From assembly GCA_963828735.1 (NCBI GenBank), contig CAWHFW010000004.1:215863-279862 (forward strand): a stretch of DNA of 64,000 bases. Reading direction: 5' to 3'. The position numbers and the translations under genes are program-made. The notes under the pieces are model-generated. The model was not told the DNA's origin, ran no database searches, and was given only the letters and a program-made list of their open reading frames with translations. Below, one piece after another: positions 1 through 64,000 of the stretch. The stretch's first letter is position 1, and every line of letters starts with the position of its first letter. Source of the stretch: an uncultured Gemmatimonadales bacterium. Lineage in GTDB: Bacteria > Gemmatimonadota > Gemmatimonadetes > Gemmatimonadales > GWC2-71-9.

Positions 1-672
1 GGCGCGGCTCAGGCGGCGTATCGGCGCCTGGTGGACCACCCCGATCTCCTGCCGTATTACCAGTCGGCGAGCCCGCTCGAAGAGATCTCGCTCCTCAATC
101 TCGGCTCACGCCCCGCGAGGCGCTTCGGCGCGCGCTCCCTGGGTGATCTCCGCGCGATCCCCTGGGTGTTCGCCTGGTCCCAGAATCGCCACTTCGTGCC
201 GGGATGGTACGGGGTCGGGAGCGGCATCCTCACGTTTCTGCAGGTGCGCGGGCAACGGGGCGCCGCGCTGATCCAGCGCATGTCCACCGAGTCGCGGCTG
301 TTTCGTTTGATCGCGGATGAGGTCGAGAAGACGCTGTGCTACGTGGATCTCGAAACAGCCAGGGAGTACGCCGCGCTGGTGCCGGACGAGCGCGCGCGCG
401 ACGCGATCTTCCCGATGATCGAGGAGGAGTACCATCGGACCGTCGAGGCGGTGCTTCGGATCAGCGGCGGTCCGGAGCTGGCGCACCGGTTTCCCCGCTT
501 CCGTCGCAAGCTGGCCCGACGTCTCCCGACCCTGAACCAGATCTCCCGGCAGCAGATCGAGCTGCTCCGGCGCTTCCGGGAAACGGGCGGGGACACGTCC
601 CAGGAGGAACTGCTCTCGGCGCTACTCCTGTCCATCAACTGCATCGCGGCGGGGTTCGGGGCGACAGGGTAA
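1..672 (+). CDS. ppc: Phosphoenolpyruvate carboxylase, C-terminal part (5' end outside window)
   Basis: Motifs LNLGSRPARR, LRAIPWVFAWSQNR, PGWYGVG and C-terminal SINCIAAGFGATG. Confidence 0.93.
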   Translation, partial: GAAQAAYRRLVDHPDLLPYYQSASPLEEISLLNLGSRPARRFGARSLGDLRAIPWVFAWSQNRHFVPGWYGVGSGILTFLQVRGQRGAALIQRMSTESRLFRLIADEVEKTLCYVDLETAREYAALVPDERARDAIFPMIEEEYHRTVEAVLRISGGPELAHRFPRFRRKLARRLPTLNQISRQQIELLRRFRETGGDTSQEELLSALLLSINCIAAGFGATG

Positions 673-704
673 GACGGCGGAACCGCTGGGGCCAGCCTCA
701 ACGA

Positions 705-737
705 GAAGGGGCCATGCGTGCGACGCATGGCCCCTTC
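705..737. terminator. Perfect 15-bp stem-loop between convergent ppc and rlmN, probable bidirectional terminator
   Basis: GAAGGGGCCATGCGT-gcg-ACGCATGGCCCCTTC. Confidence 0.75.
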
Positions 738-782
738 GCTTCGCTCGGCCGGGCTCACTTCCCGGCGACGCTCGGCACGCGT

Positions 783-1874
783 CTACTCGGGCTGACCGAC
801 CCCGGCCGCCGCTTGGCGCTTCCGCTCCGTCGCCACCCGGAGCTGCCCGCACGCGGCATCGATGTCGAGCCCGCGACTCCTTCGCACCGTGGCCTCGACG
901 CCTTGGTTGCGCAGGCGGCCCGCGAAGGCGCGGATGCGGTCGGGGCCCGTGGGCGTCAGGTCCGGTGCGCCGCCAGGATGGAGCGGAAGGATGTTAACCA
1001 GCGCTCCGAGGCCCCGGGCGAGCTTGGCGAGCCGGTCGGCATCGGCGTCGCGATCGTTGACCCCGCCGATCATCACGTATTCGAAGGTCACCCGCTTCCT
1101 GAACGCCCCCGCGGCGCGGAGCACGGCCGCGAGGTCGTATTTCTTCTCGATCGGCATGATGCCCAGCCGCTGCGGCGACGTGGTCGCATGCAGCGAGATG
1201 GCGAGGCGGAACTGCTCGGGACGCCGGGCGAAGGCCTCGAGCCCCGGCAGGATCCCCACGGTCGAGACCGTGATGTGGCGAGCACCGATCCCGAGGCCGT
1301 CGGGAGAGTTGAGGATCGTGAGCGCCGTGTCCACCGCGGGCCAGTTGAGCAGGGGCTCGCCCATGCCCATGAAGACGACATTGGTCGGCACGTCGTCCGG
1401 ATTCCTGAGCACGATCTCGCGCACCTGTCCCACGATCTCGAACGCGGAGAGGTTGCGCCGAAAGCCCATCCGACCCGTCGCGCAGAACGAGCAGCGCAGC
1501 GCGCAGCCCGCCTGTGACGAGATGCAAAGCGTCCGTCGCGATCCTGAGGGAATGAGCACCGATTCGATCGCCTCGCCGTCCGCGAGCCGCCAGAGGAACT
1601 TTCGGGTGCCGTCCTCCGAGAGCTGCTCCACCTCCGCGGTCAGTCGGCCCAGCGGAAAGGCACGCTCCAGTTCGTCGCGAAGCGCGAGGGGCAGGTCGGT
1701 GGCCTCACGCCACGTACTGACCGGCGCCTGCCACAGACGGCGGAAGATCTGGCTCACCCGGTAGGCCGGCAGGCCCTTGCCTCGGACCCAGGCGGCCAGG
1801 TCCCCGCGGGCGGCGGCCGGCGGCCGGTCGAGGAGATCTGGCGCCGGAGAAGATGGCTGAGAGGCGATGCTCAT
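783..1874 (-). CDS. rlmN: 23S rRNA (A2503)/tRNA C2-methyltransferase RlmN (radical SAM)
   Basis: CISSQAGCALRCSFC (CxxxCxxC), MGMGEP, DIDAACGQL; start set at ATG 1874 (MSIASQ). Confidence 0.95.
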   Translation of the reverse strand: MSIASQPSSPAPDLLDRPPAAARGDLAAWVRGKGLPAYRVSQIFRRLWQAPVSTWREATDLPLALRDELERAFPLGRLTAEVEQLSEDGTRKFLWRLADGEAIESVLIPSGSRRTLCISSQAGCALRCSFCATGRMGFRRNLSAFEIVGQVREIVLRNPDDVPTNVVFMGMGEPLLNWPAVDTALTILNSPDGLGIGARHITVSTVGILPGLEAFARRPEQFRLAISLHATTSPQRLGIMPIEKKYDLAAVLRAAGAFRKRVTFEYVMIGGVNDRDADADRLAKLARGLGALVNILPLHPGGAPDLTPTGPDRIRAFAGRLRNQGVEATVRRSRGLDIDAACGQLRVATERKRQAAAGVGQPE

Positions 1875-2030
1875 CGTGTTGAAAACTAACATCATAGCCG
1901 GCCGACGTGTGGCTCCGTCCGAACCGGGACGCCAAGGCCGAGCGGGCCCGGCGCCCCGCCGGAGAACCACCCCGCGGGATCCCCGTGGACACCCCTGCGC
2001 AAGGAGCCTAACTCCCGTTCATTCCTCGCA

Positions 2031-2059
2031 TTGCTCCCCCTCTGGCCGCCGGTTACGTT
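2031..2059 (+). promoter_or_regulatory. Putative sigma70 promoter for the PTS IIA-aspS operon
   Basis: TTGCTC-N17-TACGTT, 26 nt before GTG 2086. Confidence 0.45.
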
Positions 2060-2085
2060 TGTCCAATGCACCGCCTAGCCGTGCT

Positions 2086-2541
2086 GTGCTCCTGACCGAG
2101 TTGCTCTCGCCGGACCGGGTGGTGGTGCCGCTGCTGGCCGATGACAGGCAGACAGCCATCGCAACGCTCACGCGCAAGCTCGCCGAGCTGGCGGGCGCCG
2201 GGTATGACGAGGTGCTGGACGCGGTGCTCGAGCGCGAGTCCGTCCAGAGCACCGGTATAGGCTTCGGCGTCGCCATTCCGCACGGTCGGTGCGCCGCGGT
2301 CCGCGAGCTCACCATGGTGGCCGGGGTGAGTCCCGCGCCCGTGCCGTTCGACGCGATCGACGGGGAGCCGGTGCGGCTGTTCTTCCTCATCGTCGGCCCC
2401 GAGGCATCCGCCGGGCTGCACGTCAAGATCCTGAGTCGAATCGCCCGCCTGGTCCGCCGAGATACGGTGCGCCAGCAACTGGTCGAGGCCACCACCGCCG
2501 ATGCGTTCTACAACGTCATCCTCGACGCCGAAGCGCGTTGA
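2086..2541 (+). CDS. PTS EIIA (PtsN/fructose-mannitol type) protein
   Basis: RESVQSTGIGFGVAIPHGR with the phospho-acceptor His; GTG start. Confidence 0.9.
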   Translation: MLLTELLSPDRVVVPLLADDRQTAIATLTRKLAELAGAGYDEVLDAVLERESVQSTGIGFGVAIPHGRCAAVRELTMVAGVSPAPVPFDAIDGEPVRLFFLIVGPEASAGLHVKILSRIARLVRRDTVRQQLVEATTADAFYNVILDAEAR

Positions 2542-2575
2542 CCACATCTCCTTTCCGCGTCCATTGGCCGGTAGC

Positions 2576-4345
<1,770 letters not shown>

Positions 4346-4348
4346 CCC

Positions 4349-5302
4349 ATGGCAGACGACAGTCACCATCGCCTATCGGCCGAAGGCGCCGATCCGCTCC
4401 TCTTCGCGGGCGTCAACGACGCGAACCTGCTCGAGCTCCAACGGAGCCTCGGGGTCCGCGTGTCGTTCCGCGGGGATGCCGTCACCCTGACCGGCACGAC
4501 CGAGCAGCTGGAGCGGGCCACGCCCGTCGTGCAAGGGTTGCTGGACCTCGCCCGGATGGGCGAGCCGGTGTCGCCCGACGACGTCGCCCGCCTCGCGGCG
4601 GAGGGACCTCCGGGCGAGCTCCCGGCCCAGCCCAGCGACGGGAAGATCGTGCTGCCGGGCCTTCGCCGGGCCATCGTGCCGAAGACGCAGGGCCAGCGCG
4701 ACTACCTGCAGGCGATCAGCAATCACGACATCGTGGTCGGGATCGGCCCAGCGGGCACGGGCAAGACGTACCTTGCCGTCGCCAAGGCGATCGAGGCCCT
4801 CGCGCGGAAGCGCGTGAAGCGGATCATCCTGGCCCGGCCCGCGGTCGAGGCCGGCGAATCGCTCGGCTTCCTGCCGGGAGATCTGCAGGCCAAGGTGGAT
4901 CCCTACCTGCGGCCCCTGTACGACGCGCTGGAAGACATGATGCCGCATGACCGGGTGCAGCGGGCGCTCGAGACGCGAACCATCGAGATCGCACCGTTGG
5001 CGTACATGCGCGGCCGCACGCTCGCCGACGCCTTCATCATTCTCGACGAGGCGCAGAACGCCACCGGCGCGCAGATGAAGATGTTCCTCACCCGGCTCGG
5101 CGTGAACAGCAAGACCGTCGTGACCGGCGACAAGACGCAGATCGATCTGCCCAAGCGCGAGGACTCGGGCCTGGTGCAGGTGGAGCGGGTGCTGCCGGGC
5201 ATCGAAGGAATCGCCTTCTGCTACCTGCACGAGGCCGACGTGGTGCGGCACCGCCTCGTGCGCGAGATCATCAAGGCCTATGCGGAGGATCAGATCGGTT
5301 GA
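4349..5302 (+). CDS. phoH: PhoH-family ATPase (YbeZ-like)
   Basis: [40 protein letters not shown]. Confidence 0.95.
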
Positions 5303-7500
5303 TGGCCCGCCGGGAGGCGTTTCACGGCCCCACTGGGGAAACGCTGTCCGACCGGATCCGCTACCATGCCATCCGGTGGCTGCCGCTGCTCGCGACGGCC
5401 CTGGTCACGTACGCGCTGTTCCCGCCGCCGGCCGCCGTCCTGTCCCGCGTTCCCGACGTCGGTCAGCGTGCCGAGCGCACCGTCGTGGCACCGTTCCCGT
5501 ATCAGGTGCGCAAGTCCACCGACGAGCTGGCCCGGGAGGGCGAGGCTCGCGCGATGACGGCGCAGCCGGTGTATCGCTTCAGCCCCACCGCGTACGACTC
5601 AGCCATTGCCGCCACGCGGGATTTCTTCGCCGACCTCGACCGTGCCGGCACTCAGAACCCCGAGCTCATGCGTGCCGTGGCCGCGACGCAGGCCCATCTC
5701 GGTCCGGAGGAGACCCGGTTCCTCGCGGATTCGGCCAATCGCCGGGCCATGCGCGAGCTCGTGACGCACTTCCTGGGCGAGTCGCTGTCGCACGGCGTCG
5801 CCGACGCGGGCGTGATTCGCGGCGAGGCGAGCCGGCAGATCACCCTGCGCCGCAACGACGCGGAGCGCGTGGTGGCGCGCGACTCGATCCTCACGTTCGC
5901 CGATCTCATGGAGCAGGCCGAGGTCGCCGGCATCGTCGTCGAGGATCCCGTGGGCCAGCGGACCCTCCGGCGCCTGGTGGGCGCGTTCTACCACCCGACC
6001 ATCGTGCCCGACCCGTTGCTCACGAGCGCGCGCCGCGAGCAGCTGCGGGCGAGCATCGACCCGGTGCGCTTCGGCGTCCGCTCGGGCGAGCGGATCGTGT
6101 CCTCGGGCCAGGCCGTGAGCGAGGAGCAGCGGGCCAAGCTCATCGCGCTGCACCAGGAGCTCGAGCGGCGCGGCTCCCAGGAATTCTGGACTCAGGGTGC
6201 CGTCGGCGGGTTCCTGTACAACGCCCTCGTGCTGAGCGCCTTCTGGCTGCTGTTGGTGTTCTACCGGCCCGAGACGTACGCGGAAGTCCGCGAGATGGCC
6301 TTCTTCGGCGGCCTCCTCACGCTGGTCGTGTTGATCACCGCGGGGACGACGCAGCTGCTGCCGATCCGGCCGGAGATGGTTCCCATCCCGTTCGCCGCGA
6401 TCCTGGTGACCCTCCTCTACAACGGCCGCATCGGGGTATTCGCGGCGCTGACACTCGCGGTGCTTCTGGATGGCCAGTGGGAGCTGCGCGAGACCGGCAT
6501 TCTCTTCTTCGGCCTCATGGGCGGCGTCGCGGGGGCCATCGGCATCCGGGCGGTCCGGCGCCGGCGGCATCTCTACGTCACGGTCGCGGTGGTGGCGGGC
6601 GCGAGCATGCTGGCCTCGCTGACCATCGGCCTCATGCAGGGATGGGGGACGATCACCATCGTGGCGAGCGCGTTCCTGGGTGTGCTCATGGCGCTGGCGA
6701 GCGCCGCGCTCGCGATGCTCGTCACGCCTCTCGCCGAGTCGGCGACCCGCATCACGACGGATCTCACGCTGCTCGAGCTTTCCGACCTGGGCCGGCCGCT
6801 CCTCCGCCGCCTCGCGCTCGAAGCGCCGGGCACGTGGGCGCACAGTCTGGCGATGGCCAACCTCTGCGAGTCCGCCTGCAACATCATCGGAGCGAACGGG
6901 CTGCTCGCGCGCGTCGGCTGCTATTACCATGACATCGGCAAGCTGACGGCGCCCGGGTTCTTCGTCGAGAACCAGGGCGGGGGACCGAATCCGCACGATC
7001 AGCTCCCTCCCGCCGAATCCGCGCGCATCATCCGGCAGCACGTGCTCGACGGCATCGCCCTGGCCGAAACGGCGGGCCTCCCGCCCATCGTACGGTCGTT
7101 CATTCCGGAGCATCACGGGACCACGGAGATCAGCTACTTCCTCGTGCGCGCCCGGCGGGCCTCGCCGAACGGCTTGCCCAACCCATCCGACTACCGCTAT
7201 CCCGGTCCGCGCCCGCAGCGCGCCGAGACGGCGGTCGCCATGCTCGCGGACTCCGCCGAGGCCGCCATCCGCGTGCTGCCCGATCCCACGCCCGACAAGG
7301 TGCGCGAGGCGATCGATCTCCTGGTGCAGCAGAAGCTCGCCTCGGGACAGCTCGAGGACGCGCCGCTCACCCTGCGCGACATCGACCGGGTGAAGCGCGA
7401 ATTCGCCCGCGTGATGTCGGGCACCTACCACAAGCGCATCGGGTATCCCCGTGCCAGCGGCGGCATCACGTCGGAATTCCAGACCGCCGAGCGGCAGTGA
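5302..7500 (+). CDS. 7TM-HD (HDIG) membrane phosphohydrolase, PgpH-like
   Basis: Extracytoplasmic domain, ~7 TM helices, APGTWAHS, YYHDIGK, EHHGT, MLADSAEAA; TGATG coupling to phoH. Confidence 0.9.
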   Translation: MARREAFHGPTGETLSDRIRYHAIRWLPLLATALVTYALFPPPAAVLSRVPDVGQRAERTVVAPFPYQVRKSTDELAREGEARAMTAQPVYRFSPTAYDSAIAATRDFFADLDRAGTQNPELMRAVAATQAHLGPEETRFLADSANRRAMRELVTHFLGESLSHGVADAGVIRGEASRQITLRRNDAERVVARDSILTFADLMEQAEVAGIVVEDPVGQRTLRRLVGAFYHPTIVPDPLLTSARREQLRASIDPVRFGVRSGERIVSSGQAVSEEQRAKLIALHQELERRGSQEFWTQGAVGGFLYNALVLSAFWLLLVFYRPETYAEVREMAFFGGLLTLVVLITAGTTQLLPIRPEMVPIPFAAILVTLLYNGRIGVFAALTLAVLLDGQWELRETGILFFGLMGGVAGAIGIRAVRRRRHLYVTVAVVAGASMLASLTIGLMQGWGTITIVASAFLGVLMALASAALAMLVTPLAESATRITTDLTLLELSDLGRPLLRRLALEAPGTWAHSLAMANLCESACNIIGANGLLARVGCYYHDIGKLTAPGFFVENQGGGPNPHDQLPPAESARIIRQHVLDGIALAETAGLPPIVRSFIPEHHGTTEISYFLVRARRASPNGLPNPSDYRYPGPRPQRAETAVAMLADSAEAAIRVLPDPTPDKVREAIDLLVQQKLASGQLEDAPLTLRDIDRVKREFARVMSGTYHKRIGYPRASGGITSEFQTAERQ

Positions 7501-7507
7501 CGTCGCC

Positions 7508-7909
7508 GTGAGCGGACGTCGCATGCCCCTCCCGGGGACGCTGGTGCGCCGGGTGGTCGAGACCGTGCTCGCGGGAGAGCGTCGCCGCGCCCTGGTCTCG
7601 ATCACCTTTCTCGGCCGCGACGCCATGCGGCGGCTGAATGCCAGCCACACCGGGCACGATCGGCCGACCGACGTCCTCAGCTTCGCCCTGACCGACCCGT
7701 CGGGCGCCACCGTGGGCGACGTCTACGTCTGCGCATGGGTCGCCCGACGTGAGGCGCGGACCCGCCGCATTCCGCTGCGCGAGGAGCTGATTCGCCTCGT
7801 CGTGCACGGCACGCTGCACGCCCTCGGCCGCGACCATCCCGAGGGCGAGCGCCGCACCACCTCGCCCATGTGGCGGCGGCAGGAGCGGTACGTGGACGCG
7901 CTCGCATGA
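7508..7909 (+). CDS. ybeY: rRNA maturation endoribonuclease YbeY
   Basis: PTDVLSF and HGTLHALGRDH metal-binding motif; start uncertain. Confidence 0.9.
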   Translation: MSGRRMPLPGTLVRRVVETVLAGERRRALVSITFLGRDAMRRLNASHTGHDRPTDVLSFALTDPSGATVGDVYVCAWVARREARTRRIPLREELIRLVVHGTLHALGRDHPEGERRTTSPMWRRQERYVDALA

Positions 7910-9102
7910 TGGCCATGCTGCAGCTTTTCATCGCCCCGCTGGTCGCGGCGGGGCTCACGCTCTGGGCGGCATGGCTCGCGCTCGCGGCGGAGTCGGACGC
8001 GGACCTGCCGCGGGCGCTCGGCGGGGAGTTCTCCACCGAGACCGGGGCAGGGACGCTCTCTCGCAATCTGCATGTGGCGCACCTGGCGCTCCTCGTGCTC
8101 GCCGGCGCCGCGGCGGGCGGCGCGGTAGCCTGGTGGGCGCGGCCGCCCGCGGCCGGCCTCGTCCGCCTGACGCTCGCGGTCGGGTTGGTGTGGGTCTTGG
8201 GCGACTTGCTCCCGCGACTCCTCGCGGCCGTGGCGCCCGAGCTCACGGCGCCCGCGAGGCGCGCCGCCGCGGCGACGATGGCGCCGTTCCGGCCGCTCCT
8301 CAGGCTCGCGGCCTGGGCCGACACCCGAGCGCGCATGGCCGCGCCGAGCCAGGCGGCCCATCACGCCGGCGCCGCCGAGCGCGACATGCTTCTCGGCGTC
8401 TTCTCCCTGTCCGACACCACGGTGGCGGAGGTGATGACGCCGCGGATCGACGTCATCGCCGTCGATTCGTCGGCCGATCGCGAGGAAGTGACCGACACGC
8501 TCCGGAGCTCGGAGCACGCGCGCCTCCTCGTCTACGACGGGCACCCGGACGCGGTGGCCGGCGTCATCTACGCGAAGGACATCCTGGCCGCGCGCCCGGA
8601 AAATGAGACGCCGTGGCAGACGCTCATTCGCCCCGCGGCGTTCGTGCCCGAGGGCAAGCCGCTGGACCGGCAGCTCCGCGACTTTCAGCGTGGTCCGAGC
8701 CATCTGGCGGTGGTGGTGGACGAGTTCGGCGGGACCGCCGGGCTGGTCACGCTGGAGGACATTCTCGAGCAGATCGTCGGCGAGATCCAGGACGAGCGCG
8801 ACATCGACGAGGTCGTCCCGATCCAGGTGGTCGCCGAGGACCAGCTCCGCGTCGAGGGCGGCGTGGCGCTGTCCGAGCTCGAGGGCGTCCTCGGTCACAG
8901 CTTCGACCGGGAGGACGTGAGCACGGTCGGGGGGCTGGTGCTCGCAGAGTTCGGTCGGGTGCCGCGCACCGGCGAGGTGATCGACCTCGACGGTTATCGA
9001 CTCATCGTGGAGCAGGTGATCCGGCGCCGGGTGCGACGCGTCGCGGTGTATCGGCCGCCCGTGGAAGCTCCTCTCACCGCGGCCGACCGGGTGCTGCCGT
9101 GA
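7906..9102 (+). CDS. CNNM/CorC-type membrane protein (TM + CBS pair + CorC domain), copy 1
   Basis: EVMTPRID, VVVDEFGGTAGLVTLEDILEQIVGEIQDE, STVGGLV. Confidence 0.88.
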   Translation: MMAMLQLFIAPLVAAGLTLWAAWLALAAESDADLPRALGGEFSTETGAGTLSRNLHVAHLALLVLAGAAAGGAVAWWARPPAAGLVRLTLAVGLVWVLGDLLPRLLAAVAPELTAPARRAAAATMAPFRPLLRLAAWADTRARMAAPSQAAHHAGAAERDMLLGVFSLSDTTVAEVMTPRIDVIAVDSSADREEVTDTLRSSEHARLLVYDGHPDAVAGVIYAKDILAARPENETPWQTLIRPAAFVPEGKPLDRQLRDFQRGPSHLAVVVDEFGGTAGLVTLEDILEQIVGEIQDERDIDEVVPIQVVAEDQLRVEGGVALSELEGVLGHSFDREDVSTVGGLVLAEFGRVPRTGEVIDLDGYRLIVEQVIRRRVRRVAVYRPPVEAPLTAADRVLP

Positions 9103-10289
9103 CCTGGGTGGCCATCGTGGTCGGCGTGATGGTGGCCGCGTTCGGCGCGACCGCCGGGGCGGCGCTGATCACGGTGAGCCGTGCGGAGCTCACCCGCGCC
9201 GTGAGTCGGCGTCTCCGCGGCGCGGCCCCATCGCTCGCGTGGCTCTCCAGGGTCGACAACTATCTCACCGCGGCGTCCGCCACGACGTCCCTCGGCGTCC
9301 TGATCGTCGGCGCGACGCTGCCCGCGCTCGCGGGCTCGGGCGCGCCTCGCGTGATCGTCACCCTCGCCATCCTCGGCGTGCCGCTGGTGCTCGTCGCGGC
9401 CTACCTCGTGCCCCGACGGTTGACCCAGCCCCGCGCGGAAACGGTGGCTGACCGCGTCATCCCGGTGCTCCGCCTCTGGTCCCGCGTCATCGGCCTGCTG
9501 CTGCCGGCCCGGACCGCCACGCGGCCAACTGATCTGCGATCGATCTGGCGCGAGGGCGCGGCGGTCGGTCTTCGGGCCGACGACGAGCTGTTCCTCGTGG
9601 GCGGCGTCATGGCGTTCAGCGTGCGGCCGGTGCGCGAGGTGATGACGCCGCGCACGGAAATCGTCGCCATCGACGAGCACGCGGCGCTCGATGACATCCG
9701 CATGGTCTTCGCCCAGAGCGGCTACAGCCGGATCCCGGTCTATCGCGAGACACTCGACGACATCATCGGGATGCTGCACGCGTTCGACCTGTTTCGCCTT
9801 CAGCCCGGTGATCCGCTGCCGGTGCGTCCGCTGGCGGTGACGCCGGCCAGCCGAGACTGCGGCGACCTGCTGCTCGACATGCAGCGCGAGCGCCGCCACC
9901 TGGCCGTGGTGCTGGACGAGTTCGGCGGCACGCTCGGGATCGCCACGCTGGAGGACCTGCTCGAGGAGCTGGTCGGCGAGATCTTCGACGAGCACGACGA
10001 CGAAGTCCGCGCCTCGCCGACCAGCGGGCCCGCGCTCTTCGAGACCGACGGCAACGTCTCGCCCGAGGCCATCGAGGAGCAGTTCGGCGTGTCGCTCCCC
10101 GAGGGCCGTTCCAGCACGGTGGCGGGACTGCTGGCCGAGTGGGCCGGGCGCATCCCGAACGCGGGCGAGCGCTTCACCGTGCGCGGCCTCGAGTTCGACG
10201 TGCTGCAGGCCTCCCCCACCCGCATCGAGCGAATGCTGATCCGCTCCGGCGCGGCCTCTCCCGTGACGCTCCTGCCGAGCGGTTCGTGA
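9099..10289 (+). CDS. CNNM/CorC-type membrane protein, copy 2
   Basis: GTGA overlap with previous gene; EVMTPRTEI, SGYSRIPVY, VLDEFGGTLGIATLEDLLEELVGEIFDE. Confidence 0.9.
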   Translation: MTWVAIVVGVMVAAFGATAGAALITVSRAELTRAVSRRLRGAAPSLAWLSRVDNYLTAASATTSLGVLIVGATLPALAGSGAPRVIVTLAILGVPLVLVAAYLVPRRLTQPRAETVADRVIPVLRLWSRVIGLLLPARTATRPTDLRSIWREGAAVGLRADDELFLVGGVMAFSVRPVREVMTPRTEIVAIDEHAALDDIRMVFAQSGYSRIPVYRETLDDIIGMLHAFDLFRLQPGDPLPVRPLAVTPASRDCGDLLLDMQRERRHLAVVLDEFGGTLGIATLEDLLEELVGEIFDEHDDEVRASPTSGPALFETDGNVSPEAIEEQFGVSLPEGRSSTVAGLLAEWAGRIPNAGERFTVRGLEFDVLQASPTRIERMLIRSGAASPVTLLPSGS

Positions 10290-11623
10290 CGCACTCCGAC
10301 GACAAGGTCGAACGCATGGTCGACCTGGTACGGACGGGCGAGATCACCGTTTTCGTCCGCCGCGCCCACGACTTCGAGCCGGCCGATCTCGCCGACGTGC
10401 TTTCGGCGCTGGGCGAGCAGGACCGGCTGGCAGTGGTCCAGGCGCTGCCGCCGGAGCTCTCGAGCCAGGCCCTGATCGAGATGCCCCAGGCCGCCCACGC
10501 CGAGGACACGCTCGCAGCGCTCGCGCCGGAGAAGGCGGCGGAGATCGTCGAGGAGCTCGAGGACGACGACGCGGCCGACATCCTGGGCGAGCTCGCACCG
10601 GCCGAGCAGGAGCGCATCCTCTCCACGCTCGAACACCGGGCCGACGTCAAGCGACTGCTGCGCTACGACGAGAAGACCGCCGGCGGCCGGATGACCACGC
10701 ACGTGGTGACCGTGCGCGACACGGCCACCGTCGGCGAGGCGCTCGACGAGATCCGACGGCAGGCGGAGACCGTCAGCGAGTTCTACCAGGTGTTCGTGGT
10801 GGACGCCGAGCGGCGGCTCGTGGGCGTCCTGCCCTTCAAGGATCTGGTGGTGAGCCGCCCGGATCGGCGCGTGCGGGACTTCATGGCGCCGGCCGACGTC
10901 TCCGTGCGGACGGACGCGGACCAGGAGGAGGTGGCCCGCCTGCTCGCGAGGTACAACCTCCCGAGCCTCGCCGTCGTGGACGAGGTCGGGCATCTGCTCG
11001 GCCGCATCACGTTCGACGACGTGATCGACGTCGTGGAGGACGAGTCGACCGAGGACCTGCTGCGCTTCGGCGGCGTCTCCGCGGGCGAGGCGCTCGCGGC
11101 GGGGTGGCGGGAGGCGGTGCGGAGCCGCCTGCCGTGGCTCTACCTGAACCTGCTCACGGCGTTTCTCGCCGGCGGGGTCGTCTACGTCTTCCAGGGCACC
11201 GTGCAGCGCACGGTGGCGCTCGCGGTGTGGATGCCGATCATCGCGGGGATGGGCGGCAACGCCGGCACCCAGGCGCTCGCGGTGACCGTGCGGCGGCTCG
11301 CGCTGGGGCTCATTCCGACCCACCTGTTCGTGCGGGTGGTCGGCAAGGAGGTCCTGGTCGGCATGGTGAACGGTCTCGCGATCGGCGTTGTCGTGGGTCT
11401 CGTCGCCACGATCATGGGCGGCCAGAGCCGCCTCGGCCTCGTCGTCTTCCTCGCGATGTCGGGCAACCTGCTGGTGGCCGGCTTCGCCGGGGGCTTCATC
11501 CCGGTCGTGCTCGAGCGCTACCGGATCGACCCCGCCATCGCCTCGTCCATCTTCGTCACGACCTTCACCGACGTGTGCGGCTTCCTTCTGCTCCTCGGGC
11601 TCGCGGGATGGCTCCTGCTCTGA
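10286..11623 (+). CDS. mgtE: Magnesium transporter MgtE
   Basis: MgtE_N, CBS pair (TAGGRMT), RLPWL, GMGGNAGTQ, DPAIASSIFVTTFTD. Confidence 0.95.
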   Translation: MTHSDDKVERMVDLVRTGEITVFVRRAHDFEPADLADVLSALGEQDRLAVVQALPPELSSQALIEMPQAAHAEDTLAALAPEKAAEIVEELEDDDAADILGELAPAEQERILSTLEHRADVKRLLRYDEKTAGGRMTTHVVTVRDTATVGEALDEIRRQAETVSEFYQVFVVDAERRLVGVLPFKDLVVSRPDRRVRDFMAPADVSVRTDADQEEVARLLARYNLPSLAVVDEVGHLLGRITFDDVIDVVEDESTEDLLRFGGVSAGEALAAGWREAVRSRLPWLYLNLLTAFLAGGVVYVFQGTVQRTVALAVWMPIIAGMGGNAGTQALAVTVRRLALGLIPTHLFVRVVGKEVLVGMVNGLAIGVVVGLVATIMGGQSRLGLVVFLAMSGNLLVAGFAGGFIPVVLERYRIDPAIASSIFVTTFTDVCGFLLLLGLAGWLLL

Positions 11624-11630
11624 CCGCCTA

Positions 11631-13268
11631 GTGCGGGCTCTGGTCGTCTTCGGCCGGCTGTTTCCGTTCGTGCTGGCCTTTCTGCTGGACCGCCGGCGGT
11701 TTCTCGTCTTCGGCCGGCCGCGCCGGCGCTCGGCGGATCATCACCGGCGGCGCGCGGATCGGCTTACCCGCACCGTGGCCGACCTCGGGCCCACCTTCAT
11801 CAAGCTGGCCCAGGTCTTCGCCACGCGGGCGGACATCCTGCCCGAGCCGTACCTCTCCACCATCAGCACGCTCACCGACCAGGTCCCGCCGCTCCCGTCG
11901 GGCGTCGCGGAGCGAGTGGTGGAGGAGGAGCTGGGGCGCGACGTCGCGCACCTGTTCGGGCGGTTCGACGCCGAGCCCCTCGCCGCGGCCTCGCTGGGCC
12001 AGGTCCACCGGGCCACGTACCAGGGTCGAGAGGTCGTGGTCAAGGTGTTACGGCCGGGCGTCGAGGCCATCGTCGCCGAAGACCTGGACGTGTCCTTCCG
12101 CATTCTCTTCGTCCTCAACGTCCTGTTTCCCAACCACCACACGCGCGCGATCACCGCGATCGTGAGCGAGTTCGCCAAGCGGGTGCGGGACGAGCTCGAT
12201 TTCCGCGAGGAAGCCAGGAACGCCACCACCCTCCGGCGCAACTTCCAGGCGGAGCCCAGGGTCGTCGTGCCCGAGGTCGTGACGGAGCTGGTAACGCGGC
12301 GCGTGCTCGTGCTCGAGTACGTGGAGGGGACGCGCATCGATCGCCTGCGGGACCGGCTCGCGTCGGGCGAGCTCGACCTGCAGCGGCTGATCGAGACGGT
12401 GGTCGACGCGTACATCAAGATGATGCTCGAGGACGGCGCCTTTCACGCCGATCCGCACGCCGGGAACCTGCTGGTGGATCCGCAGGGGCGCCTCGTCCTG
12501 CTCGACTTCGGCATGGTGCTCGAGGTCGACCGGGAGACCCGGCGGCGGCTGCTCGAAACCGTGCTCGCGGCGGGCCGGCAGGACGTCGAAGGGGTGATCA
12601 ACGGCTTCTACGAGCTGGGCATCCTCGATCCGGACGTCGACCGCGGCACCGTGCGCGACGCGGCCCGGAGTCTCATGGCGGTCTCCCTTCGAGACGACGT
12701 CTCGCCGCGACAGATCCAGCGCCTCGTCGAGCAGGTGCTTCAGACGTTCTACGAGTGGCCCCTGATGCTGCCGTCCAACCTGGTCTACTTCGGCCGCGCG
12801 GGCGTGCTGGTGGAGGGCCTGGGACTTCGGTACGACCCGAACTTCAACGTGCTCGCCCTGGCGCGGCCCGTGCTCGACCGGGCCGCGACGCGCCTCATCC
12901 GCGGCGCGCTCGAGCAGGACCCGCGGAGCCGGATCACCGATTGGACGCAGGAAGCGCTCACGACGGTCCGGACGCTGCGAGATCTCGTGCGGCGGGTCGA
13001 GCGCGACGAGCTCCGGGTGCGCTCACACCCCAGGGACGCGCTCGAGCTTCAGCGGTTTCTCGCCCAGCAGATGCGCCGCGTGCTGCTCGCGCTGCTCGCG
13101 TTCACCATCGCGATCATCGCGAGCGTCGTGTTCGCGGCGACCCGCAGACTCGAGGTGCTCGTGGTGGGTCTGCTCATCGCATTCGGGATGTTTCTGGTGA
13201 TCTTCCTGCTGCCGACACACCTATTTCAGAACCCGCTCCGTTTCCGAAAGAATTGGCCGCCGCGGTGA
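11631..13268 (+). CDS. ABC1/UbiB (AarF) family atypical kinase with C-terminal TM helices
   Basis: LGPTFIKLAQ, PLAAASLGQVH, VVVKV, ELDF, FHADPHAGN, LLDFGM. Confidence 0.92.
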   Translation: MRALVVFGRLFPFVLAFLLDRRRFLVFGRPRRRSADHHRRRADRLTRTVADLGPTFIKLAQVFATRADILPEPYLSTISTLTDQVPPLPSGVAERVVEEELGRDVAHLFGRFDAEPLAAASLGQVHRATYQGREVVVKVLRPGVEAIVAEDLDVSFRILFVLNVLFPNHHTRAITAIVSEFAKRVRDELDFREEARNATTLRRNFQAEPRVVVPEVVTELVTRRVLVLEYVEGTRIDRLRDRLASGELDLQRLIETVVDAYIKMMLEDGAFHADPHAGNLLVDPQGRLVLLDFGMVLEVDRETRRRLLETVLAAGRQDVEGVINGFYELGILDPDVDRGTVRDAARSLMAVSLRDDVSPRQIQRLVEQVLQTFYEWPLMLPSNLVYFGRAGVLVEGLGLRYDPNFNVLALARPVLDRAATRLIRGALEQDPRSRITDWTQEALTTVRTLRDLVRRVERDELRVRSHPRDALELQRFLAQQMRRVLLALLAFTIAIIASVVFAATRRLEVLVVGLLIAFGMFLVIFLLPTHLFQNPLRFRKNWPPR

Positions 13269-13656
13269 GCGCCTCGTGGTACCGGTCGCGCCATTGGCGA
13301 AGCGAGTCGGTCGAGAGCTCGTCCAGCGTCCGCGAAACGGCGGCGACGGCGCCCATCGCCAACGACAGGCGCTCGCGCTCGAGCGTCGTAGCCGCGCCGG
13401 CGCCCTGCTCTGCCAGGGAGAACAGCACGATCTGGAGGTGGTTGTTGATGCGGTCGCGGAGCAGCGCCTGGATTTCCGCGATCAGTCGCTGGCGGATCGC
13501 GGTCGCCCGGCGGCGCAGGACCCAGAGCAGGGTGCCCTGCAGCACGCACGCGGCGAGCGCGGCGCCCGCCAGCTCCTGGGCGTCGGTGCCGAGCTCGAGC
13601 CCGAGCGGAACCAGCAGGGCCACCGACAGCGTCACCGCGACGAGATAGAGCTCCAC
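13174..13656 (-). CDS. Hypothetical 2-TM membrane protein with a degenerate HisKA/DHp-like helix
   Basis: Two hydrophobic segments followed by LLRDRINNHLQIVL; overlaps the 3' end of the ABC1 gene by ~95 nt. Confidence 0.55.
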   Translation of the reverse strand: MELYLVAVTLSVALLVPLGLELGTDAQELAGAALAACVLQGTLLWVLRRRATAIRQRLIAEIQALLRDRINNHLQIVLFSLAEQGAGAATTLERERLSLAMGAVAAVSRTLDELSTDSLRQWRDRYHEALTAAANSFGNGAGSEIGVSAAGRSPETSRMR

Positions 13657-13715
13657 GTTGGCGGCGACGTGCGTCTCGAACCGGCGCCACCAGCGGCGCC
13701 GATGGGCAGGAAGAT

Positions 13716-13735
13716 GCCCCCCCTTGCGGGGGGGC
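13716..13735 (-). terminator. GC hairpin downstream of the peptidoglycan-binding protein gene
   Basis: GCCCCCCC-ttgc-GGGGGGGC; short ATCTT tail on the minus strand. Confidence 0.55.
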
Positions 13736-13763
13736 GGGATGAGCGGGAACTGCGGAGGCCTGG

Positions 13764-14129
13764 TCAGGCGGACTTAAGCTTGGCGAGGACGTTCTCGTCC
13801 AGCTGTCCGGTGACGGGCATCTTGTTCTTCTTCTGGTATTCCTTGAGCGCCTTGTGGGTGTCGGCGTTGAAGGTCCCGTCCACCTTTCCCTTGTAGAGCC
13901 CTTCCTTGGCCAGCCCCTCCTGGGCTTCCTTGACCTCTGCCTTGGTCCACGAGGCCTGCTTCGTGGTGGACGTGGCCGTGGCGCTGGTCGACGCCTTCTT
14001 GGCCGTGTCCGACGCGTGACTCGTGGCGGGCTTGGAAGCCGGCTGTTGGTTCGCGCTGGACTGGGCAGCGAGGACGCTGGTCGAGAGGGTCAGGGCTGCC
14101 ATGGCGGCGACGAGAGCGAGCGTGCGCAT
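13764..14129 (-). CDS. Secreted peptidoglycan-binding (PG_binding_1-like) protein
   Basis: Signal peptide MRTLALVAAMAALTLSTSVLA, S/T/A/K-rich linker, VKEAQEGLAKEGLYKGKVDG..ALKEYQKKNKMPVTGQLD; RBS GAGGAGG. Confidence 0.88.
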   Translation of the reverse strand: MRTLALVAAMAALTLSTSVLAAQSSANQQPASKPATSHASDTAKKASTSATATSTTKQASWTKAEVKEAQEGLAKEGLYKGKVDGTFNADTHKALKEYQKKNKMPVTGQLDENVLAKLKSA

Positions 14130-14195
14130 CGTGTTTCCTCCTCGGGAGTGCGGCATGGCCTCCGGAGTGGAGACCACGATCGACCCACCGGAAAG

Positions 14196-14210
14196 GCAAT
14201 CCATGTGCCA
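14196..14210 (-). promoter_or_regulatory. sigma54 -24/-12 promoter for the PG-binding protein gene
   Basis: Minus strand TGGCAC-ATGGA-TTGC, exact consensus; predicted +1 near 14184. Confidence 0.85.
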
Positions 14211-14268
14211 TGCGAAGGGGAGCCAAATGAGGCCTCGTGAGGGGAGACGGAGCGGGTCGGGCGAGGAT

Positions 14269-14308
14269 GGCGCGCCACTCTGTCCGTTGACGGACAGACT
14301 GGCGCGCC
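14269..14308. promoter_or_regulatory. 19-bp inverted repeat containing two candidate bEBP upstream activator boxes
   Basis: GCGCCActcTGTCCG (14272-14286) and CGGACAgacTGGCGC (14291-14305), 59-98 bp upstream of the -24 element. Confidence 0.65.
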
Positions 14309-14314
14309 GCATGG

Positions 14315-15736
14315 CTACTCGAAACGGCGGGGGAGGTTCCAGCGCAGGATCATGCGACTCAGCGTCCGGCGGCTGATGCCCAGGACACGCGAGGTTTCGT
14401 CGCGATTGCCGCGCATCGCGCCGAGGACGCGAAGGACGTGGTCCCGATCGATGTCCTCGAGGGACCGCAGCGGGCTCGAGGCCGCGGGGTCGGCAGCGGC
14501 CACCGCGGCCGGCACGCCGAACGAGCCGCGTGGAGCGCGCACATCGGGCGGCAGGTGCTCCGGGCCGATCACGTCCTGCTCGGCGAGCAGCATGGCGCGC
14601 TCCAGCACGTTCTGCAGCTCCCGGATGTTGCCCGGCCAGTCGTAAGCGAGCAGTCGCCGCTGCGCTTCGGGATCGACCGCCACGGGGCCGCGGCCGTGGC
14701 GCGCGGCGAGCTCGCGCAGGAAGTGGTCGATGAGGAGCGGAATGTCCTGCGGACGCGCCCTGAGCGGCGGCAGCGTGAGCGTGACGACATTCAGCCGATA
14801 GTACAGATCGTCACGGAACCGACCCTGGCGGACGAGTTCTGGCAGATCCCGGTGCGTCGCGGCCAGCACGCGTACGTCCACGCGGACCGGGGTTTCCGAG
14901 CCCACCGGCACGATCTCGTGCTCCTGCAGGGCCCGGAGCAGTCGCGCCTGCAGGCCGGGCGAGATGTCGCCGATCTCGTCGAGGAACAGCGTCCCGCGGT
15001 CGGCCTCGCGGAAGAGGCCGGGACGTGCGGCGGCAGCGCCCGTGAAGGCCCCGCGCACGTGGCCGAACAGCTCGCTCTCGAGCAACCCTTCGGCGAGCGC
15101 GGAGCAGTTGACCGCCACGAACCGGCGGTCGGCGCGCTCGGAGAAGTGGTGTATGGTGCGGGCCACGAGCTCCTTGCCCGTGCCGGTCTCGCCGAGCACC
15201 AGCACGGTAGCCTGCGACGGCGCGACGCGCGCCAGCGTCTTCATCACCTCGATGATGGCGGGGCTGTGTCCCACCAGCGCCGGCCCCGCCGAGCGACCGC
15301 CGGAGTCTCCCTCGCTGGACGATCCGCGGTCACGCCGCACGCCGGCGAGCCGGCGCCGACCGAGCGAGCGGGCCAGCGTCTCGCGGAGCGCCGCGAGGTC
15401 GTACGGCTTGCTGATGAAGTCGTACGCGCCGGCGCGGATGGCCTCGCCTGCCGCGCCGGCGTCGCCGAAGGCGGTGAGCACGAGGATCAGCGCCGCGGGG
15501 TCGCGCTCCCGGAGCGTACGCAGCAGGTCGAGCCCGCTCTTGCCGGGCATGCGCAGGTCCGTCAGTACGGCGTCGAACGGGCCGTTGTCGTTCACCTTGG
15601 TGAGCGCCTCGTCCGCCGAGAGCGCCGGCACGACGTCGTACGCCTCGCGCTCGAGCACCTCGGCGAGCAGGCGGCACGCCTCCTCGTCGTCGTCCACGAG
15701 CAGGAGTCTGGCGCGGGTGAGGGTCGGCGCGGTCAT
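14315..15736 (-). CDS. NtrC-family sigma54-dependent response regulator (REC-AAA+-HTH)
   Basis: LLLVDDD, TDLRMP, GETGTGKE, ESELFGH, GAFTGA, LFLDEIG, WPGNIRELQN, Fis-type HTH. Confidence 0.96.
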   Translation of the reverse strand: MTAPTLTRARLLLVDDDEEACRLLAEVLEREAYDVVPALSADEALTKVNDNGPFDAVLTDLRMPGKSGLDLLRTLRERDPAALILVLTAFGDAGAAGEAIRAGAYDFISKPYDLAALRETLARSLGRRRLAGVRRDRGSSSEGDSGGRSAGPALVGHSPAIIEVMKTLARVAPSQATVLVLGETGTGKELVARTIHHFSERADRRFVAVNCSALAEGLLESELFGHVRGAFTGAAAARPGLFREADRGTLFLDEIGDISPGLQARLLRALQEHEIVPVGSETPVRVDVRVLAATHRDLPELVRQGRFRDDLYYRLNVVTLTLPPLRARPQDIPLLIDHFLRELAARHGRGPVAVDPEAQRRLLAYDWPGNIRELQNVLERAMLLAEQDVIGPEHLPPDVRAPRGSFGVPAAVAAADPAASSPLRSLEDIDRDHVLRVLGAMRGNRDETSRVLGISRRTLSRMILRWNLPRRFE

Positions 15737-17190
15737 GCGATCTCCTCGATGGGCAGGGTCAGGCGCCAGCGGACGCCGCGGGCGCTAGGGACGTGGACGA
15801 GGTCACCGCCCAGCATGCGGGCGAGGCGCCGGCTGACCGCGAGGCCAAGGCCGGAGCCGAGGGGACCCTTGGTGGTGGAGAACGGTCGAAAGAGATTGGA
15901 CTCGGCCTCATCGTCGAGGCCGGGGCCATCGTCCTGGACGTCGATGTAGGCGTGATTGTCGGCCAGCCCGGTGGCGATCGAGACCGTCCCGCCGTCCGGC
16001 AGCGCCTCGACCGAGTTCTTGAGCAGGTTGAGCAGGATCTGCTCGACCATGGCCGGATCGCACGTGGCGAGGACCGGCCGCCCGCCGTCGAGCGCCAGCT
16101 CCGCGCGGACGCCGGCGTCGGTGAACGACGGCTCGAGGAATCGCGCCATCCGCACCGCGATCTCGTTCAGATCCTGTCGCCGCACCAGGGGCCGCGGCCA
16201 CGGGCCGCGGTTGAGGCCCGCGCGCACGATGCCCGCCACCCGATCGACCTGCGCGAGCAGGAGCCGCACGCGCTCGACGCCCTTGGCGTCCTGCTGGCCC
16301 TCGAAATCGTCGCGCAGCAGCTGGAGGTGGCCGCTCACCGTGTTGAGCGGGGTGCCGATCTCGTGTGCGAACATCGCGGCCGTCTCGTGCATCAGTGCGA
16401 GGCGGTCCAGGCCGCGGGCCCGCTCCTCGAGCGTCAGGAGCATGGCGCGAGCGGCGCTCTCGCGCTCGCGGGCCGAGAGCGCCTCGCGCATCTGGTTGTA
16501 CCGGCGGGTCAGCTCGCGAAACTCGCGTGGGCCGATCTCGGGGGCGTCCGGTGCGCCGGTGGCGCCGCCGTGCGCGCCCGCCATCGCGGTGCCGAGCGCG
16601 GCCAGTGGACGACCGACCCATCGCGCCGTCAGCACCGCCACGAAGAGCGCGACCAGGAGAGCCGAGATCAGGGCGAGCAGGTAGCCGCGGCGCCGCTCCA
16701 GCCGGGCCCAGTCCAGCAACCGGCGCGTCGAGACGCGCACGTCGAGCACCCCGAACATGCGCGGCATGCCGAGCGGCACGGCGACCTCCCAGCCGGGCGC
16801 CTCCCCCTGGTGAAGCATGACCTCGGTGGCCCGGTGCGCGAGCGCGGCGTACGCCACACGGCTGGCGGAGGTCGTATCGCTCGCGCCGCTCGCGGCGACG
16901 GGCGAGAGGTGCCTGGCGTGGACGAGGTAGACGATCGCCTGGGAGTCGTTGGTGCGGTGGCGGGCCCACCCTTCGAGGCCCTGTCCGAGGCTGGTCGAGT
17001 CGCCGTGCGGAGCGCTGCGGACGAGCAGCGACGCCAGGGTATTCGCCAGCGCGACCGTCTCCAGCCGGAAATCCTCGAGGCGCGTGCGCCCCGACCACCA
17101 GAGGGCGATCTCGGTCGCTCCGGTCACGAGCAGGATGGCCATGACGGCCGTGAGCACGGCGAGCCGCCGTGGCAGGCCCATGGGCATCAT
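15733..17190 (-). CDS. Membrane sensor histidine kinase (periplasmic domain, HAMP, HisKA, HATPase)
   Basis: Two TM helices, FAHEIGTPL H-box, NLLKNSVEA, DDGPGL, GSGLGL; ATGA overlap with the regulator; start at 17190, 17187 or 17181. Confidence 0.92.
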   Translation of the reverse strand: MMPMGLPRRLAVLTAVMAILLVTGATEIALWWSGRTRLEDFRLETVALANTLASLLVRSAPHGDSTSLGQGLEGWARHRTNDSQAIVYLVHARHLSPVAASGASDTTSASRVAYAALAHRATEVMLHQGEAPGWEVAVPLGMPRMFGVLDVRVSTRRLLDWARLERRRGYLLALISALLVALFVAVLTARWVGRPLAALGTAMAGAHGGATGAPDAPEIGPREFRELTRRYNQMREALSARERESAARAMLLTLEERARGLDRLALMHETAAMFAHEIGTPLNTVSGHLQLLRDDFEGQQDAKGVERVRLLLAQVDRVAGIVRAGLNRGPWPRPLVRRQDLNEIAVRMARFLEPSFTDAGVRAELALDGGRPVLATCDPAMVEQILLNLLKNSVEALPDGGTVSIATGLADNHAYIDVQDDGPGLDDEAESNLFRPFSTTKGPLGSGLGLAVSRRLARMLGGDLVHVPSARGVRWRLTLPIEEIA

Positions 17191-17529
17191 GCGCGGCGCC
17201 CCGGGGCGACGAGCCGACGGTCGGGGGCCCGATCCATTACCGCGGGTCGCCGGATGCGCCGGCGGCGTCCGGAGAACTGGTGTCCGGAGAACTATGGAAA
17301 GCGGGACCAGTGGCTGGCATGCGTGCGGACCTGGCTTCCATGACGGAGGCGACGCCCCCGCTGCGTCCGGCGGACGAGGCGTCCCGCGCTGGGGCGGGTC
17401 GTCGTCCCGGCCCGGAACGGAAATGTAGCGGCCTGGGAGGCGACCTTGCCGCCAGCGCTTCCTGCGTCGAGCGGCGTCTTGTACGCTCAGCACCGGCCAG
17501 CCCCCAGGGAGGCGAACGCGTGCTGGAGG

Positions 17530-17544
17530 GCAAGAACACGGCCA
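17530..17544 (-). promoter_or_regulatory. Second sigma54 -24/-12 promoter, directed toward the HK-RR operon
   Basis: Minus strand TGGCCG-TGTTC-TTGC; predicted +1 near 17518. Confidence 0.7.
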
Positions 17545-17597
17545 ATGGTGAAAGTGCTTGTGGGACGGCAGATTTCGGTTCCTTTGCTCGCGGGCAT

Positions 17598-17642
17598 GGG
17601 ACGATTTGGCCCGCATCCAGGCCACTCGGGCCAAGATGTCCG
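17598..17642. promoter_or_regulatory. Second pair of candidate bEBP boxes (same motif as 14272-14305)
   Basis: GGGACGattTGGCCC (17598-17612) and GGGCCAagaTGTCCG (17628-17642), 54-98 bp upstream of the -24 element. Confidence 0.62.
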
Positions 17643-17669
17643 CGCCACCATTGACTGCCGGCCGCATAC

Positions 17670-18260
17670 GTGAACCTGGAAAGCCTGATCCTTCACTACG
17701 GCCTCGTCGCGGTCTTCCTTGGTGCCGCGCTGGAAGGCGATTTCACCCTCATCCTCGCCGGCGTCGTAGCCCACCTCGGCTACTTCCCGTTCCCCCTGGC
17801 CGTCGCCGCCGGCGCCGTCGGGAGCATACTCGGTGATCTCGCCTGGTACGGGCTCGGACGGACCCACGGACGATGGTTCCGATCGGGTCGGCTGTACCGG
17901 CGGGTCGGGCCCCGGATCGAGTCCCTGGCGCGCCGCTTCGGGAGCGCGCAGCTCCTCGCGGCGCGATTCGTCTACGGGACCAAGGCCGCCAGCATGGTAT
18001 TCTGGGGCCTTCACGACATGCCGCTCGCCAAGTTCCTGCTGGTGGACGGGATCGGGGCGCTGATCGGGTCCTTCGTGTTCTCCGGCCTGGGCTACCTCGT
18101 GAGCGGAAGCGCGACCCTGCTGCTGGGGAAGGTGCGGCGGGTTCAGTTCTGGCTGCTCGGGGCGCTGGTCATCGGCATCGTGCTGGTCGTCGTGATCCAT
18201 TTTACGGCCAAGAAGGAGCTGCAGCTCGAGAACGGGGACGGCGGCCTCGACACCGAATAG
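17670..18260 (+). CDS. DedA/SNARE-associated family membrane protein
   Basis: YGLVAVFLGAALEGD, GDLAWYGLGR, LLAARFVYG. Confidence 0.88.
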   Translation: MNLESLILHYGLVAVFLGAALEGDFTLILAGVVAHLGYFPFPLAVAAGAVGSILGDLAWYGLGRTHGRWFRSGRLYRRVGPRIESLARRFGSAQLLAARFVYGTKAASMVFWGLHDMPLAKFLLVDGIGALIGSFVFSGLGYLVSGSATLLLGKVRRVQFWLLGALVIGIVLVVVIHFTAKKELQLENGDGGLDTE

Positions 18261-18297
18261 ACCCCCGTCCTGCAGGAAGTTGCGGCCGAGGCGGCGC

Positions 18298-18326
18298 TTG
18301 CGACGATCCTGCCCTCGGGCGACTTT
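18298..18326 (+). promoter_or_regulatory. Putative leaderless sigma70-type promoter of the meaB-mutase operon
   Basis: TTGCGA-N17-GACTTT-N6-ATG(18333), no Shine-Dalgarno. Confidence 0.5.
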
Positions 18327-18332
18327 TCCCCC

Positions 18333-19384
18333 ATGGATCCCGACCTCCTGCTCGCGGGCCTGCAGGCCGGCAATACTGCGGCCTTGGCCCGCGCGATCTC
18401 GGTGGTCGAGAACCGGCGTCCCGGGTTCGAGCGCCTGCTGGCCGACGTCCACCGGTTCATCGGGCGGGCCCGCCGCATCGGAATCACCGGCCCGCCCGGC
18501 GCGGGCAAGTCCACACTCGTCGAACGCATGGTAGCCGCCTACCGGCACGTTGGATTGCGGGTGGCGGTCGTGGCCGTCGATCCTACCAGCCCCTTCACCG
18601 GCGGCGCGCTGCTTGGCGACCGCATCCGCATGGAATCCGTGGCGCTCGACCAGGGGGTCTACATCCGGTCGATGGGAAGCCGCGGGTCCCTCGGCGGTCT
18701 GGCCACCACCACGCGCGAGGTGTGTGACCTGCTTGATGCCGCGGGTTTCGAGCGCATCCTGATCGAAACCGTCGGCGTCGGACAGAGCGAGCTCGACGTC
18801 GCGCGCATGGCCGATACCACGGTCCTCGTCCTCGTGCCCGAGTCGGGCGACGGCATCCAGACCCTCAAGTCCGGGGTGATGGAGATCGCCGACCTGTTCG
18901 TCGTGAACAAGGCGGACCGCCCCGGAGCGGAGAAGCTGCGCCAGGAAATCGAAGTCACGCTCGGCATCCGCCGCGGCAACGCGTTCCGGAACGTGCCGGC
19001 GCATCACGGTCGAGCAGTCGGACGGCCGGGCAAGCGCGCCGGGGATGCGGGCGCCGCGGACCAGGTGACCGCGCCGCCGTCCTGGGATCAACCGGTGGTC
19101 CTCAGCGTGGCGGCCAAGGGTGAGGGCGTGGGGGAGCTGATCGGCGCCCTCGACCGGCACTCCGCGTGGCTCGCCGAGAGCGGCACGCTCGAGGGGCGCC
19201 GCCGCCGGCGTCTGCTCGATCGGACCCGCGAGGTGGTGGACCGGGCCACGCGGCGCTGGCTGTGGGAAGAGACTCGCGCCGACGAGCGCATCAACGAACG
19301 GCTGGACGAGATCGTGGCCGGGCGCGTCAGTCCCTACGAGGTGGCGGCGGAAGTGCTGGACGGGCTCAAGCAGGGAGAGCGGAT

Positions 19385-19388
<4 letters not shown>
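18333..19388 (+). CDS. meaB: MeaB/ArgK GTPase, chaperone of B12-dependent mutases
   Basis: [48 protein letters not shown]. Confidence 0.95.
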
Positions 19389-21097
<1,709 letters not shown>

Positions 21098-21152
21098 CGG
21101 CCGACGCACGGCCGCCAGGGCAGGAAACGGACGGGGACGCACCCGGACGGCG

Positions 21153-22298
21153 GTGCCGGCGGTCGCGGAGCGCCTCGCGCGGCTGACCGGTGTGGCCCCG
21201 GCACCGCATCGCGTGGTCACCTGCTACCTCAAGCTCGAGCCTCGGGATCGGAGCCGTGGGAAGTATCTCATCAAGCTCAAGAACCGCGCGCGCGAGGTCG
21301 CCCAGGCGCTGCCGCGGCTCGGCCTCGAGCGGCCGGTCTACGAGGAGGTCGTGCGCGACCTCGAGCGGGTGCAGCAGTACCTGCGGACGCCGGCCAATCT
21401 CCCGTCCACCCAGGGGCTCGCGATCTTCGCCTGCGAGGCGCTCGGCCTGTTCGAGGCGCTCCCGCTGCCCGTGGTCTACCGGTCCCGCCTCGCGGTGGAC
21501 TCCACGCCGCTCGTGCGCGAGCTCGCCTCCGTGGACGACGAGTTCGGACGCCTCCTCACGGTCGTCCTCGACCGCATGGGCGCCCGGTTCTTCGAGGTCA
21601 CCGCGTACGACTGCCACGAGCTCTCGGGCCTCCGCGCCGACAGCACCCGAGGCCGTCGCTTTCGCGGCGATCAGAACGGCCCGGGCTGGGGCGAGCATAC
21701 CTACAACAACCGCATCCGCACCGAGAAGCAGCGGCACTACGAGGCCATCGCGCGGGAGCTGTTCGTCATCGATCGCCGGCAGCCGGCGCACGGCATCGTG
21801 ATCGCGGGGACCGGGACGGATGCGGGCGCGGTCGAGCCGTTCCTGCACAACTATCTCGCCGAGCGGGTCCTGGGGACGGCGCGGCTCAACCCGAAGGAGG
21901 CGACGCCGGCGGCGGTGCACGCGGCCACGCTGGCCGTTCGCGAGGCCTGGGAGCGCGAGAGCGAGCGCGCACAGGTCGAGGAGATGCAGGAATCGCTCGG
22001 CGGCGGTTGGAGCGTGAACGGGCTCGACGCGACCCTGCGCGCGCTCTCGCGCGGGCAGGTGCGGACGCTCCTCGTTCACGCCGACGCCAGCGAGCCGGGT
22101 TTCCGCTGCGGGTCGTCGGGTCGCCTGGCGCGCACCGAGCGGGAATGCCGGGACGAGGGCGAGCCGGTGCCCGTGCTCGACGTCGTGGACGACGCCATCG
22201 AGGAGGCGCTGCGCCAGGGTGTGGACGTGAACGTCGTCTATGACACCGAGGCGCGGACCGCCGTGGACGGGCTGGCCGGACTGCTCCGGTTCCGTTGA
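21153..22298 (+). CDS. Bacterial aeRF1-like (baeRF / Balon-like) protein
   Basis: N-terminal VVTCYLKL..GLAIFAC domain, RNase-H-like middle domain (LTVVLDRMGARFF), L7Ae-like C-domain (TLRALSRGQVRTLLV..GLAGLLRFR); start approximate. Confidence 0.75.
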   Translation: MPAVAERLARLTGVAPAPHRVVTCYLKLEPRDRSRGKYLIKLKNRAREVAQALPRLGLERPVYEEVVRDLERVQQYLRTPANLPSTQGLAIFACEALGLFEALPLPVVYRSRLAVDSTPLVRELASVDDEFGRLLTVVLDRMGARFFEVTAYDCHELSGLRADSTRGRRFRGDQNGPGWGEHTYNNRIRTEKQRHYEAIARELFVIDRRQPAHGIVIAGTGTDAGAVEPFLHNYLAERVLGTARLNPKEATPAAVHAATLAVREAWERESERAQVEEMQESLGGGWSVNGLDATLRALSRGQVRTLLVHADASEPGFRCGSSGRLARTERECRDEGEPVPVLDVVDDAIEEALRQGVDVNVVYDTEARTAVDGLAGLLRFR

Positions 22299-22302
22299 TC
22301 GC

Positions 22303-23000
22303 GTGATCGAACTCCACGCGCCGCTTCGGGCGGTCCTGTTCGACGCCGGCAACACCCTCCTGTTTCTCGACTACGCGCGGATGGCGTCGGCGGTGGGCGC
22401 CGCGCTCGGCCTTCCGCTCACCGGCGGCGGGCTCGCGGCCGGCGCGCCGGCCGCCGCGCGCGCCATGGAGGGCTCGCGAGGGACCGACCGCGAGCGGGCC
22501 ACGGTGTATCTGGAGACGCTGTTCCTCGAGGCCGGGGTCCCGCCGGCCGACATGCCCGACGTGCGCGAGCAGCTCGCGACGCTGCACGGCGAGCGTCACT
22601 TGTGGAGCGGGATCGCGGACGACGCGCACGAGGCGCTCGGCCGGCTGCGCCGCGCGGGACTGCGCCTGGGTATCGTGTCGAACAGCGATGGACGGGTGGA
22701 CGAGGCGCTCGTGGCGGCGGGCCTCAGGCCGTACTTCGAGGTCGTGGTCGATTCCACCCTCGCGGGGGTGGAAAAGCCCGATCCCGCTATCTTCCGGGCC
22801 GCGCTGGACGTTCTGGAGGTGGCGCCGGAACAGGCCCTCTACGTCGGCGACCTGTACGAGGTGGACGTCATCGGCGCCAACGCCGCGGGCATCCCCGCCG
22901 TCCTGCTCGTGCCACCGGGCGCCCCCCGGCCGCAGGGCTGCGCGACCACCGGCTCGCTTCGGACGCTGGCCGACGATCTGCTCAAGGAGACACCCGCCTC

Positions 23001-23004
<4 letters not shown>
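22303..23004 (+). CDS. HAD-superfamily hydrolase (subfamily IA)
   Basis: [36 protein letters not shown]. Confidence 0.92.
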
Positions 23005-23422
<418 letters not shown>

Positions 23423-23426
<4 letters not shown>

Positions 23427-25042
23427 GCCGCCTGCGGGCGCTCACCGACGAGTACCGGCAGCTCGCCGAGCGGCTGCGTGCCGGCGGCGGCCCGGCGCGC
23501 GTCGCCAAGATGCACCAGCAGGGCAAGCTCGCGCCGCGCGAGCGGGTCGCGAAGCTGCTGGATCCCGAGGGACCCTGGCTCGAGCTCGGCCTGCTCGTCG
23601 CGTACGACCAGTACGACGGCCAGGCGCCCGGCGCCGGCGTGATCACCGGCGTCGGGGTGGTGGAGGGACGGGAGGTGGTGGTCGTGGCGAACGATGCCAC
23701 GGTGAAGGCGGGCTCCTGGTGGCCCGAGACCATCCGCAAGATTCTCCGCGCGCAGGAAGTCGCCATGCGGCAGCGGATCCCCATCATCTATCTCGTGGAC
23801 AGCGCCGGCGTGAATCTGCCGTACCAGGGTGGGGTGTTCCCCGGGCAGTACGGCGCCGCGCGAATCTTCTATTACAACTCGATCATGCGACGCTACCTCC
23901 ACGTCCCGCAGATCAGCGCGGTCATGGGCAGCTGCATCGCCGGCGGCGCGTACCTGCCGGCGTTGTCCGACGTGATCTTCATGGTCGAGGGCACGACGTT
24001 CATGGGTCTGGGCGGCCCCAACCTCGTGAAGGGCGCCACCGGACAGACCATCGACGCGGAGAGTCTGGGCGGCGCCGTGACGCACACCGAAGTGAGCGCG
24101 GTGGCTCACTACCGCGCCGCGAACGATGCCGACTGCCTCGGGCGGATCCGCGAGTACGTGACCCGGCTGCCACGGGTCCACGGCGTCCGGCATCGCCTCC
24201 GCCCCCCTGCCGCGCCCAGCCGTCCGGCCGAGTCGCTCTATGACGCGCTCCCGGCGGACCACCGCCTGTCCTACGACATGCGGCACGTGCTCGATGCGCT
24301 GCTCGACGATGGCGCGCTCGACGAGTTCCAGCCCGGCGTGGCGCGCGAGATGATCTGCGGACACGCGCACATCGAGGGCTGGCCGGTGGCCGTGATCGCG
24401 AACCAGCGCGGGGTCATCAAGGGGCGCCCCGACGAGCGGCCGCGGTTCGGCGGCATCGTCTATACCGGAAGCGCGGAGAAGGTCGCCTACTTCATCGAGA
24501 CCGCCAACCGCGAGCACCTGCCGATCCTGTTCGTCCAGGACGTGAGCGGGTTCATGGTCGGCCCCGAGGCGGAGCACAGCGGCATCATCCGGGCCGGCGC
24601 GCACTTCGTCGAGGCCATGGCCACGGCAGCGGTGCCGAAGCTCGTGCTCACCGTCAATCACGCGTCGGGGGCGGGCTACTATGCGATGGCGGGCCAGGGC
24701 TTCGACCCGGACTTCATCCTGTCCTGGCCCACCGGCCGCATGGGGGTGATGGAGGGCGAAAGCGCGGTCATGGCGGTCCACGGACCGGAGATCGAGCGCG
24801 CCCAGCGCGAGCGCCGTGAGCTCGCCCCCGAGGTCAAGACGTCGGTCGAGTCCATGCGCGCCGACTACGAGGCGCAGCTCGATGCCCGGTACGCGGCCGC
24901 CCGCGGCTACGTGGACGCTATCCTCACGCCCGAAGAGACCCGCGATCAGCTCGCGTTCACGCTCCGCATCGTCGCCAACTACGCCGGGCCGCACCTCGGC
25001 CCATTCGTGCTCCCGCCGCTCGACGCGGCCTCCTCCACGTAG
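23423..25042 (+). CDS. Acyl-CoA carboxylase carboxyltransferase (beta) subunit, MCC/geranyl-CoA-carboxylase-like
   Basis: [54 protein letters not shown]. Confidence 0.92.
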
Positions 25043-25049
25043 GATCCGC

Positions 25050-27935
25050 ATGACGCCGTCGCGCCTGTCCGTCTGCCTGCTCTCCGTTGCCCTCGCCTGC
25101 TCGTCCGGTCACCCGGAGGCGTCCGCCCCGGCCCCGGCCGCCGCGCCCGACTCTGCGGCCGCGTCGCGACCGGCGGTGGCGGCCGCCCCATCCGCGAGCC
25201 CGGCCGCTCCGGCGAAGCCTCCGGCGCCCGCCGATGATTCGATGCACCACGTGGCGCCGCCGGACATGGCGTACGCGCACGGGTGGATGCCCCTTGCCAG
25301 CACCGGCGTCGATCGCTTCCTCAAGGCGCATCCCGAGTACGACGGCCGGGGCGTCCTGATCGGCATTCTGGACACAGGGATCGATCCCGCGATCCCCGGG
25401 CTGCTCACGACTTCGGGGGGCGGTCCCAAGGTCCTCGACCTTCGCGACTTTTCGGGTGAGGGCGCGGTGCCGCTCGCGCGCGTCACGCCGGCCGGTGACT
25501 CGGTGCGCGTGGGAAGCCGCTGGCTTCGCGGCTTCGGGCGCGTCGTCGCGCTGAGCACGGCCGGGCCGTACTACGGCGGCACCATCGCCGAGATTCCGCT
25601 GGGCGAGCCGCCCGCGGCGGATCTCGACGGCAATGGGACGGTGGGCGACACCCTGGCGGTGGTCGTCGTGCGCGCCACCGACGGCTGGGTGCTGCTCGCC
25701 GACACCGATGGCGACGGCTCGCTGGCGAACGAACGTCCGGTCCACGACTACCTCGTCGGCCGCGAGACGTTCGGCTGGTCGCATGCCGGTCGGCGGCCGA
25801 AGGTGACCGTGGCCGCGAACTTCGGCGAGGCGTCCGAGGCGCCCACGCTCGATCTCGTCTTCGACACCGGCGCGCACGGCACGCACGTCAGCGGAATCGC
25901 GGCGGGCCACGATCTCTACGGCGTGCCAGGCTTCGACGGCGTGGCGCCCGGCGCGCAGCTCCTCGGCCTCAAGATCGCCAACAGCGCGCAGGGCGGCGTC
26001 ACCACCACGGGGAGCATGGCGCGCGCGTTCGACTATGCGATCCGCTTCGCGCAGGCGCGGCACCTGCCGCTGGTGATCAACCTGAGCTTCGGCGTGGGCA
26101 ACGAGGTGGAAGGCCAGGCGCGCATCGATGGGATCGTCGACTCGGTGCTGGCGGCGCACCCCGACGTGGTGGTCACGATCGCCGCCGGCAACGACGGGCC
26201 GGGGCTCTCGACCATCGGCTTCCCCGGCAGCGCGGGCCGGGCGATCAGCGTCGGCGCGACACTGCCCGGCAGCTTCCTGCCGGCCGGCCCGGTCGGCGCG
26301 CCCTCGCCGGACCAGCTGGCCTATTTCAGCTCGCGAGGCGGCGAGGTGGCGCGGCCGGATCTGGTCACGCCCGGCGTGGCCTACAGCACGGTGCCGCGGT
26401 GGGACGCGGGCGAGGAAGTCAATCAGGGTACCAGCATGGCGGCGCCGCACGCCGCGGGCATCGCGGCGCTCCTGGTCTCCGCGCTGACGCAGGAGAAGCG
26501 TCCGGTCGTCGCGCGCGAGATCCGGCAGGCGCTCATGGTCACGGCCCAGCCGACGCCGGGCGCCACGTTCATCGACGAGGGCACGGGCATTCCGGATGTG
26601 GACCGCGCGTACCGTTGGCTCACATCGGCCACGCCGGTGGCCGACGTCCAGGTACGCGCGCTCGGCGTCGGCAACGCGACCGCCGCCGTGCTCCGGGGTC
26701 GAGACGGCGCCACCGACACGACCCAGGGCTTCGAGCTGCGTCGCCCGGCCGGCACCCCACCGGCGACCTACACGCTGAAGAGCGACGTTCCGTGGCTCAC
26801 CGCGCCGGCGACGCTCGCCCTGCGCGGCGAGCGCGCCACCGTGCAGCTCCGTGTCGCTCGGCGCTCGCTCCCGGTGGACGCGGCGTCCGTGGGGACGGTG
26901 ACCGGGTGGACCGGGGATACGCTGGCCGGCCCCGCCTTCCGGCTCGTGACGACGGTGATCGCCACCGCTCCGGTCGCCCACGGCACCAAAACGCTGCGTG
27001 AGAAAGCGGCGGTCCCGGCCGGGGGCGCGCTCCGCACCTTCTTCCAGGCCGACAGCGGACGGCCCTTCGCGCTCACGATCGAGACGGCCGGTCGGGCCGA
27101 GCGGGCGCTCGCCTTCCTCCACGAGCCGGACGGCATGCCGTTCCGTGACGAGGGCGCGCGGACGGCTGGGTTCGGCCCGCAGTCCGCCGAGTACGAGGCC
27201 GACTCCCGCGACGTGATCAGCGGCGCCTACGAGGCCGTCGTCGTCGCGCCGCCCACCCAGGGCGTCACCGTCTCGGTCGCGGTGAGCGAGTCGCCATTGG
27301 TCCTCCGCGCCGCCCGCGAAGGCGAGTCGGTTCACGCCGAGGTCACCAACGTCACCGCGGCGCCGGTCGATGCCGAATTCGGGATGCACCTGGGCGGCGC
27401 GGCGCGTATCGAGAACGTCCAGGCGACGGGTGGCGAGGTCCAGCGGATCCCCTTCGTGGTGCCGTCGTGGTCGCGCGGCGTCGTGGTGGACATCACGATG
27501 GACCGTGCGCAGTGGGGCAGGTTCACCGATTTCGGCGTGAGCCTGTTCGACTCGCTCGGCCGCCAGCTCGGCAAGCAGCCGCTCAACTATGCCTTCGGAC
27601 GCCTGCAGGTCGAGCTCCCCGAAGGTCACGGCGACACGCCCGTGACGCTCGGCCTCTTCCCCGGCTTCGCCGATGCGAACGGCGATCAGCGGTGGAGCCT
27701 GCGCGCGTCGATCCGGGTGTACGCGGACACCTCGATCGTCCTCGCGCGCTCGGACAAGAGCGCCGACACCGTCGCCGCGCACGGCACCACCACGGCGACG
27801 TTCAAGCTGCCGGCCGCCCCGTGGCCGATGGGCGCCGGGTTCGTGCCGCTGGGGCTGCTGGTCGCGCGCGCGGATGGCCGGAGCTGGACCCGGGAGATCG
27901 AGCTGGGATCGTCCGGCACGGCCCTCGTGCCGTGA
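25050..27935 (+). CDS. S8 subtilase, tripeptidyl-peptidase-II-like, predicted lipoprotein
   Basis: Lipobox [44 protein letters not shown]; long insert between catalytic Asp and His. Confidence 0.88.
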
Positions 27936-29318
27936 GCGGCGTCCGTCGGGAGCCCGTGCGGATCGCCGCGGGGCAGGGCTTCTGGGGGGACTGGCTCGAG
28001 GCGCCGGTCCGGCAGGTGCGCGGTGGTCCGATCGACTATCTGATGATGGACTACCTCGCCGAGGTGACCATGTCCATCATGCAGAAGCAGAAGTCCCGCG
28101 ACCCGAACGGCCGGTTACGCGCGGGACTTCGTCCCGCTCATGGAGCGCATCCTCCCCGACGTCGTCGCGAAGGGCATCCGCGTCACGTCGAACGCCGGCG
28201 GCGTGAATCCCCGTGCGTGCGCCGAGGCGGTGCTGGCGGTGGCGCGGCGCCTCGGCCTTCCGCGCAGGCTCAAGGTCGGTCTCGTCTCCGGCGACGACAT
28301 GCTCGACCGCCTGGATGACCTGCTGGCACGGGGCCACCCGCTCGCCGACATGGAGACCGGCCGCCCGCTCTCGGACGTTCGCGACAAGGTACTCTCCGCG
28401 AATGCCTACCTCGGCATGGCGCCGATCGTCGAGGCGCTCCGCGGCGGCGCGGACCTGGTCGTCACCGGGCGCGTCACCGATACGGGGCTCACGCTCGGCC
28501 CCATCTTCCATGAGTTCGGGTGGTCGCCAGACGACTGGGACAAGGTGGCGGCCGGCACCGTCGCCGGCCACATCATCGAATGCGGGGCACAGGCCTCCGG
28601 CGGGAATCTGCTCAAGGGCTGGCGAGCGGTGAAGGGACTGGCCGACCCGGGCTTTCCCATCGTCGAGGCGTCACCCGACGGGACCTTCGTCGTCACGAAG
28701 CACGACGGCACCGGCGGCGTGGTGTCGGTCGCGTCCGTGACCGAGCAGCTCGTCTACGAGATGGGCGATCCGCGAAGCTACATCACGCCGGATGGCGTCG
28801 CCGACTTCACCACCATCCAGCTCCGCCAGGCGGGACGCGACCGGGTGCGGGTGAGCGGGATCCGCGGCGGCCCACGGACGCCGATGCTCAAGGTGTCCAT
28901 CGCCTATTTCTGGGGCTACAAGGCGGTCGGGACATTGGTCTACGCCTGGCCCGATGCCTACGACAAGGCGAAGGCGGCCGACCGCGTGCTGCGCCGGCGT
29001 CTGTCGGACCTCGGCCTCCGCTACGACCAGATCCTCACCGAGTTCGTCGGCGTGGACGCGACCCACGGCCGCCTGAGTGGCCCACCGAGCCCGGACCTGC
29101 CGGAGGTGCAGCTCCGCGTCGGGGTGCGCGCGCGCGAGCGCGCGCCGGTGGACCGCTTCACCCGGGAGATCGCGCCACTGGTGCTCACGGGCCCACCGAG
29201 CGTCACCGGCTTCGCCGGCGGCCGCCCCGCGGTCGAAGAGGTCGTCGCCTACTGGCCCGCGCTCATCGATCGTCGCGAGATCGAGCCGCACGTGCGCGTC
29301 GAGATCCTGGAGGCCTGA
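27932..29318 (+). CDS. AtuA-like (DUF1446) acyclic terpene utilisation family protein; +1 frameshift near 28110 (likely sequencing error)
   Basis: [21 protein letters not shown] in one frame; continues [41 protein letters not shown] in the next. Confidence 0.88.
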
Positions 29319-29319
29319 C

Positions 29320-29700
29320 GTGCCCAAGCCCGTGAAGCGCCGCGCGCGCCCCACGACCCGCCCCGTGCAGCTCCGCTTTCTCGCGCACGCCCGCTCGGGC
29401 GACAAGGGCAACACCGCCAACGTCGGCCTCATCGCCCTCGAGCCAGCGTACTATGAGCTGCTGGTGCGCGAGGTCACGACGGCGCGCGTGGCCCGCCACT
29501 TCAAGGGGATGGTGAGCTCGGTCGAGCGCTTCGAGCTGCCGAATCTCCGCGCGCTCAATTTCCTGCTCCACGACGCCCTCGACGGCGGCGGGACCATCTC
29601 GCTCAAGACGGACGCGCAGGGCAAGGTCTACTCGACGGCCCTCCTCCGGATGGCGGTCCCCGTGCCCACGGCGCTCGCCCGCCGGCTCACGCGCGCATGA
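29320..29700 (+). CDS. AtuA-related small ferredoxin-fold protein
   Basis: LAHARSGDKGNTANVG, RFELPNLRALNF, LDGGGTISLKTDAQGK. Confidence 0.85.
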   Translation: MPKPVKRRARPTTRPVQLRFLAHARSGDKGNTANVGLIALEPAYYELLVREVTTARVARHFKGMVSSVERFELPNLRALNFLLHDALDGGGTISLKTDAQGKVYSTALLRMAVPVPTALARRLTRA

Positions 29701-30464
29701 GCGCTGCCGGCACCCCGCTGGGGATCGCGGTGGAGAGCGGGATCCTCACGCTCCGACTCGACCGACCGGAGAAACGCAACGCGCTGAGCACCGCGCTGGT
29801 CGAAGGCCTGCACGCCGGTCTCGACCGCGCCGATCTCGACGCCGACGTCCGGGTGGTGGTGCTGCGCGGGGCGGGGAAGGATTTCTGCGCCGGCGCCGAC
29901 CTGGACGAGCTGCTCGCGTCGGCGGACCGGTCACCGGCCGACAACGAGGCCTCCGCGCTTCGCCTCGGCACGTTGTTCGGCCGGATGCGGCGGCTGCCGA
30001 AGCCCGTGGTCGCCGTCGTCCAGGGCCGCGCGCTCGCGGGCGGCGCGGGCCTGGTCACCGCGTGCGACCTCGCGCTCGCCGGCGCGGGGTCGGTGCTGGG
30101 GTACCCGGAGATCCAGCGTGGCTTCGTGCCGGCCATGGTGATGACGCTGCTCCGCCGGGCAGCGGGCGAGAAGGTCGCGCTCGATCTCGTCCTGACCGGC
30201 CGGCTGCTCCCGGCCCAGGAGGCGCTCGCGATGGGCCTGGTCGCCCGGGTCGTGCCGGATGCCGATCTCGAGCGAGAAGCGGGCGCGCTCCTCGCGGCCC
30301 TCGCCGCCGCCAGCCCGTCGGCGCTCGCGCTCACCAAGCAGCTGTTCTACCAGCTCGACGGCATGAGCATTGACGACGGCGTCGCACTGGGCGCCCGCGT
30401 CAATGCGGTCGCCCGCCAGACCCCCGATTTCCGCGCGGCGATCGCCCGGTTTCTCCAGCGGTGA
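29697..30464 (+). CDS. Enoyl-CoA hydratase/isomerase (methylglutaconyl-CoA hydratase-like)
   Basis: LDRPEKRNAL, FCAGADL, PKPVVAVVQGRALAGGAGLVTACD, YPEIQRG. Confidence 0.9.
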   Translation: MSAAGTPLGIAVESGILTLRLDRPEKRNALSTALVEGLHAGLDRADLDADVRVVVLRGAGKDFCAGADLDELLASADRSPADNEASALRLGTLFGRMRRLPKPVVAVVQGRALAGGAGLVTACDLALAGAGSVLGYPEIQRGFVPAMVMTLLRRAAGEKVALDLVLTGRLLPAQEALAMGLVARVVPDADLEREAGALLAALAAASPSALALTKQLFYQLDGMSIDDGVALGARVNAVARQTPDFRAAIARFLQR

Positions 30465-30622
30465 GCTGGTCGGCCCTCCGGATCGGGCTGGCGCTCGCGG
30501 GGTTCGCCGTCGCGCTGCTCGCGATCGCCCTGGAGGATCGTCGCGTCGGCTGGGGCGCGATCGCCCTCCTGGTGGGCTCCCTCATCGTTCGCCTCCTTCA
30601 ACGACGTGACCCTCCTGTGTGA
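30461..30622 (+). CDS. Small 53-aa two-TM membrane protein (not in ORF track)
   Basis: GTGA-coupled to the hydratase; VSWSALRIGLALAGFAVALLAIALEDRRVGWGAIALLVGSLIVRLLQRRDPPV. Confidence 0.65.
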   Translation: MSWSALRIGLALAGFAVALLAIALEDRRVGWGAIALLVGSLIVRLLQRRDPPV

Positions 30623-30633
30623 CGTTTGTCACA
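30618..30633. promoter_or_regulatory. CRP-family binding site upstream of the beta-barrel gene
   Basis: TGTGA-cgtttg-TCACA, perfect consensus; -10-like TACCTT at 30656-30661. Confidence 0.65.
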
Positions 30634-30743
30634 TGGCCGGTGGATTGCCTCGCGCTACCTTGTCGCCAACCCGGCGACGGGTACGCGAGCGGGCATCGAG
30701 TCGGATGCGCCGCTCCGATCAATCCGATTCAAGGAGGAGCGGT

Positions 30744-31295
30744 ATGAGGGTACCGAAGGGCGTCGTTCCGTTGGCCCTCGCTCTTGGGCTGGGTGCAGCA
30801 CCGCTGCACGCCCAGGGTCCCGAGTTCTCGGTCGGTGGCGGGCTCGACCTGCCGCTGGGCAACTTCGACGATGCAGCGAACACGGGATATCACGGGTTGG
30901 CCGCCGTCTCGTTCGTCCCGACCGGCTCGCCGGTCGGCTTTCAGGTGGACGGCGACTACGGTCGATTCGGGGACGACACACCCGCCGACGTCAATTTTCA
31001 ACTCATCTACGGCACGGCCAACGTCGTCTACAAGTTCAAGACATCCGAGACGAGTACCTTCCGTCCCTACCTGATCGGCGGCGGCGGAGTGTACAGCTTC
31101 AAGCCGACGGGTAACGACGTGCTGCCGGGGACGAGCTCGGAAACGAAATTCGGCATCAACGCCGGCGCCGGGTTCGACATCAAGGCGGGAAGCGCGGCAT
31201 TGTTCCTCGAAGGGCGATTCCACGACGTCTTCATCAGCGGGTCGGACCTGCAGTATTTGCCACTGACCGTCGGCATTCGCTTCGGCGGTCACTGA
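30744..31295 (+). CDS. Outer-membrane 8-stranded beta-barrel protein (OmpA-TM/OmpW-like)
   Basis: RBS AAGGAGG, signal peptide, RPYLIGGGGVY, FGINAGAGFDI, terminal LTVGIRF strand. Confidence 0.85.
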   Translation: MRVPKGVVPLALALGLGAAPLHAQGPEFSVGGGLDLPLGNFDDAANTGYHGLAAVSFVPTGSPVGFQVDGDYGRFGDDTPADVNFQLIYGTANVVYKFKTSETSTFRPYLIGGGGVYSFKPTGNDVLPGTSSETKFGINAGAGFDIKAGSAALFLEGRFHDVFISGSDLQYLPLTVGIRFGGH

Positions 31296-31315
31296 GCTTC
31301 TCTTCGACGGAATCC

Positions 31316-31348
31316 AGGCCGCTCCTTCCGCATGGGAGGAGCGGCCTT
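31316..31348 (+). terminator. Intrinsic terminator after the beta-barrel gene
   Basis: AGGCCGCTCCTTCC-gcat-GGGAGGAGCGGCCT-T. Confidence 0.7.
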
Positions 31349-31416
31349 CGCGTGTCCCGGATGACCGACGGGACAGAACGATGCGGGCGTTCTGACGAGG
31401 GGCGCCAGCTTGGCTC

Positions 31417-33567
31417 ATGCCGGCGAGCCTGGAAGACGCCCGTCTTCTCCTGCGACAGCACTTCGGACACGGGGACTTCCGCCCCGCGCAGGTTCCGGTC
31501 ATTCGCTCGGTGCTGGGCCGCCGGGACACGCTGGCCGTCCTGCCGACCGGTGGAGGAAAGTCGGTCTGTTTCCAGGTTCCCGCTCTCGCGTCCGGCGGAC
31601 TCACGCTGGTCGTCTCGCCGTTGATCGCGCTGATGCAGGATCAGGTCGCGGCGGCGGTCGCGCGAGGCATCCCGGCGGCGGCGATGCACAGTGGGGTATC
31701 CGAGTCGGAGCGGAAGGGTATCTGGCAGACCCTCGAGGCAGGATCCCTTCGACTGCTGTACGTCTCGCCCGAGCGGCTCACCCGGCTCGCGCCGGATTTG
31801 CAGGCGAGAGGACTGCGTCCCTCGCTTCTCGCGGTCGACGAGGCCCACTGCATCGCGGAATGGGGCCATGATTTCCGGCCGAGCTACCGAGCGATCGGCG
31901 CCGCGCGCTATCGCCTCGGAAGGCCTCCCGCCGTGGCGCTCACCGGCAGCGCCACCCCCGAAGTTCGGCAGGACATCGTGCGGGCCCTTCGATTCCGGCC
32001 GCACGAGTACGACGAGCACCTCGGCTCGTTTGACCGTGCCAACCTGTGGTTCGGAGTGGTGCGCGTCCGAAGCGAGCGCGAACGAGTCGCCGCGCTCGTC
32101 CGGCTCCTGGCCGACGACGATCGAATGGTCATCGTCTACGCCCCCACGCGAAGCGTCACGGAGGCAGTGGCCCAGACGCTCGTCCGCGCGGGGCACCGAG
32201 CGGCGCCGTATCATGCGGGCCTTTCCAGGGACCGGCGAGCCAGCACGCTTGAGACATTCCTCGACGACCGGCTCGACGTCATCGTCGCCACCTGTGCCTT
32301 CGGCATGGGCATCGACAAGCCGCAGATCCGAATGGTCGTACATTGGACCCTGCCCGCCACGCCGGAGGCGTACTACCAGGAGGCGGGGCGCGCGGGCCGC
32401 GACGGTGAGTTCGCGCGCTGCGTCCTCCTCTGGCGCGACGGCGATGCGGAGCTACACCGGCGCCAGCTCGACGTCACCTTCCCGCCGCGGGCACAGCTGG
32501 AAACGATCTGGCGGGGAGGCGGGACCTGCGCCGGCATTCCAGCCAACGTGATGGCCTCGGCCGACCGGCTTCGCCGGGAGCTGCGGGCTGAGCGCGGTTC
32601 GGTGGACTGGTCAGCGGTGTCCGAGCGGCGCCGGAAGGCCGAGGCCCGCATCGCGGCGATCGAAGGCTACGCCAAGGGACGCCGATGCCGGCGGCAGATG
32701 CTCGTCGGCTACTTCGGCGAGCGTCTCGAGCGGTGTGCCGGGTGTGACCGCTGCCGGTCGCGCACTGTCGCGGTGCCGCGCGAGCCCGCGGTCGAGGCGC
32801 GACTCACGCGCCTTCGCGCCGCCGTCGGAGCGCGTCGCGGGGCGTGGGGCGCGGCGCTGCTCGAGCCCGAAGTGCTGCTCGCGCTCGCGCGTCGGCCACC
32901 GGCGGATGCCGCCGCGCTGGCCGACGTGCCGGGCGTGGGCCCCTCGCTGACAGCCCGCTGGGGTGGCGCGATCCTCCGGGCACTCGGCACCGACAGCGGG
33001 CGCGAGAGGGTCGTCGAGGCCGTGAGCACGCGTCGAATCGCGCTCGAGGCCTGGCGCCGGCGCGTGGCCAGAGAGGCTGGAGTTCCGGAGTACGTCATCC
33101 TCGGAAACGCTGCCCTCGACTCCCTGGTCGCGAGCCCGTCGCCAACTCTGTCGGGGCTGGGTCCGCGAACGCGGGCCAAGCACGGCGAGGAGCTCCTCCG
33201 CCTCGTCGCGGCGTATCCCCCCGGCTATCTTCTGCCCATGGATCAGGAGGATGCCGAGATCCTCGAGCGGGTCGGAGCCGGCGAGCGGATCTTCCGCCCC
33301 GGGCTGAGCGGGGAGGAGGCTCCCCAGATCTTCGAGGCGCTGGTCAAGCAGCTGCGGGCGCTTCGGGACCGAGGGTTGCTCGACATACCCGAGCGAGGTG
33401 TCGCCTTCGCCGTTTCGGTCGAGGCGAATGCGGACCTGGTAGCGGGGCCCTGCGATGTGACCGAGGCTGGACGAGCGGCGCTGCGGGCGTTCCGCCAGGC
33501 GACGGACGCCGGGATGAGCGCTGGCACGGCGAGCGGCGACAACCAGGCACGCTCATACGTTCCTTGA
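31417..33567 (+). CDS. recQ: RecQ-family DNA helicase with two HRDC-like domains; true end probably ~33215-33240, remainder likely a separate gene
   Basis: LPTGGGKS, DEAHC..WGHDFRPSY, ATCAFGMGIDK, YYQEAGRAGRDG, Zn site CRR..YFGE..CAGCDRC. Confidence 0.9.
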   Translation: MPASLEDARLLLRQHFGHGDFRPAQVPVIRSVLGRRDTLAVLPTGGGKSVCFQVPALASGGLTLVVSPLIALMQDQVAAAVARGIPAAAMHSGVSESERKGIWQTLEAGSLRLLYVSPERLTRLAPDLQARGLRPSLLAVDEAHCIAEWGHDFRPSYRAIGAARYRLGRPPAVALTGSATPEVRQDIVRALRFRPHEYDEHLGSFDRANLWFGVVRVRSERERVAALVRLLADDDRMVIVYAPTRSVTEAVAQTLVRAGHRAAPYHAGLSRDRRASTLETFLDDRLDVIVATCAFGMGIDKPQIRMVVHWTLPATPEAYYQEAGRAGRDGEFARCVLLWRDGDAELHRRQLDVTFPPRAQLETIWRGGGTCAGIPANVMASADRLRRELRAERGSVDWSAVSERRRKAEARIAAIEGYAKGRRCRRQMLVGYFGERLERCAGCDRCRSRTVAVPREPAVEARLTRLRAAVGARRGAWGAALLEPEVLLALARRPPADAAALADVPGVGPSLTARWGGAILRALGTDSGRERVVEAVSTRRIALEAWRRRVAREAGVPEYVILGNAALDSLVASPSPTLSGLGPRTRAKHGEELLRLVAAYPPGYLLPMDQEDAEILERVGAGERIFRPGLSGEEAPQIFEALVKQLRALRDRGLLDIPERGVAFAVSVEANADLVAGPCDVTEAGRAALRAFRQATDAGMSAGTASGDNQARSYVP

Positions 33568-33623
33568 CCAATGCCGAGCGAGGCGAGGGCGGCGAGCGGC
33601 GCCACCCCGACCTCCGCCACTGA
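33238..33623 (+). CDS. Probable separate small hypothetical protein (MDQEDAEILERV...), frameshifted near 33498, with ERR-rich tail
   Basis: TATCTT-N6-ATG; LRALRDRGLL..CDVTEAGRAAL resembles a winged helix; alternative frame gives DGRRDERWHGERR..GGERRHP. Confidence 0.45.
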
Positions 33624-33662
33624 GCGAGCGGACGGCCTTTCCCTTCACCTCACGACAGACCC

Positions 33663-34880
33663 ATGGACGACTCACTCTATTTCACCGAGCACCACCACCA
33701 GGTGCGCGAGATGGTGCGGGAGTTCTCCCAGAGCCACATCGCCCCCGTGGCAGCGGAGCTCGACCGCACGTCCAGCTTCCCGTGGGACAACATCAAGGCG
33801 ATGGGCGAGCTCGGCCTCCTCGGCGTGCCCTGGAGTGAGGAGCTCGGCGGGGCGGGCATGGACCAGCTGTCGTACTACATCACCATTCACGAGATGGGGA
33901 AGGTGGACGCCAGCCATGCGCTCACCATCAGCGCCCACACGAATCTCGGCACGTCGCCCATCGTCGAGTTCGGCACCGAGGCTCAACGCAAGCGCTACGT
34001 GCCGCTCCTCGCGAGCGGGCGCGTCCTGGGCGGCTTCGGCCTCACCGAACCTGGCGCCGGGAGCGACGCGGGCGGCACCGCGACCACGGCGGTGGACAAG
34101 GGCGATCACTACCTTCTCAACGGCTCGAAGATCTTCATCACGCATGCGGGCGTGGGCGAGATCTTCGTCGTCACGGCGCGCACCGAGCCCGGCCGCGGCA
34201 ACAAGGGCATCACCAGTTTCATCGTGACCAAGGACACGGTGGACCTGGAGACGACCCGTGCCCTCGGCATCGGTCACGCGGCGGACATCCCGAAGACGCG
34301 CGGCGTGCGCGCCGGGAAGAAACAGGAAAAGATGGGCTGGCGCGCCAGCGACACGCGCGAGCTCATCTTCGAGGATGCGGTGGTGCCCAAGGAGAATGTC
34401 CTCGGCACGGTAGGTGAGGGCTTCATCAACTTCCTCAAGACGCTCGATGCCGGCCGGATCGGGATCGCGGCCCTCTCCCTCGGAATCGCGGAGGGCGCCT
34501 ACGACGAGGCTCTGCGGTACGCGGGGGTACGCAAGCAGTTCGGCCGGCTCATCGGGAGCTTCCAGGGCGTCAACTTCCAGCTGGCCGACATGGCGCTCGA
34601 GATCGAGGCCGGGACCCATTTGCTCTATCACGCCGCGTGGCTCAAGCAGAATGGCCGCCCGTTCAAGAAGGAGGCGGCGATGGCGAAGCTCTTTTGCTCG
34701 GAGCTGGCCATGCGGGCAACGACGAAGGCTGTCCAGATCTTCGGCGGCTACGGCTACACCACCGAGTACCCCGTCGAGCGGATGATGCGCGACGCCAAGG
34801 TCTGCGAGATCGGGGAGGGAACGAGTGAGATTCAGCGGATGGTGATCGCTCGCCAGATCCTGGGGCAGGTGGTGGACTGA
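33663..34880 (+). CDS. Acyl-CoA dehydrogenase (short/branched-chain type)
   Basis: FGLTEPGAGSDAG, LNGSKIFIT, KMGWRASDT, RKQFG, GGYGYTTEYPVERMMRDAKVCEIGEGTSEIQR. Confidence 0.95.
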   Translation: MDDSLYFTEHHHQVREMVREFSQSHIAPVAAELDRTSSFPWDNIKAMGELGLLGVPWSEELGGAGMDQLSYYITIHEMGKVDASHALTISAHTNLGTSPIVEFGTEAQRKRYVPLLASGRVLGGFGLTEPGAGSDAGGTATTAVDKGDHYLLNGSKIFITHAGVGEIFVVTARTEPGRGNKGITSFIVTKDTVDLETTRALGIGHAADIPKTRGVRAGKKQEKMGWRASDTRELIFEDAVVPKENVLGTVGEGFINFLKTLDAGRIGIAALSLGIAEGAYDEALRYAGVRKQFGRLIGSFQGVNFQLADMALEIEAGTHLLYHAAWLKQNGRPFKKEAAMAKLFCSELAMRATTKAVQIFGGYGYTTEYPVERMMRDAKVCEIGEGTSEIQRMVIARQILGQVVD

Positions 34881-34881
34881 G

Positions 34882-34910
34882 TTGCCCTAACCCCTATCGC
34901 GACATATAAT
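34882..34910 (+). promoter_or_regulatory. sigma70 promoter of the rne/rng gene
   Basis: TTGCCC-N17-TATAAT. Confidence 0.8.
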
Positions 34911-35074
34911 TGGCGCAGGTCTGACGCGTCGGTTTCGCGGGCTCACGTGTGTTCCTGATCGGGCACGCCCCCGGGCCGGCGCGTTCGCATACAGCGGGCC
35001 TTTTCATTCCCAGCGTGCTGCGGCGTTTGGATGCGGAGTGCATGGTGGCGCTCCGCCGCAGCTGAGGGCATCAC

Positions 35075-36803
35075 TTGAAGCGCGAGATCCTGATCAACGG
35101 GAGCCAGCGGGAAACCCGCGTGGCCATCCTGGAAGACGACCGTTTGGTGGAGCTGCTCGTGGACCGGCCTGATCACCGGCGCACGGTCGGCGACATCTAT
35201 CTGGGTCGGGTCGAGGCCGTGCTGCCGGGGATCCAGGCAGCCTTCGTCGACATCGGTCAGGAGAAGAGCGCGTTCCTCCATGCTTCCGACCTGCTCGAGC
35301 CGGACGAGGACGAGGACCCGGTCGAGCAAGCGGAGGACGAGGTGGCTGACGGAGACGCCCGCCGAGACGTCGGCCGATCCGGCCCCGGCCGAGGAGGCCC
35401 CGGGTGAGCGGAAGGGCGGCTGGCGTGCTGGGGATCGCCGCCGGCGCGGGCGCGGGAATCGGGGTGGGGACGGCGGCAACGGCGGCGCCGCCGCGACCGA
35501 ACGCGTGTCCAACGGTGGCGAGTCCCGCCAGCGCGAGATCTCCTCCCGCCGCCCGCTCCCGAACATCCAGGACATCCTCAAGAAGGGGCAAACCCTCCCC
35601 GTTCAGGTCACCAAGGAGCCCATCAGCACGAAGGGCTGCCGGGTCACCGCACAGATCTCCCTCCCCGGACGCTTCCTCGTCTACATGCCGTACGCCTCGA
35701 AGGTGGGCGTGAGCCGGAAGATCGAGAGCCGGGAGCAGCGGTCCAAGCTCCGCGAGATGGTCACCAAGCTCCTGCCGAAGGATGCCGGCGGCGTGATCGT
35801 CCGAACGGTGGCCGAGGGGGTGACCGAGGAGCATTTCCGGCGCGAGATCGACTCGCTGCTGGCGCTCTGGAAGAAGATCAACCGCAAGAAGACGTTCGTT
35901 CGGCGGGCTCCGGCGCTGCTCCAACGGGAAACCAGCCTCACGCGCGGCATCATTCGCGATCTCTTCAGCGCCAAGGTGGACGCGCTGCACGTGGACTCGC
36001 GAGAGCTGTACAACGAGATCGAGCAGTATCTCGCCCAGATCGATCCCGAGCTCATCAACCGGGTGCATCTCTACTCCGAGCCCACTCCGCTGTTCGACAA
36101 GTTCGACATCGAGTCGGAGATCCGCGACCTGTTCAAGGCGCGCGTCGAGCTTCCCACCGGCGGATCGCTGATCATCCAGCCGACGGAAGCGCTCATCAGC
36201 ATCGACGTCAACACGGGCCGGTATACGGGGAAGAAGGATCCGGAGAAGACCATTCTCCGCACCAACATCGAGGCGGCACGAGAGATCGCCCGGCAGATCC
36301 GCCTCCGCGACATCGGCGGCATCATCGTCTGCGACTTCATCGACATGGAGACCCGGTCCAACCGCGACAAGGTGCTCCAGGAGCTGCGCACCCATCTGGG
36401 CCGCGACCGGGCCCGCACCAAGGCGTTGGCAGTGTCCGAGCTCGGGCTGGTGGAGATGACCCGGCAGCGCGTGCGGCCATCGCTCTGGCACTCGATGACG
36501 ACGGATTGCCCGACCTGCGCCGCCAGCGGTCGGGTGTTCACGCCCGAGGTCGTGACCCGGCGCCTCGAGCGGGCGCTCAAGCGCGCCGGACACGAGCACC
36601 GGGAACGCCAGCTGACGATCCGCCTGCACCCCGAGGTGGCGCTCTACCTGCTCGAGGAGGAGCCCAAGCTGCTTCAGACGCTCTCGAAGCTCACCAGCCT
36701 CGACCTGGAGCTCCGCGATGATCCGATGATGCGGCTGGACGAGTTCCGCCTCATGAGCAGACCCGCCGGACGTGACGTGACCGAGCTGTACGCCGTGGCG
36801 TAG
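35075..36803 (+). CDS. RNase E/G family ribonuclease; +1 frameshift near 35351 (likely sequencing error)
   Basis: TTG start MKREILIN, GDIYLGRVEAVLPGIQAAFVDIG; then VQVTKEPISTKG, IDVNTG, LRDIGGIIVCDFIDM, CPTCAASG. Confidence 0.92.
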
Positions 36804-36840
36804 GGGCGGGGGTCCTGAGATTGGCGGGGCAGGAGTCCCC

Positions 36841-36869
36841 TTGCTTCAACCCCATCCGCCGTCTATGTT
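36841..36869 (+). promoter_or_regulatory. Putative sigma70 promoter of rplU-rpmA
   Basis: TTGCTT-N17-TATGTT. Confidence 0.6.
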
Positions 36870-36910
36870 TAGCGGCTAACGTCGTTCCAAACCCAGCAAA
36901 CGGGCATCCC

Positions 36911-37225
36911 ATGTACGCGATTTTCCGGGCCTTGGGCAAGCAGTTCCGGGCCGAAAAGGGCAAGACGATCCGGCTTCCTCTGATGGACGCCGAGGCCGGG
37001 ACCAAGGTCACCTTCGATGAGGTGCTGCTCTCCTCCGACGGTGAGACCATTCGGGCCGGCAGCCCGCTGGTCGCCGGGGCCAAGGTCGAGGCCGAGGTGG
37101 TTGGCATGGGCAAGGAGCCCAAGATCTACGTGTTCAAGTTCAAGCGGCGGAAGAACTACCGCCGGAAGACCGGGCATCGGCAGAAGTACACCGAGGTCCG
37201 CATCACCGACGTCACCCTCGGCTGA
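36911..37225 (+). CDS. rplU: 50S ribosomal protein L21
   Basis: [33 protein letters not shown]. Confidence 0.97.
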
Positions 37226-37232
37226 GGCACCC

Positions 37233-37502
37233 ATGGCACACAAGAAGGGCGTAGGCTCCAGCCGGAACGGGCGGACCAGCAACCCCCAGTATCTCGGCAT
37301 CAAGCGCTACGGCGGGGAGCAGGTGGTCGCGGGCAACATCCTGGTTCGGCAGCGCGGCACCAAGTTCCACGCGGGCAGGAACGTTCGTCGCGCCAACGAC
37401 GATACCCTGTTCGCCCTGGTGGACGGCGTCGTGAAGTTCGAGTTCAAGGACAAGAACCGGCAGAAGGTCTCGGTCTACCCCGCGGAACAGGCAGCCTCCT
37501 AG
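37233..37502 (+). CDS. rpmA: 50S ribosomal protein L27
   Basis: [38 protein letters not shown]. Confidence 0.97.
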
Positions 37503-37520
37503 GCCCTGTCCACGCGGTCG

Positions 37521-37552
37521 AAGGGGCGCGGCGTCAGGCCGCGCCCCTTTTT
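37521..37552 (+). terminator. Rho-independent terminator after rpmA
   Basis: AAGGGGCGCGGC-gtcag-GCCGCGCCCCTT-TTT. Confidence 0.88.
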
Positions 37553-37661
37553 CGTGCCTATACTTCCGTATACTTCAGGAGCCGGCCGACGGATGACGCG
37601 ATGGAGGACATCCGGACCAGGCCTCATGTCGTGCGCGGCCACACGATTTCCGGAGGGTGCG

Positions 37662-38045
37662 ATGACGAGATCCACGATCCTAGATCGGCTGAACCAGGAG
37701 CTCGAGCTGTTCGGGCGGAAGGCACAGGCCGCCCTCGACGAGGGCAAGCTGCAGATCGAGCAGATGCGGGTTCGCCGGAGACGGGATAGCCTGGCCCGTG
37801 ATCTGGGCCTGCTGGTGCACCGGCGGGAGCGAGGGAGCGAGGTGGAGCCGCGGCGAGTGGAATCGCTCTTGTCGCGCCTCGACGATCTCGAGGCCGAGCT
37901 CAAGCGGGTGGGTCAGGAACTGGCCGAAGCGCAGCGTCAACGCCCGTCGCGCGCGCCGAGCCAGCCACGTCGACCGCCGGCCGGCGAGCCCAGGAGCTCG
38001 ACCGCCGGTGAGCCGCGAGAGCCGACGGCCGGCGCCACGATGTAG
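37662..38045 (+). CDS. Hypothetical coiled-coil protein
   Basis: RBS GGAGG; helical ILDRLNQELELFGRKAQAALDEGKLQIE; upstream TATACTTC repeated at 37559 and 37569. Confidence 0.65.
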   Translation: MTRSTILDRLNQELELFGRKAQAALDEGKLQIEQMRVRRRRDSLARDLGLLVHRRERGSEVEPRRVESLLSRLDDLEAELKRVGQELAEAQRQRPSRAPSQPRRPPAGEPRSSTAGEPREPTAGATM

Positions 38046-38067
38046 TCGCGGTTCAGGCAGACGCGGC

Positions 38068-38773
38068 TCAGACCCTCGCGGCCGACCCACCCCGGGCCGC
38101 GAGCGCGACCCGGATGCGGTCCGGGTAATTGCCGCACAACCCATCCACGCCCAGCCGCGCGAGATGCTCCAGGTCGCCCACTTCGTTGACTGTCCAGGCG
38201 ACGATGCGGCTCCCGGCCGAGTGCACCGCGTTCACGAGCTCCTGATCCACGAGCTGCCACTCCTGCCAGAGCGTCGTCGCGCCGACCGCGCAGAGCGCGC
38301 CGACCGGATCGTCGAGGTAGGCCGAGAGCAGGATGCCACGCGGTAGCGAGGGCCGCTGCTCGCCGAGCCGGCGGACGATCCGGTGATCGAAGCTGTGGAT
38401 GGCGTAGCGCTGCGGCGCGGGTCCCGCGTCGAGCACCGAGAGAGAGCGCCTGGTCATGCACGCCGGGCAGGCTCTTCACCTCCACCCACACATCGTGATC
38501 GCCCAGGAGCTCCAGCACTTCCTGCAGCAAGGGGAGCGTCTCCCCGTTGCGGATCCGGACCTGCCTGGCTTCCGCCGCGGTCAGCAGCGCGATCGGGCCG
38601 ACGCCGGGAAGATCGGCGTCGTGGTGCACCACGATCGCGCCGTCCCGGGTCGCATGGACGTCGAGCTCGACTCCATCGGCGTCCAGCATGATCGCCCGGC
38701 GGAAGGCGGCGCGTGAGTTCTCGTATTCGTACCCTGACGCGCCGCGATGGGCGATGACGCTCGTTCGTCGCAT
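38068..38773 (-). CDS. Glycerophosphodiester phosphodiesterase; frameshift near 38440
   Basis: IAHRGASG..ENS, GVELDVH, VVHHD, VEVK; then HSFDH, AWTVN, GVDGLCGNYPD in the next frame. Confidence 0.9.
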
Positions 38774-38830
38774 GGCCCCAAAGGTAGTCCCGCTTAACGG
38801 ACCCGTCCAACCAACGTCAACCGGCTCCGG

Positions 38831-39380
38831 ATGAGCGCGCGAGCGACGCCCGATCCCCCGACAGATGCGGCTCTTGCGGCCGCTTACCGACACGGCGACG
38901 AGCGAGCGGCCACCGAGCTCGTCCGTCGCCACGCCGGGGCCCTCGGCCGCTTTCTCTACGCCTCCGGCGCGCCGCCCAGCGACGTGGACGACCTGGTCCA
39001 GGACGCCTTCTTCCGGGCGTTTCGAGGTCTGGGGAGCTGGCGCGGCGAAGCCTCCTTTCGGAGCTGGTTGTTCACCATCGCCGGCAACGTGCTCCGCGAC
39101 GAGTACAGAAGGCGGAAGGGGCGTCAGATGCTCCCGCTGGACGACCGAGACATCGTGGACCGCGCCGATCCCCACGCCGATCTGACCGCCTCCGAGGCCG
39201 AGGCAGCGCGTGCGCGAAGGCCTGGCCCGCCTCCCGAGACTCCAGCGTGAGGTGTTCCTGCTCCGGGTTCAGCAGGGCTCGGCCTACGAGGAGATCGCCG
39301 CTGCGCTCGGCACGACGCCGGGCGCCGCCCGAGTGCACTACCACCACGCCGTAAAGCGTCTGAAGGAGCTGGTCCGATGA
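38831..39380 (+). CDS. ECF RNA polymerase sigma factor; +1 frameshift near 39203
   Basis: DDLVQDAF, FRSWLFTIAGN; region 4 LPRLQREVFLLR..YEEIAAALG..RVHYHHAVKRLKE. Confidence 0.9.
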
Positions 39381-39984
39381 CTATGTGCACCCATCTGTCC
39401 GACCGGATGCCGGAGATCGCGCTCGGCCGCGACCGGTGGACGCGCCGAGGACGAGCGTCATCTGGCGGCGTGCGAGGACTGTCGCGCGGAGTGGGCGATC
39501 GTCTCGGCGGCGAGCCGGGTGGGCCTCTCGGTCTCGCCGACGGATCCGGAGGGGATGGCCGCCCGGATACTGGAGCGCGTGCGCGCCGAGCCAGCGGGGC
39601 GTCCCGTCGCGCGTCCCGCGCCGGGTGCTCGCGGGGCTGGCGGCCGCGGCCGCGGTGGCGCTGGTGGTCTGGGCCGGGCGCAGAGGTCGTGATGCGGCCC
39701 CCATCCCCGAGACCGCGCCGCCGTCGGTGGCGTCATCGCCCGGGACCCCGTCACCGGACACTCCTGCGCAGCCCCCGTCGCCACCGGATGTGGCGAGGGG
39801 AGCATCCGCGGGCGCGCCGGTCGATCTCCCGCTGCCGGAGCTCGACAGCCTGCCGGCGGAGGTCCTCGATTCGATGCTGCGGACGCTCGACGACCCGCTG
39901 GCGCACGTGGGGGCGTACGACCTTCCTCCCGACGAGTCCGGCGATCGAGAGCTGGAGCAAGTGCTCGCCAGCCTGGAGGGCTGA
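39377..39984 (+). CDS. Zinc-binding (ZAS) anti-sigma factor with one TM helix; frameshifts near 39443 and 39600
   Basis: Reconstructed MTMCTHLSDRMPE..ERHLAACEDCRAEW (HxxxCxxC), then LAGLAAAAAVALVVW. Confidence 0.75.
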
Positions 39985-40469
39985 TGCGTACCAACTCGTG
40001 GCTCGCGCTGGCTGTTGCGCTCATCGTCGTGGGCCGTCCCGTGCGGGCGCAGGAACCGACGCCCGATCGCCCTCGCCCGGAGGAGCTGCGGCGTCGCGTG
40101 CGGGAGCACTTCGCGGAACGCATTCAGGAGGAGCTCAACCTCACGACCGACCAGATGCACCGGCTTCGGACCACCGTGGGGGAGTATGGCCAGCGCCGCC
40201 GCCAGATGCAGGGCCGGCAGCGCGAGCTGCGCACGGCGCTTGGCGACCAGCTCCGTCCGGGCATCGCCGCCACCCCTGACAGTGTCGCCCGGCTCACCGA
40301 CGAGCTCGTGGACCTGCGGGTCCGCTATGCCGAGAGCTTCAAGGCGGAGCAGCGGGAGCTTGCCCAGTATCTCGATCCGGTGCAGCGCGCCAAGATCACC
40401 CTCCTTCGCGACCGCCTGGCGAACCGGGCCCAGGAGTTCCGCCGGCGGCGCCCCTTCATGGAACACTGA
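39984..40469 (+). CDS. Secreted Spy/CpxP-like helical protein
   Basis: Signal peptide; ELNLTTDQ and YLDPVQRAK (LTxxQ-like motifs); coupled to the anti-sigma gene. Confidence 0.7.
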   Translation: MRTNSWLALAVALIVVGRPVRAQEPTPDRPRPEELRRRVREHFAERIQEELNLTTDQMHRLRTTVGEYGQRRRQMQGRQRELRTALGDQLRPGIAATPDSVARLTDELVDLRVRYAESFKAEQRELAQYLDPVQRAKITLLRDRLANRAQEFRRRRPFMEH

Positions 40470-40514
40470 GCGGTCCGGCGGTAGATTTCGGGGGTCTCCC
40501 CACAAGGCTCCGCG

Positions 40515-41832
40515 ATGCGCCGCCGCTCGTTGATGACGCTCGCTCTTTTCCTCGCGTCTGCCCCGCCGGTGGCCGCCCAGAGTCCCCTGGTGTATCGCCT
40601 CGCGGTCTCGGGGGTCATCGAGAACGGGCTGGCTCCCTACCTGATACGCGGGCTGCGTGAAGCCGCCGCGGCCAACGCCTCCGCCGTCTATCTCGACATC
40701 GACACCCCTGGCGGGCGGGTCGACGCGGCCGAGCGGATTGCCGACGCCGTGGGCGCGTCCCCCGTGCCCGTCTACGCGTACGTGAATCCGCGCGCGTACA
40801 GCGCGGGCGCGCTGGTGGCCTTGTCGAGCAAGGCGATCTACATGCGACCCGGTGCGGTGCTCGGCGCCGCGACGCCCGTGGACGGCGGGGGGACGAAGGC
40901 CTCCGAGAAGGTGATCTCGGCGATGCGCGGGGAGTTCCGAGCGTTGGCGGAGGCCCGCGGGCTGGATCCGGCCATCGCCGAGGCGATGGTGGACGAGCGG
41001 GTCGAGGTCCCGGGCGTGGACGAGGACGGTCGGCTGCTCACGCTGAGCACGAACGAGGCGCTCCGCGTGCGGTACGCCAAGGGCGCGCCGGCAGGCGAGG
41101 CGGAGCTGCTCGCGGCCATCGGGCTTCCGGGGGCACGCGTCGTCAGCATTTCGCCGAACTGGGCGGAGCTCGTCGTCCGCTTCCTCACCAACCCGCTGGT
41201 CTCACCGCTCCTGCTGTCGCTCGGCGTGCTGGGGCTCGTGTTCGAGATCAAGACCGGGACGTTCGGGATCGGCGGCCTGGTGAGCCTGGTCTCGCTCGGC
41301 CTCTTCTTCGGCTCGAGCTTTCTGGTGGGCCTGGCGGGATGGGAGGAAGTGATCCTCCTGGGCGTTGCCCTCGTGGCGATCGCCATCGAGGTGTTCGTGC
41401 TGCCGGGATTCGGCGCGGCTGGCCTCCTCGGCATTGTCGCGCTCGTGGCCGCGGTGATCCTGGCCATGATCGGAAGCTCGCCGTCGGTCGGGCGACGTGA
41501 CGCAGGCGCTGGTGGTCCTGGGGGCGAGCCTGGCGATCACCCTGGCGGTGGCGTACGCCTGGCTCCGACATCTGCCGAACAGCGGGCGGTTCGCCGGCCT
41601 GTTTCTACGCGGCGGGGCACATCAGGCCGACGGCTACATCGCCGCGAAGCCGCGGAGTGACCTCGTCGGCCAGGACGGCATCGCGGTGACGGACTTGCGC
41701 CCCTCCGGCACGGCCCAGATCGGTCACGAGCGCGTCGACGTGGTCACTGAAGGGGAGTACGTGCCGCAGGGCCGAACGGTGCGGGTGGTGCGCAGCGAGG
41801 GCTACCGGCACGTGGTCCGCGGGCTGCAGTAG
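40515..41832 (+). CDS. NfeD (YqeZ-like) membrane-bound serine protease; +1 frameshift near 41490
   Basis: DIDTPGG, AYSAGA, GAATP, LLTLS, TM bundle with PGFG, C-terminal OB fold TDLRPSG..DVVTEG. Confidence 0.9.
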
Positions 41833-41865
41833 GAACGATCTTTCTCCTTCCTCGAGGAACCTGCC

Positions 41866-42864
41866 GTGGATGAATCGACTCTGAGTCTGGGCGTGGTGCT
41901 GGCGCTGGCGCTCATCGCCGTCATCATCCTGGTGATCTTCTTCCAGTTCATTCCCTTCGGCCTCTGGCTCACGGCGCTGTTCTCCGGCGTGCGGGTCTCG
42001 TTCTTCACTCTCTTCGGGATGCGGTTCCGGCGGGTCGATCCGAAGGCGATCGTGTTTCCCCTCATCAGCGCCCACAAGGCGGGCATCGGCCTCAGCGTGA
42101 ACGATCTCGAGGGTCACTACCTCGCCGGCGGGAACGTCCAGCGGGTGGTGAACGCGCTGATCTCGGCGGACAAGGCGGGCATCGCGCTGACCTACAAGCA
42201 GGCCACGGCGATCGATCTGGCCGGCCGCGACGTGTTCGAGGCAGTGCAGGTCAGCGTCAACCCGAAGGTCATCACCACACCCAAGGTGGCGGCGATGGCC
42301 AAGGACGGAATCCAGCTGCTGGCGCTGGCCCGGGTGACCGTTCGGGCCAACATCAACCGGCTGGTCGGCGGCGCCGGCGAGGAGACGATCCTGGCCCGGG
42401 TGGGCGAGGGCATCGTGAGCACCATCGGCTCGGCCGTCTCGCACAAGGCGGTGCTGGAGAACCCCGACCTGATCTCCAAGACCGTGCTCGCCAAGGGGCT
42501 CGACGCTGGGACGGCGTTCGAGATCCTGTCGATCGACATCGCCGACGTGGACGTCGGCAAGAACATCGGCGCCGAGCTGCAGACCGACCAGGCCGAGGCG
42601 GACAAGCGGATCGCCCAGGCCAAGGCGGAGGAGCGGCGCGCGCTCGCGGTGGCCGTCGAGCAGGAGTTCAAGGCGGAGGCGCAGAACCAGCGGGCCAAGG
42701 TGATCGCCGCGGAGGCGCAGGTTCCGCTGGCGATCGCCGAGGCGTTCCGGAGCGGCAATCTCGGCGTGATGGACTATCAGCGGTACCGGAACATCCAGGC
42801 CGACACGACGATGCGGACCGCGATCGCGGGTGGCGACAGCACCCCGACTTCGACTGGGAGCTGA
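41866..42864 (+). CDS. floA: Flotillin-like protein FloA (YqfA)
   Basis: [70 protein letters not shown]. Confidence 0.95.
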
Positions 42865-42867
42865 GCC

Positions 42868-43507
42868 GTGGACCTCGGGCCCGTCGTCGTCCTCGGCCTG
42901 ATGTGGGTCGTGATCAACGCGCTGCGGAAGGCGGGAACCAAGCCGCCCGATCGCCCTCGCCCGCCGGCGCCGCCCGCCTCGACGCCGTCGAGCCCGGACA
43001 ACGGGCGCCCGGACCCCGGTGCCCCGCGCGCGACCGCTGCCGTCGAGCCCGCCGCGCGCCGACGCGACGCAGCGCGAAGGCGCCCGGCTCGAACGCCTCC
43101 TCGGGGAACTCGGCCGGACCCTCGATCAGGCACGCGGACCAGCCGGGAGGGCACCCGATCTCCGGCTCCCGTCGGCCGAGGATGTGGAGGAGCGAGGGTC
43201 GCTCGAGGTGACGCCGGAGGTAGGAAGCCTGGAAGCGGAGCCCGATCGGGGTGAGCGCGCGGTCGTGGATCAGGACGACGAGGCGGAGCGGGTGGTTCAG
43301 CAGCGCCTCGCCGCGGCCGAACGCAACCGTACGCCGCTCCGCGTTGCGGACCACACCGCCTTCGACCAACGTATCCGGCAGGAGCCCACCGACAAGACGG
43401 CCACGCGAGCGTACACGGTGAAGCAATTGCGGGACGCGGTGGTCTGGCGGGAGATCCTGGGACCGCCGGTGTCGCTGCGGACGGAGGACGAGGAGCGAGG
43501 GATCTAG
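42868..43507 (+). CDS. YqfB-like hypothetical protein; frameshift near 43040
   Basis: N-terminal TM, Pro-rich linker, C-terminal LRDAVVWREILGPPVSLR; directly after floA. Confidence 0.65.
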
Positions 43508-43534
43508 GAAGCCCACCCCGCGGCTGGACGATCG

Positions 43535-44092
43535 CTACCGCTCTCCGAACTTCTTGGTGTACATCTCCATCGCCTGCACGATCGCCTCACGCGCGGCCGC
43601 CGCCCCTTCGAATCCACGCGTCACCGTGCGCGTGCCTTCCAGGTCCTTGTACACCTGAAAGAAGTGCTCGATCTCCTTCAAGTAGTGTGGCGGGATGTCA
43701 CCCAGATCGTTCAGCCCGTCCGAATACGGGTCGCCCATGGGGACCCCGAGCACCTTCTCGTCCGCGACGCCTCGATCCACGAGGTGGAAGAGCCCGATCG
43801 GGCGCACGTTCACGAGGCAGCCGGTGAAGACCGGGATGGTCATCAGCACCAGGACGTCGAGCGGATCGCCGTCGTCGCCGAGAGTGCGAGGAAGGAAACC
43901 GTAGTCACCGGGATAGTGGACGGCGCTGTGGAGCACCCGATCGAGGCGGAAGACGCCGAGCTCCTTGTCGAGCTCGTACTTGTTGCGCTCGTTGGTGGGA
44001 ATCTCGATGACCGCGGTGACCTCGACCGGCGGCGTGGGCCCCGTCGGGATGTCATGCCATGGGTGAAAGCTGCGCTGGGGAACGTTGGGCAC
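43535..44092 (-). CDS. ppa: Family I inorganic pyrophosphatase
   Basis: HPWHD, EIP..NKYELDK, LDRVL..YPGDYG, DGDPLD, DEK, HFFQVYKDLE. Confidence 0.96.
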   Translation of the reverse strand: MPNVPQRSFHPWHDIPTGPTPPVEVTAVIEIPTNERNKYELDKELGVFRLDRVLHSAVHYPGDYGFLPRTLGDDGDPLDVLVLMTIPVFTGCLVNVRPIGLFHLVDRGVADEKVLGVPMGDPYSDGLNDLGDIPPHYLKEIEHFFQVYKDLEGTRTVTRGFEGAAAAREAIVQAMEMYTKKFGER

Positions 44093-44210
44093 GGCGGAGC
44101 GAGCCTCACTGCGGAAGGAAGCAGGGCGGGCGCCAGAGGATCGAGCCGCTCAATATAGGCCGCTGACAGCCCGCTTGCGATCAAGGCCCGCTACGGCGAA
44201 GATACCGCAG

Positions 44211-44293
44211 GCCCGAGTGGCGGAATGGCAGACGCAGTGGACTCAAAATCCACCGGGGGCAACCCCGTGCGAGTTCGACTCTCGCCTCGGGCA
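44211..44293 (+). tRNA. tRNA-Leu(CAA), long variable arm, CCA not encoded
   Basis: Acceptor GCCCGAG/CTCGGGC-A, anticodon arm GTGGA-CTCAAAA-TCCAC, T-arm GCGAG-TTCGACT-CTCGC. Confidence 0.96.
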
Positions 44294-44457
44294 TCTTATA
44301 GCACCTGCAAGACTTAGGCATTCCAACCTCAGCTTGTTTCGAGCCGCCTTCAGCTTGCGACCTTTGACCAACCTGTGACCGTTCCTCGCCCGGAGCGGTG
44401 GCAGGGGTGTGGATATTGCGCTCAAAGGTATTCACCACCTTTTACTGGAGTGAGTTG

Positions 44458-45595
44458 ATGGCGAAGTCGCGGGAGCGCGGCACCGGCTCTGTCTACCTGC
44501 CGAAGGACCCGAAGAACCCCGCCAGAAGCTGAAGACCTGGTGGATCTCCTACTACATCGACGGCAAACGGAAGCGTGACTCGTCGCGGAGCCGGAAGAAG
44601 TCGGACGCCCAGGCGCTCCTCAAGCGGCGCATGGGCGAGCACGTGCTCGGTCTTGAGATTGGAGACGAGGCCAAGCGGCTCACCTTCGAGGATCTCGAGG
44701 CCGGCTTCCGCCGAAATTACGAGAACAGCGCACGCCGGTCCCTCCGTCGGGCGACCATCGCGTGGAACAGGCTCCGAGACCACTTCGAAGGCCTGAAGGC
44801 GCGCGCCATCACTGCCCACGCGCTGGAGACTTACGCTTCCGAGCGCCGGAAGGAGGCCGCCCCAGCCACCGTCCGGTATGAGTTGTCCGTCCTGAAGCGG
44901 GCGATGACTCTAGCGGTCCAGAAGGGCCAGCTTCGCAGCCGACCGCACTTCCCGCACATCGGCGTGCATAATGCCCGCACCGGCTTCTTCACGCACGAAG
45001 AGATGGAGAAGATCGCCAAGGAGATTGGCCCGCAGCTCGCGAACCTCGTGCGGGTCGCATTCTGGACGGGCTGGCGTCAGGGGGAGTTGCTCAACCTGAA
45101 GTGGGCAGAAGTGGATTGGAAGGCTGGCGTTCTACGGCTCCGGCCGACCTCGACCGTCGCCGGCACCACGACCAAAAAGGACCAGGGCAGGGTGTTCCCG
45201 TTCGGGCCACTGCCGCCGCTCGAGCAGGCGCTCCGAGCCCAGCGAGCCTTCACGACGAGGTCGCCCGCCGTACCGGCACCATCCCGCAGTACGTATTCCA
45301 CCGCGAGGGAGAGCGAATCCGCGAATTCAGGACCGCGTGGACGAGCCCCTGTGAACGAGCTGGGGTCAAGCTCAGTCGCGATCTGGTATTCCACTCGCTC
45401 CGCGCGAGTGCGGCCCGGAACCTCACGGCGGCTGGTGTGCCCGAGCACGTCGCCATGCGACTGATGGGTCATAAGACCCGGATCGTGTTCGAGCGGTACA
45501 GCATCACCACCGAGGGCGACCTGCACGAAGCGGTCGGCCGCCTGACTGCGTCGGCAACTGAGCAGAAGGTGACCCCGCTGAAGGCGGAGGCCTAA
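44458..45595 (+). CDS. Tyrosine recombinase/integrase; frameshifts near 44522 and 45255
   Basis: MAKSRERGTGSVY..WWISYYIDGKRKR arm domain; catalytic TGWRQGE, FHSLR, LMGHKT, FERY. Confidence 0.88.
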
Positions 45596-45597
45596 TC

Positions 45598-45843
45598 TTG
45601 CTGACCATCGCCGGAGGGATCATCCTGGCCGTGCTCGCGCTCACCAACTGGCCGATCGTCGTGGCCCTCGGGCTATCGCTGGGGGCCGGCTTCGTGGCCT
45701 TCTGGCTCGCGTACGCCGCCTCGGCGTCGTTCTTCGCCGGCGCGAGCTGGTGGCCGCTGGTTGTGGGCGGGCTCGGGGCTGTAGCGGCGTTCCTGGCCGT
45801 CCTCAACCGGCTGGCCTTCTGGCTCGAAGAAGCAGGGATGTAG
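45598..45843 (+). CDS. Small hydrophobic (about 3 TM) hypothetical protein
   Basis: GGAGG RBS, TTG start 2 nt after the integrase stop; almost entirely hydrophobic. Confidence 0.55.
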   Translation: MLTIAGGIILAVLALTNWPIVVALGLSLGAGFVAFWLAYAASASFFAGASWWPLVVGGLGAVAAFLAVLNRLAFWLEEAGM

Positions 45844-45845
45844 GC

Positions 45846-46115
45846 GTGCGAACCTACACACCCCATGCCCAACTCATCACGGACGAGCAGTGGCTCGGAC
45901 GGCGGGAGGAACCGACGCCCGAGCAGCTCGTGGTGATTGAGGAATACCGGGAGAAGTACCTGCAGGCGTTCGGTGTGTACCCGGCCGGGTCGCACTACAT
46001 CGACGCGCTGGACGCCTTCGTGGCGCTCCTGCGGCCTGATGGCCTACCTTTCCGCTTCCTGGGGCCGCCAACACGCACTGACGCCCGGCAGATGCTCCGA
46101 ACCGCTCCAGCCTAG
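45846..46115 (+). CDS. Hypothetical protein (~89 aa)
   Basis: GTG 2 nt after the previous stop; protein-like composition VRTYTPHAQLITDEQWLG..EEYREKYLQAFGVY. Confidence 0.45.
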   Translation: MRTYTPHAQLITDEQWLGRREEPTPEQLVVIEEYREKYLQAFGVYPAGSHYIDALDAFVALLRPDGLPFRFLGPPTRTDARQMLRTAPA

Positions 46116-46126
46116 AATCGTCAACC

Positions 46127-47371
46127 TCATTGGGCGAGGCATGCTCGGCTCGCGATCATCCCCGAGCGCGACCACTGGGGCAGCTTGCGCCCGAGGGCAC
46201 ACAGGGCCGCCCTCGTGTCACGGGGTCCGCCCGGCGGCGCAGCGACTGCGGGTGCAGCACCCTCGTCTGTGGATGCAACGGCCAACGGGCCAGCGGTCGG
46301 CGTCCAGAGCAAGGCGTGGAACTCCGTCTGACCGTCGGAACGAGTGATGAACGAGGTGCCGATGATGTTCCCGAACTCGTTCAGGTAGTTGGCTTCCCCA
46401 ACGGCGTTGGGTATAGGCTGGGGGAGGGACCGCATGCCGCCGCCCGGAGTCCAGAGGAAGGCCACAGGGTTGGCGGAGATCTGGTCGGGCAGGCTAGAGC
46501 CCACGACCCGCCGGTGGGTGTTGACGCTCCAGGCAGCGGCGCCCTGGCCGCCCAGCGTGCCCAGGCTCCGCATGCCGCCTGCTCGGGTCCACAGGAACGC
46601 TCTAGTGGTGCCCGCCGCGGTGTGACTCTGGCCGACTACCTCGCCGGTCTGGCTGATGCCGAGGGCGATACTGGACGCCCCGCCCAGCGTGCCGAGGTCT
46701 TCCATCCCCCGAGCCGCGGTCCAAAGGAAGGCGTGCTCCTCCCGGTCCGCGGTTAGGCTGCTGCCCACCACCTGGGTGGCGTCGTTGATGTCGAAGGCCT
46801 GACTGAAGGGACCGCCCAGGGTGCCCAGGCTCCGCATCCCCCTCCCCGGACGCCACAGGAACGCCCGCGTCCGGCCATTGGCGTTGTCACTGCTGCCTAC
46901 CACTTCCCGCCGGTTGTTGATCGAGTTGGCGTAGCTGTTCTCGCCTCCCAAGGTCCCGAGGCCGCGCATGCCACGCGCCTCGTTCCAGAGGAACGCCCGC
47001 ATCACGCCCGGGCCAGAACGAATCTCACTGCCACCGACCACCTCGCTTCGGTCGTTGATGCTTTCAGCGAAGCTGCGATTTCCGCCCAGGGTGCCAAGGC
47101 TCCGCATACCTTGGCCGGCGCGCCACAGGAATGCTCGGAAGTCCCCTGCCCTGACGGGAGGTCAGCGGAGCCGACGACCTCACCCTGCTCGTTGATGCCT
47201 ACGCCGTGGCTTTGGGTGCCACCGAGCGTGCCGAGATCCCGGACGGTGAACTGCTGCCTTCGCCGCGACGACGGCGGCCGGAGGCGTGACTGATGGGCTG
47301 GCGGGTTGGGTGGGCTCGTCGCAGGCGGCCAGGCCGGTGAGGGCTAGCATGCCGAACACAGCGCGGTTCAT
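46127..47371 (-). CDS. HAF-repeat (7 repeats, beta-propeller) lipoprotein; frameshifts near 47258 and 47145
   Basis: RBS AGGAGG; lipobox LTGLAA-C; repeats LGTLGGxxSxAxxINxxxxVVGxS...(R/H)AFLW. Confidence 0.88.
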
Positions 47372-47454
47372 AGAGGACCTCCTGCTGCGGGGCACTACCT
47401 GCCCGGGTGCCCCCGGCTTTTCGCCGGGTTGGCTCTTGTCGAGGTGTGGACGCT

Positions 47455-47483
47455 ACGCTACGGCGCGGTATTAGGGCTGTCAA
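47455..47483 (-). promoter_or_regulatory. sigma70 promoter of the HAF-repeat gene
   Basis: Minus strand TTGACA-N17-TAGCGT. Confidence 0.7.
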
Positions 47484-47671
47484 GGACGCTCGGTGCGGGT
47501 CGAGTCCACCGAATCAGTCGGCTTTTGGGGCGCACAGGCGGGCCAGGCGGCCTACAGGATTCGTCTTCGCATCTCACGCCAGATGGGGTCGGGTAGCGGC
47601 ATATTGGTCTCGTCGTAATCAGCTCATCGCCCCGCGTCATACCGCGTCATTCTCTCGATCCCGGGAGCTCC

Positions 47672-50338
<2,667 letters not shown>

Positions 50339-50740
50339 GGCGCGGCTGCCACACCTCGAGCCGGGTTCTGGAAGTCCCACCGCACCCCAGCCAACAACGC
50401 AGGCAAGTTCGCGGCACAGAGGTGCTCAGCCGTTCCAACCACAGCGCAGCTCATGACAGCGTTTGACGCGAGCATGATCTCGCCAGGTTCTCGAAGCCGG
50501 CCTTCACGGCGAATCGCCATTGTTGTGGGCATTGTTCCGGGCGACAACCGCGATATCGGTCGCGATACACGGAAGATGACCGCGTCATGCCTCCGGCCAA
50601 GATGGCACGCCATTTGACAGGTGCACGCTAGGGTTTAGCCCCACCTTAGCAAGCCTTCCACCGATATCGCGGGCGAGTCGGGTGCGTTCTTGTCCGAATT
50701 GCCACCACTCGATCCTTCTCTTCCTCAAGGAGCATTAGGT

Positions 50741-52645
50741 ATGGCGTTGTGTGTCCGGGCAGTGCGCGTGGGAACGATGGCGGGGGTCTGCGTGCTCACG
50801 CTGGCGAGCGCTGGCCTCACGCAACAGCGAGCAGCTTCGGTGGGGGGGCCTGGCACTGGCGCGACACCGTCGGCTTCGAGCGTTAGCGTCATGGCCGCGC
50901 TCGTGGGCAGCAACCTCGAGGTGAAGCCGGTAGCGCTTCATGCGCTCCAGCTCGTCCCCGTAGCCGGTGGCGCACCCGTTGGCTTTCGTACCGGGCTCGA
51001 CGGCCGGGCCATACAGGCAGTGCCCCCGGCCGCCTACTGGCTCGAGAGCGTGCAGCCTGTGTCACTCGACGGGCATATGTATCACTGGCGAGTGCCGGTC
51101 GAGCTCTCGCCCGGCCAGGCGCTTGCCGTCGAGCTCTCGAACGCGAACGCCGTACCGGATTCGGCGGGTGCCGCCGTCACACTCGTGTCCACCACCTCCG
51201 CGACGAGCGCCCCGAGCCGTCAGATGGCTCCCGAGGTCGCGATCTACCAACGGATTCGCCGAGGCGTCGTGCGGATCGTGGCCGGCATGTCCACCGGCTC
51301 GGGCTTTGTCATCGACTCGGCCGCCGGGTTGCTGCTCACCAATGCTCATGTCGTGGCCGGAAGTACCACCTCATCGGTCGCGTTCGATTCGACGCTCCGG
51401 GTGCCCGCTCAGATCGTCTACCGGGACAACGATGCAGATGTCGCCGTGCTCCGTGTGGCGGCGCTCTACACGCAGGATCGCCCGCAGCTCTCGCTTGCCA
51501 GCGCGCCGGCTGGCACGGGGCTGGTCGAGCCGGGAGAGCGGCTCTTTGCCGTTGGCTACCCGCTGCACCAGGAGCAGACCCTGACGAGCGGGATCGCGTC
51601 GAGCGTGCGCGAGGGTGCCGTCATCAGCGACGTTAATATCAATCACGGCAACTCGGGCGGTCCGCTCGTGAACTTGGCTGGAGAGGTTGTCGGCATCAAC
51701 ACCTTTGGTGACACCCCCGACGGTCACGATGGACCGGGTGTCTCCGGCTCCATTCTCATCACCCGCGCTGAGTCTGCACTCGATGCCGCCCGTCGCGCGC
51801 TGCCCGGACTGGCAGCGCCGAGCGCGGCCCGACTCCCTCTGATGCCCACAGCTCGGTACAGCACAGCGATGCTCAAGGCAGTGGCCGACACGGTGAAGCT
51901 GCAGCGCTACGCGCAGTTCAACGACATCGACGTCAACCGGTTCAATCTCAACATCTCGACGCCGCTCATCCAATACGTCCGCGTTCGCGCGTTCGAGCAA
52001 GTGATTGCGAAGGATCGGAAGAAGCGTGAGCAGCGGTCCAATCTCAGTGGCGAGGAGCGCTACAGCGAGCTTCGTGACTACCGCGATTGGCGCGAGTATG
52101 TAGGTGATGAGCGCGCGCCAGTCATGGTGCTCGACTTCCAGCCACAGCTCGGCGAGACCGGGGGCTCAGTATTTCGCAGGCTGATGCTCACCGGTGCCGG
52201 TGGGAAGGCAACGTACCGCTTCAAGGGGGATTTGCGCGGCGTGCAAGTCTACCGAAATGGTATGGAGGTGGAGCCTATCTTCGGCGGGCACGCGCCCGTC
52301 CGGGTCTACCAGGACAATCAATGGGTGGACCTGAAGGACGTCGCCGACAGGGGGTATTACATCTTCCCGGTCGACATCTTCGCGCCAGACGCGGACGGCA
52401 CCCCTCCGAGCATCCTGCTCCGAATTGAGGACCTCAAGCACCCCAACGAACGTGGCTGCACATTCCTTCCCAAGGTGGTTGTCGTGAATGCCTGGAACGA
52501 TCTCGAGCCATTCGCGATGACCGTGGCGCGAGAGCCGTTCGTCCGGGCCGACCTCAACCGAAAGCCCACTCAGGTTGACACCAAGACGCTTTGTGCCTCG
52601 ACCGAAACGGCGGGGGAGAGCGCGACACCCGCACACCCGATGTAG
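50741..52645 (+). CDS. Secreted trypsin-like (S1C-type, PDZ-less) serine protease with uncharacterised N- and C-terminal domains
   Basis: GSGFVI, LTNAHVV, DVAVLRV, INHGNSGGPLVNLAGEVVGINT; signal-like N-terminus; start 50741 or 50777. Confidence 0.85.
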   Translation: MALCVRAVRVGTMAGVCVLTLASAGLTQQRAASVGGPGTGATPSASSVSVMAALVGSNLEVKPVALHALQLVPVAGGAPVGFRTGLDGRAIQAVPPAAYWLESVQPVSLDGHMYHWRVPVELSPGQALAVELSNANAVPDSAGAAVTLVSTTSATSAPSRQMAPEVAIYQRIRRGVVRIVAGMSTGSGFVIDSAAGLLLTNAHVVAGSTTSSVAFDSTLRVPAQIVYRDNDADVAVLRVAALYTQDRPQLSLASAPAGTGLVEPGERLFAVGYPLHQEQTLTSGIASSVREGAVISDVNINHGNSGGPLVNLAGEVVGINTFGDTPDGHDGPGVSGSILITRAESALDAARRALPGLAAPSAARLPLMPTARYSTAMLKAVADTVKLQRYAQFNDIDVNRFNLNISTPLIQYVRVRAFEQVIAKDRKKREQRSNLSGEERYSELRDYRDWREYVGDERAPVMVLDFQPQLGETGGSVFRRLMLTGAGGKATYRFKGDLRGVQVYRNGMEVEPIFGGHAPVRVYQDNQWVDLKDVADRGYYIFPVDIFAPDADGTPPSILLRIEDLKHPNERGCTFLPKVVVVNAWNDLEPFAMTVAREPFVRADLNRKPTQVDTKTLCASTETAGESATPAHPM

Positions 52646-52694
52646 CCGCGGCGGTAGCGCCAGGCCCACTGCTGGAGAGATGAACACGCAGCAC

Positions 52695-52741
52695 CCGACC
52701 CCCGGAACGGCCCAGTGGCCTGTCGGGGGTCGGCCTTTCTT
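52695..52741 (+). terminator. Hairpin terminator after the protease gene
   Basis: CCGACCCCCG...CGGGGGTCGG with inner GGCC/GGCC, followed by CCTTTCTT. Confidence 0.6.
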
Positions 52742-53286
52742 GCCAACGAACACTGGGTGGGTCACGGGCGACGGCCCACGGCGCGAGATGGCCTCTACCC
52801 AGCCGGGCACCGCTCAGGCAGGCTGGCGGCGTCACGCTCTCGGCCGCCGAGGCGCCGGTGTCCGCCGCGAGGGTTTAGACGATCGCTGCCATGATCCGGG
52901 CGACCGCGTGAGCCCGGAGCTGAGGAAGCGCCAAGTCGGTTAGCGTCGGTTGGCAGGTAAATTTGAGATGCAGATGACGCGGCCTCGCAAAACGCGAAGA
53001 TTCCGCTCAGAACTAATGCGTCCCGCGAGTCCTTGACGTGCAACGTATCTTCTTGCGAACCAAACATCTTCGCACAAACTCCGTATCGGGCGTGGACAGC
53101 ATGCTCCGATCCCCTGGATAGCTCGTTGGCACTCGTTCGCTTGACAGTCGCTTGAGGCCCGGCGCGCACACTGCTCCTTGCCTCATTCAGAAATTGCGTT
53201 GCTTATGCTGCCTCAGCCCCCGGGGCGGCGTCCCGGCGCGCCGTGGTCTAGGTGATTCGGCTGGTCGACCCCACTGGAGGCCCCGT

Positions 53287-55248
53287 ATGCGTCCTGCTCC
53301 GCTCCTCGCGATGACCCTCATCCTCGGGGCCGGGTGCGGCAGCAACGACGACGACCCCGGGGGCCCTAACCCGCCGCCCGACAACCCGGTCGCTACACCG
53401 ACCAGCGTCATGGTGCTGCCGGGACCGGTAGCAGGCATGCTCACGGTCTCGTGGCTCCCGACCGTGCAGACCAACACCGACTTCGTCTACCGCGGCACGG
53501 CTCCCGGCGTCACACCCCAGACGGGTACCCGGCTCGGCCCGACCGGCAATCTGTACCACGATCGGGACCTCCTGCCGGGCACCTACTACTACGTCGTCAC
53601 CCGCTCGGATGGCACCCACGAGAGCGGGCCCTCGGAGGAGGTGCGTGTCGTCTGGGACGAGGGCATTGTGATGGAAACCCTCTCTCCCGGGCAGGGCACG
53701 CCTCAGGACGACACCGTGTTCGTCGCGATCAAGATCACCTCCGATGTGTCTATCACCGAGGCCATTGCACGGGTGGCGGACCGCGAGGTGGCGCTGGTCC
53801 ACAAGCCCGACACGTCCGACCTGCCCGACTCGTGGCAGGGTACGCTGAGCTTCGCGGGCCTGCCCCATACCGGGCAGCGGATCACGGTCGAAGCGACCGA
53901 CGGGGCGGGCCACCACGTGGAGGGCTCGATCCCGGTGAGGTTCGACACGCCCCCGCTCCTCACGGTGGAGCAGCCGGTGTATGGCGACGTCGCCCGGCCG
54001 ACTGTGCACTTCAAGGCCCGGTGCGAGGACGATGATCCGCGCGGCTGCGCCAGCATCGCCATGTACGCCACTGACGACCGCGGCAACTTTGCCGAGACGA
54101 TGTTCTCGACCTCGGCGTCGAGCGTGGAGACCGACGTGTCCTTCGAGGGTATCACGCTCGGCAAGGTCCTGCAGATCATCGCCACCGATCGGACGGGGCA
54201 GAGGGCGATCGTCTACCGGGACGTCATTCACGAGACGCCGACCGCGGCGGTCCAGCCCCTGATCCGCGTGCCCGGTCGCATCATGGACGTGTCCGACGAG
54301 TCAATCCTGTACGCGATCACGGAGCCACAGTTCCCGGAGCTACCGTTCCCCTCCTCCCTCCCCCCGACAACCGTGGCGATCGTGCGGCGTGATCGACAGA
54401 CAGGAGCGGAGGACACGGTCGCGACCGGCCCCAGCTATCGAAGCGGTCTGTTGGGACCCTTCGGGCTTTTGGGACCGCCGGGGGTCGTCCTCCTGTACCG
54501 GGAGAGCCTGATCGAGCTGCGGAATGGCGTCGAGACCGATCTCGGTCCTGCGACCAACGTGCAGGTGGCCGGCGCGTACGCCACCTGGGTGATCCCGACG
54601 ACGGGCCCGTACCTCCACGATATCCCACTCGTACGGCGCGACCTGGGCGCAGGCGTCACTTCGTCGGTGCTCGATCCTCTCGCCTCGGACGTCGGGGGCG
54701 CGGTAGCGGCGGACGGAGACGTGACCTGGTCGAACGCGAACGGCGAGCTCTGGTGGTATCAGAACGGGACGGGAGCGGTCAAGATCAGCCCGGACGGAAC
54801 TCACAACTCGGTGCCGGTGACCGACGGACAGCAGGTGCTCTACCGTCGCGATGACGACATCGTCCACTACGACGCTGGCGGTGAGACCGTGGTCTCCTCC
54901 GGCTTGCCACGTTCCCCCGGGACTGGCGTCGGCGAATACGCAACCACCGCTGGCTGGAGCGTCTTCCCCAGATTGGACAATGCAGGGTATCAACAACTCT
55001 GGACACGCTCACCCGCGGGGGTGGAGCAGCAGGTGACACACGTGGTTGCCGATCTGCTTCTGCTGGTCTCGCTTGGCCCTGGGGGTGAGGTGGTATACGT
55101 CACGATAACCGGAGGCGCAGCCAATCAATTCTTTACCCGACCGCCCTATACCTCCTCCGTACCAGTAGGGACCGTCGGGCAGTTCCGGTTCGAGGGTAGC
55201 AAGGTCTACAAAGTGATCGGCACCACACTGTTTAGCGTGACTCCTTGA
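53287..55248 (+). CDS. Lipoprotein with FN3-like, Ig-like and beta-propeller-like domains
   Basis: RBS GGAGG; lipobox LILGAG-C; LTVSW..VYRG..YHDRDLLPGTYYYVVT..ESGPS (FN3); ITVEATDG and IIATDRTG (Ig-like). Confidence 0.8.
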   Translation: MRPAPLLAMTLILGAGCGSNDDDPGGPNPPPDNPVATPTSVMVLPGPVAGMLTVSWLPTVQTNTDFVYRGTAPGVTPQTGTRLGPTGNLYHDRDLLPGTYYYVVTRSDGTHESGPSEEVRVVWDEGIVMETLSPGQGTPQDDTVFVAIKITSDVSITEAIARVADREVALVHKPDTSDLPDSWQGTLSFAGLPHTGQRITVEATDGAGHHVEGSIPVRFDTPPLLTVEQPVYGDVARPTVHFKARCEDDDPRGCASIAMYATDDRGNFAETMFSTSASSVETDVSFEGITLGKVLQIIATDRTGQRAIVYRDVIHETPTAAVQPLIRVPGRIMDVSDESILYAITEPQFPELPFPSSLPPTTVAIVRRDRQTGAEDTVATGPSYRSGLLGPFGLLGPPGVVLLYRESLIELRNGVETDLGPATNVQVAGAYATWVIPTTGPYLHDIPLVRRDLGAGVTSSVLDPLASDVGGAVAADGDVTWSNANGELWWYQNGTGAVKISPDGTHNSVPVTDGQQVLYRRDDDIVHYDAGGETVVSSGLPRSPGTGVGEYATTAGWSVFPRLDNAGYQQLWTRSPAGVEQQVTHVVADLLLLVSLGPGGEVVYVTITGGAANQFFTRPPYTSSVPVGTVGQFRFEGSKVYKVIGTTLFSVTP

Positions 55249-55337
55249 CCGGACTCGATCACGCGAGGGTCTTGGCGCTATCAAACCAACCGCCGCCGGG
55301 AGCCGCCACGAGTACACACCGTCCGGCGCGCGCTACG

Positions 55338-55512
55338 TTAAGCAGGTACGGACGGTGTCGTACAGATGAGACTCAGCGTGCCCTTGGGTAAAAGAGATCC
55401 CCGCGCTTCCATCTGCGTATACGCCTGGTTCTTCATCTTGAGCCAGGTCGTCGAGGACGCATAGGGATCTCTCTTGCGCTTGGCCACGACGCCCTCGAGG
55501 TCCAGCCGCCGT
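55338..55512 (-). pseudogene. C-terminal remnant of an ATP-dependent DNA ligase
   Basis: LDLEGVVAKRKRDPY..WLKMKNQAY (motifs IV/V); KxDG motif absent. Confidence 0.7.
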
Positions 55513-55737
55513 TTCAGGCTGCAGTCGGGAATATTCCACCTCCCGCCGGCGCTACTTGAAATCAATGAGCTCACGATCCAAGAGCGGATGTTGTGGCGGC
55601 CCAGGCCCGACTTTGACGCCGAGCCCCTAGCACCCGCCGATTCCCACCGCTCCGACTCCCGCCACTCGCTTGCTAACGCGAATTATTGTCGTTAGTTGTA
55701 GGCGAGTGTTGTCTCGTGTGGTGGCGGGCGCTCGAAT

Positions 55738-55788
55738 TCAAAATCCACCGGGGGCAACTCCGTGCGAGTTCGACTCTCGCCTCGGGCA
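55738..55788 (+). repeat. att site: duplicated 3' half of tRNA-Leu
   Basis: Matches 44243-44293 at 50 of 51 nt (AACTCC vs AACCCC). Confidence 0.95.
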
Positions 55789-55896
55789 CTCCGCTCTCCC
55801 CAACAACTTACATCTCGCTCATTCCTGGTCACCCCGCGCGCTGTCGGCGCACTCGCACTTACAGATAGACGCGGTCGCCCACGGCGACGACTGGCG

Positions 55897-55936
55897 TCCC
55901 CGCGCCATCATGCTGATCCCGCGCCCATCATGCTGC
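55897..55936. repeat. Imperfect 20-bp tandem duplication
   Basis: TCCCCGCGCCATCATGCTGA / TCCCGCGCCCATCATGCTGC. Confidence 0.6.
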
Positions 55937-56017
55937 TCTGTGATCTCTGGCTTGGATAGGCCGGAACGTGGCGTGAGGCGGCCGCGCAGGAATCGTGGCG
56001 GAGGGGCGGCTAACGCG

Positions 56018-56176
56018 TCAGGTAGGCATCGTGAGGACTACGTCACGCTTGAACTTCATGCCGCAGCGGCAGACGTGCTCGCCGTCGTGCCCCGACAGCT
56101 TCGCGCACCAGTGCTGCGTCCCTCGATCCGGCTCTGGATGACATCCTGGCGCGTTCGCGTAGCAGGGGCGCTTCAT
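56018..56176 (-). CDS. Small Cys/His-rich protein (52 aa)
   Basis: MKRPCYANAPGCHPEPDRGTQHWCAKLSGHDGEHVCRCGMKFKR... Confidence 0.45.
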   Translation of the reverse strand: MKRPCYANAPGCHPEPDRGTQHWCAKLSGHDGEHVCRCGMKFKRDVVLTMPT

Positions 56177-56294
56177 CTGGGTTGACCATGGGGCGCTACG
56201 CTTGGGGATCATAGACCAAGGTAGCTGGTAGGGACCGTTCGCGCTCGGTGGCCAGGTCCACCCGCCTCGGACGCCAGTGGGGATCGCGCCGCGA

Positions 56295-56837
56295 TCATCT
56301 CCGACCCACGATGGCCTTCCGCGCGCTGATGATCTCCGTGTTCATCCCTCCCCAGTGCAGCGTTCCGTTGAACCGCCCGTGTTCCATCTTGAGGCAGCGG
56401 TCCATCACCACGTCCAGCCCGGCGGTGGTCGCGATCTCCGCCGCCTCGAAGTTCACGATTCGAAGCTGAAGCCAGAGCGCCCCGGCCCCGATCGCTACCG
56501 CCTGCCGGGCGAACTCGACCGCCTCGGCAGGCGGCCGGAACACGTCGACGATGTCCACGTGGTCCGGAATGCTCGCAAGGTCGGGATAGATGGTCTCGCC
56601 TAGCACGTGGCCGCCGCGCGGGTTGACCGGGATGATGCGGTAGCCCTCGTGCTGCAGGTAGCTCGCGACGAACGAGCTCGCCTTCTGCGGATCCGCCGAC
56701 ATGCCCACGATCGCCACGGTGCGCGCGGTGCTCAGCAGCCGCCGGATGACCGCCGGGTCCTGAAAGCGCCGCCGCTCCTCCTCGGTGAGCGTCGTGTTCA
56801 GGCGAAGGTCGCATGCAGGGCCTGATCCAGGTCCCAC
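56295..56837 (-). CDS. CoA-binding domain protein (YccU-like)
   Basis: TVAIVGMS, YLQHEGYRIIPVNP, DIVDVFRP, LWLQL, VMDRCLKMEH; GTG start with GGAGG inside the metY 3' end. Confidence 0.88.
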   Translation of the reverse strand: MGPGSGPACDLRLNTTLTEEERRRFQDPAVIRRLLSTARTVAIVGMSADPQKASSFVASYLQHEGYRIIPVNPRGGHVLGETIYPDLASIPDHVDIVDVFRPPAEAVEFARQAVAIGAGALWLQLRIVNFEAAEIATTAGLDVVMDRCLKMEHGRFNGTLHWGGMNTEIISARKAIVGRR

Positions 56838-58100
56838 AGGAGGTCCTCCAGGGTTTCGAGTCCGACGCTGAGGCGGATGAGCTCCGGTGCCACCCCGCCG
56901 CGGACCAGCTCCTCCTCGCTGAGCTGCTGGTGGGTCGTCGAGGCGGGATGGATGACGAGGCTCCGCGCGTCGCCGACGTTGGCCAGGTGCGAGAAGAGCT
57001 GCAGCGCATCGATGAACCGCTTGCCCGCGGCACGGCCGTCGCCGTCGCTGGTCCGGAGCCCGAACGAGAAGACCGCGCCGGGGCGCCCGCCCATGTACTT
57101 GCACGCCAGCCCGTGCTGCGGGTGATCCTCCAGGCCGGCATACGCCACCCAGGCGACCCGCGGGTGCTCGCGCAGGAAGCGCGCGACGCCGATCGCGTTC
57201 GCCGCGTGCCGCTCCATCCGGAGCGAGAGAGTTTCGAGTCCTTGGAGCAGCAGAAAGGCGTTGGTGGGCGACAGGCACGCCCCGGTGTCGCGCACGGTCT
57301 CGGCGCGCACTTTCATGAGATAGCCGTAGTGCCCGAACGTGTCGAAGAAGCGGAGCCCGTGGTACGAGGGCGAGGGATCGGCGATCGTCGGGAAAGTGGC
57401 TGTAATCGAACCGGCCCGACTCGAGCACCGCACCGCCGATGCTGTTCCCATGGCCCCCGATGAACTTCGTCGCCGAGTGCACCACGATCGTCGCGCCCCA
57501 GTCGATCGGGCGGCAGAGGTACGGGGTGGCGAAGGTGTTGTCCACGATGAGCGGGATGCGTCGCGTCTCGGCGAGCCCGGCCAGGGGCTCGAGGTCCAGG
57601 ATGCTCCCGCGAGGGTTGCCGATCGTCTCGCCGAACAGCGCCCGCGTCCGCGGGCCGATGGCCTGCTCCCAGCTCTCCAGCCGGGTCGGATCCACGAAGC
57701 ACACGTTGACCGACAGCTTGCGGAACGTGTGGGTGAACTGGGTCACCGTCCCGCCGTAGAGGTGTGACGAAGCGACGATCTCGTCTCCGGGAGAGAGCAG
57801 CGTCATCAGGGAGACGAACTGCGCGGCCATGCCGCTCGCCACGGCCACCGCGCCGGTGGCGTTCTCCAGGGAGGCAAGACGCTCCTCGAGCACGGCGGTG
57901 GTCGGGTTGCCGATCCGGGTATAGATGTTCCCATACTGCTTGAGCTCGAAGAGCTGCGCGGCGGTCTCGGCGTCGTCGAACACGTACGACGTGGTCTGGT
58001 AGATCGGCACGGCGCGCGCGCCCACCACCGGGTCGGGCACGTGCCCGGCGTGGAGCATGCGGGTCTCGAAGCCGAACTGTCGGCGGGGGGGATCAGCCAT
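56798..58100 (-). CDS. metY: O-acetylhomoserine aminocarboxypropyltransferase (sulfhydrylase); frameshift near 57392
   Basis: VPIYQTTSY, GNIYTRIGNPT, IVDNTF, HSATKFIGGHG (PLP Lys), GLETLSLRMERH, HLANVGDARSLVIHPASTTH, IRLSVGLE. Confidence 0.9.
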
Positions 58101-58106
58101 GCCCGG

Positions 58107-58913
58107 TCACCGGGAAAGGAGGCCTGCGTCGATCACGAACTGGGTGCCCGTCACGTAGCGCGCATCATCCGAGGCGAGATAGCAGACCGCCGCGGCCACA
58201 TCCTCGGGCTCCACCCACGGCACCGGGAGCAGATTTCCCGCCGAGCGCTCCGCGATCTGGGCCGGAGTGAGGCCCTCGAGCGCGGCCAGCCCATCGTTCA
58301 TCGGCGTGTTGACGCCGGTGGGATGGAGGGAGTTGACCCGGATGCCGTACGGCGCGAGCTCGATGGCCCACGACTTGGTGAGGCCCGTAAGGCCCCACTT
58401 CGACGCGGCGTAGTGGCTCAGCCGACCCATGCCCCGGAGGCCGGCGACGCTCGAATTGTTGAGGATGACCCCGGACCGCTGCGCCATCATCACCGGGATC
58501 ACCCGCCGCGCAACGAGCCAGCTTCCCTTCAGGTTGATGTCGAGCATCGCATCCCAGGCGTCTTCGGTCAGCTCGTGCGCCAGCCCGTAGGCGCAGATGC
58601 CGGCGTTGTTGAAGAGGATGTCGATGCGCCCGAACCGCCTCACGATGTCTGCCACGGCGGCGCTGACCGCCGCGTCGTCCCGTACGTCCGCCTCGTAGGT
58701 GGCGCACTCCGTCCCGAAGGCGCGGCACTCGGCGGCGAGCCCGGCCAGGTCCTCGCGCGACCCGAGCGGGTAGCCCGGGTAGGCGAGCGGGCGGGCCACG
58801 TCGAGCGCGGCGATCCGGGCTCCCTCGGCGGCCAGCGCCAGCGCCGACGCGCGGCCCTGCCCGTGGGCCGCGCCGGTGATGAGGGCGACCTTGCCCGTGA
58901 ACCGTGCCGTCAC
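58107..58913 (-). CDS. SDR oxidoreductase resembling the mycofactocin-coupled subfamily
   Basis: TGAAHGQG, NNAGI, YAASK; insertion DVARPLAYPGYPLGSREDL; NLLPVPWVEPEDV. Confidence 0.85.
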   Translation of the reverse strand: MTARFTGKVALITGAAHGQGRASALALAAEGARIAALDVARPLAYPGYPLGSREDLAGLAAECRAFGTECATYEADVRDDAAVSAAVADIVRRFGRIDILFNNAGICAYGLAHELTEDAWDAMLDINLKGSWLVARRVIPVMMAQRSGVILNNSSVAGLRGMGRLSHYAASKWGLTGLTKSWAIELAPYGIRVNSLHPTGVNTPMNDGLAALEGLTPAQIAERSAGNLLPVPWVEPEDVAAAVCYLASDDARYVTGTQFVIDAGLLSR

Positions 58914-59464
58914 CGGACTTCGGCCTTGGGCGACGTCTCGCCCCGCGCGCGGAACGGCTCGAGATAGCCGTCCAGGTCCACCCGCAACGCGTTGTTGAAC
59001 ACATTGGTGGCGAACATGATCGCGCCGAACGCCGTGAGCGCTACGATCTGCTCCTGCGTGAAGAACCGGGCAAGCTCGGCGTACATCTCCTCGGAGACGC
59101 CGTGTGCATCGCGGCCCATCTGGCGGCCATACTCCACGACCACGCGTTCCTGGTCGCTCAGCCGCAGCGCATCCGGGTTCTCGCCCGATTGGATCAGCAG
59201 GCGACGAAAGAACGTCGAGCAGATGAGGCAGTCGGTCTCCGTGGAAACGGCATGGGCGAAGAGATGGGTGAGCCGCTCCCCCAGGAACGGCTGGACCGTG
59301 TCCCGAAGCGAATACCACGTCATCAGGGCATCGAACGCCGGCAGCGACCGGAGGAGGGTTCGCTTCATGTTGGTGATGCGGCCTACGTGCTCCTTGTGGT
59401 GGTCGTGCGCGGCCCGGGCCGCAGGCGAAGCGTCCTCGTAGTCGAGCGGCGAGATACGAGCCAT
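58910..59464 (-). CDS. AhpD/carboxymuconolactone-decarboxylase-like protein
   Basis: GRITNMKRTL, AVSTETDCLICS (CxxC), FTQEQIVAL, TNVFNNAL. Confidence 0.75.
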   Translation of the reverse strand: MARISPLDYEDASPAARAAHDHHKEHVGRITNMKRTLLRSLPAFDALMTWYSLRDTVQPFLGERLTHLFAHAVSTETDCLICSTFFRRLLIQSGENPDALRLSDQERVVVEYGRQMGRDAHGVSEEMYAELARFFTQEQIVALTAFGAIMFATNVFNNALRVDLDGYLEPFRARGETSPKAEVR

Positions 59465-59602
59465 GGCGGGGTCCTTGAAGCGGTGGAGCGCCGAAGGACG
59501 GCGACTCCCGTACTCTAGCACGGAATGGGGCGGATCAGAAGGTTGCGTGGTGAATGGATCGTGGCCATCCTCCGGGTCGGTCCCCGCTCACCGAGGTACT
59601 AC

Positions 59603-60424
59603 GTGCATCAACCCGCGACCGACGGCTCACCACCCGAGCTTCGTCTGACCGGCCTCCACGTATATCCCATCAAGGCCGCGGGCGGCCTGGCGCCCACGGA
59701 ATGGGACGTGGACGCGGTCGGGCTGCGCTACGACCGCCGTTGGATGGTGGTGGACACGGGTGGCGTCATGCTGTCGCAGCGCGATCATCCGAGGCTCGCC
59801 CTGGTGCGGCCGTCGCTCGGGGAGGAGACGCTGCGCGTCGAAGCGCCCGGGATGCGGCCGGTCGAGCTTCCGCTTCGGCCCGCGACCACGGTCGGCCTCG
59901 AGGTCGCGATCTGGGACGACAGGTGCGCCGCCATCTGGTGCGGCGAGCGGGCCGCCGCCTGGTTCTCGGAGCTCCTCGAGAGGGACTGCAGCCTCGTCTA
60001 CATGCCAGACAGCACCATCCGGCCGGCGGATCCGGCCTACGCCCCGGGATCGTACCGCGTGAGCTTCGCGGACGCCTTCGCCTTTCTGCTGGCTTCCGAG
60101 GAGTCGCTGGCGGAGCTGAATCGCCGACTGGAGACGCCTCTGCCGATGAACCGCTTCCGCCCGAACCTCGTCATCGCCGGGGGCGAGCCGTTCGGCGAGG
60201 ACCGGCTCACCGAGTTCCAGATGGGCGGCGTCCGTTTCCGCGTCGTAAAGCCCTGTGATCGCTGCGTCGTCACCACCACCGACCAGGCAACCGGAGAGCG
60301 CGGCGTCGAGCCGCTCCGCACCCTCGCGACCTTCCGCCGGCGTGACGGCAAGGTCTACTTCGGGCAAAACGTGATCCACGACGGCGTGGGTCGTCTGCGG
60401 GTGGGAGATCGCCTGCGGGTATAG
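59603..60424 (+). CDS. MOSC-domain protein (YcbX/mARC-like)
   Basis: VYPIK, DRRWMVV, FAD, RFRPNLV, KPCDRC, FGQN. Confidence 0.92.
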   Translation: MHQPATDGSPPELRLTGLHVYPIKAAGGLAPTEWDVDAVGLRYDRRWMVVDTGGVMLSQRDHPRLALVRPSLGEETLRVEAPGMRPVELPLRPATTVGLEVAIWDDRCAAIWCGERAAAWFSELLERDCSLVYMPDSTIRPADPAYAPGSYRVSFADAFAFLLASEESLAELNRRLETPLPMNRFRPNLVIAGGEPFGEDRLTEFQMGGVRFRVVKPCDRCVVTTTDQATGERGVEPLRTLATFRRRDGKVYFGQNVIHDGVGRLRVGDRLRV

Positions 60425-60435
60425 ATTCCCGCCCC

Positions 60436-60783
60436 ATGGAAGTCCAGATCTTCGGCATCCGCAAGAGTCCCCAGACCCGGAAAGCGCTCCGCTTCTTCGC
60501 CGAGCGGCGCATCAAGACCCATTTCGTGGACCTGCAGGAGCGCGCGGCCTCCCTCGGCGAGCTCCGACGGTTTGCGCAGAGGTTCGGGGTGACTGCCCTG
60601 GTGGACCGCGAATCCCGCCGGTTTGCCGATCTCGGTCTCGGGGCGGCGAAGCTGGGCGATGATCGTTGGCTGGACAAGCTCGTGGACGAGCCGCTTCTGC
60701 TTCGTCTTCCGCTGGTGCGGTTCGGTCAGCAGCTCACCGTCGGCGACGCCGAGGCGAGCTGGCGCGAGTGGACCGACCGGTGA
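60436..60783 (+). CDS. ArsC/Spx/YffB-family protein
   Basis: IFGIRKSPQTRKALRFF..FVDL..PLLLRLPLV. Confidence 0.8.
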   Translation: MEVQIFGIRKSPQTRKALRFFAERRIKTHFVDLQERAASLGELRRFAQRFGVTALVDRESRRFADLGLGAAKLGDDRWLDKLVDEPLLLRLPLVRFGQQLTVGDAEASWREWTDR

Positions 60784-62714
60784 CGCAGCTCGCGCTGGCC
60801 GGCGTGGCCGTGGAGTTCGGCTCCACTCGGCTGCTCTCCGATGTGACGCTCACGGTAACCCGGGGGGAGAAGTGGGGGATCATCGGGCGAAACGGCTCGG
60901 GCAAGACGACGCTGCTCCGCCTGATCACCGGTGAAATCGAGCCCAGCGCGGGCACCGTCGCCCGCGCGAGTGGCCTGCGCTGGTCCGTCATGGACCAGCA
61001 TCGCGATTTTGCCGGCGCCGACACGGCGTGGGCGGCGGCCGCGGGCGCGTTCGCCGATCTGCTCGCGCTCGAGCGGGCGCTGACCGAGCAGGCCGCGGCA
61101 CTGGCCGAGGCGGGTGACCGGTCGACGCCCCAGATGCTGTCCCGCTACGACCGCGACCTCGAACGGTTCGATCGCGAGGGGGGGTACACCCTCGCCGCCC
61201 GGATCGACGCGGTTCTGCATGGACTCGGCTTCGATCCCGACGAGGCCCGCTCCAGGCCCCTGGAGAGCCTGAGCGGGGGCGAGCGCAGCCGGCTCGGCCT
61301 CGCCCAGCAGTTGGTGGCGCCTGCCGATGTGCTCCTCCTGGACGAGCCCACCAACCACCTGGATCTCGAGACTACGCGCTGGCTCGAGCAGTACCTGCGC
61401 GGCCTGGGCGCGACGGTGATTCTCATCAGCCATGACCGCGCGTTCCTGGAGGCCGTGGTCGACCACGTCCTGCACCTGGAATCCGGCACGGCCGTCAGCT
61501 ACACCGGCGACTATCAGGCATTCCTTCGGCAGCGCGCCGATCGGCGCCTCGCGCAGCGGCGGTCGTTCGTCAAGCAGGCGCGTACGATCGCGGCTGAGGA
61601 GGACTTCATCCGCCGCAATATCGCCGGGACCAACAGTGCCCAGGCCAAGGGGCGGCGCCGGCGGCTGGACCGACTCGAGCGGTTGAGCCCGCCGCCGGGT
61701 GAAGACGGCGCCATGGCCCTGCGCCTGACCGCCGATCGGCGCAGTGGCGACCAGGTGATCGCCGCGGAGGACGTGTCGCTCGGGGTGGGCGGCCGGTCTC
61801 TGCTCGAGGGGTTCAGCACCCGCCTGATGCGCGGAGACGTCGTCGGGCTCGTCGGGCCCAACGGGGCGGGGAAGTCCACCTTCCTGCGCGCGCTCCTGGG
61901 CGAATGGCCGCTTGCCCGCGGCGAGCTGCGGATGCCCGAATCCGTGGAGGTGGCCTACTATCGCCAGGACCTGGGCCAGGTGCCGGCGGACGAAACGCTG
62001 TACGACATCATCGCCCACCTGCGCCCGCACTGGGGGCGCGGGCCGATTCAGGGCCACCTCGGCCGCTTCGGGTTTTCCGGCGACTCGGTCCAGCGGCGGG
62101 CCGGCACCCTCTCGGGCGGCGAGCGCGCGAGGATGGCGCTGGCGATGATGATGCTCTCGGGCGCCAACGTCCTCGTCTTCGACGAGCCCACCAATCATCT
62201 GGACGTGGAATCGATCGAGGCGCTGGAGGATGCGATCGACGACTACGACGGAACGGTGTTGCTCGTGAGTCACGATCGCGCACTGCTTCGGGCGCTGACG
62301 AGCCGGGTCTGGATCATGCACGACGGCCGGATCACCGATTTCCCGGGCAGCTTCGGGGAATGGGAGACCGCGAGCCGGGAGCGCGAGCACGCCGCCGCGA
62401 TAGCCGCCGCCGAGGCGGAATCCCTGCGCCGGGTCAAGGAGCGGAAGCAGACCCGACGGCCCGAGGACGGCCGAGATACGAGGCAACGGAGGACCGAGCG
62501 GGCGGTCGCGGAGGCGGAGGCGGAGGTCAGTGAATGGGAGTCGCAGGTTGCGGCGCTGCGCGCGGCACTCCAGGATCCCGACCTGTACACCACGGCCGAA
62601 GGCGCAAAGCGCGCGGGGACGATCGGTCGGGAGATGGAGACCGCGCGAGGCAGGCTGGAGGAGGCGTTCGCGCGGTGGGAGCGGGCGACCCGGGACGCCG
62701 AGTCCGCCGGATAG
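60780..62714 (+). CDS. ABC-F family ATPase with C-terminal coiled coil (Uup-like)
   Basis: Two NBDs (GRNGSGKT, LSGGE, LLDEPTNHLD; GPNGAGKS, LSGGE, FDEPTNHLD), no TM domain. Confidence 0.95.
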   Translation: MTQLALAGVAVEFGSTRLLSDVTLTVTRGEKWGIIGRNGSGKTTLLRLITGEIEPSAGTVARASGLRWSVMDQHRDFAGADTAWAAAAGAFADLLALERALTEQAAALAEAGDRSTPQMLSRYDRDLERFDREGGYTLAARIDAVLHGLGFDPDEARSRPLESLSGGERSRLGLAQQLVAPADVLLLDEPTNHLDLETTRWLEQYLRGLGATVILISHDRAFLEAVVDHVLHLESGTAVSYTGDYQAFLRQRADRRLAQRRSFVKQARTIAAEEDFIRRNIAGTNSAQAKGRRRRLDRLERLSPPPGEDGAMALRLTADRRSGDQVIAAEDVSLGVGGRSLLEGFSTRLMRGDVVGLVGPNGAGKSTFLRALLGEWPLARGELRMPESVEVAYYRQDLGQVPADETLYDIIAHLRPHWGRGPIQGHLGRFGFSGDSVQRRAGTLSGGERARMALAMMMLSGANVLVFDEPTNHLDVESIEALEDAIDDYDGTVLLVSHDRALLRALTSRVWIMHDGRITDFPGSFGEWETASREREHAAAIAAAEAESLRRVKERKQTRRPEDGRDTRQRRTERAVAEAEAEVSEWESQVAALRAALQDPDLYTTAEGAKRAGTIGREMETARGRLEEAFARWERATRDAESAG

Positions 62715-62717
62715 GGA

Positions 62718-63876
62718 TCAGGAGGTCGGCGTATCGGTCACGGCACGCCGCAACGCCTCCCGCGACCGGACCCCGAACTTCGCAAGGACGCTTTCGGTGT
62801 GGTGACGGGCGGTATGCGGGCTGATGCTGAGCATCCGGGCGATCTCGGCATTGGTAAGCCGGTGCATCAGAAGGGACGCCACCTGCAGCTCGCGGAGCGT
62901 CAGGCCGTACCGCGCGCGGATGCTGTCGGGGGCTGGCACCTGGAATGCCACGCGGTCGACCGAAACCAGCACCACGGTTCCATGGCTCAGGGCATTTCGT
63001 CCGACGAGGTTCCCGCGGAGTCGGTAGGCGGCCTGGGAGGTGGCAACCTCGCGCCGGGTGCCGTCATTGTGGCGGGGCGCACGCCCCCGTGGCTCCCCGT
63101 TCTGCGGGATGCCGGCGAGAACCGACTTCACGACGCCCCGGATGTGGTCCTGAAGGGCGTCGCGCTCCTGGTCCTGAGCAAGGATCCGCCTCAGCACCGG
63201 GTTCTGGGTCAGCTCGCGACCGTCCATACCGTAGAGGACCAGCGCCTGGCCGGTCACGTCAATCACCGAGGACAGGTGAGATACCGGATCGGCAGCGGCG
63301 AGGTCGAGGGCGAACCCGGCGCGAATCGCCTCCAGCAGCATGGCGAGAAGGTCGCGCCGGTGGTCGACCGACGCCGGTGGCCCCGGCCAGTTCCTGTGGA
63401 AAGCCAGGCAGATCTCGGCCCTTGGACTGGCCAGGTGGAGAGTAATTCCAACGGTGTCGTGAAGCCGATTCGGCAGCGCGAACGCCTTGTGGTACTTGCT
63501 TCTTTCGAGCTCCCCGGACGACCATAACTGGGCCAGGCTCCACACCTCCAGTCCGTGCTCTCGCGCGGCCACGCGGCTGCGATCCAGGTCGGCGAAGCGC
63601 TTCACGTAGGACGAGAGCAGGTCCGGACTGACCTCATCGCCATAGGCGAGGGGACCAACGGCCGTCCGGATCACGAGCATCGCGTGGTCCGAGGCGGTCA
63701 GCCTTCGCAGGCTACGAAGAACGGACTGGCGCCACTGATCGGCTGGCTCGCCCCCCCGCTGCGCCAGAAGATCCCGTCATCACCGCCAGCAACCGGAGGA
63801 CCTCAGGGTGGGTCAGCTCGACACCGGATGCAGGCTGCTGGGACTCGCGCGGGACCGCGTGAGCTGGTATTGCCAT
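62718..63876 (-). CDS. LuxR-family (GAF/PAS-like + HTH) regulator; frameshift in a G7 run at 63751-63757
   Basis: YGLTLRELQVASLL..TNAEIARMLSISPHTARHHTESVLAKFGVRSR; N-terminus MAIPAH.. joins after removing one G. Confidence 0.85.
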
Positions 63877-64000
63877 GTTCCGTTTGGTTGGAGAAGTATA
63901 GAGTCCGCGGATCACAGTGGCCCCATCGTGTGCGGAAGGGCGACGTAAACCCGGCGCGCCCAGAGTCGGAGCAAGCCAAAGGCCAAACCGGCTGGCGAAA

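Follow-up and report, generated by a model that had tools for sequence, protein, structure and literature searches.

Paired symmetric boxes at sigma54 promoters suggest an envelope-related two-component regulon in an uncultured Gemmatimonadales bacterium

Which genes does a sigma54-type two-component pair in an uncultured Gemmatimonadales bacterium control, and through which sites? The pair lies on the minus strand of the window, i.e. the whole 64,000-nucleotide stretch of DNA that was analysed, whose numbering is used below. Its upstream gene (15733..17190, start at 17190 or 17187) encodes a membrane sensor histidine kinase with two transmembrane segments, a HisKA domain with the H-box histidine, a HATPase_c domain, the H, N, G1, F and G2 boxes and, by prediction, one extracytoplasmic PAS-like (PDC/Cache-type) domain. 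The kinase stop codon is overlapped by the start of the adjoining gene (14315..15736) for a 473-residue NtrC-family enhancer-binding response regulator with receiver, Sigma54_activat and HTH_8 domains and the GAFTGA motif at residue 229, in agreement with a preliminary description of this DNA. The genome encodes rpoN (TIGR02395, 426.7 bits against a cut-off of 277.35). With the conserved promoters and paired sites described below, these features define a sigma54-dependent NtrC-family two-component locus. Judged by equivalog cut-offs, the pair does not appear to be a ZraPSR, AtoSC, NtrBC or GlrKR orthologue, the regulator (score/cut-off: AtoC 442/714, ZraR 406/760, NtrC 400/559, GlrR 341/763) and the kinase (AtoS 130/646, ZraS 81/479) falling below all of them.

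Both -24/-12 elements occur on the minus strand where they had been placed, TGGCCG-N5-TTGC before the kinase-regulator operon (17530..17544, predicted +1 at 17518) and TGGCAC-N5-TTGC before a gene for a small secreted protein (14196..14210, predicted +1 at 14184), and so do four putative activator boxes, one pair upstream of each element. At the upstream promoter the distal box (17628..17642, 12.7 bits) is centred at -91 from the -24 element and the proximal box (17598..17612, 13.6 bits) at -61; at the downstream promoter the distal box (14291..14305, 15.0 bits) is centred at -88 and the proximal box (14272..14286, 13.8 bits), with which it forms an inverted repeat, at -69. The 95-98 bp originally quoted holds when measured from the T of TGG to the outer edge of the distal box, not for the box centres. 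Centre-to-centre spacing is indeed 30 bp in the first pair and 19 bp in the second, and the proposal that the two differ by one helical turn fits the relatives, with 29-33 bp in 22 of 23 upstream pairs and 17-20 bp in 29 of 30 downstream pairs.

The box consensus proposed earlier, GSGCCA-N3-YGTCCS, did not survive: it has 42 matches genome-wide, and the comparative motif is a different, symmetric one, G[A/C/T]CA-N3-TG[T/G/A]C. When a matrix built from relatives only was applied to the 465 sigma54-like sites of this genome, three had a box pair, two at the locus and one on another contig, C5; these pairs score 28.8, 26.3 and 24.6 bits, and none of the remaining sites has one. Three promoter-linked pairs were given by 0/200 column-shuffled matrices, and a pair with at least 8 bits in each box by 0/3000 random 450-nt windows of the genome. 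A loose IUPAC pattern was too noisy across 151 genomes to serve as a presence test (39/151 and 29/151). No box accompanies the sigma54-like site at 30634 of the window, which precedes an outer-membrane-barrel homologue, although in two other genomes (G076 and G132) the corresponding promoter does have a box pair; we left the site out of the target count here.

Orthologous loci in Gemmatimonadales show the same promoters and box pairs, which track this regulator from genome to genome, flanking the kinase-regulator pair over loci with 52-93% kinase identity though the neighbouring genes change. Among 20 distant loci of the family, none of them used for matrix training, the downstream promoter with its boxes is present in 14 and the upstream one, which gives the widespread self-activating layout, in 13. 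The Fis-type HTH of the regulator orthologues has a near-invariant recognition helix, SRRTL[S/T]RM, unlike those of the 13 other bEBPs encoded here. Further box-bearing promoters in pair-bearing genomes precede an unlinked peptidoglycan-binding paralogue, a PAP2_3 and hydrolase gene pair, and outer-membrane barrels.

The gene after the downstream promoter (13764..14129, minus strand) encodes a 121-residue protein with a signal-peptide-like N terminus, a basic linker rich in Ala, Lys, Thr and Ser, a PG_binding_1 domain (PF01471) and a mature pI of 9.6. Its description as a small secreted peptidoglycan-binding target needs division: a small basic secreted protein is the constant element, and the domain is replaceable, since among 13 translated distant targets three have a peptidoglycan-binding domain, five a helix-hairpin-helix and five, with 20-31% Lys, no folded domain. 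Next on the same strand, and within the range covered by the preliminary description, is an ORF (13174..13656, start codon uncertain) for a conserved two-TM membrane protein of 160 residues to which no family is assigned and whose place in the regulon is putative. Searches with it as a possible His-less kinase fragment gave an Atlas HisKA cluster at 0.96, ranked behind unnamed clusters, and, for 4 of 21 members, HisKA_2 at E 0.05, with no profile match to the kinase of this locus and no Foldseek match at E<=0.001.

The circuit had been thought self-contained. It is not: on contig C5 another promoter, the third, carries these boxes (692423-692468, predicted start 692559) and heads an operon for a GT4 glycosyltransferase, a Polysacc_deac_1 deacetylase and a flippase that passes the LPG_synthase_TM cut-off. 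In many relatives these three genes follow the upstream promoter and precede the kinase gene, with which they are co-operonic; in this genome their position is taken by a 5' leader, predicted to span about 330 nt (17191..17518, minus strand), in which tblastn finds no credible gene remnant. The trio has been split here from the kinase-regulator pair, and each half has retained promoter and boxes, which makes the split a clean natural experiment in how regulons evolve; the C5 promoter probably shares its ancestry with the upstream one and would therefore not be of independent origin. An unlinked trio has kept its boxes both here and in G046. GT4 loci have the promoter and boxes in 9/10 genomes with the two-component pair and 0/20 without it, in a comparison of genomes related to one another over 1.5 kb. 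Only six of those 20 pair-less genomes, from three genera, carry a complete trio in which GT4 leads, behind a gap; the other 14 have a hydrolase gene before GT4, and their operon head may lie past the 1.5 kb. One genome, G066, has the pair and no boxes at its trio. Among the distant loci without the trio, 6 of 14 have no upstream box pair. Rfam gave no match at the locus, in the C5 operon or upstream of GT4 in G100, G138 and G066.

On balance, we consider it probable that the pair controls its own operon, the gene for the small basic secreted protein and the C5 lipid-type operon through the paired symmetric boxes, and the system is best read as an uncharacterised sigma54 envelope-stress regulon with the layout of hexSDF-hexRK and ZraPSR that is a member of neither. 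The extracytoplasmic PAS-like domain of the membrane kinase would read envelope stress, for which cationic compounds, low pH or wall damage may be the trigger. The kinase would then phosphorylate the regulator, which is predicted to bind the boxes and, once phosphorylated, to open all three promoters, activation of its own operon amounting to positive feedback. The C5 operon might make and export a membrane lipid bearing an amino sugar, with a more positively charged envelope as the possible net effect. When the sensor and peptidoglycan-binding domains were predicted as a complex the score was 0.00, in a run whose controls were not folded.

Among the closest known systems is ZraP-ZraSR of enterobacteria, in which, according to the available parts of PMC4987338, a membrane kinase and a sigma54 regulator with an envelope-stress role drive the operon that encodes them as well as a small periplasmic protein. 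The locus shares with it two sigma54 promoters, one for its own operon and one for a small secreted protein; it differs in that its promoters stand in tandem, each with a box pair to itself, whereas those of ZraPSR are divergent, in the low ZraR and ZraS scores, in a small protein that is not ZraP and in the lipid-type operon as a third target. The gene content recalls hexSDF of Clostridioides difficile, which adjoins hexRK and depends on it; in the accessible text of PMC10128005, HexD is annotated as a polysaccharide deacetylase and HexS as a monogalactosyldiacylglycerol synthase, and HexK, like the kinase here, has two TM segments and an outside domain of about 120 residues. A glycosyltransferase, a deacetylase and a flippase likewise stand directly upstream of the two-component pair in the relatives, but here a sigma54 bEBP acts as the regulator and the glycosyltransferase belongs to GT4, the Hex proteins being compared by description. 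HexR is of the OmpR type.

In Pseudomonas aeruginosa a GT4, a deacetylase and a flippase (gpgSDF) make glucosaminyl-PG, and the C5 operon has a GT4, a deacetylase and a UPF0104-type flippase in the same order, also in a diderm host; in contrast, its GT4 scores 67.4 against the GpgS model NF053787 (cut-off 480) and its deacetylase is NodB-type where GpgD is COG3233 (PMC12713373, the available sections of which name no gpgSDF regulator). The secreted target may be compared with the main target of E. coli RstB-RstA, the small periplasmic disordered Asr, followed by a small membrane protein (asr-samT; PMC13425233 and PMC10746267, as far as available). Here too a small basic secreted target, domain-less in five distant loci, is followed by a membrane protein, but asr uses sigma70, and the membrane protein has 160 residues here versus 27. 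With the Asr model NF033636, one of six proteins scored 15.7 bits, below the cut-off of 50, and the other five gave no match. We think it rather doubtful that in Gemmatimonadales one sigma54 switch joins two stress modules that elsewhere occur apart, a hexSDF/gpgSDF-type amino-glycolipid operon and a basic, disordered periplasmic protein of Asr type, which lacks a domain in some lineages and in others has gained a peptidoglycan-binding or helix-hairpin-helix anchor, in an acid/cationic-stress response with positive feedback, damped by the two-TM protein as a His-less kinase decoy. Our literature search found no such regulon for this lineage, and the available parts of PMC6767563 and PMC3162934 hold nothing specific to this system; the predicted assignment of regulator, sites and targets is offered for Gemmatimonadales, with a mechanism class (paired sites, sigma54, self-activation) that is already textbook. 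If the C5 operon does make an amino-glycolipid, the HexSDF/GpgSDF route to a change in membrane charge would extend to a further phylum, controlled there by another class of regulator.

The signal and the lipid are where other readings have most room. With the regulon as drawn, the kinase might sense an anion or a small metabolite instead of envelope damage, the divergent SulP, ChrA and DedA genes being the physiological point. The sensor fold is common to metabolite sensors, the domain giving matches of similar quality to CitA, DctB, KinD and chemoreceptor Cache domains and to WalK (Z 11.6-13.7), and SulP, ChrA and DedA begin just past the upstream boxes in many close relatives. Against this, none of the close loci has a sigma54 element directed at these genes, SulP lies on C5 in this genome, having moved there without boxes, three distant loci (L081, L084 and L094) keep divergent ChrA/DedA with no boxes there, and every box-bearing target found is an envelope protein or a predicted lipid enzyme, so that we regard a metabolite signal as unlikely. 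The C5 trio could also make a neutral or mannosylated lipid, or modify another surface glycan, under the same regulation. The GT4 falls short of GpgS and among solved structures comes closest to the mannosyltransferase PimA (E 3e-36), so that its predicted sugar and acceptor are tentative; it lies below every NCBIfam cut-off listed, and the NodB-type deacetylase sets the trio apart from gpgSDF. A deacetylase beside GT4 in 20 of 30 GT4 loci nevertheless implies an N-acetylated sugar, and the annotation of HexD and the flippase assignment fit an exported amino-glycolipid, which leaves a different product distinctly unlikely.

Assignment of the boxes to this regulator is firmer. The genome encodes about 14 GAFTG/DA-type bEBPs, related half-sites are common among bEBPs (PMC4641369; the GlrR site is an example in the available parts of PMC4987338), and weaker look-alike pairs occur at sigma54 sites of five kinase-less genomes (G138, G020, G129, G127 and G065), all of which would suit another activator reading the boxes with the pair as a passenger between them; given that the boxes flank these genes over such divergence while the neighbours change, and are absent from trio loci of pair-less genomes and from the other sigma54 sites of this genome, we judge this very improbable. 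It is likewise very improbable that the downstream pair is a terminator hairpin rather than two protein sites, although it is a near-perfect inverted repeat right after the regulator stop codon (-36.8 kcal/mol in the window): it lacks a U tract and is not called as a terminator, pairing drops to 8-11/15 in 10 of the 25 distinct pairs, a set selected on the core, with G, CA, TG and C fixed, the downstream pair of one locus (L048) has a spacing of 30, and the upstream pair bears the same motif, mostly as a direct repeat. Protein sites and a hairpin may coexist there in a dual role.

Some minor features complete the picture. The divergent DedA/VTT-family gene (17670..18260, plus strand), preceded by SulP and/or ChrA in relatives, starts 28 bp from the distal upstream box, and its control by the boxes is putative; as a sigma70 promoter for it we considered an AAATCTG element, which is partly conserved (0.46-0.71 per column), and rejected it, a consensus scan having found none. 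Some upstream promoters of distant loci have degenerate -12 elements. RNA contigs came from 8 of 19 runs; RNA runs cover small shares of the stretch (0.05-0.16), and uncovered parts of the kinase gene carry no weight. At one of the predicted starts the contig ends gather 12-15 nt inside it, and one contig runs through each predicted start, contigs being unable to show starts. A GC-rich hairpin with a GCAA loop and a short T tract (13718..13733, minus strand), kept in close relatives, is likely the 3' end of the small-protein transcript; one RNA contig crosses it, and others end nearby, at 13757 and 13746.

The arrangement of sigma54-type promoters with paired boxes is a real feature of the window. 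Both -24/-12 elements (minus strand, 14210-14196 downstream and 17544-17530 upstream) and all four 15-bp predicted activator boxes (14305-14291, 14272-14286, 17612-17598 and 17628-17642; centre spacings 19 and 30 bp) lie where the preliminary description had placed them, the proposed kinase-regulator pair lies between the promoters, and rpoN, on which the proposal depended, is found in the genome. The minus-strand kinase (15733..17190, 484 aa) has HisKA and HATPase_c domains, the regulator (14315..15736, 473 aa) is of receiver-AAA-HTH type with GAFTGA, and a 121-aa PG_binding_1 protein (13764..14129, minus strand) is encoded downstream of the pair; upstream, a DedA/VTT gene runs divergently on the plus strand. 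Related loci belong to Gemmatimonadales; the kinase is present in 23/151 family genomes, and its N-terminal part occurs in 19 of 86 genomes of its own family compared with 0 of 114 in two other families of the order. The conserved surroundings comprise CBS/CorC, MgtE and ABC1 kinase genes (7870-13268, plus strand), and MeaB and a methylmalonyl-CoA-mutase-like gene (18333-21097, plus strand).

Among 33 related loci, the downstream promoter and box pair are kept in 29 of the 30 with enough sequence and the upstream promoter and pair in 25 of 30, counts that are partly circular because the same loci trained the box matrix, and from which a distant match in locus L070 was set aside. The asymmetric box consensus proposed earlier, which has 42 genome matches, gives way to a symmetric comparative matrix, G[A/C/T]CA-N3-TG[T/G/A]C with G-rich flanks (14.3 bits, 75 distinct sites), the core columns of which are fixed by construction because sites were selected with a loose core pattern. 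Spacing is 17-20 in 29/30 downstream pairs and 29-33 in 22/23 upstream pairs, and a chance origin is unlikely, none of 3000 random windows containing a pair. A further set of 20 family loci, from 20 of the 22 other kinase-bearing genomes (L093 and training locus L072 apparently come from one genome), has the downstream promoter and pair in 14; in L095 a pair is located further out. The upstream promoter and pair are present in all six further loci that carry an enzyme trio of GT4, polysaccharide deacetylase and LPG_synthase_TM (flippase) genes; the 14 trio-less loci divide into seven that combine a pair with a degenerate -24/-12 directed toward the kinase, one with a pair and a divergent promoter, and six with no upstream box pair.

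Many relatives have the upstream promoter 1-3 kb ahead of the kinase, where it heads this trio, with ChrA, SulP and DedA divergent from it. In the window's own genome the trio sits on another contig, C5, from 692581, where a separate -24/-12 (C5:692533) with a box pair (-103/-72) precedes it. With a matrix trained without this genome, a pair occurs at 3 of 465 sigma54-like sites, namely the two window promoters and the C5 promoter, and 0/200 shuffled matrices yield three promoter-linked pairs. A GT4 orthologue is present in 33 of 151 genomes, and loci were examined for 30: the promoter and pair accompany GT4 in 9/10 genomes with the kinase (own genome counted; G066 is the exception) and in 0/20 without it, of which only six, from three genera, are strong controls, kin not being independent. 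In G046 the trio, no longer linked to the kinase-regulator pair, has kept its ancestral place, promoter and boxes.

Several observations concern the trio's surroundings. A secreted DUF4142/DUF305 protein (L097:2561-3727, minus strand, on C5) is divergent from the C5 promoter, and no sigma54 element is directed at its gene. In L095 (about 6300-8000 in oriented coordinates, G055:C20) GT4, its reading frame broken in the assembly, and the deacetylase follow the small-protein gene and do not precede the kinase. In six kinase-less genomes (L110, L117, L118, L120, L121, L122) the trio follows a conserved non-coding stretch, at about 100-300 nt before the start of GT4, with a hairpin and T run at its end and, for L110 and L118, no match in Rfam; it is possibly an undescribed RNA.

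The regulator's recognition helix, SRRTL[S/T]RM, is nearly invariant among orthologues and unlike those of the 13 other bEBPs of the genome (about 14 in all). Because this helix is distinctive and boxes co-occur with the kinase, the adjacent regulator likely reads the putative boxes. A different protein could be the reader instead; some kinase-less genomes also show weaker or look-alike pairs, and the motif family is therefore not exclusive across the family. That the downstream box pair acts as an RNA hairpin is a weakened alternative, because it has no U tract and its pairing is broken in orthologues. With the adjacent regulator as reader, a periplasmic cue would activate the kinase, and the phosphorylated regulator would assemble on the box pairs and open sigma54 holoenzyme at three promoters, giving more regulator, the basic periplasmic protein and the trio enzymes, for which the predicted steps are transfer of an N-acetyl-sugar to a lipid, deacetylation and flipping of the product. 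This regulatory wiring is highly probable; with less assurance, we favour a role of the regulon in envelope charge. As rivals, the trio may make a different product, and the kinase signal may be a metabolite. The model of kinase residues 1-255 (pLDDT 83.7) has one predicted extracytoplasmic PAS-like domain, with structural matches to WalK (Z 12.8, rmsd 2.2, 130 aligned), KinD, CitA, DctB and chemoreceptors; this fold does not identify the signal.

Contigs from 8 of 19 metatranscriptome runs inform on expression, and the small-protein gene is covered in all eight. Their upstream ends (14172, 14172, 14170 and 14169, from four studies, then 14159, 14140 and 14098) compare with a predicted start at 14184, past which one contig extends, to 14260; over the kinase leader (predicted start 17518), two contigs end, at 17518 and 17500, and a third continues as far as 17600. 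Such ends near the predicted promoters are only a weak hint, because contigs cannot show starts and only RNA runs were used.

Each of the 13 translated distant targets begins like a signal peptide and contains a basic stretch of low complexity (pI 9.5-11.7), with C-termini that carry PG_binding_1 (three), HHH_3 (five) or no folded domain (five, 20-31% Lys); in a crude scan, the small basic secreted ORF in the window is the only one of this type in its genome. For the 160-aa two-TM ORF downstream (minus strand, within 13174-13766) no start codon is conserved: many orthologues have Phe or Leu at its first GTG, and conservation of a protein-like kind extends upstream of it through the hairpin at 13718-13733. 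Its distance from the small protein stop is 2 mod 3 in 18/25 rows, and in the window its frame stays open back to a CTG that overlaps with this stop, a pattern that may reflect coupling, an internal start or chance.

The small secreted target is similar in composition to Asr, the model cut-off for which was not reached; cut-offs were also missed for ZraR, AtoC, NtrC, GlrR and GpgS. In the portions of the reports available, the layouts of ZraPSR (PMC4987338), hexSDF-hexRK (PMC10128005), gpgSDF (PMC12713373) and RstBA-asr-samT (PMC13425233, PMC10746267) are similar, and bEBP regulons in Desulfovibrio are described as usually small, at one to four operons (PMC4641369). The literature covered, partly as excerpts and with regulon predictions in supplements and most subscription journals outside its scope, yielded no account of this system.

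Additional box-bearing candidate targets, in other genomes with the kinase-regulator pair, are an unlinked PG-binding paralogue in G066, a PAP2_3 and hydrolase operon in G046, and outer-membrane barrels in G076 and G132. A third sigma54-like element of the window precedes a homologue of an outer-membrane beta-barrel (30634-31295, plus strand), where a box pair is present in G076 and G132 and absent in the own genome; a barrel paralogue at C3:144246 likewise has an element without boxes. Locus L072 (8233-10907 and 1445-1915) encodes two PG-binding proteins in tandem, both of which have their own sigma54-like element and box pair, followed by a DegP-type protease; a Gln-rich secreted protein with no Pfam match is encoded upstream. 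Kinase-less loci L132-L134, L197 and L198 (G138, G085, G010, G020; also G093) carry another type of conserved paired site, spaced by 25 bp, together with a sigma54 element; it lies before a short ORF (about 55 codons) and is probably the target of another bEBP. Elsewhere in the own genome, an element much like the downstream promoter (C2:750091, minus strand), without a box pair, lies before a 68-aa ORF and is preceded by what we take to be an Rrf2-type regulator gene, and another (C5:1126651, minus strand) precedes a gene that is flanked by two bEBP genes and whose product has an N-terminus like that of type IV pilins.
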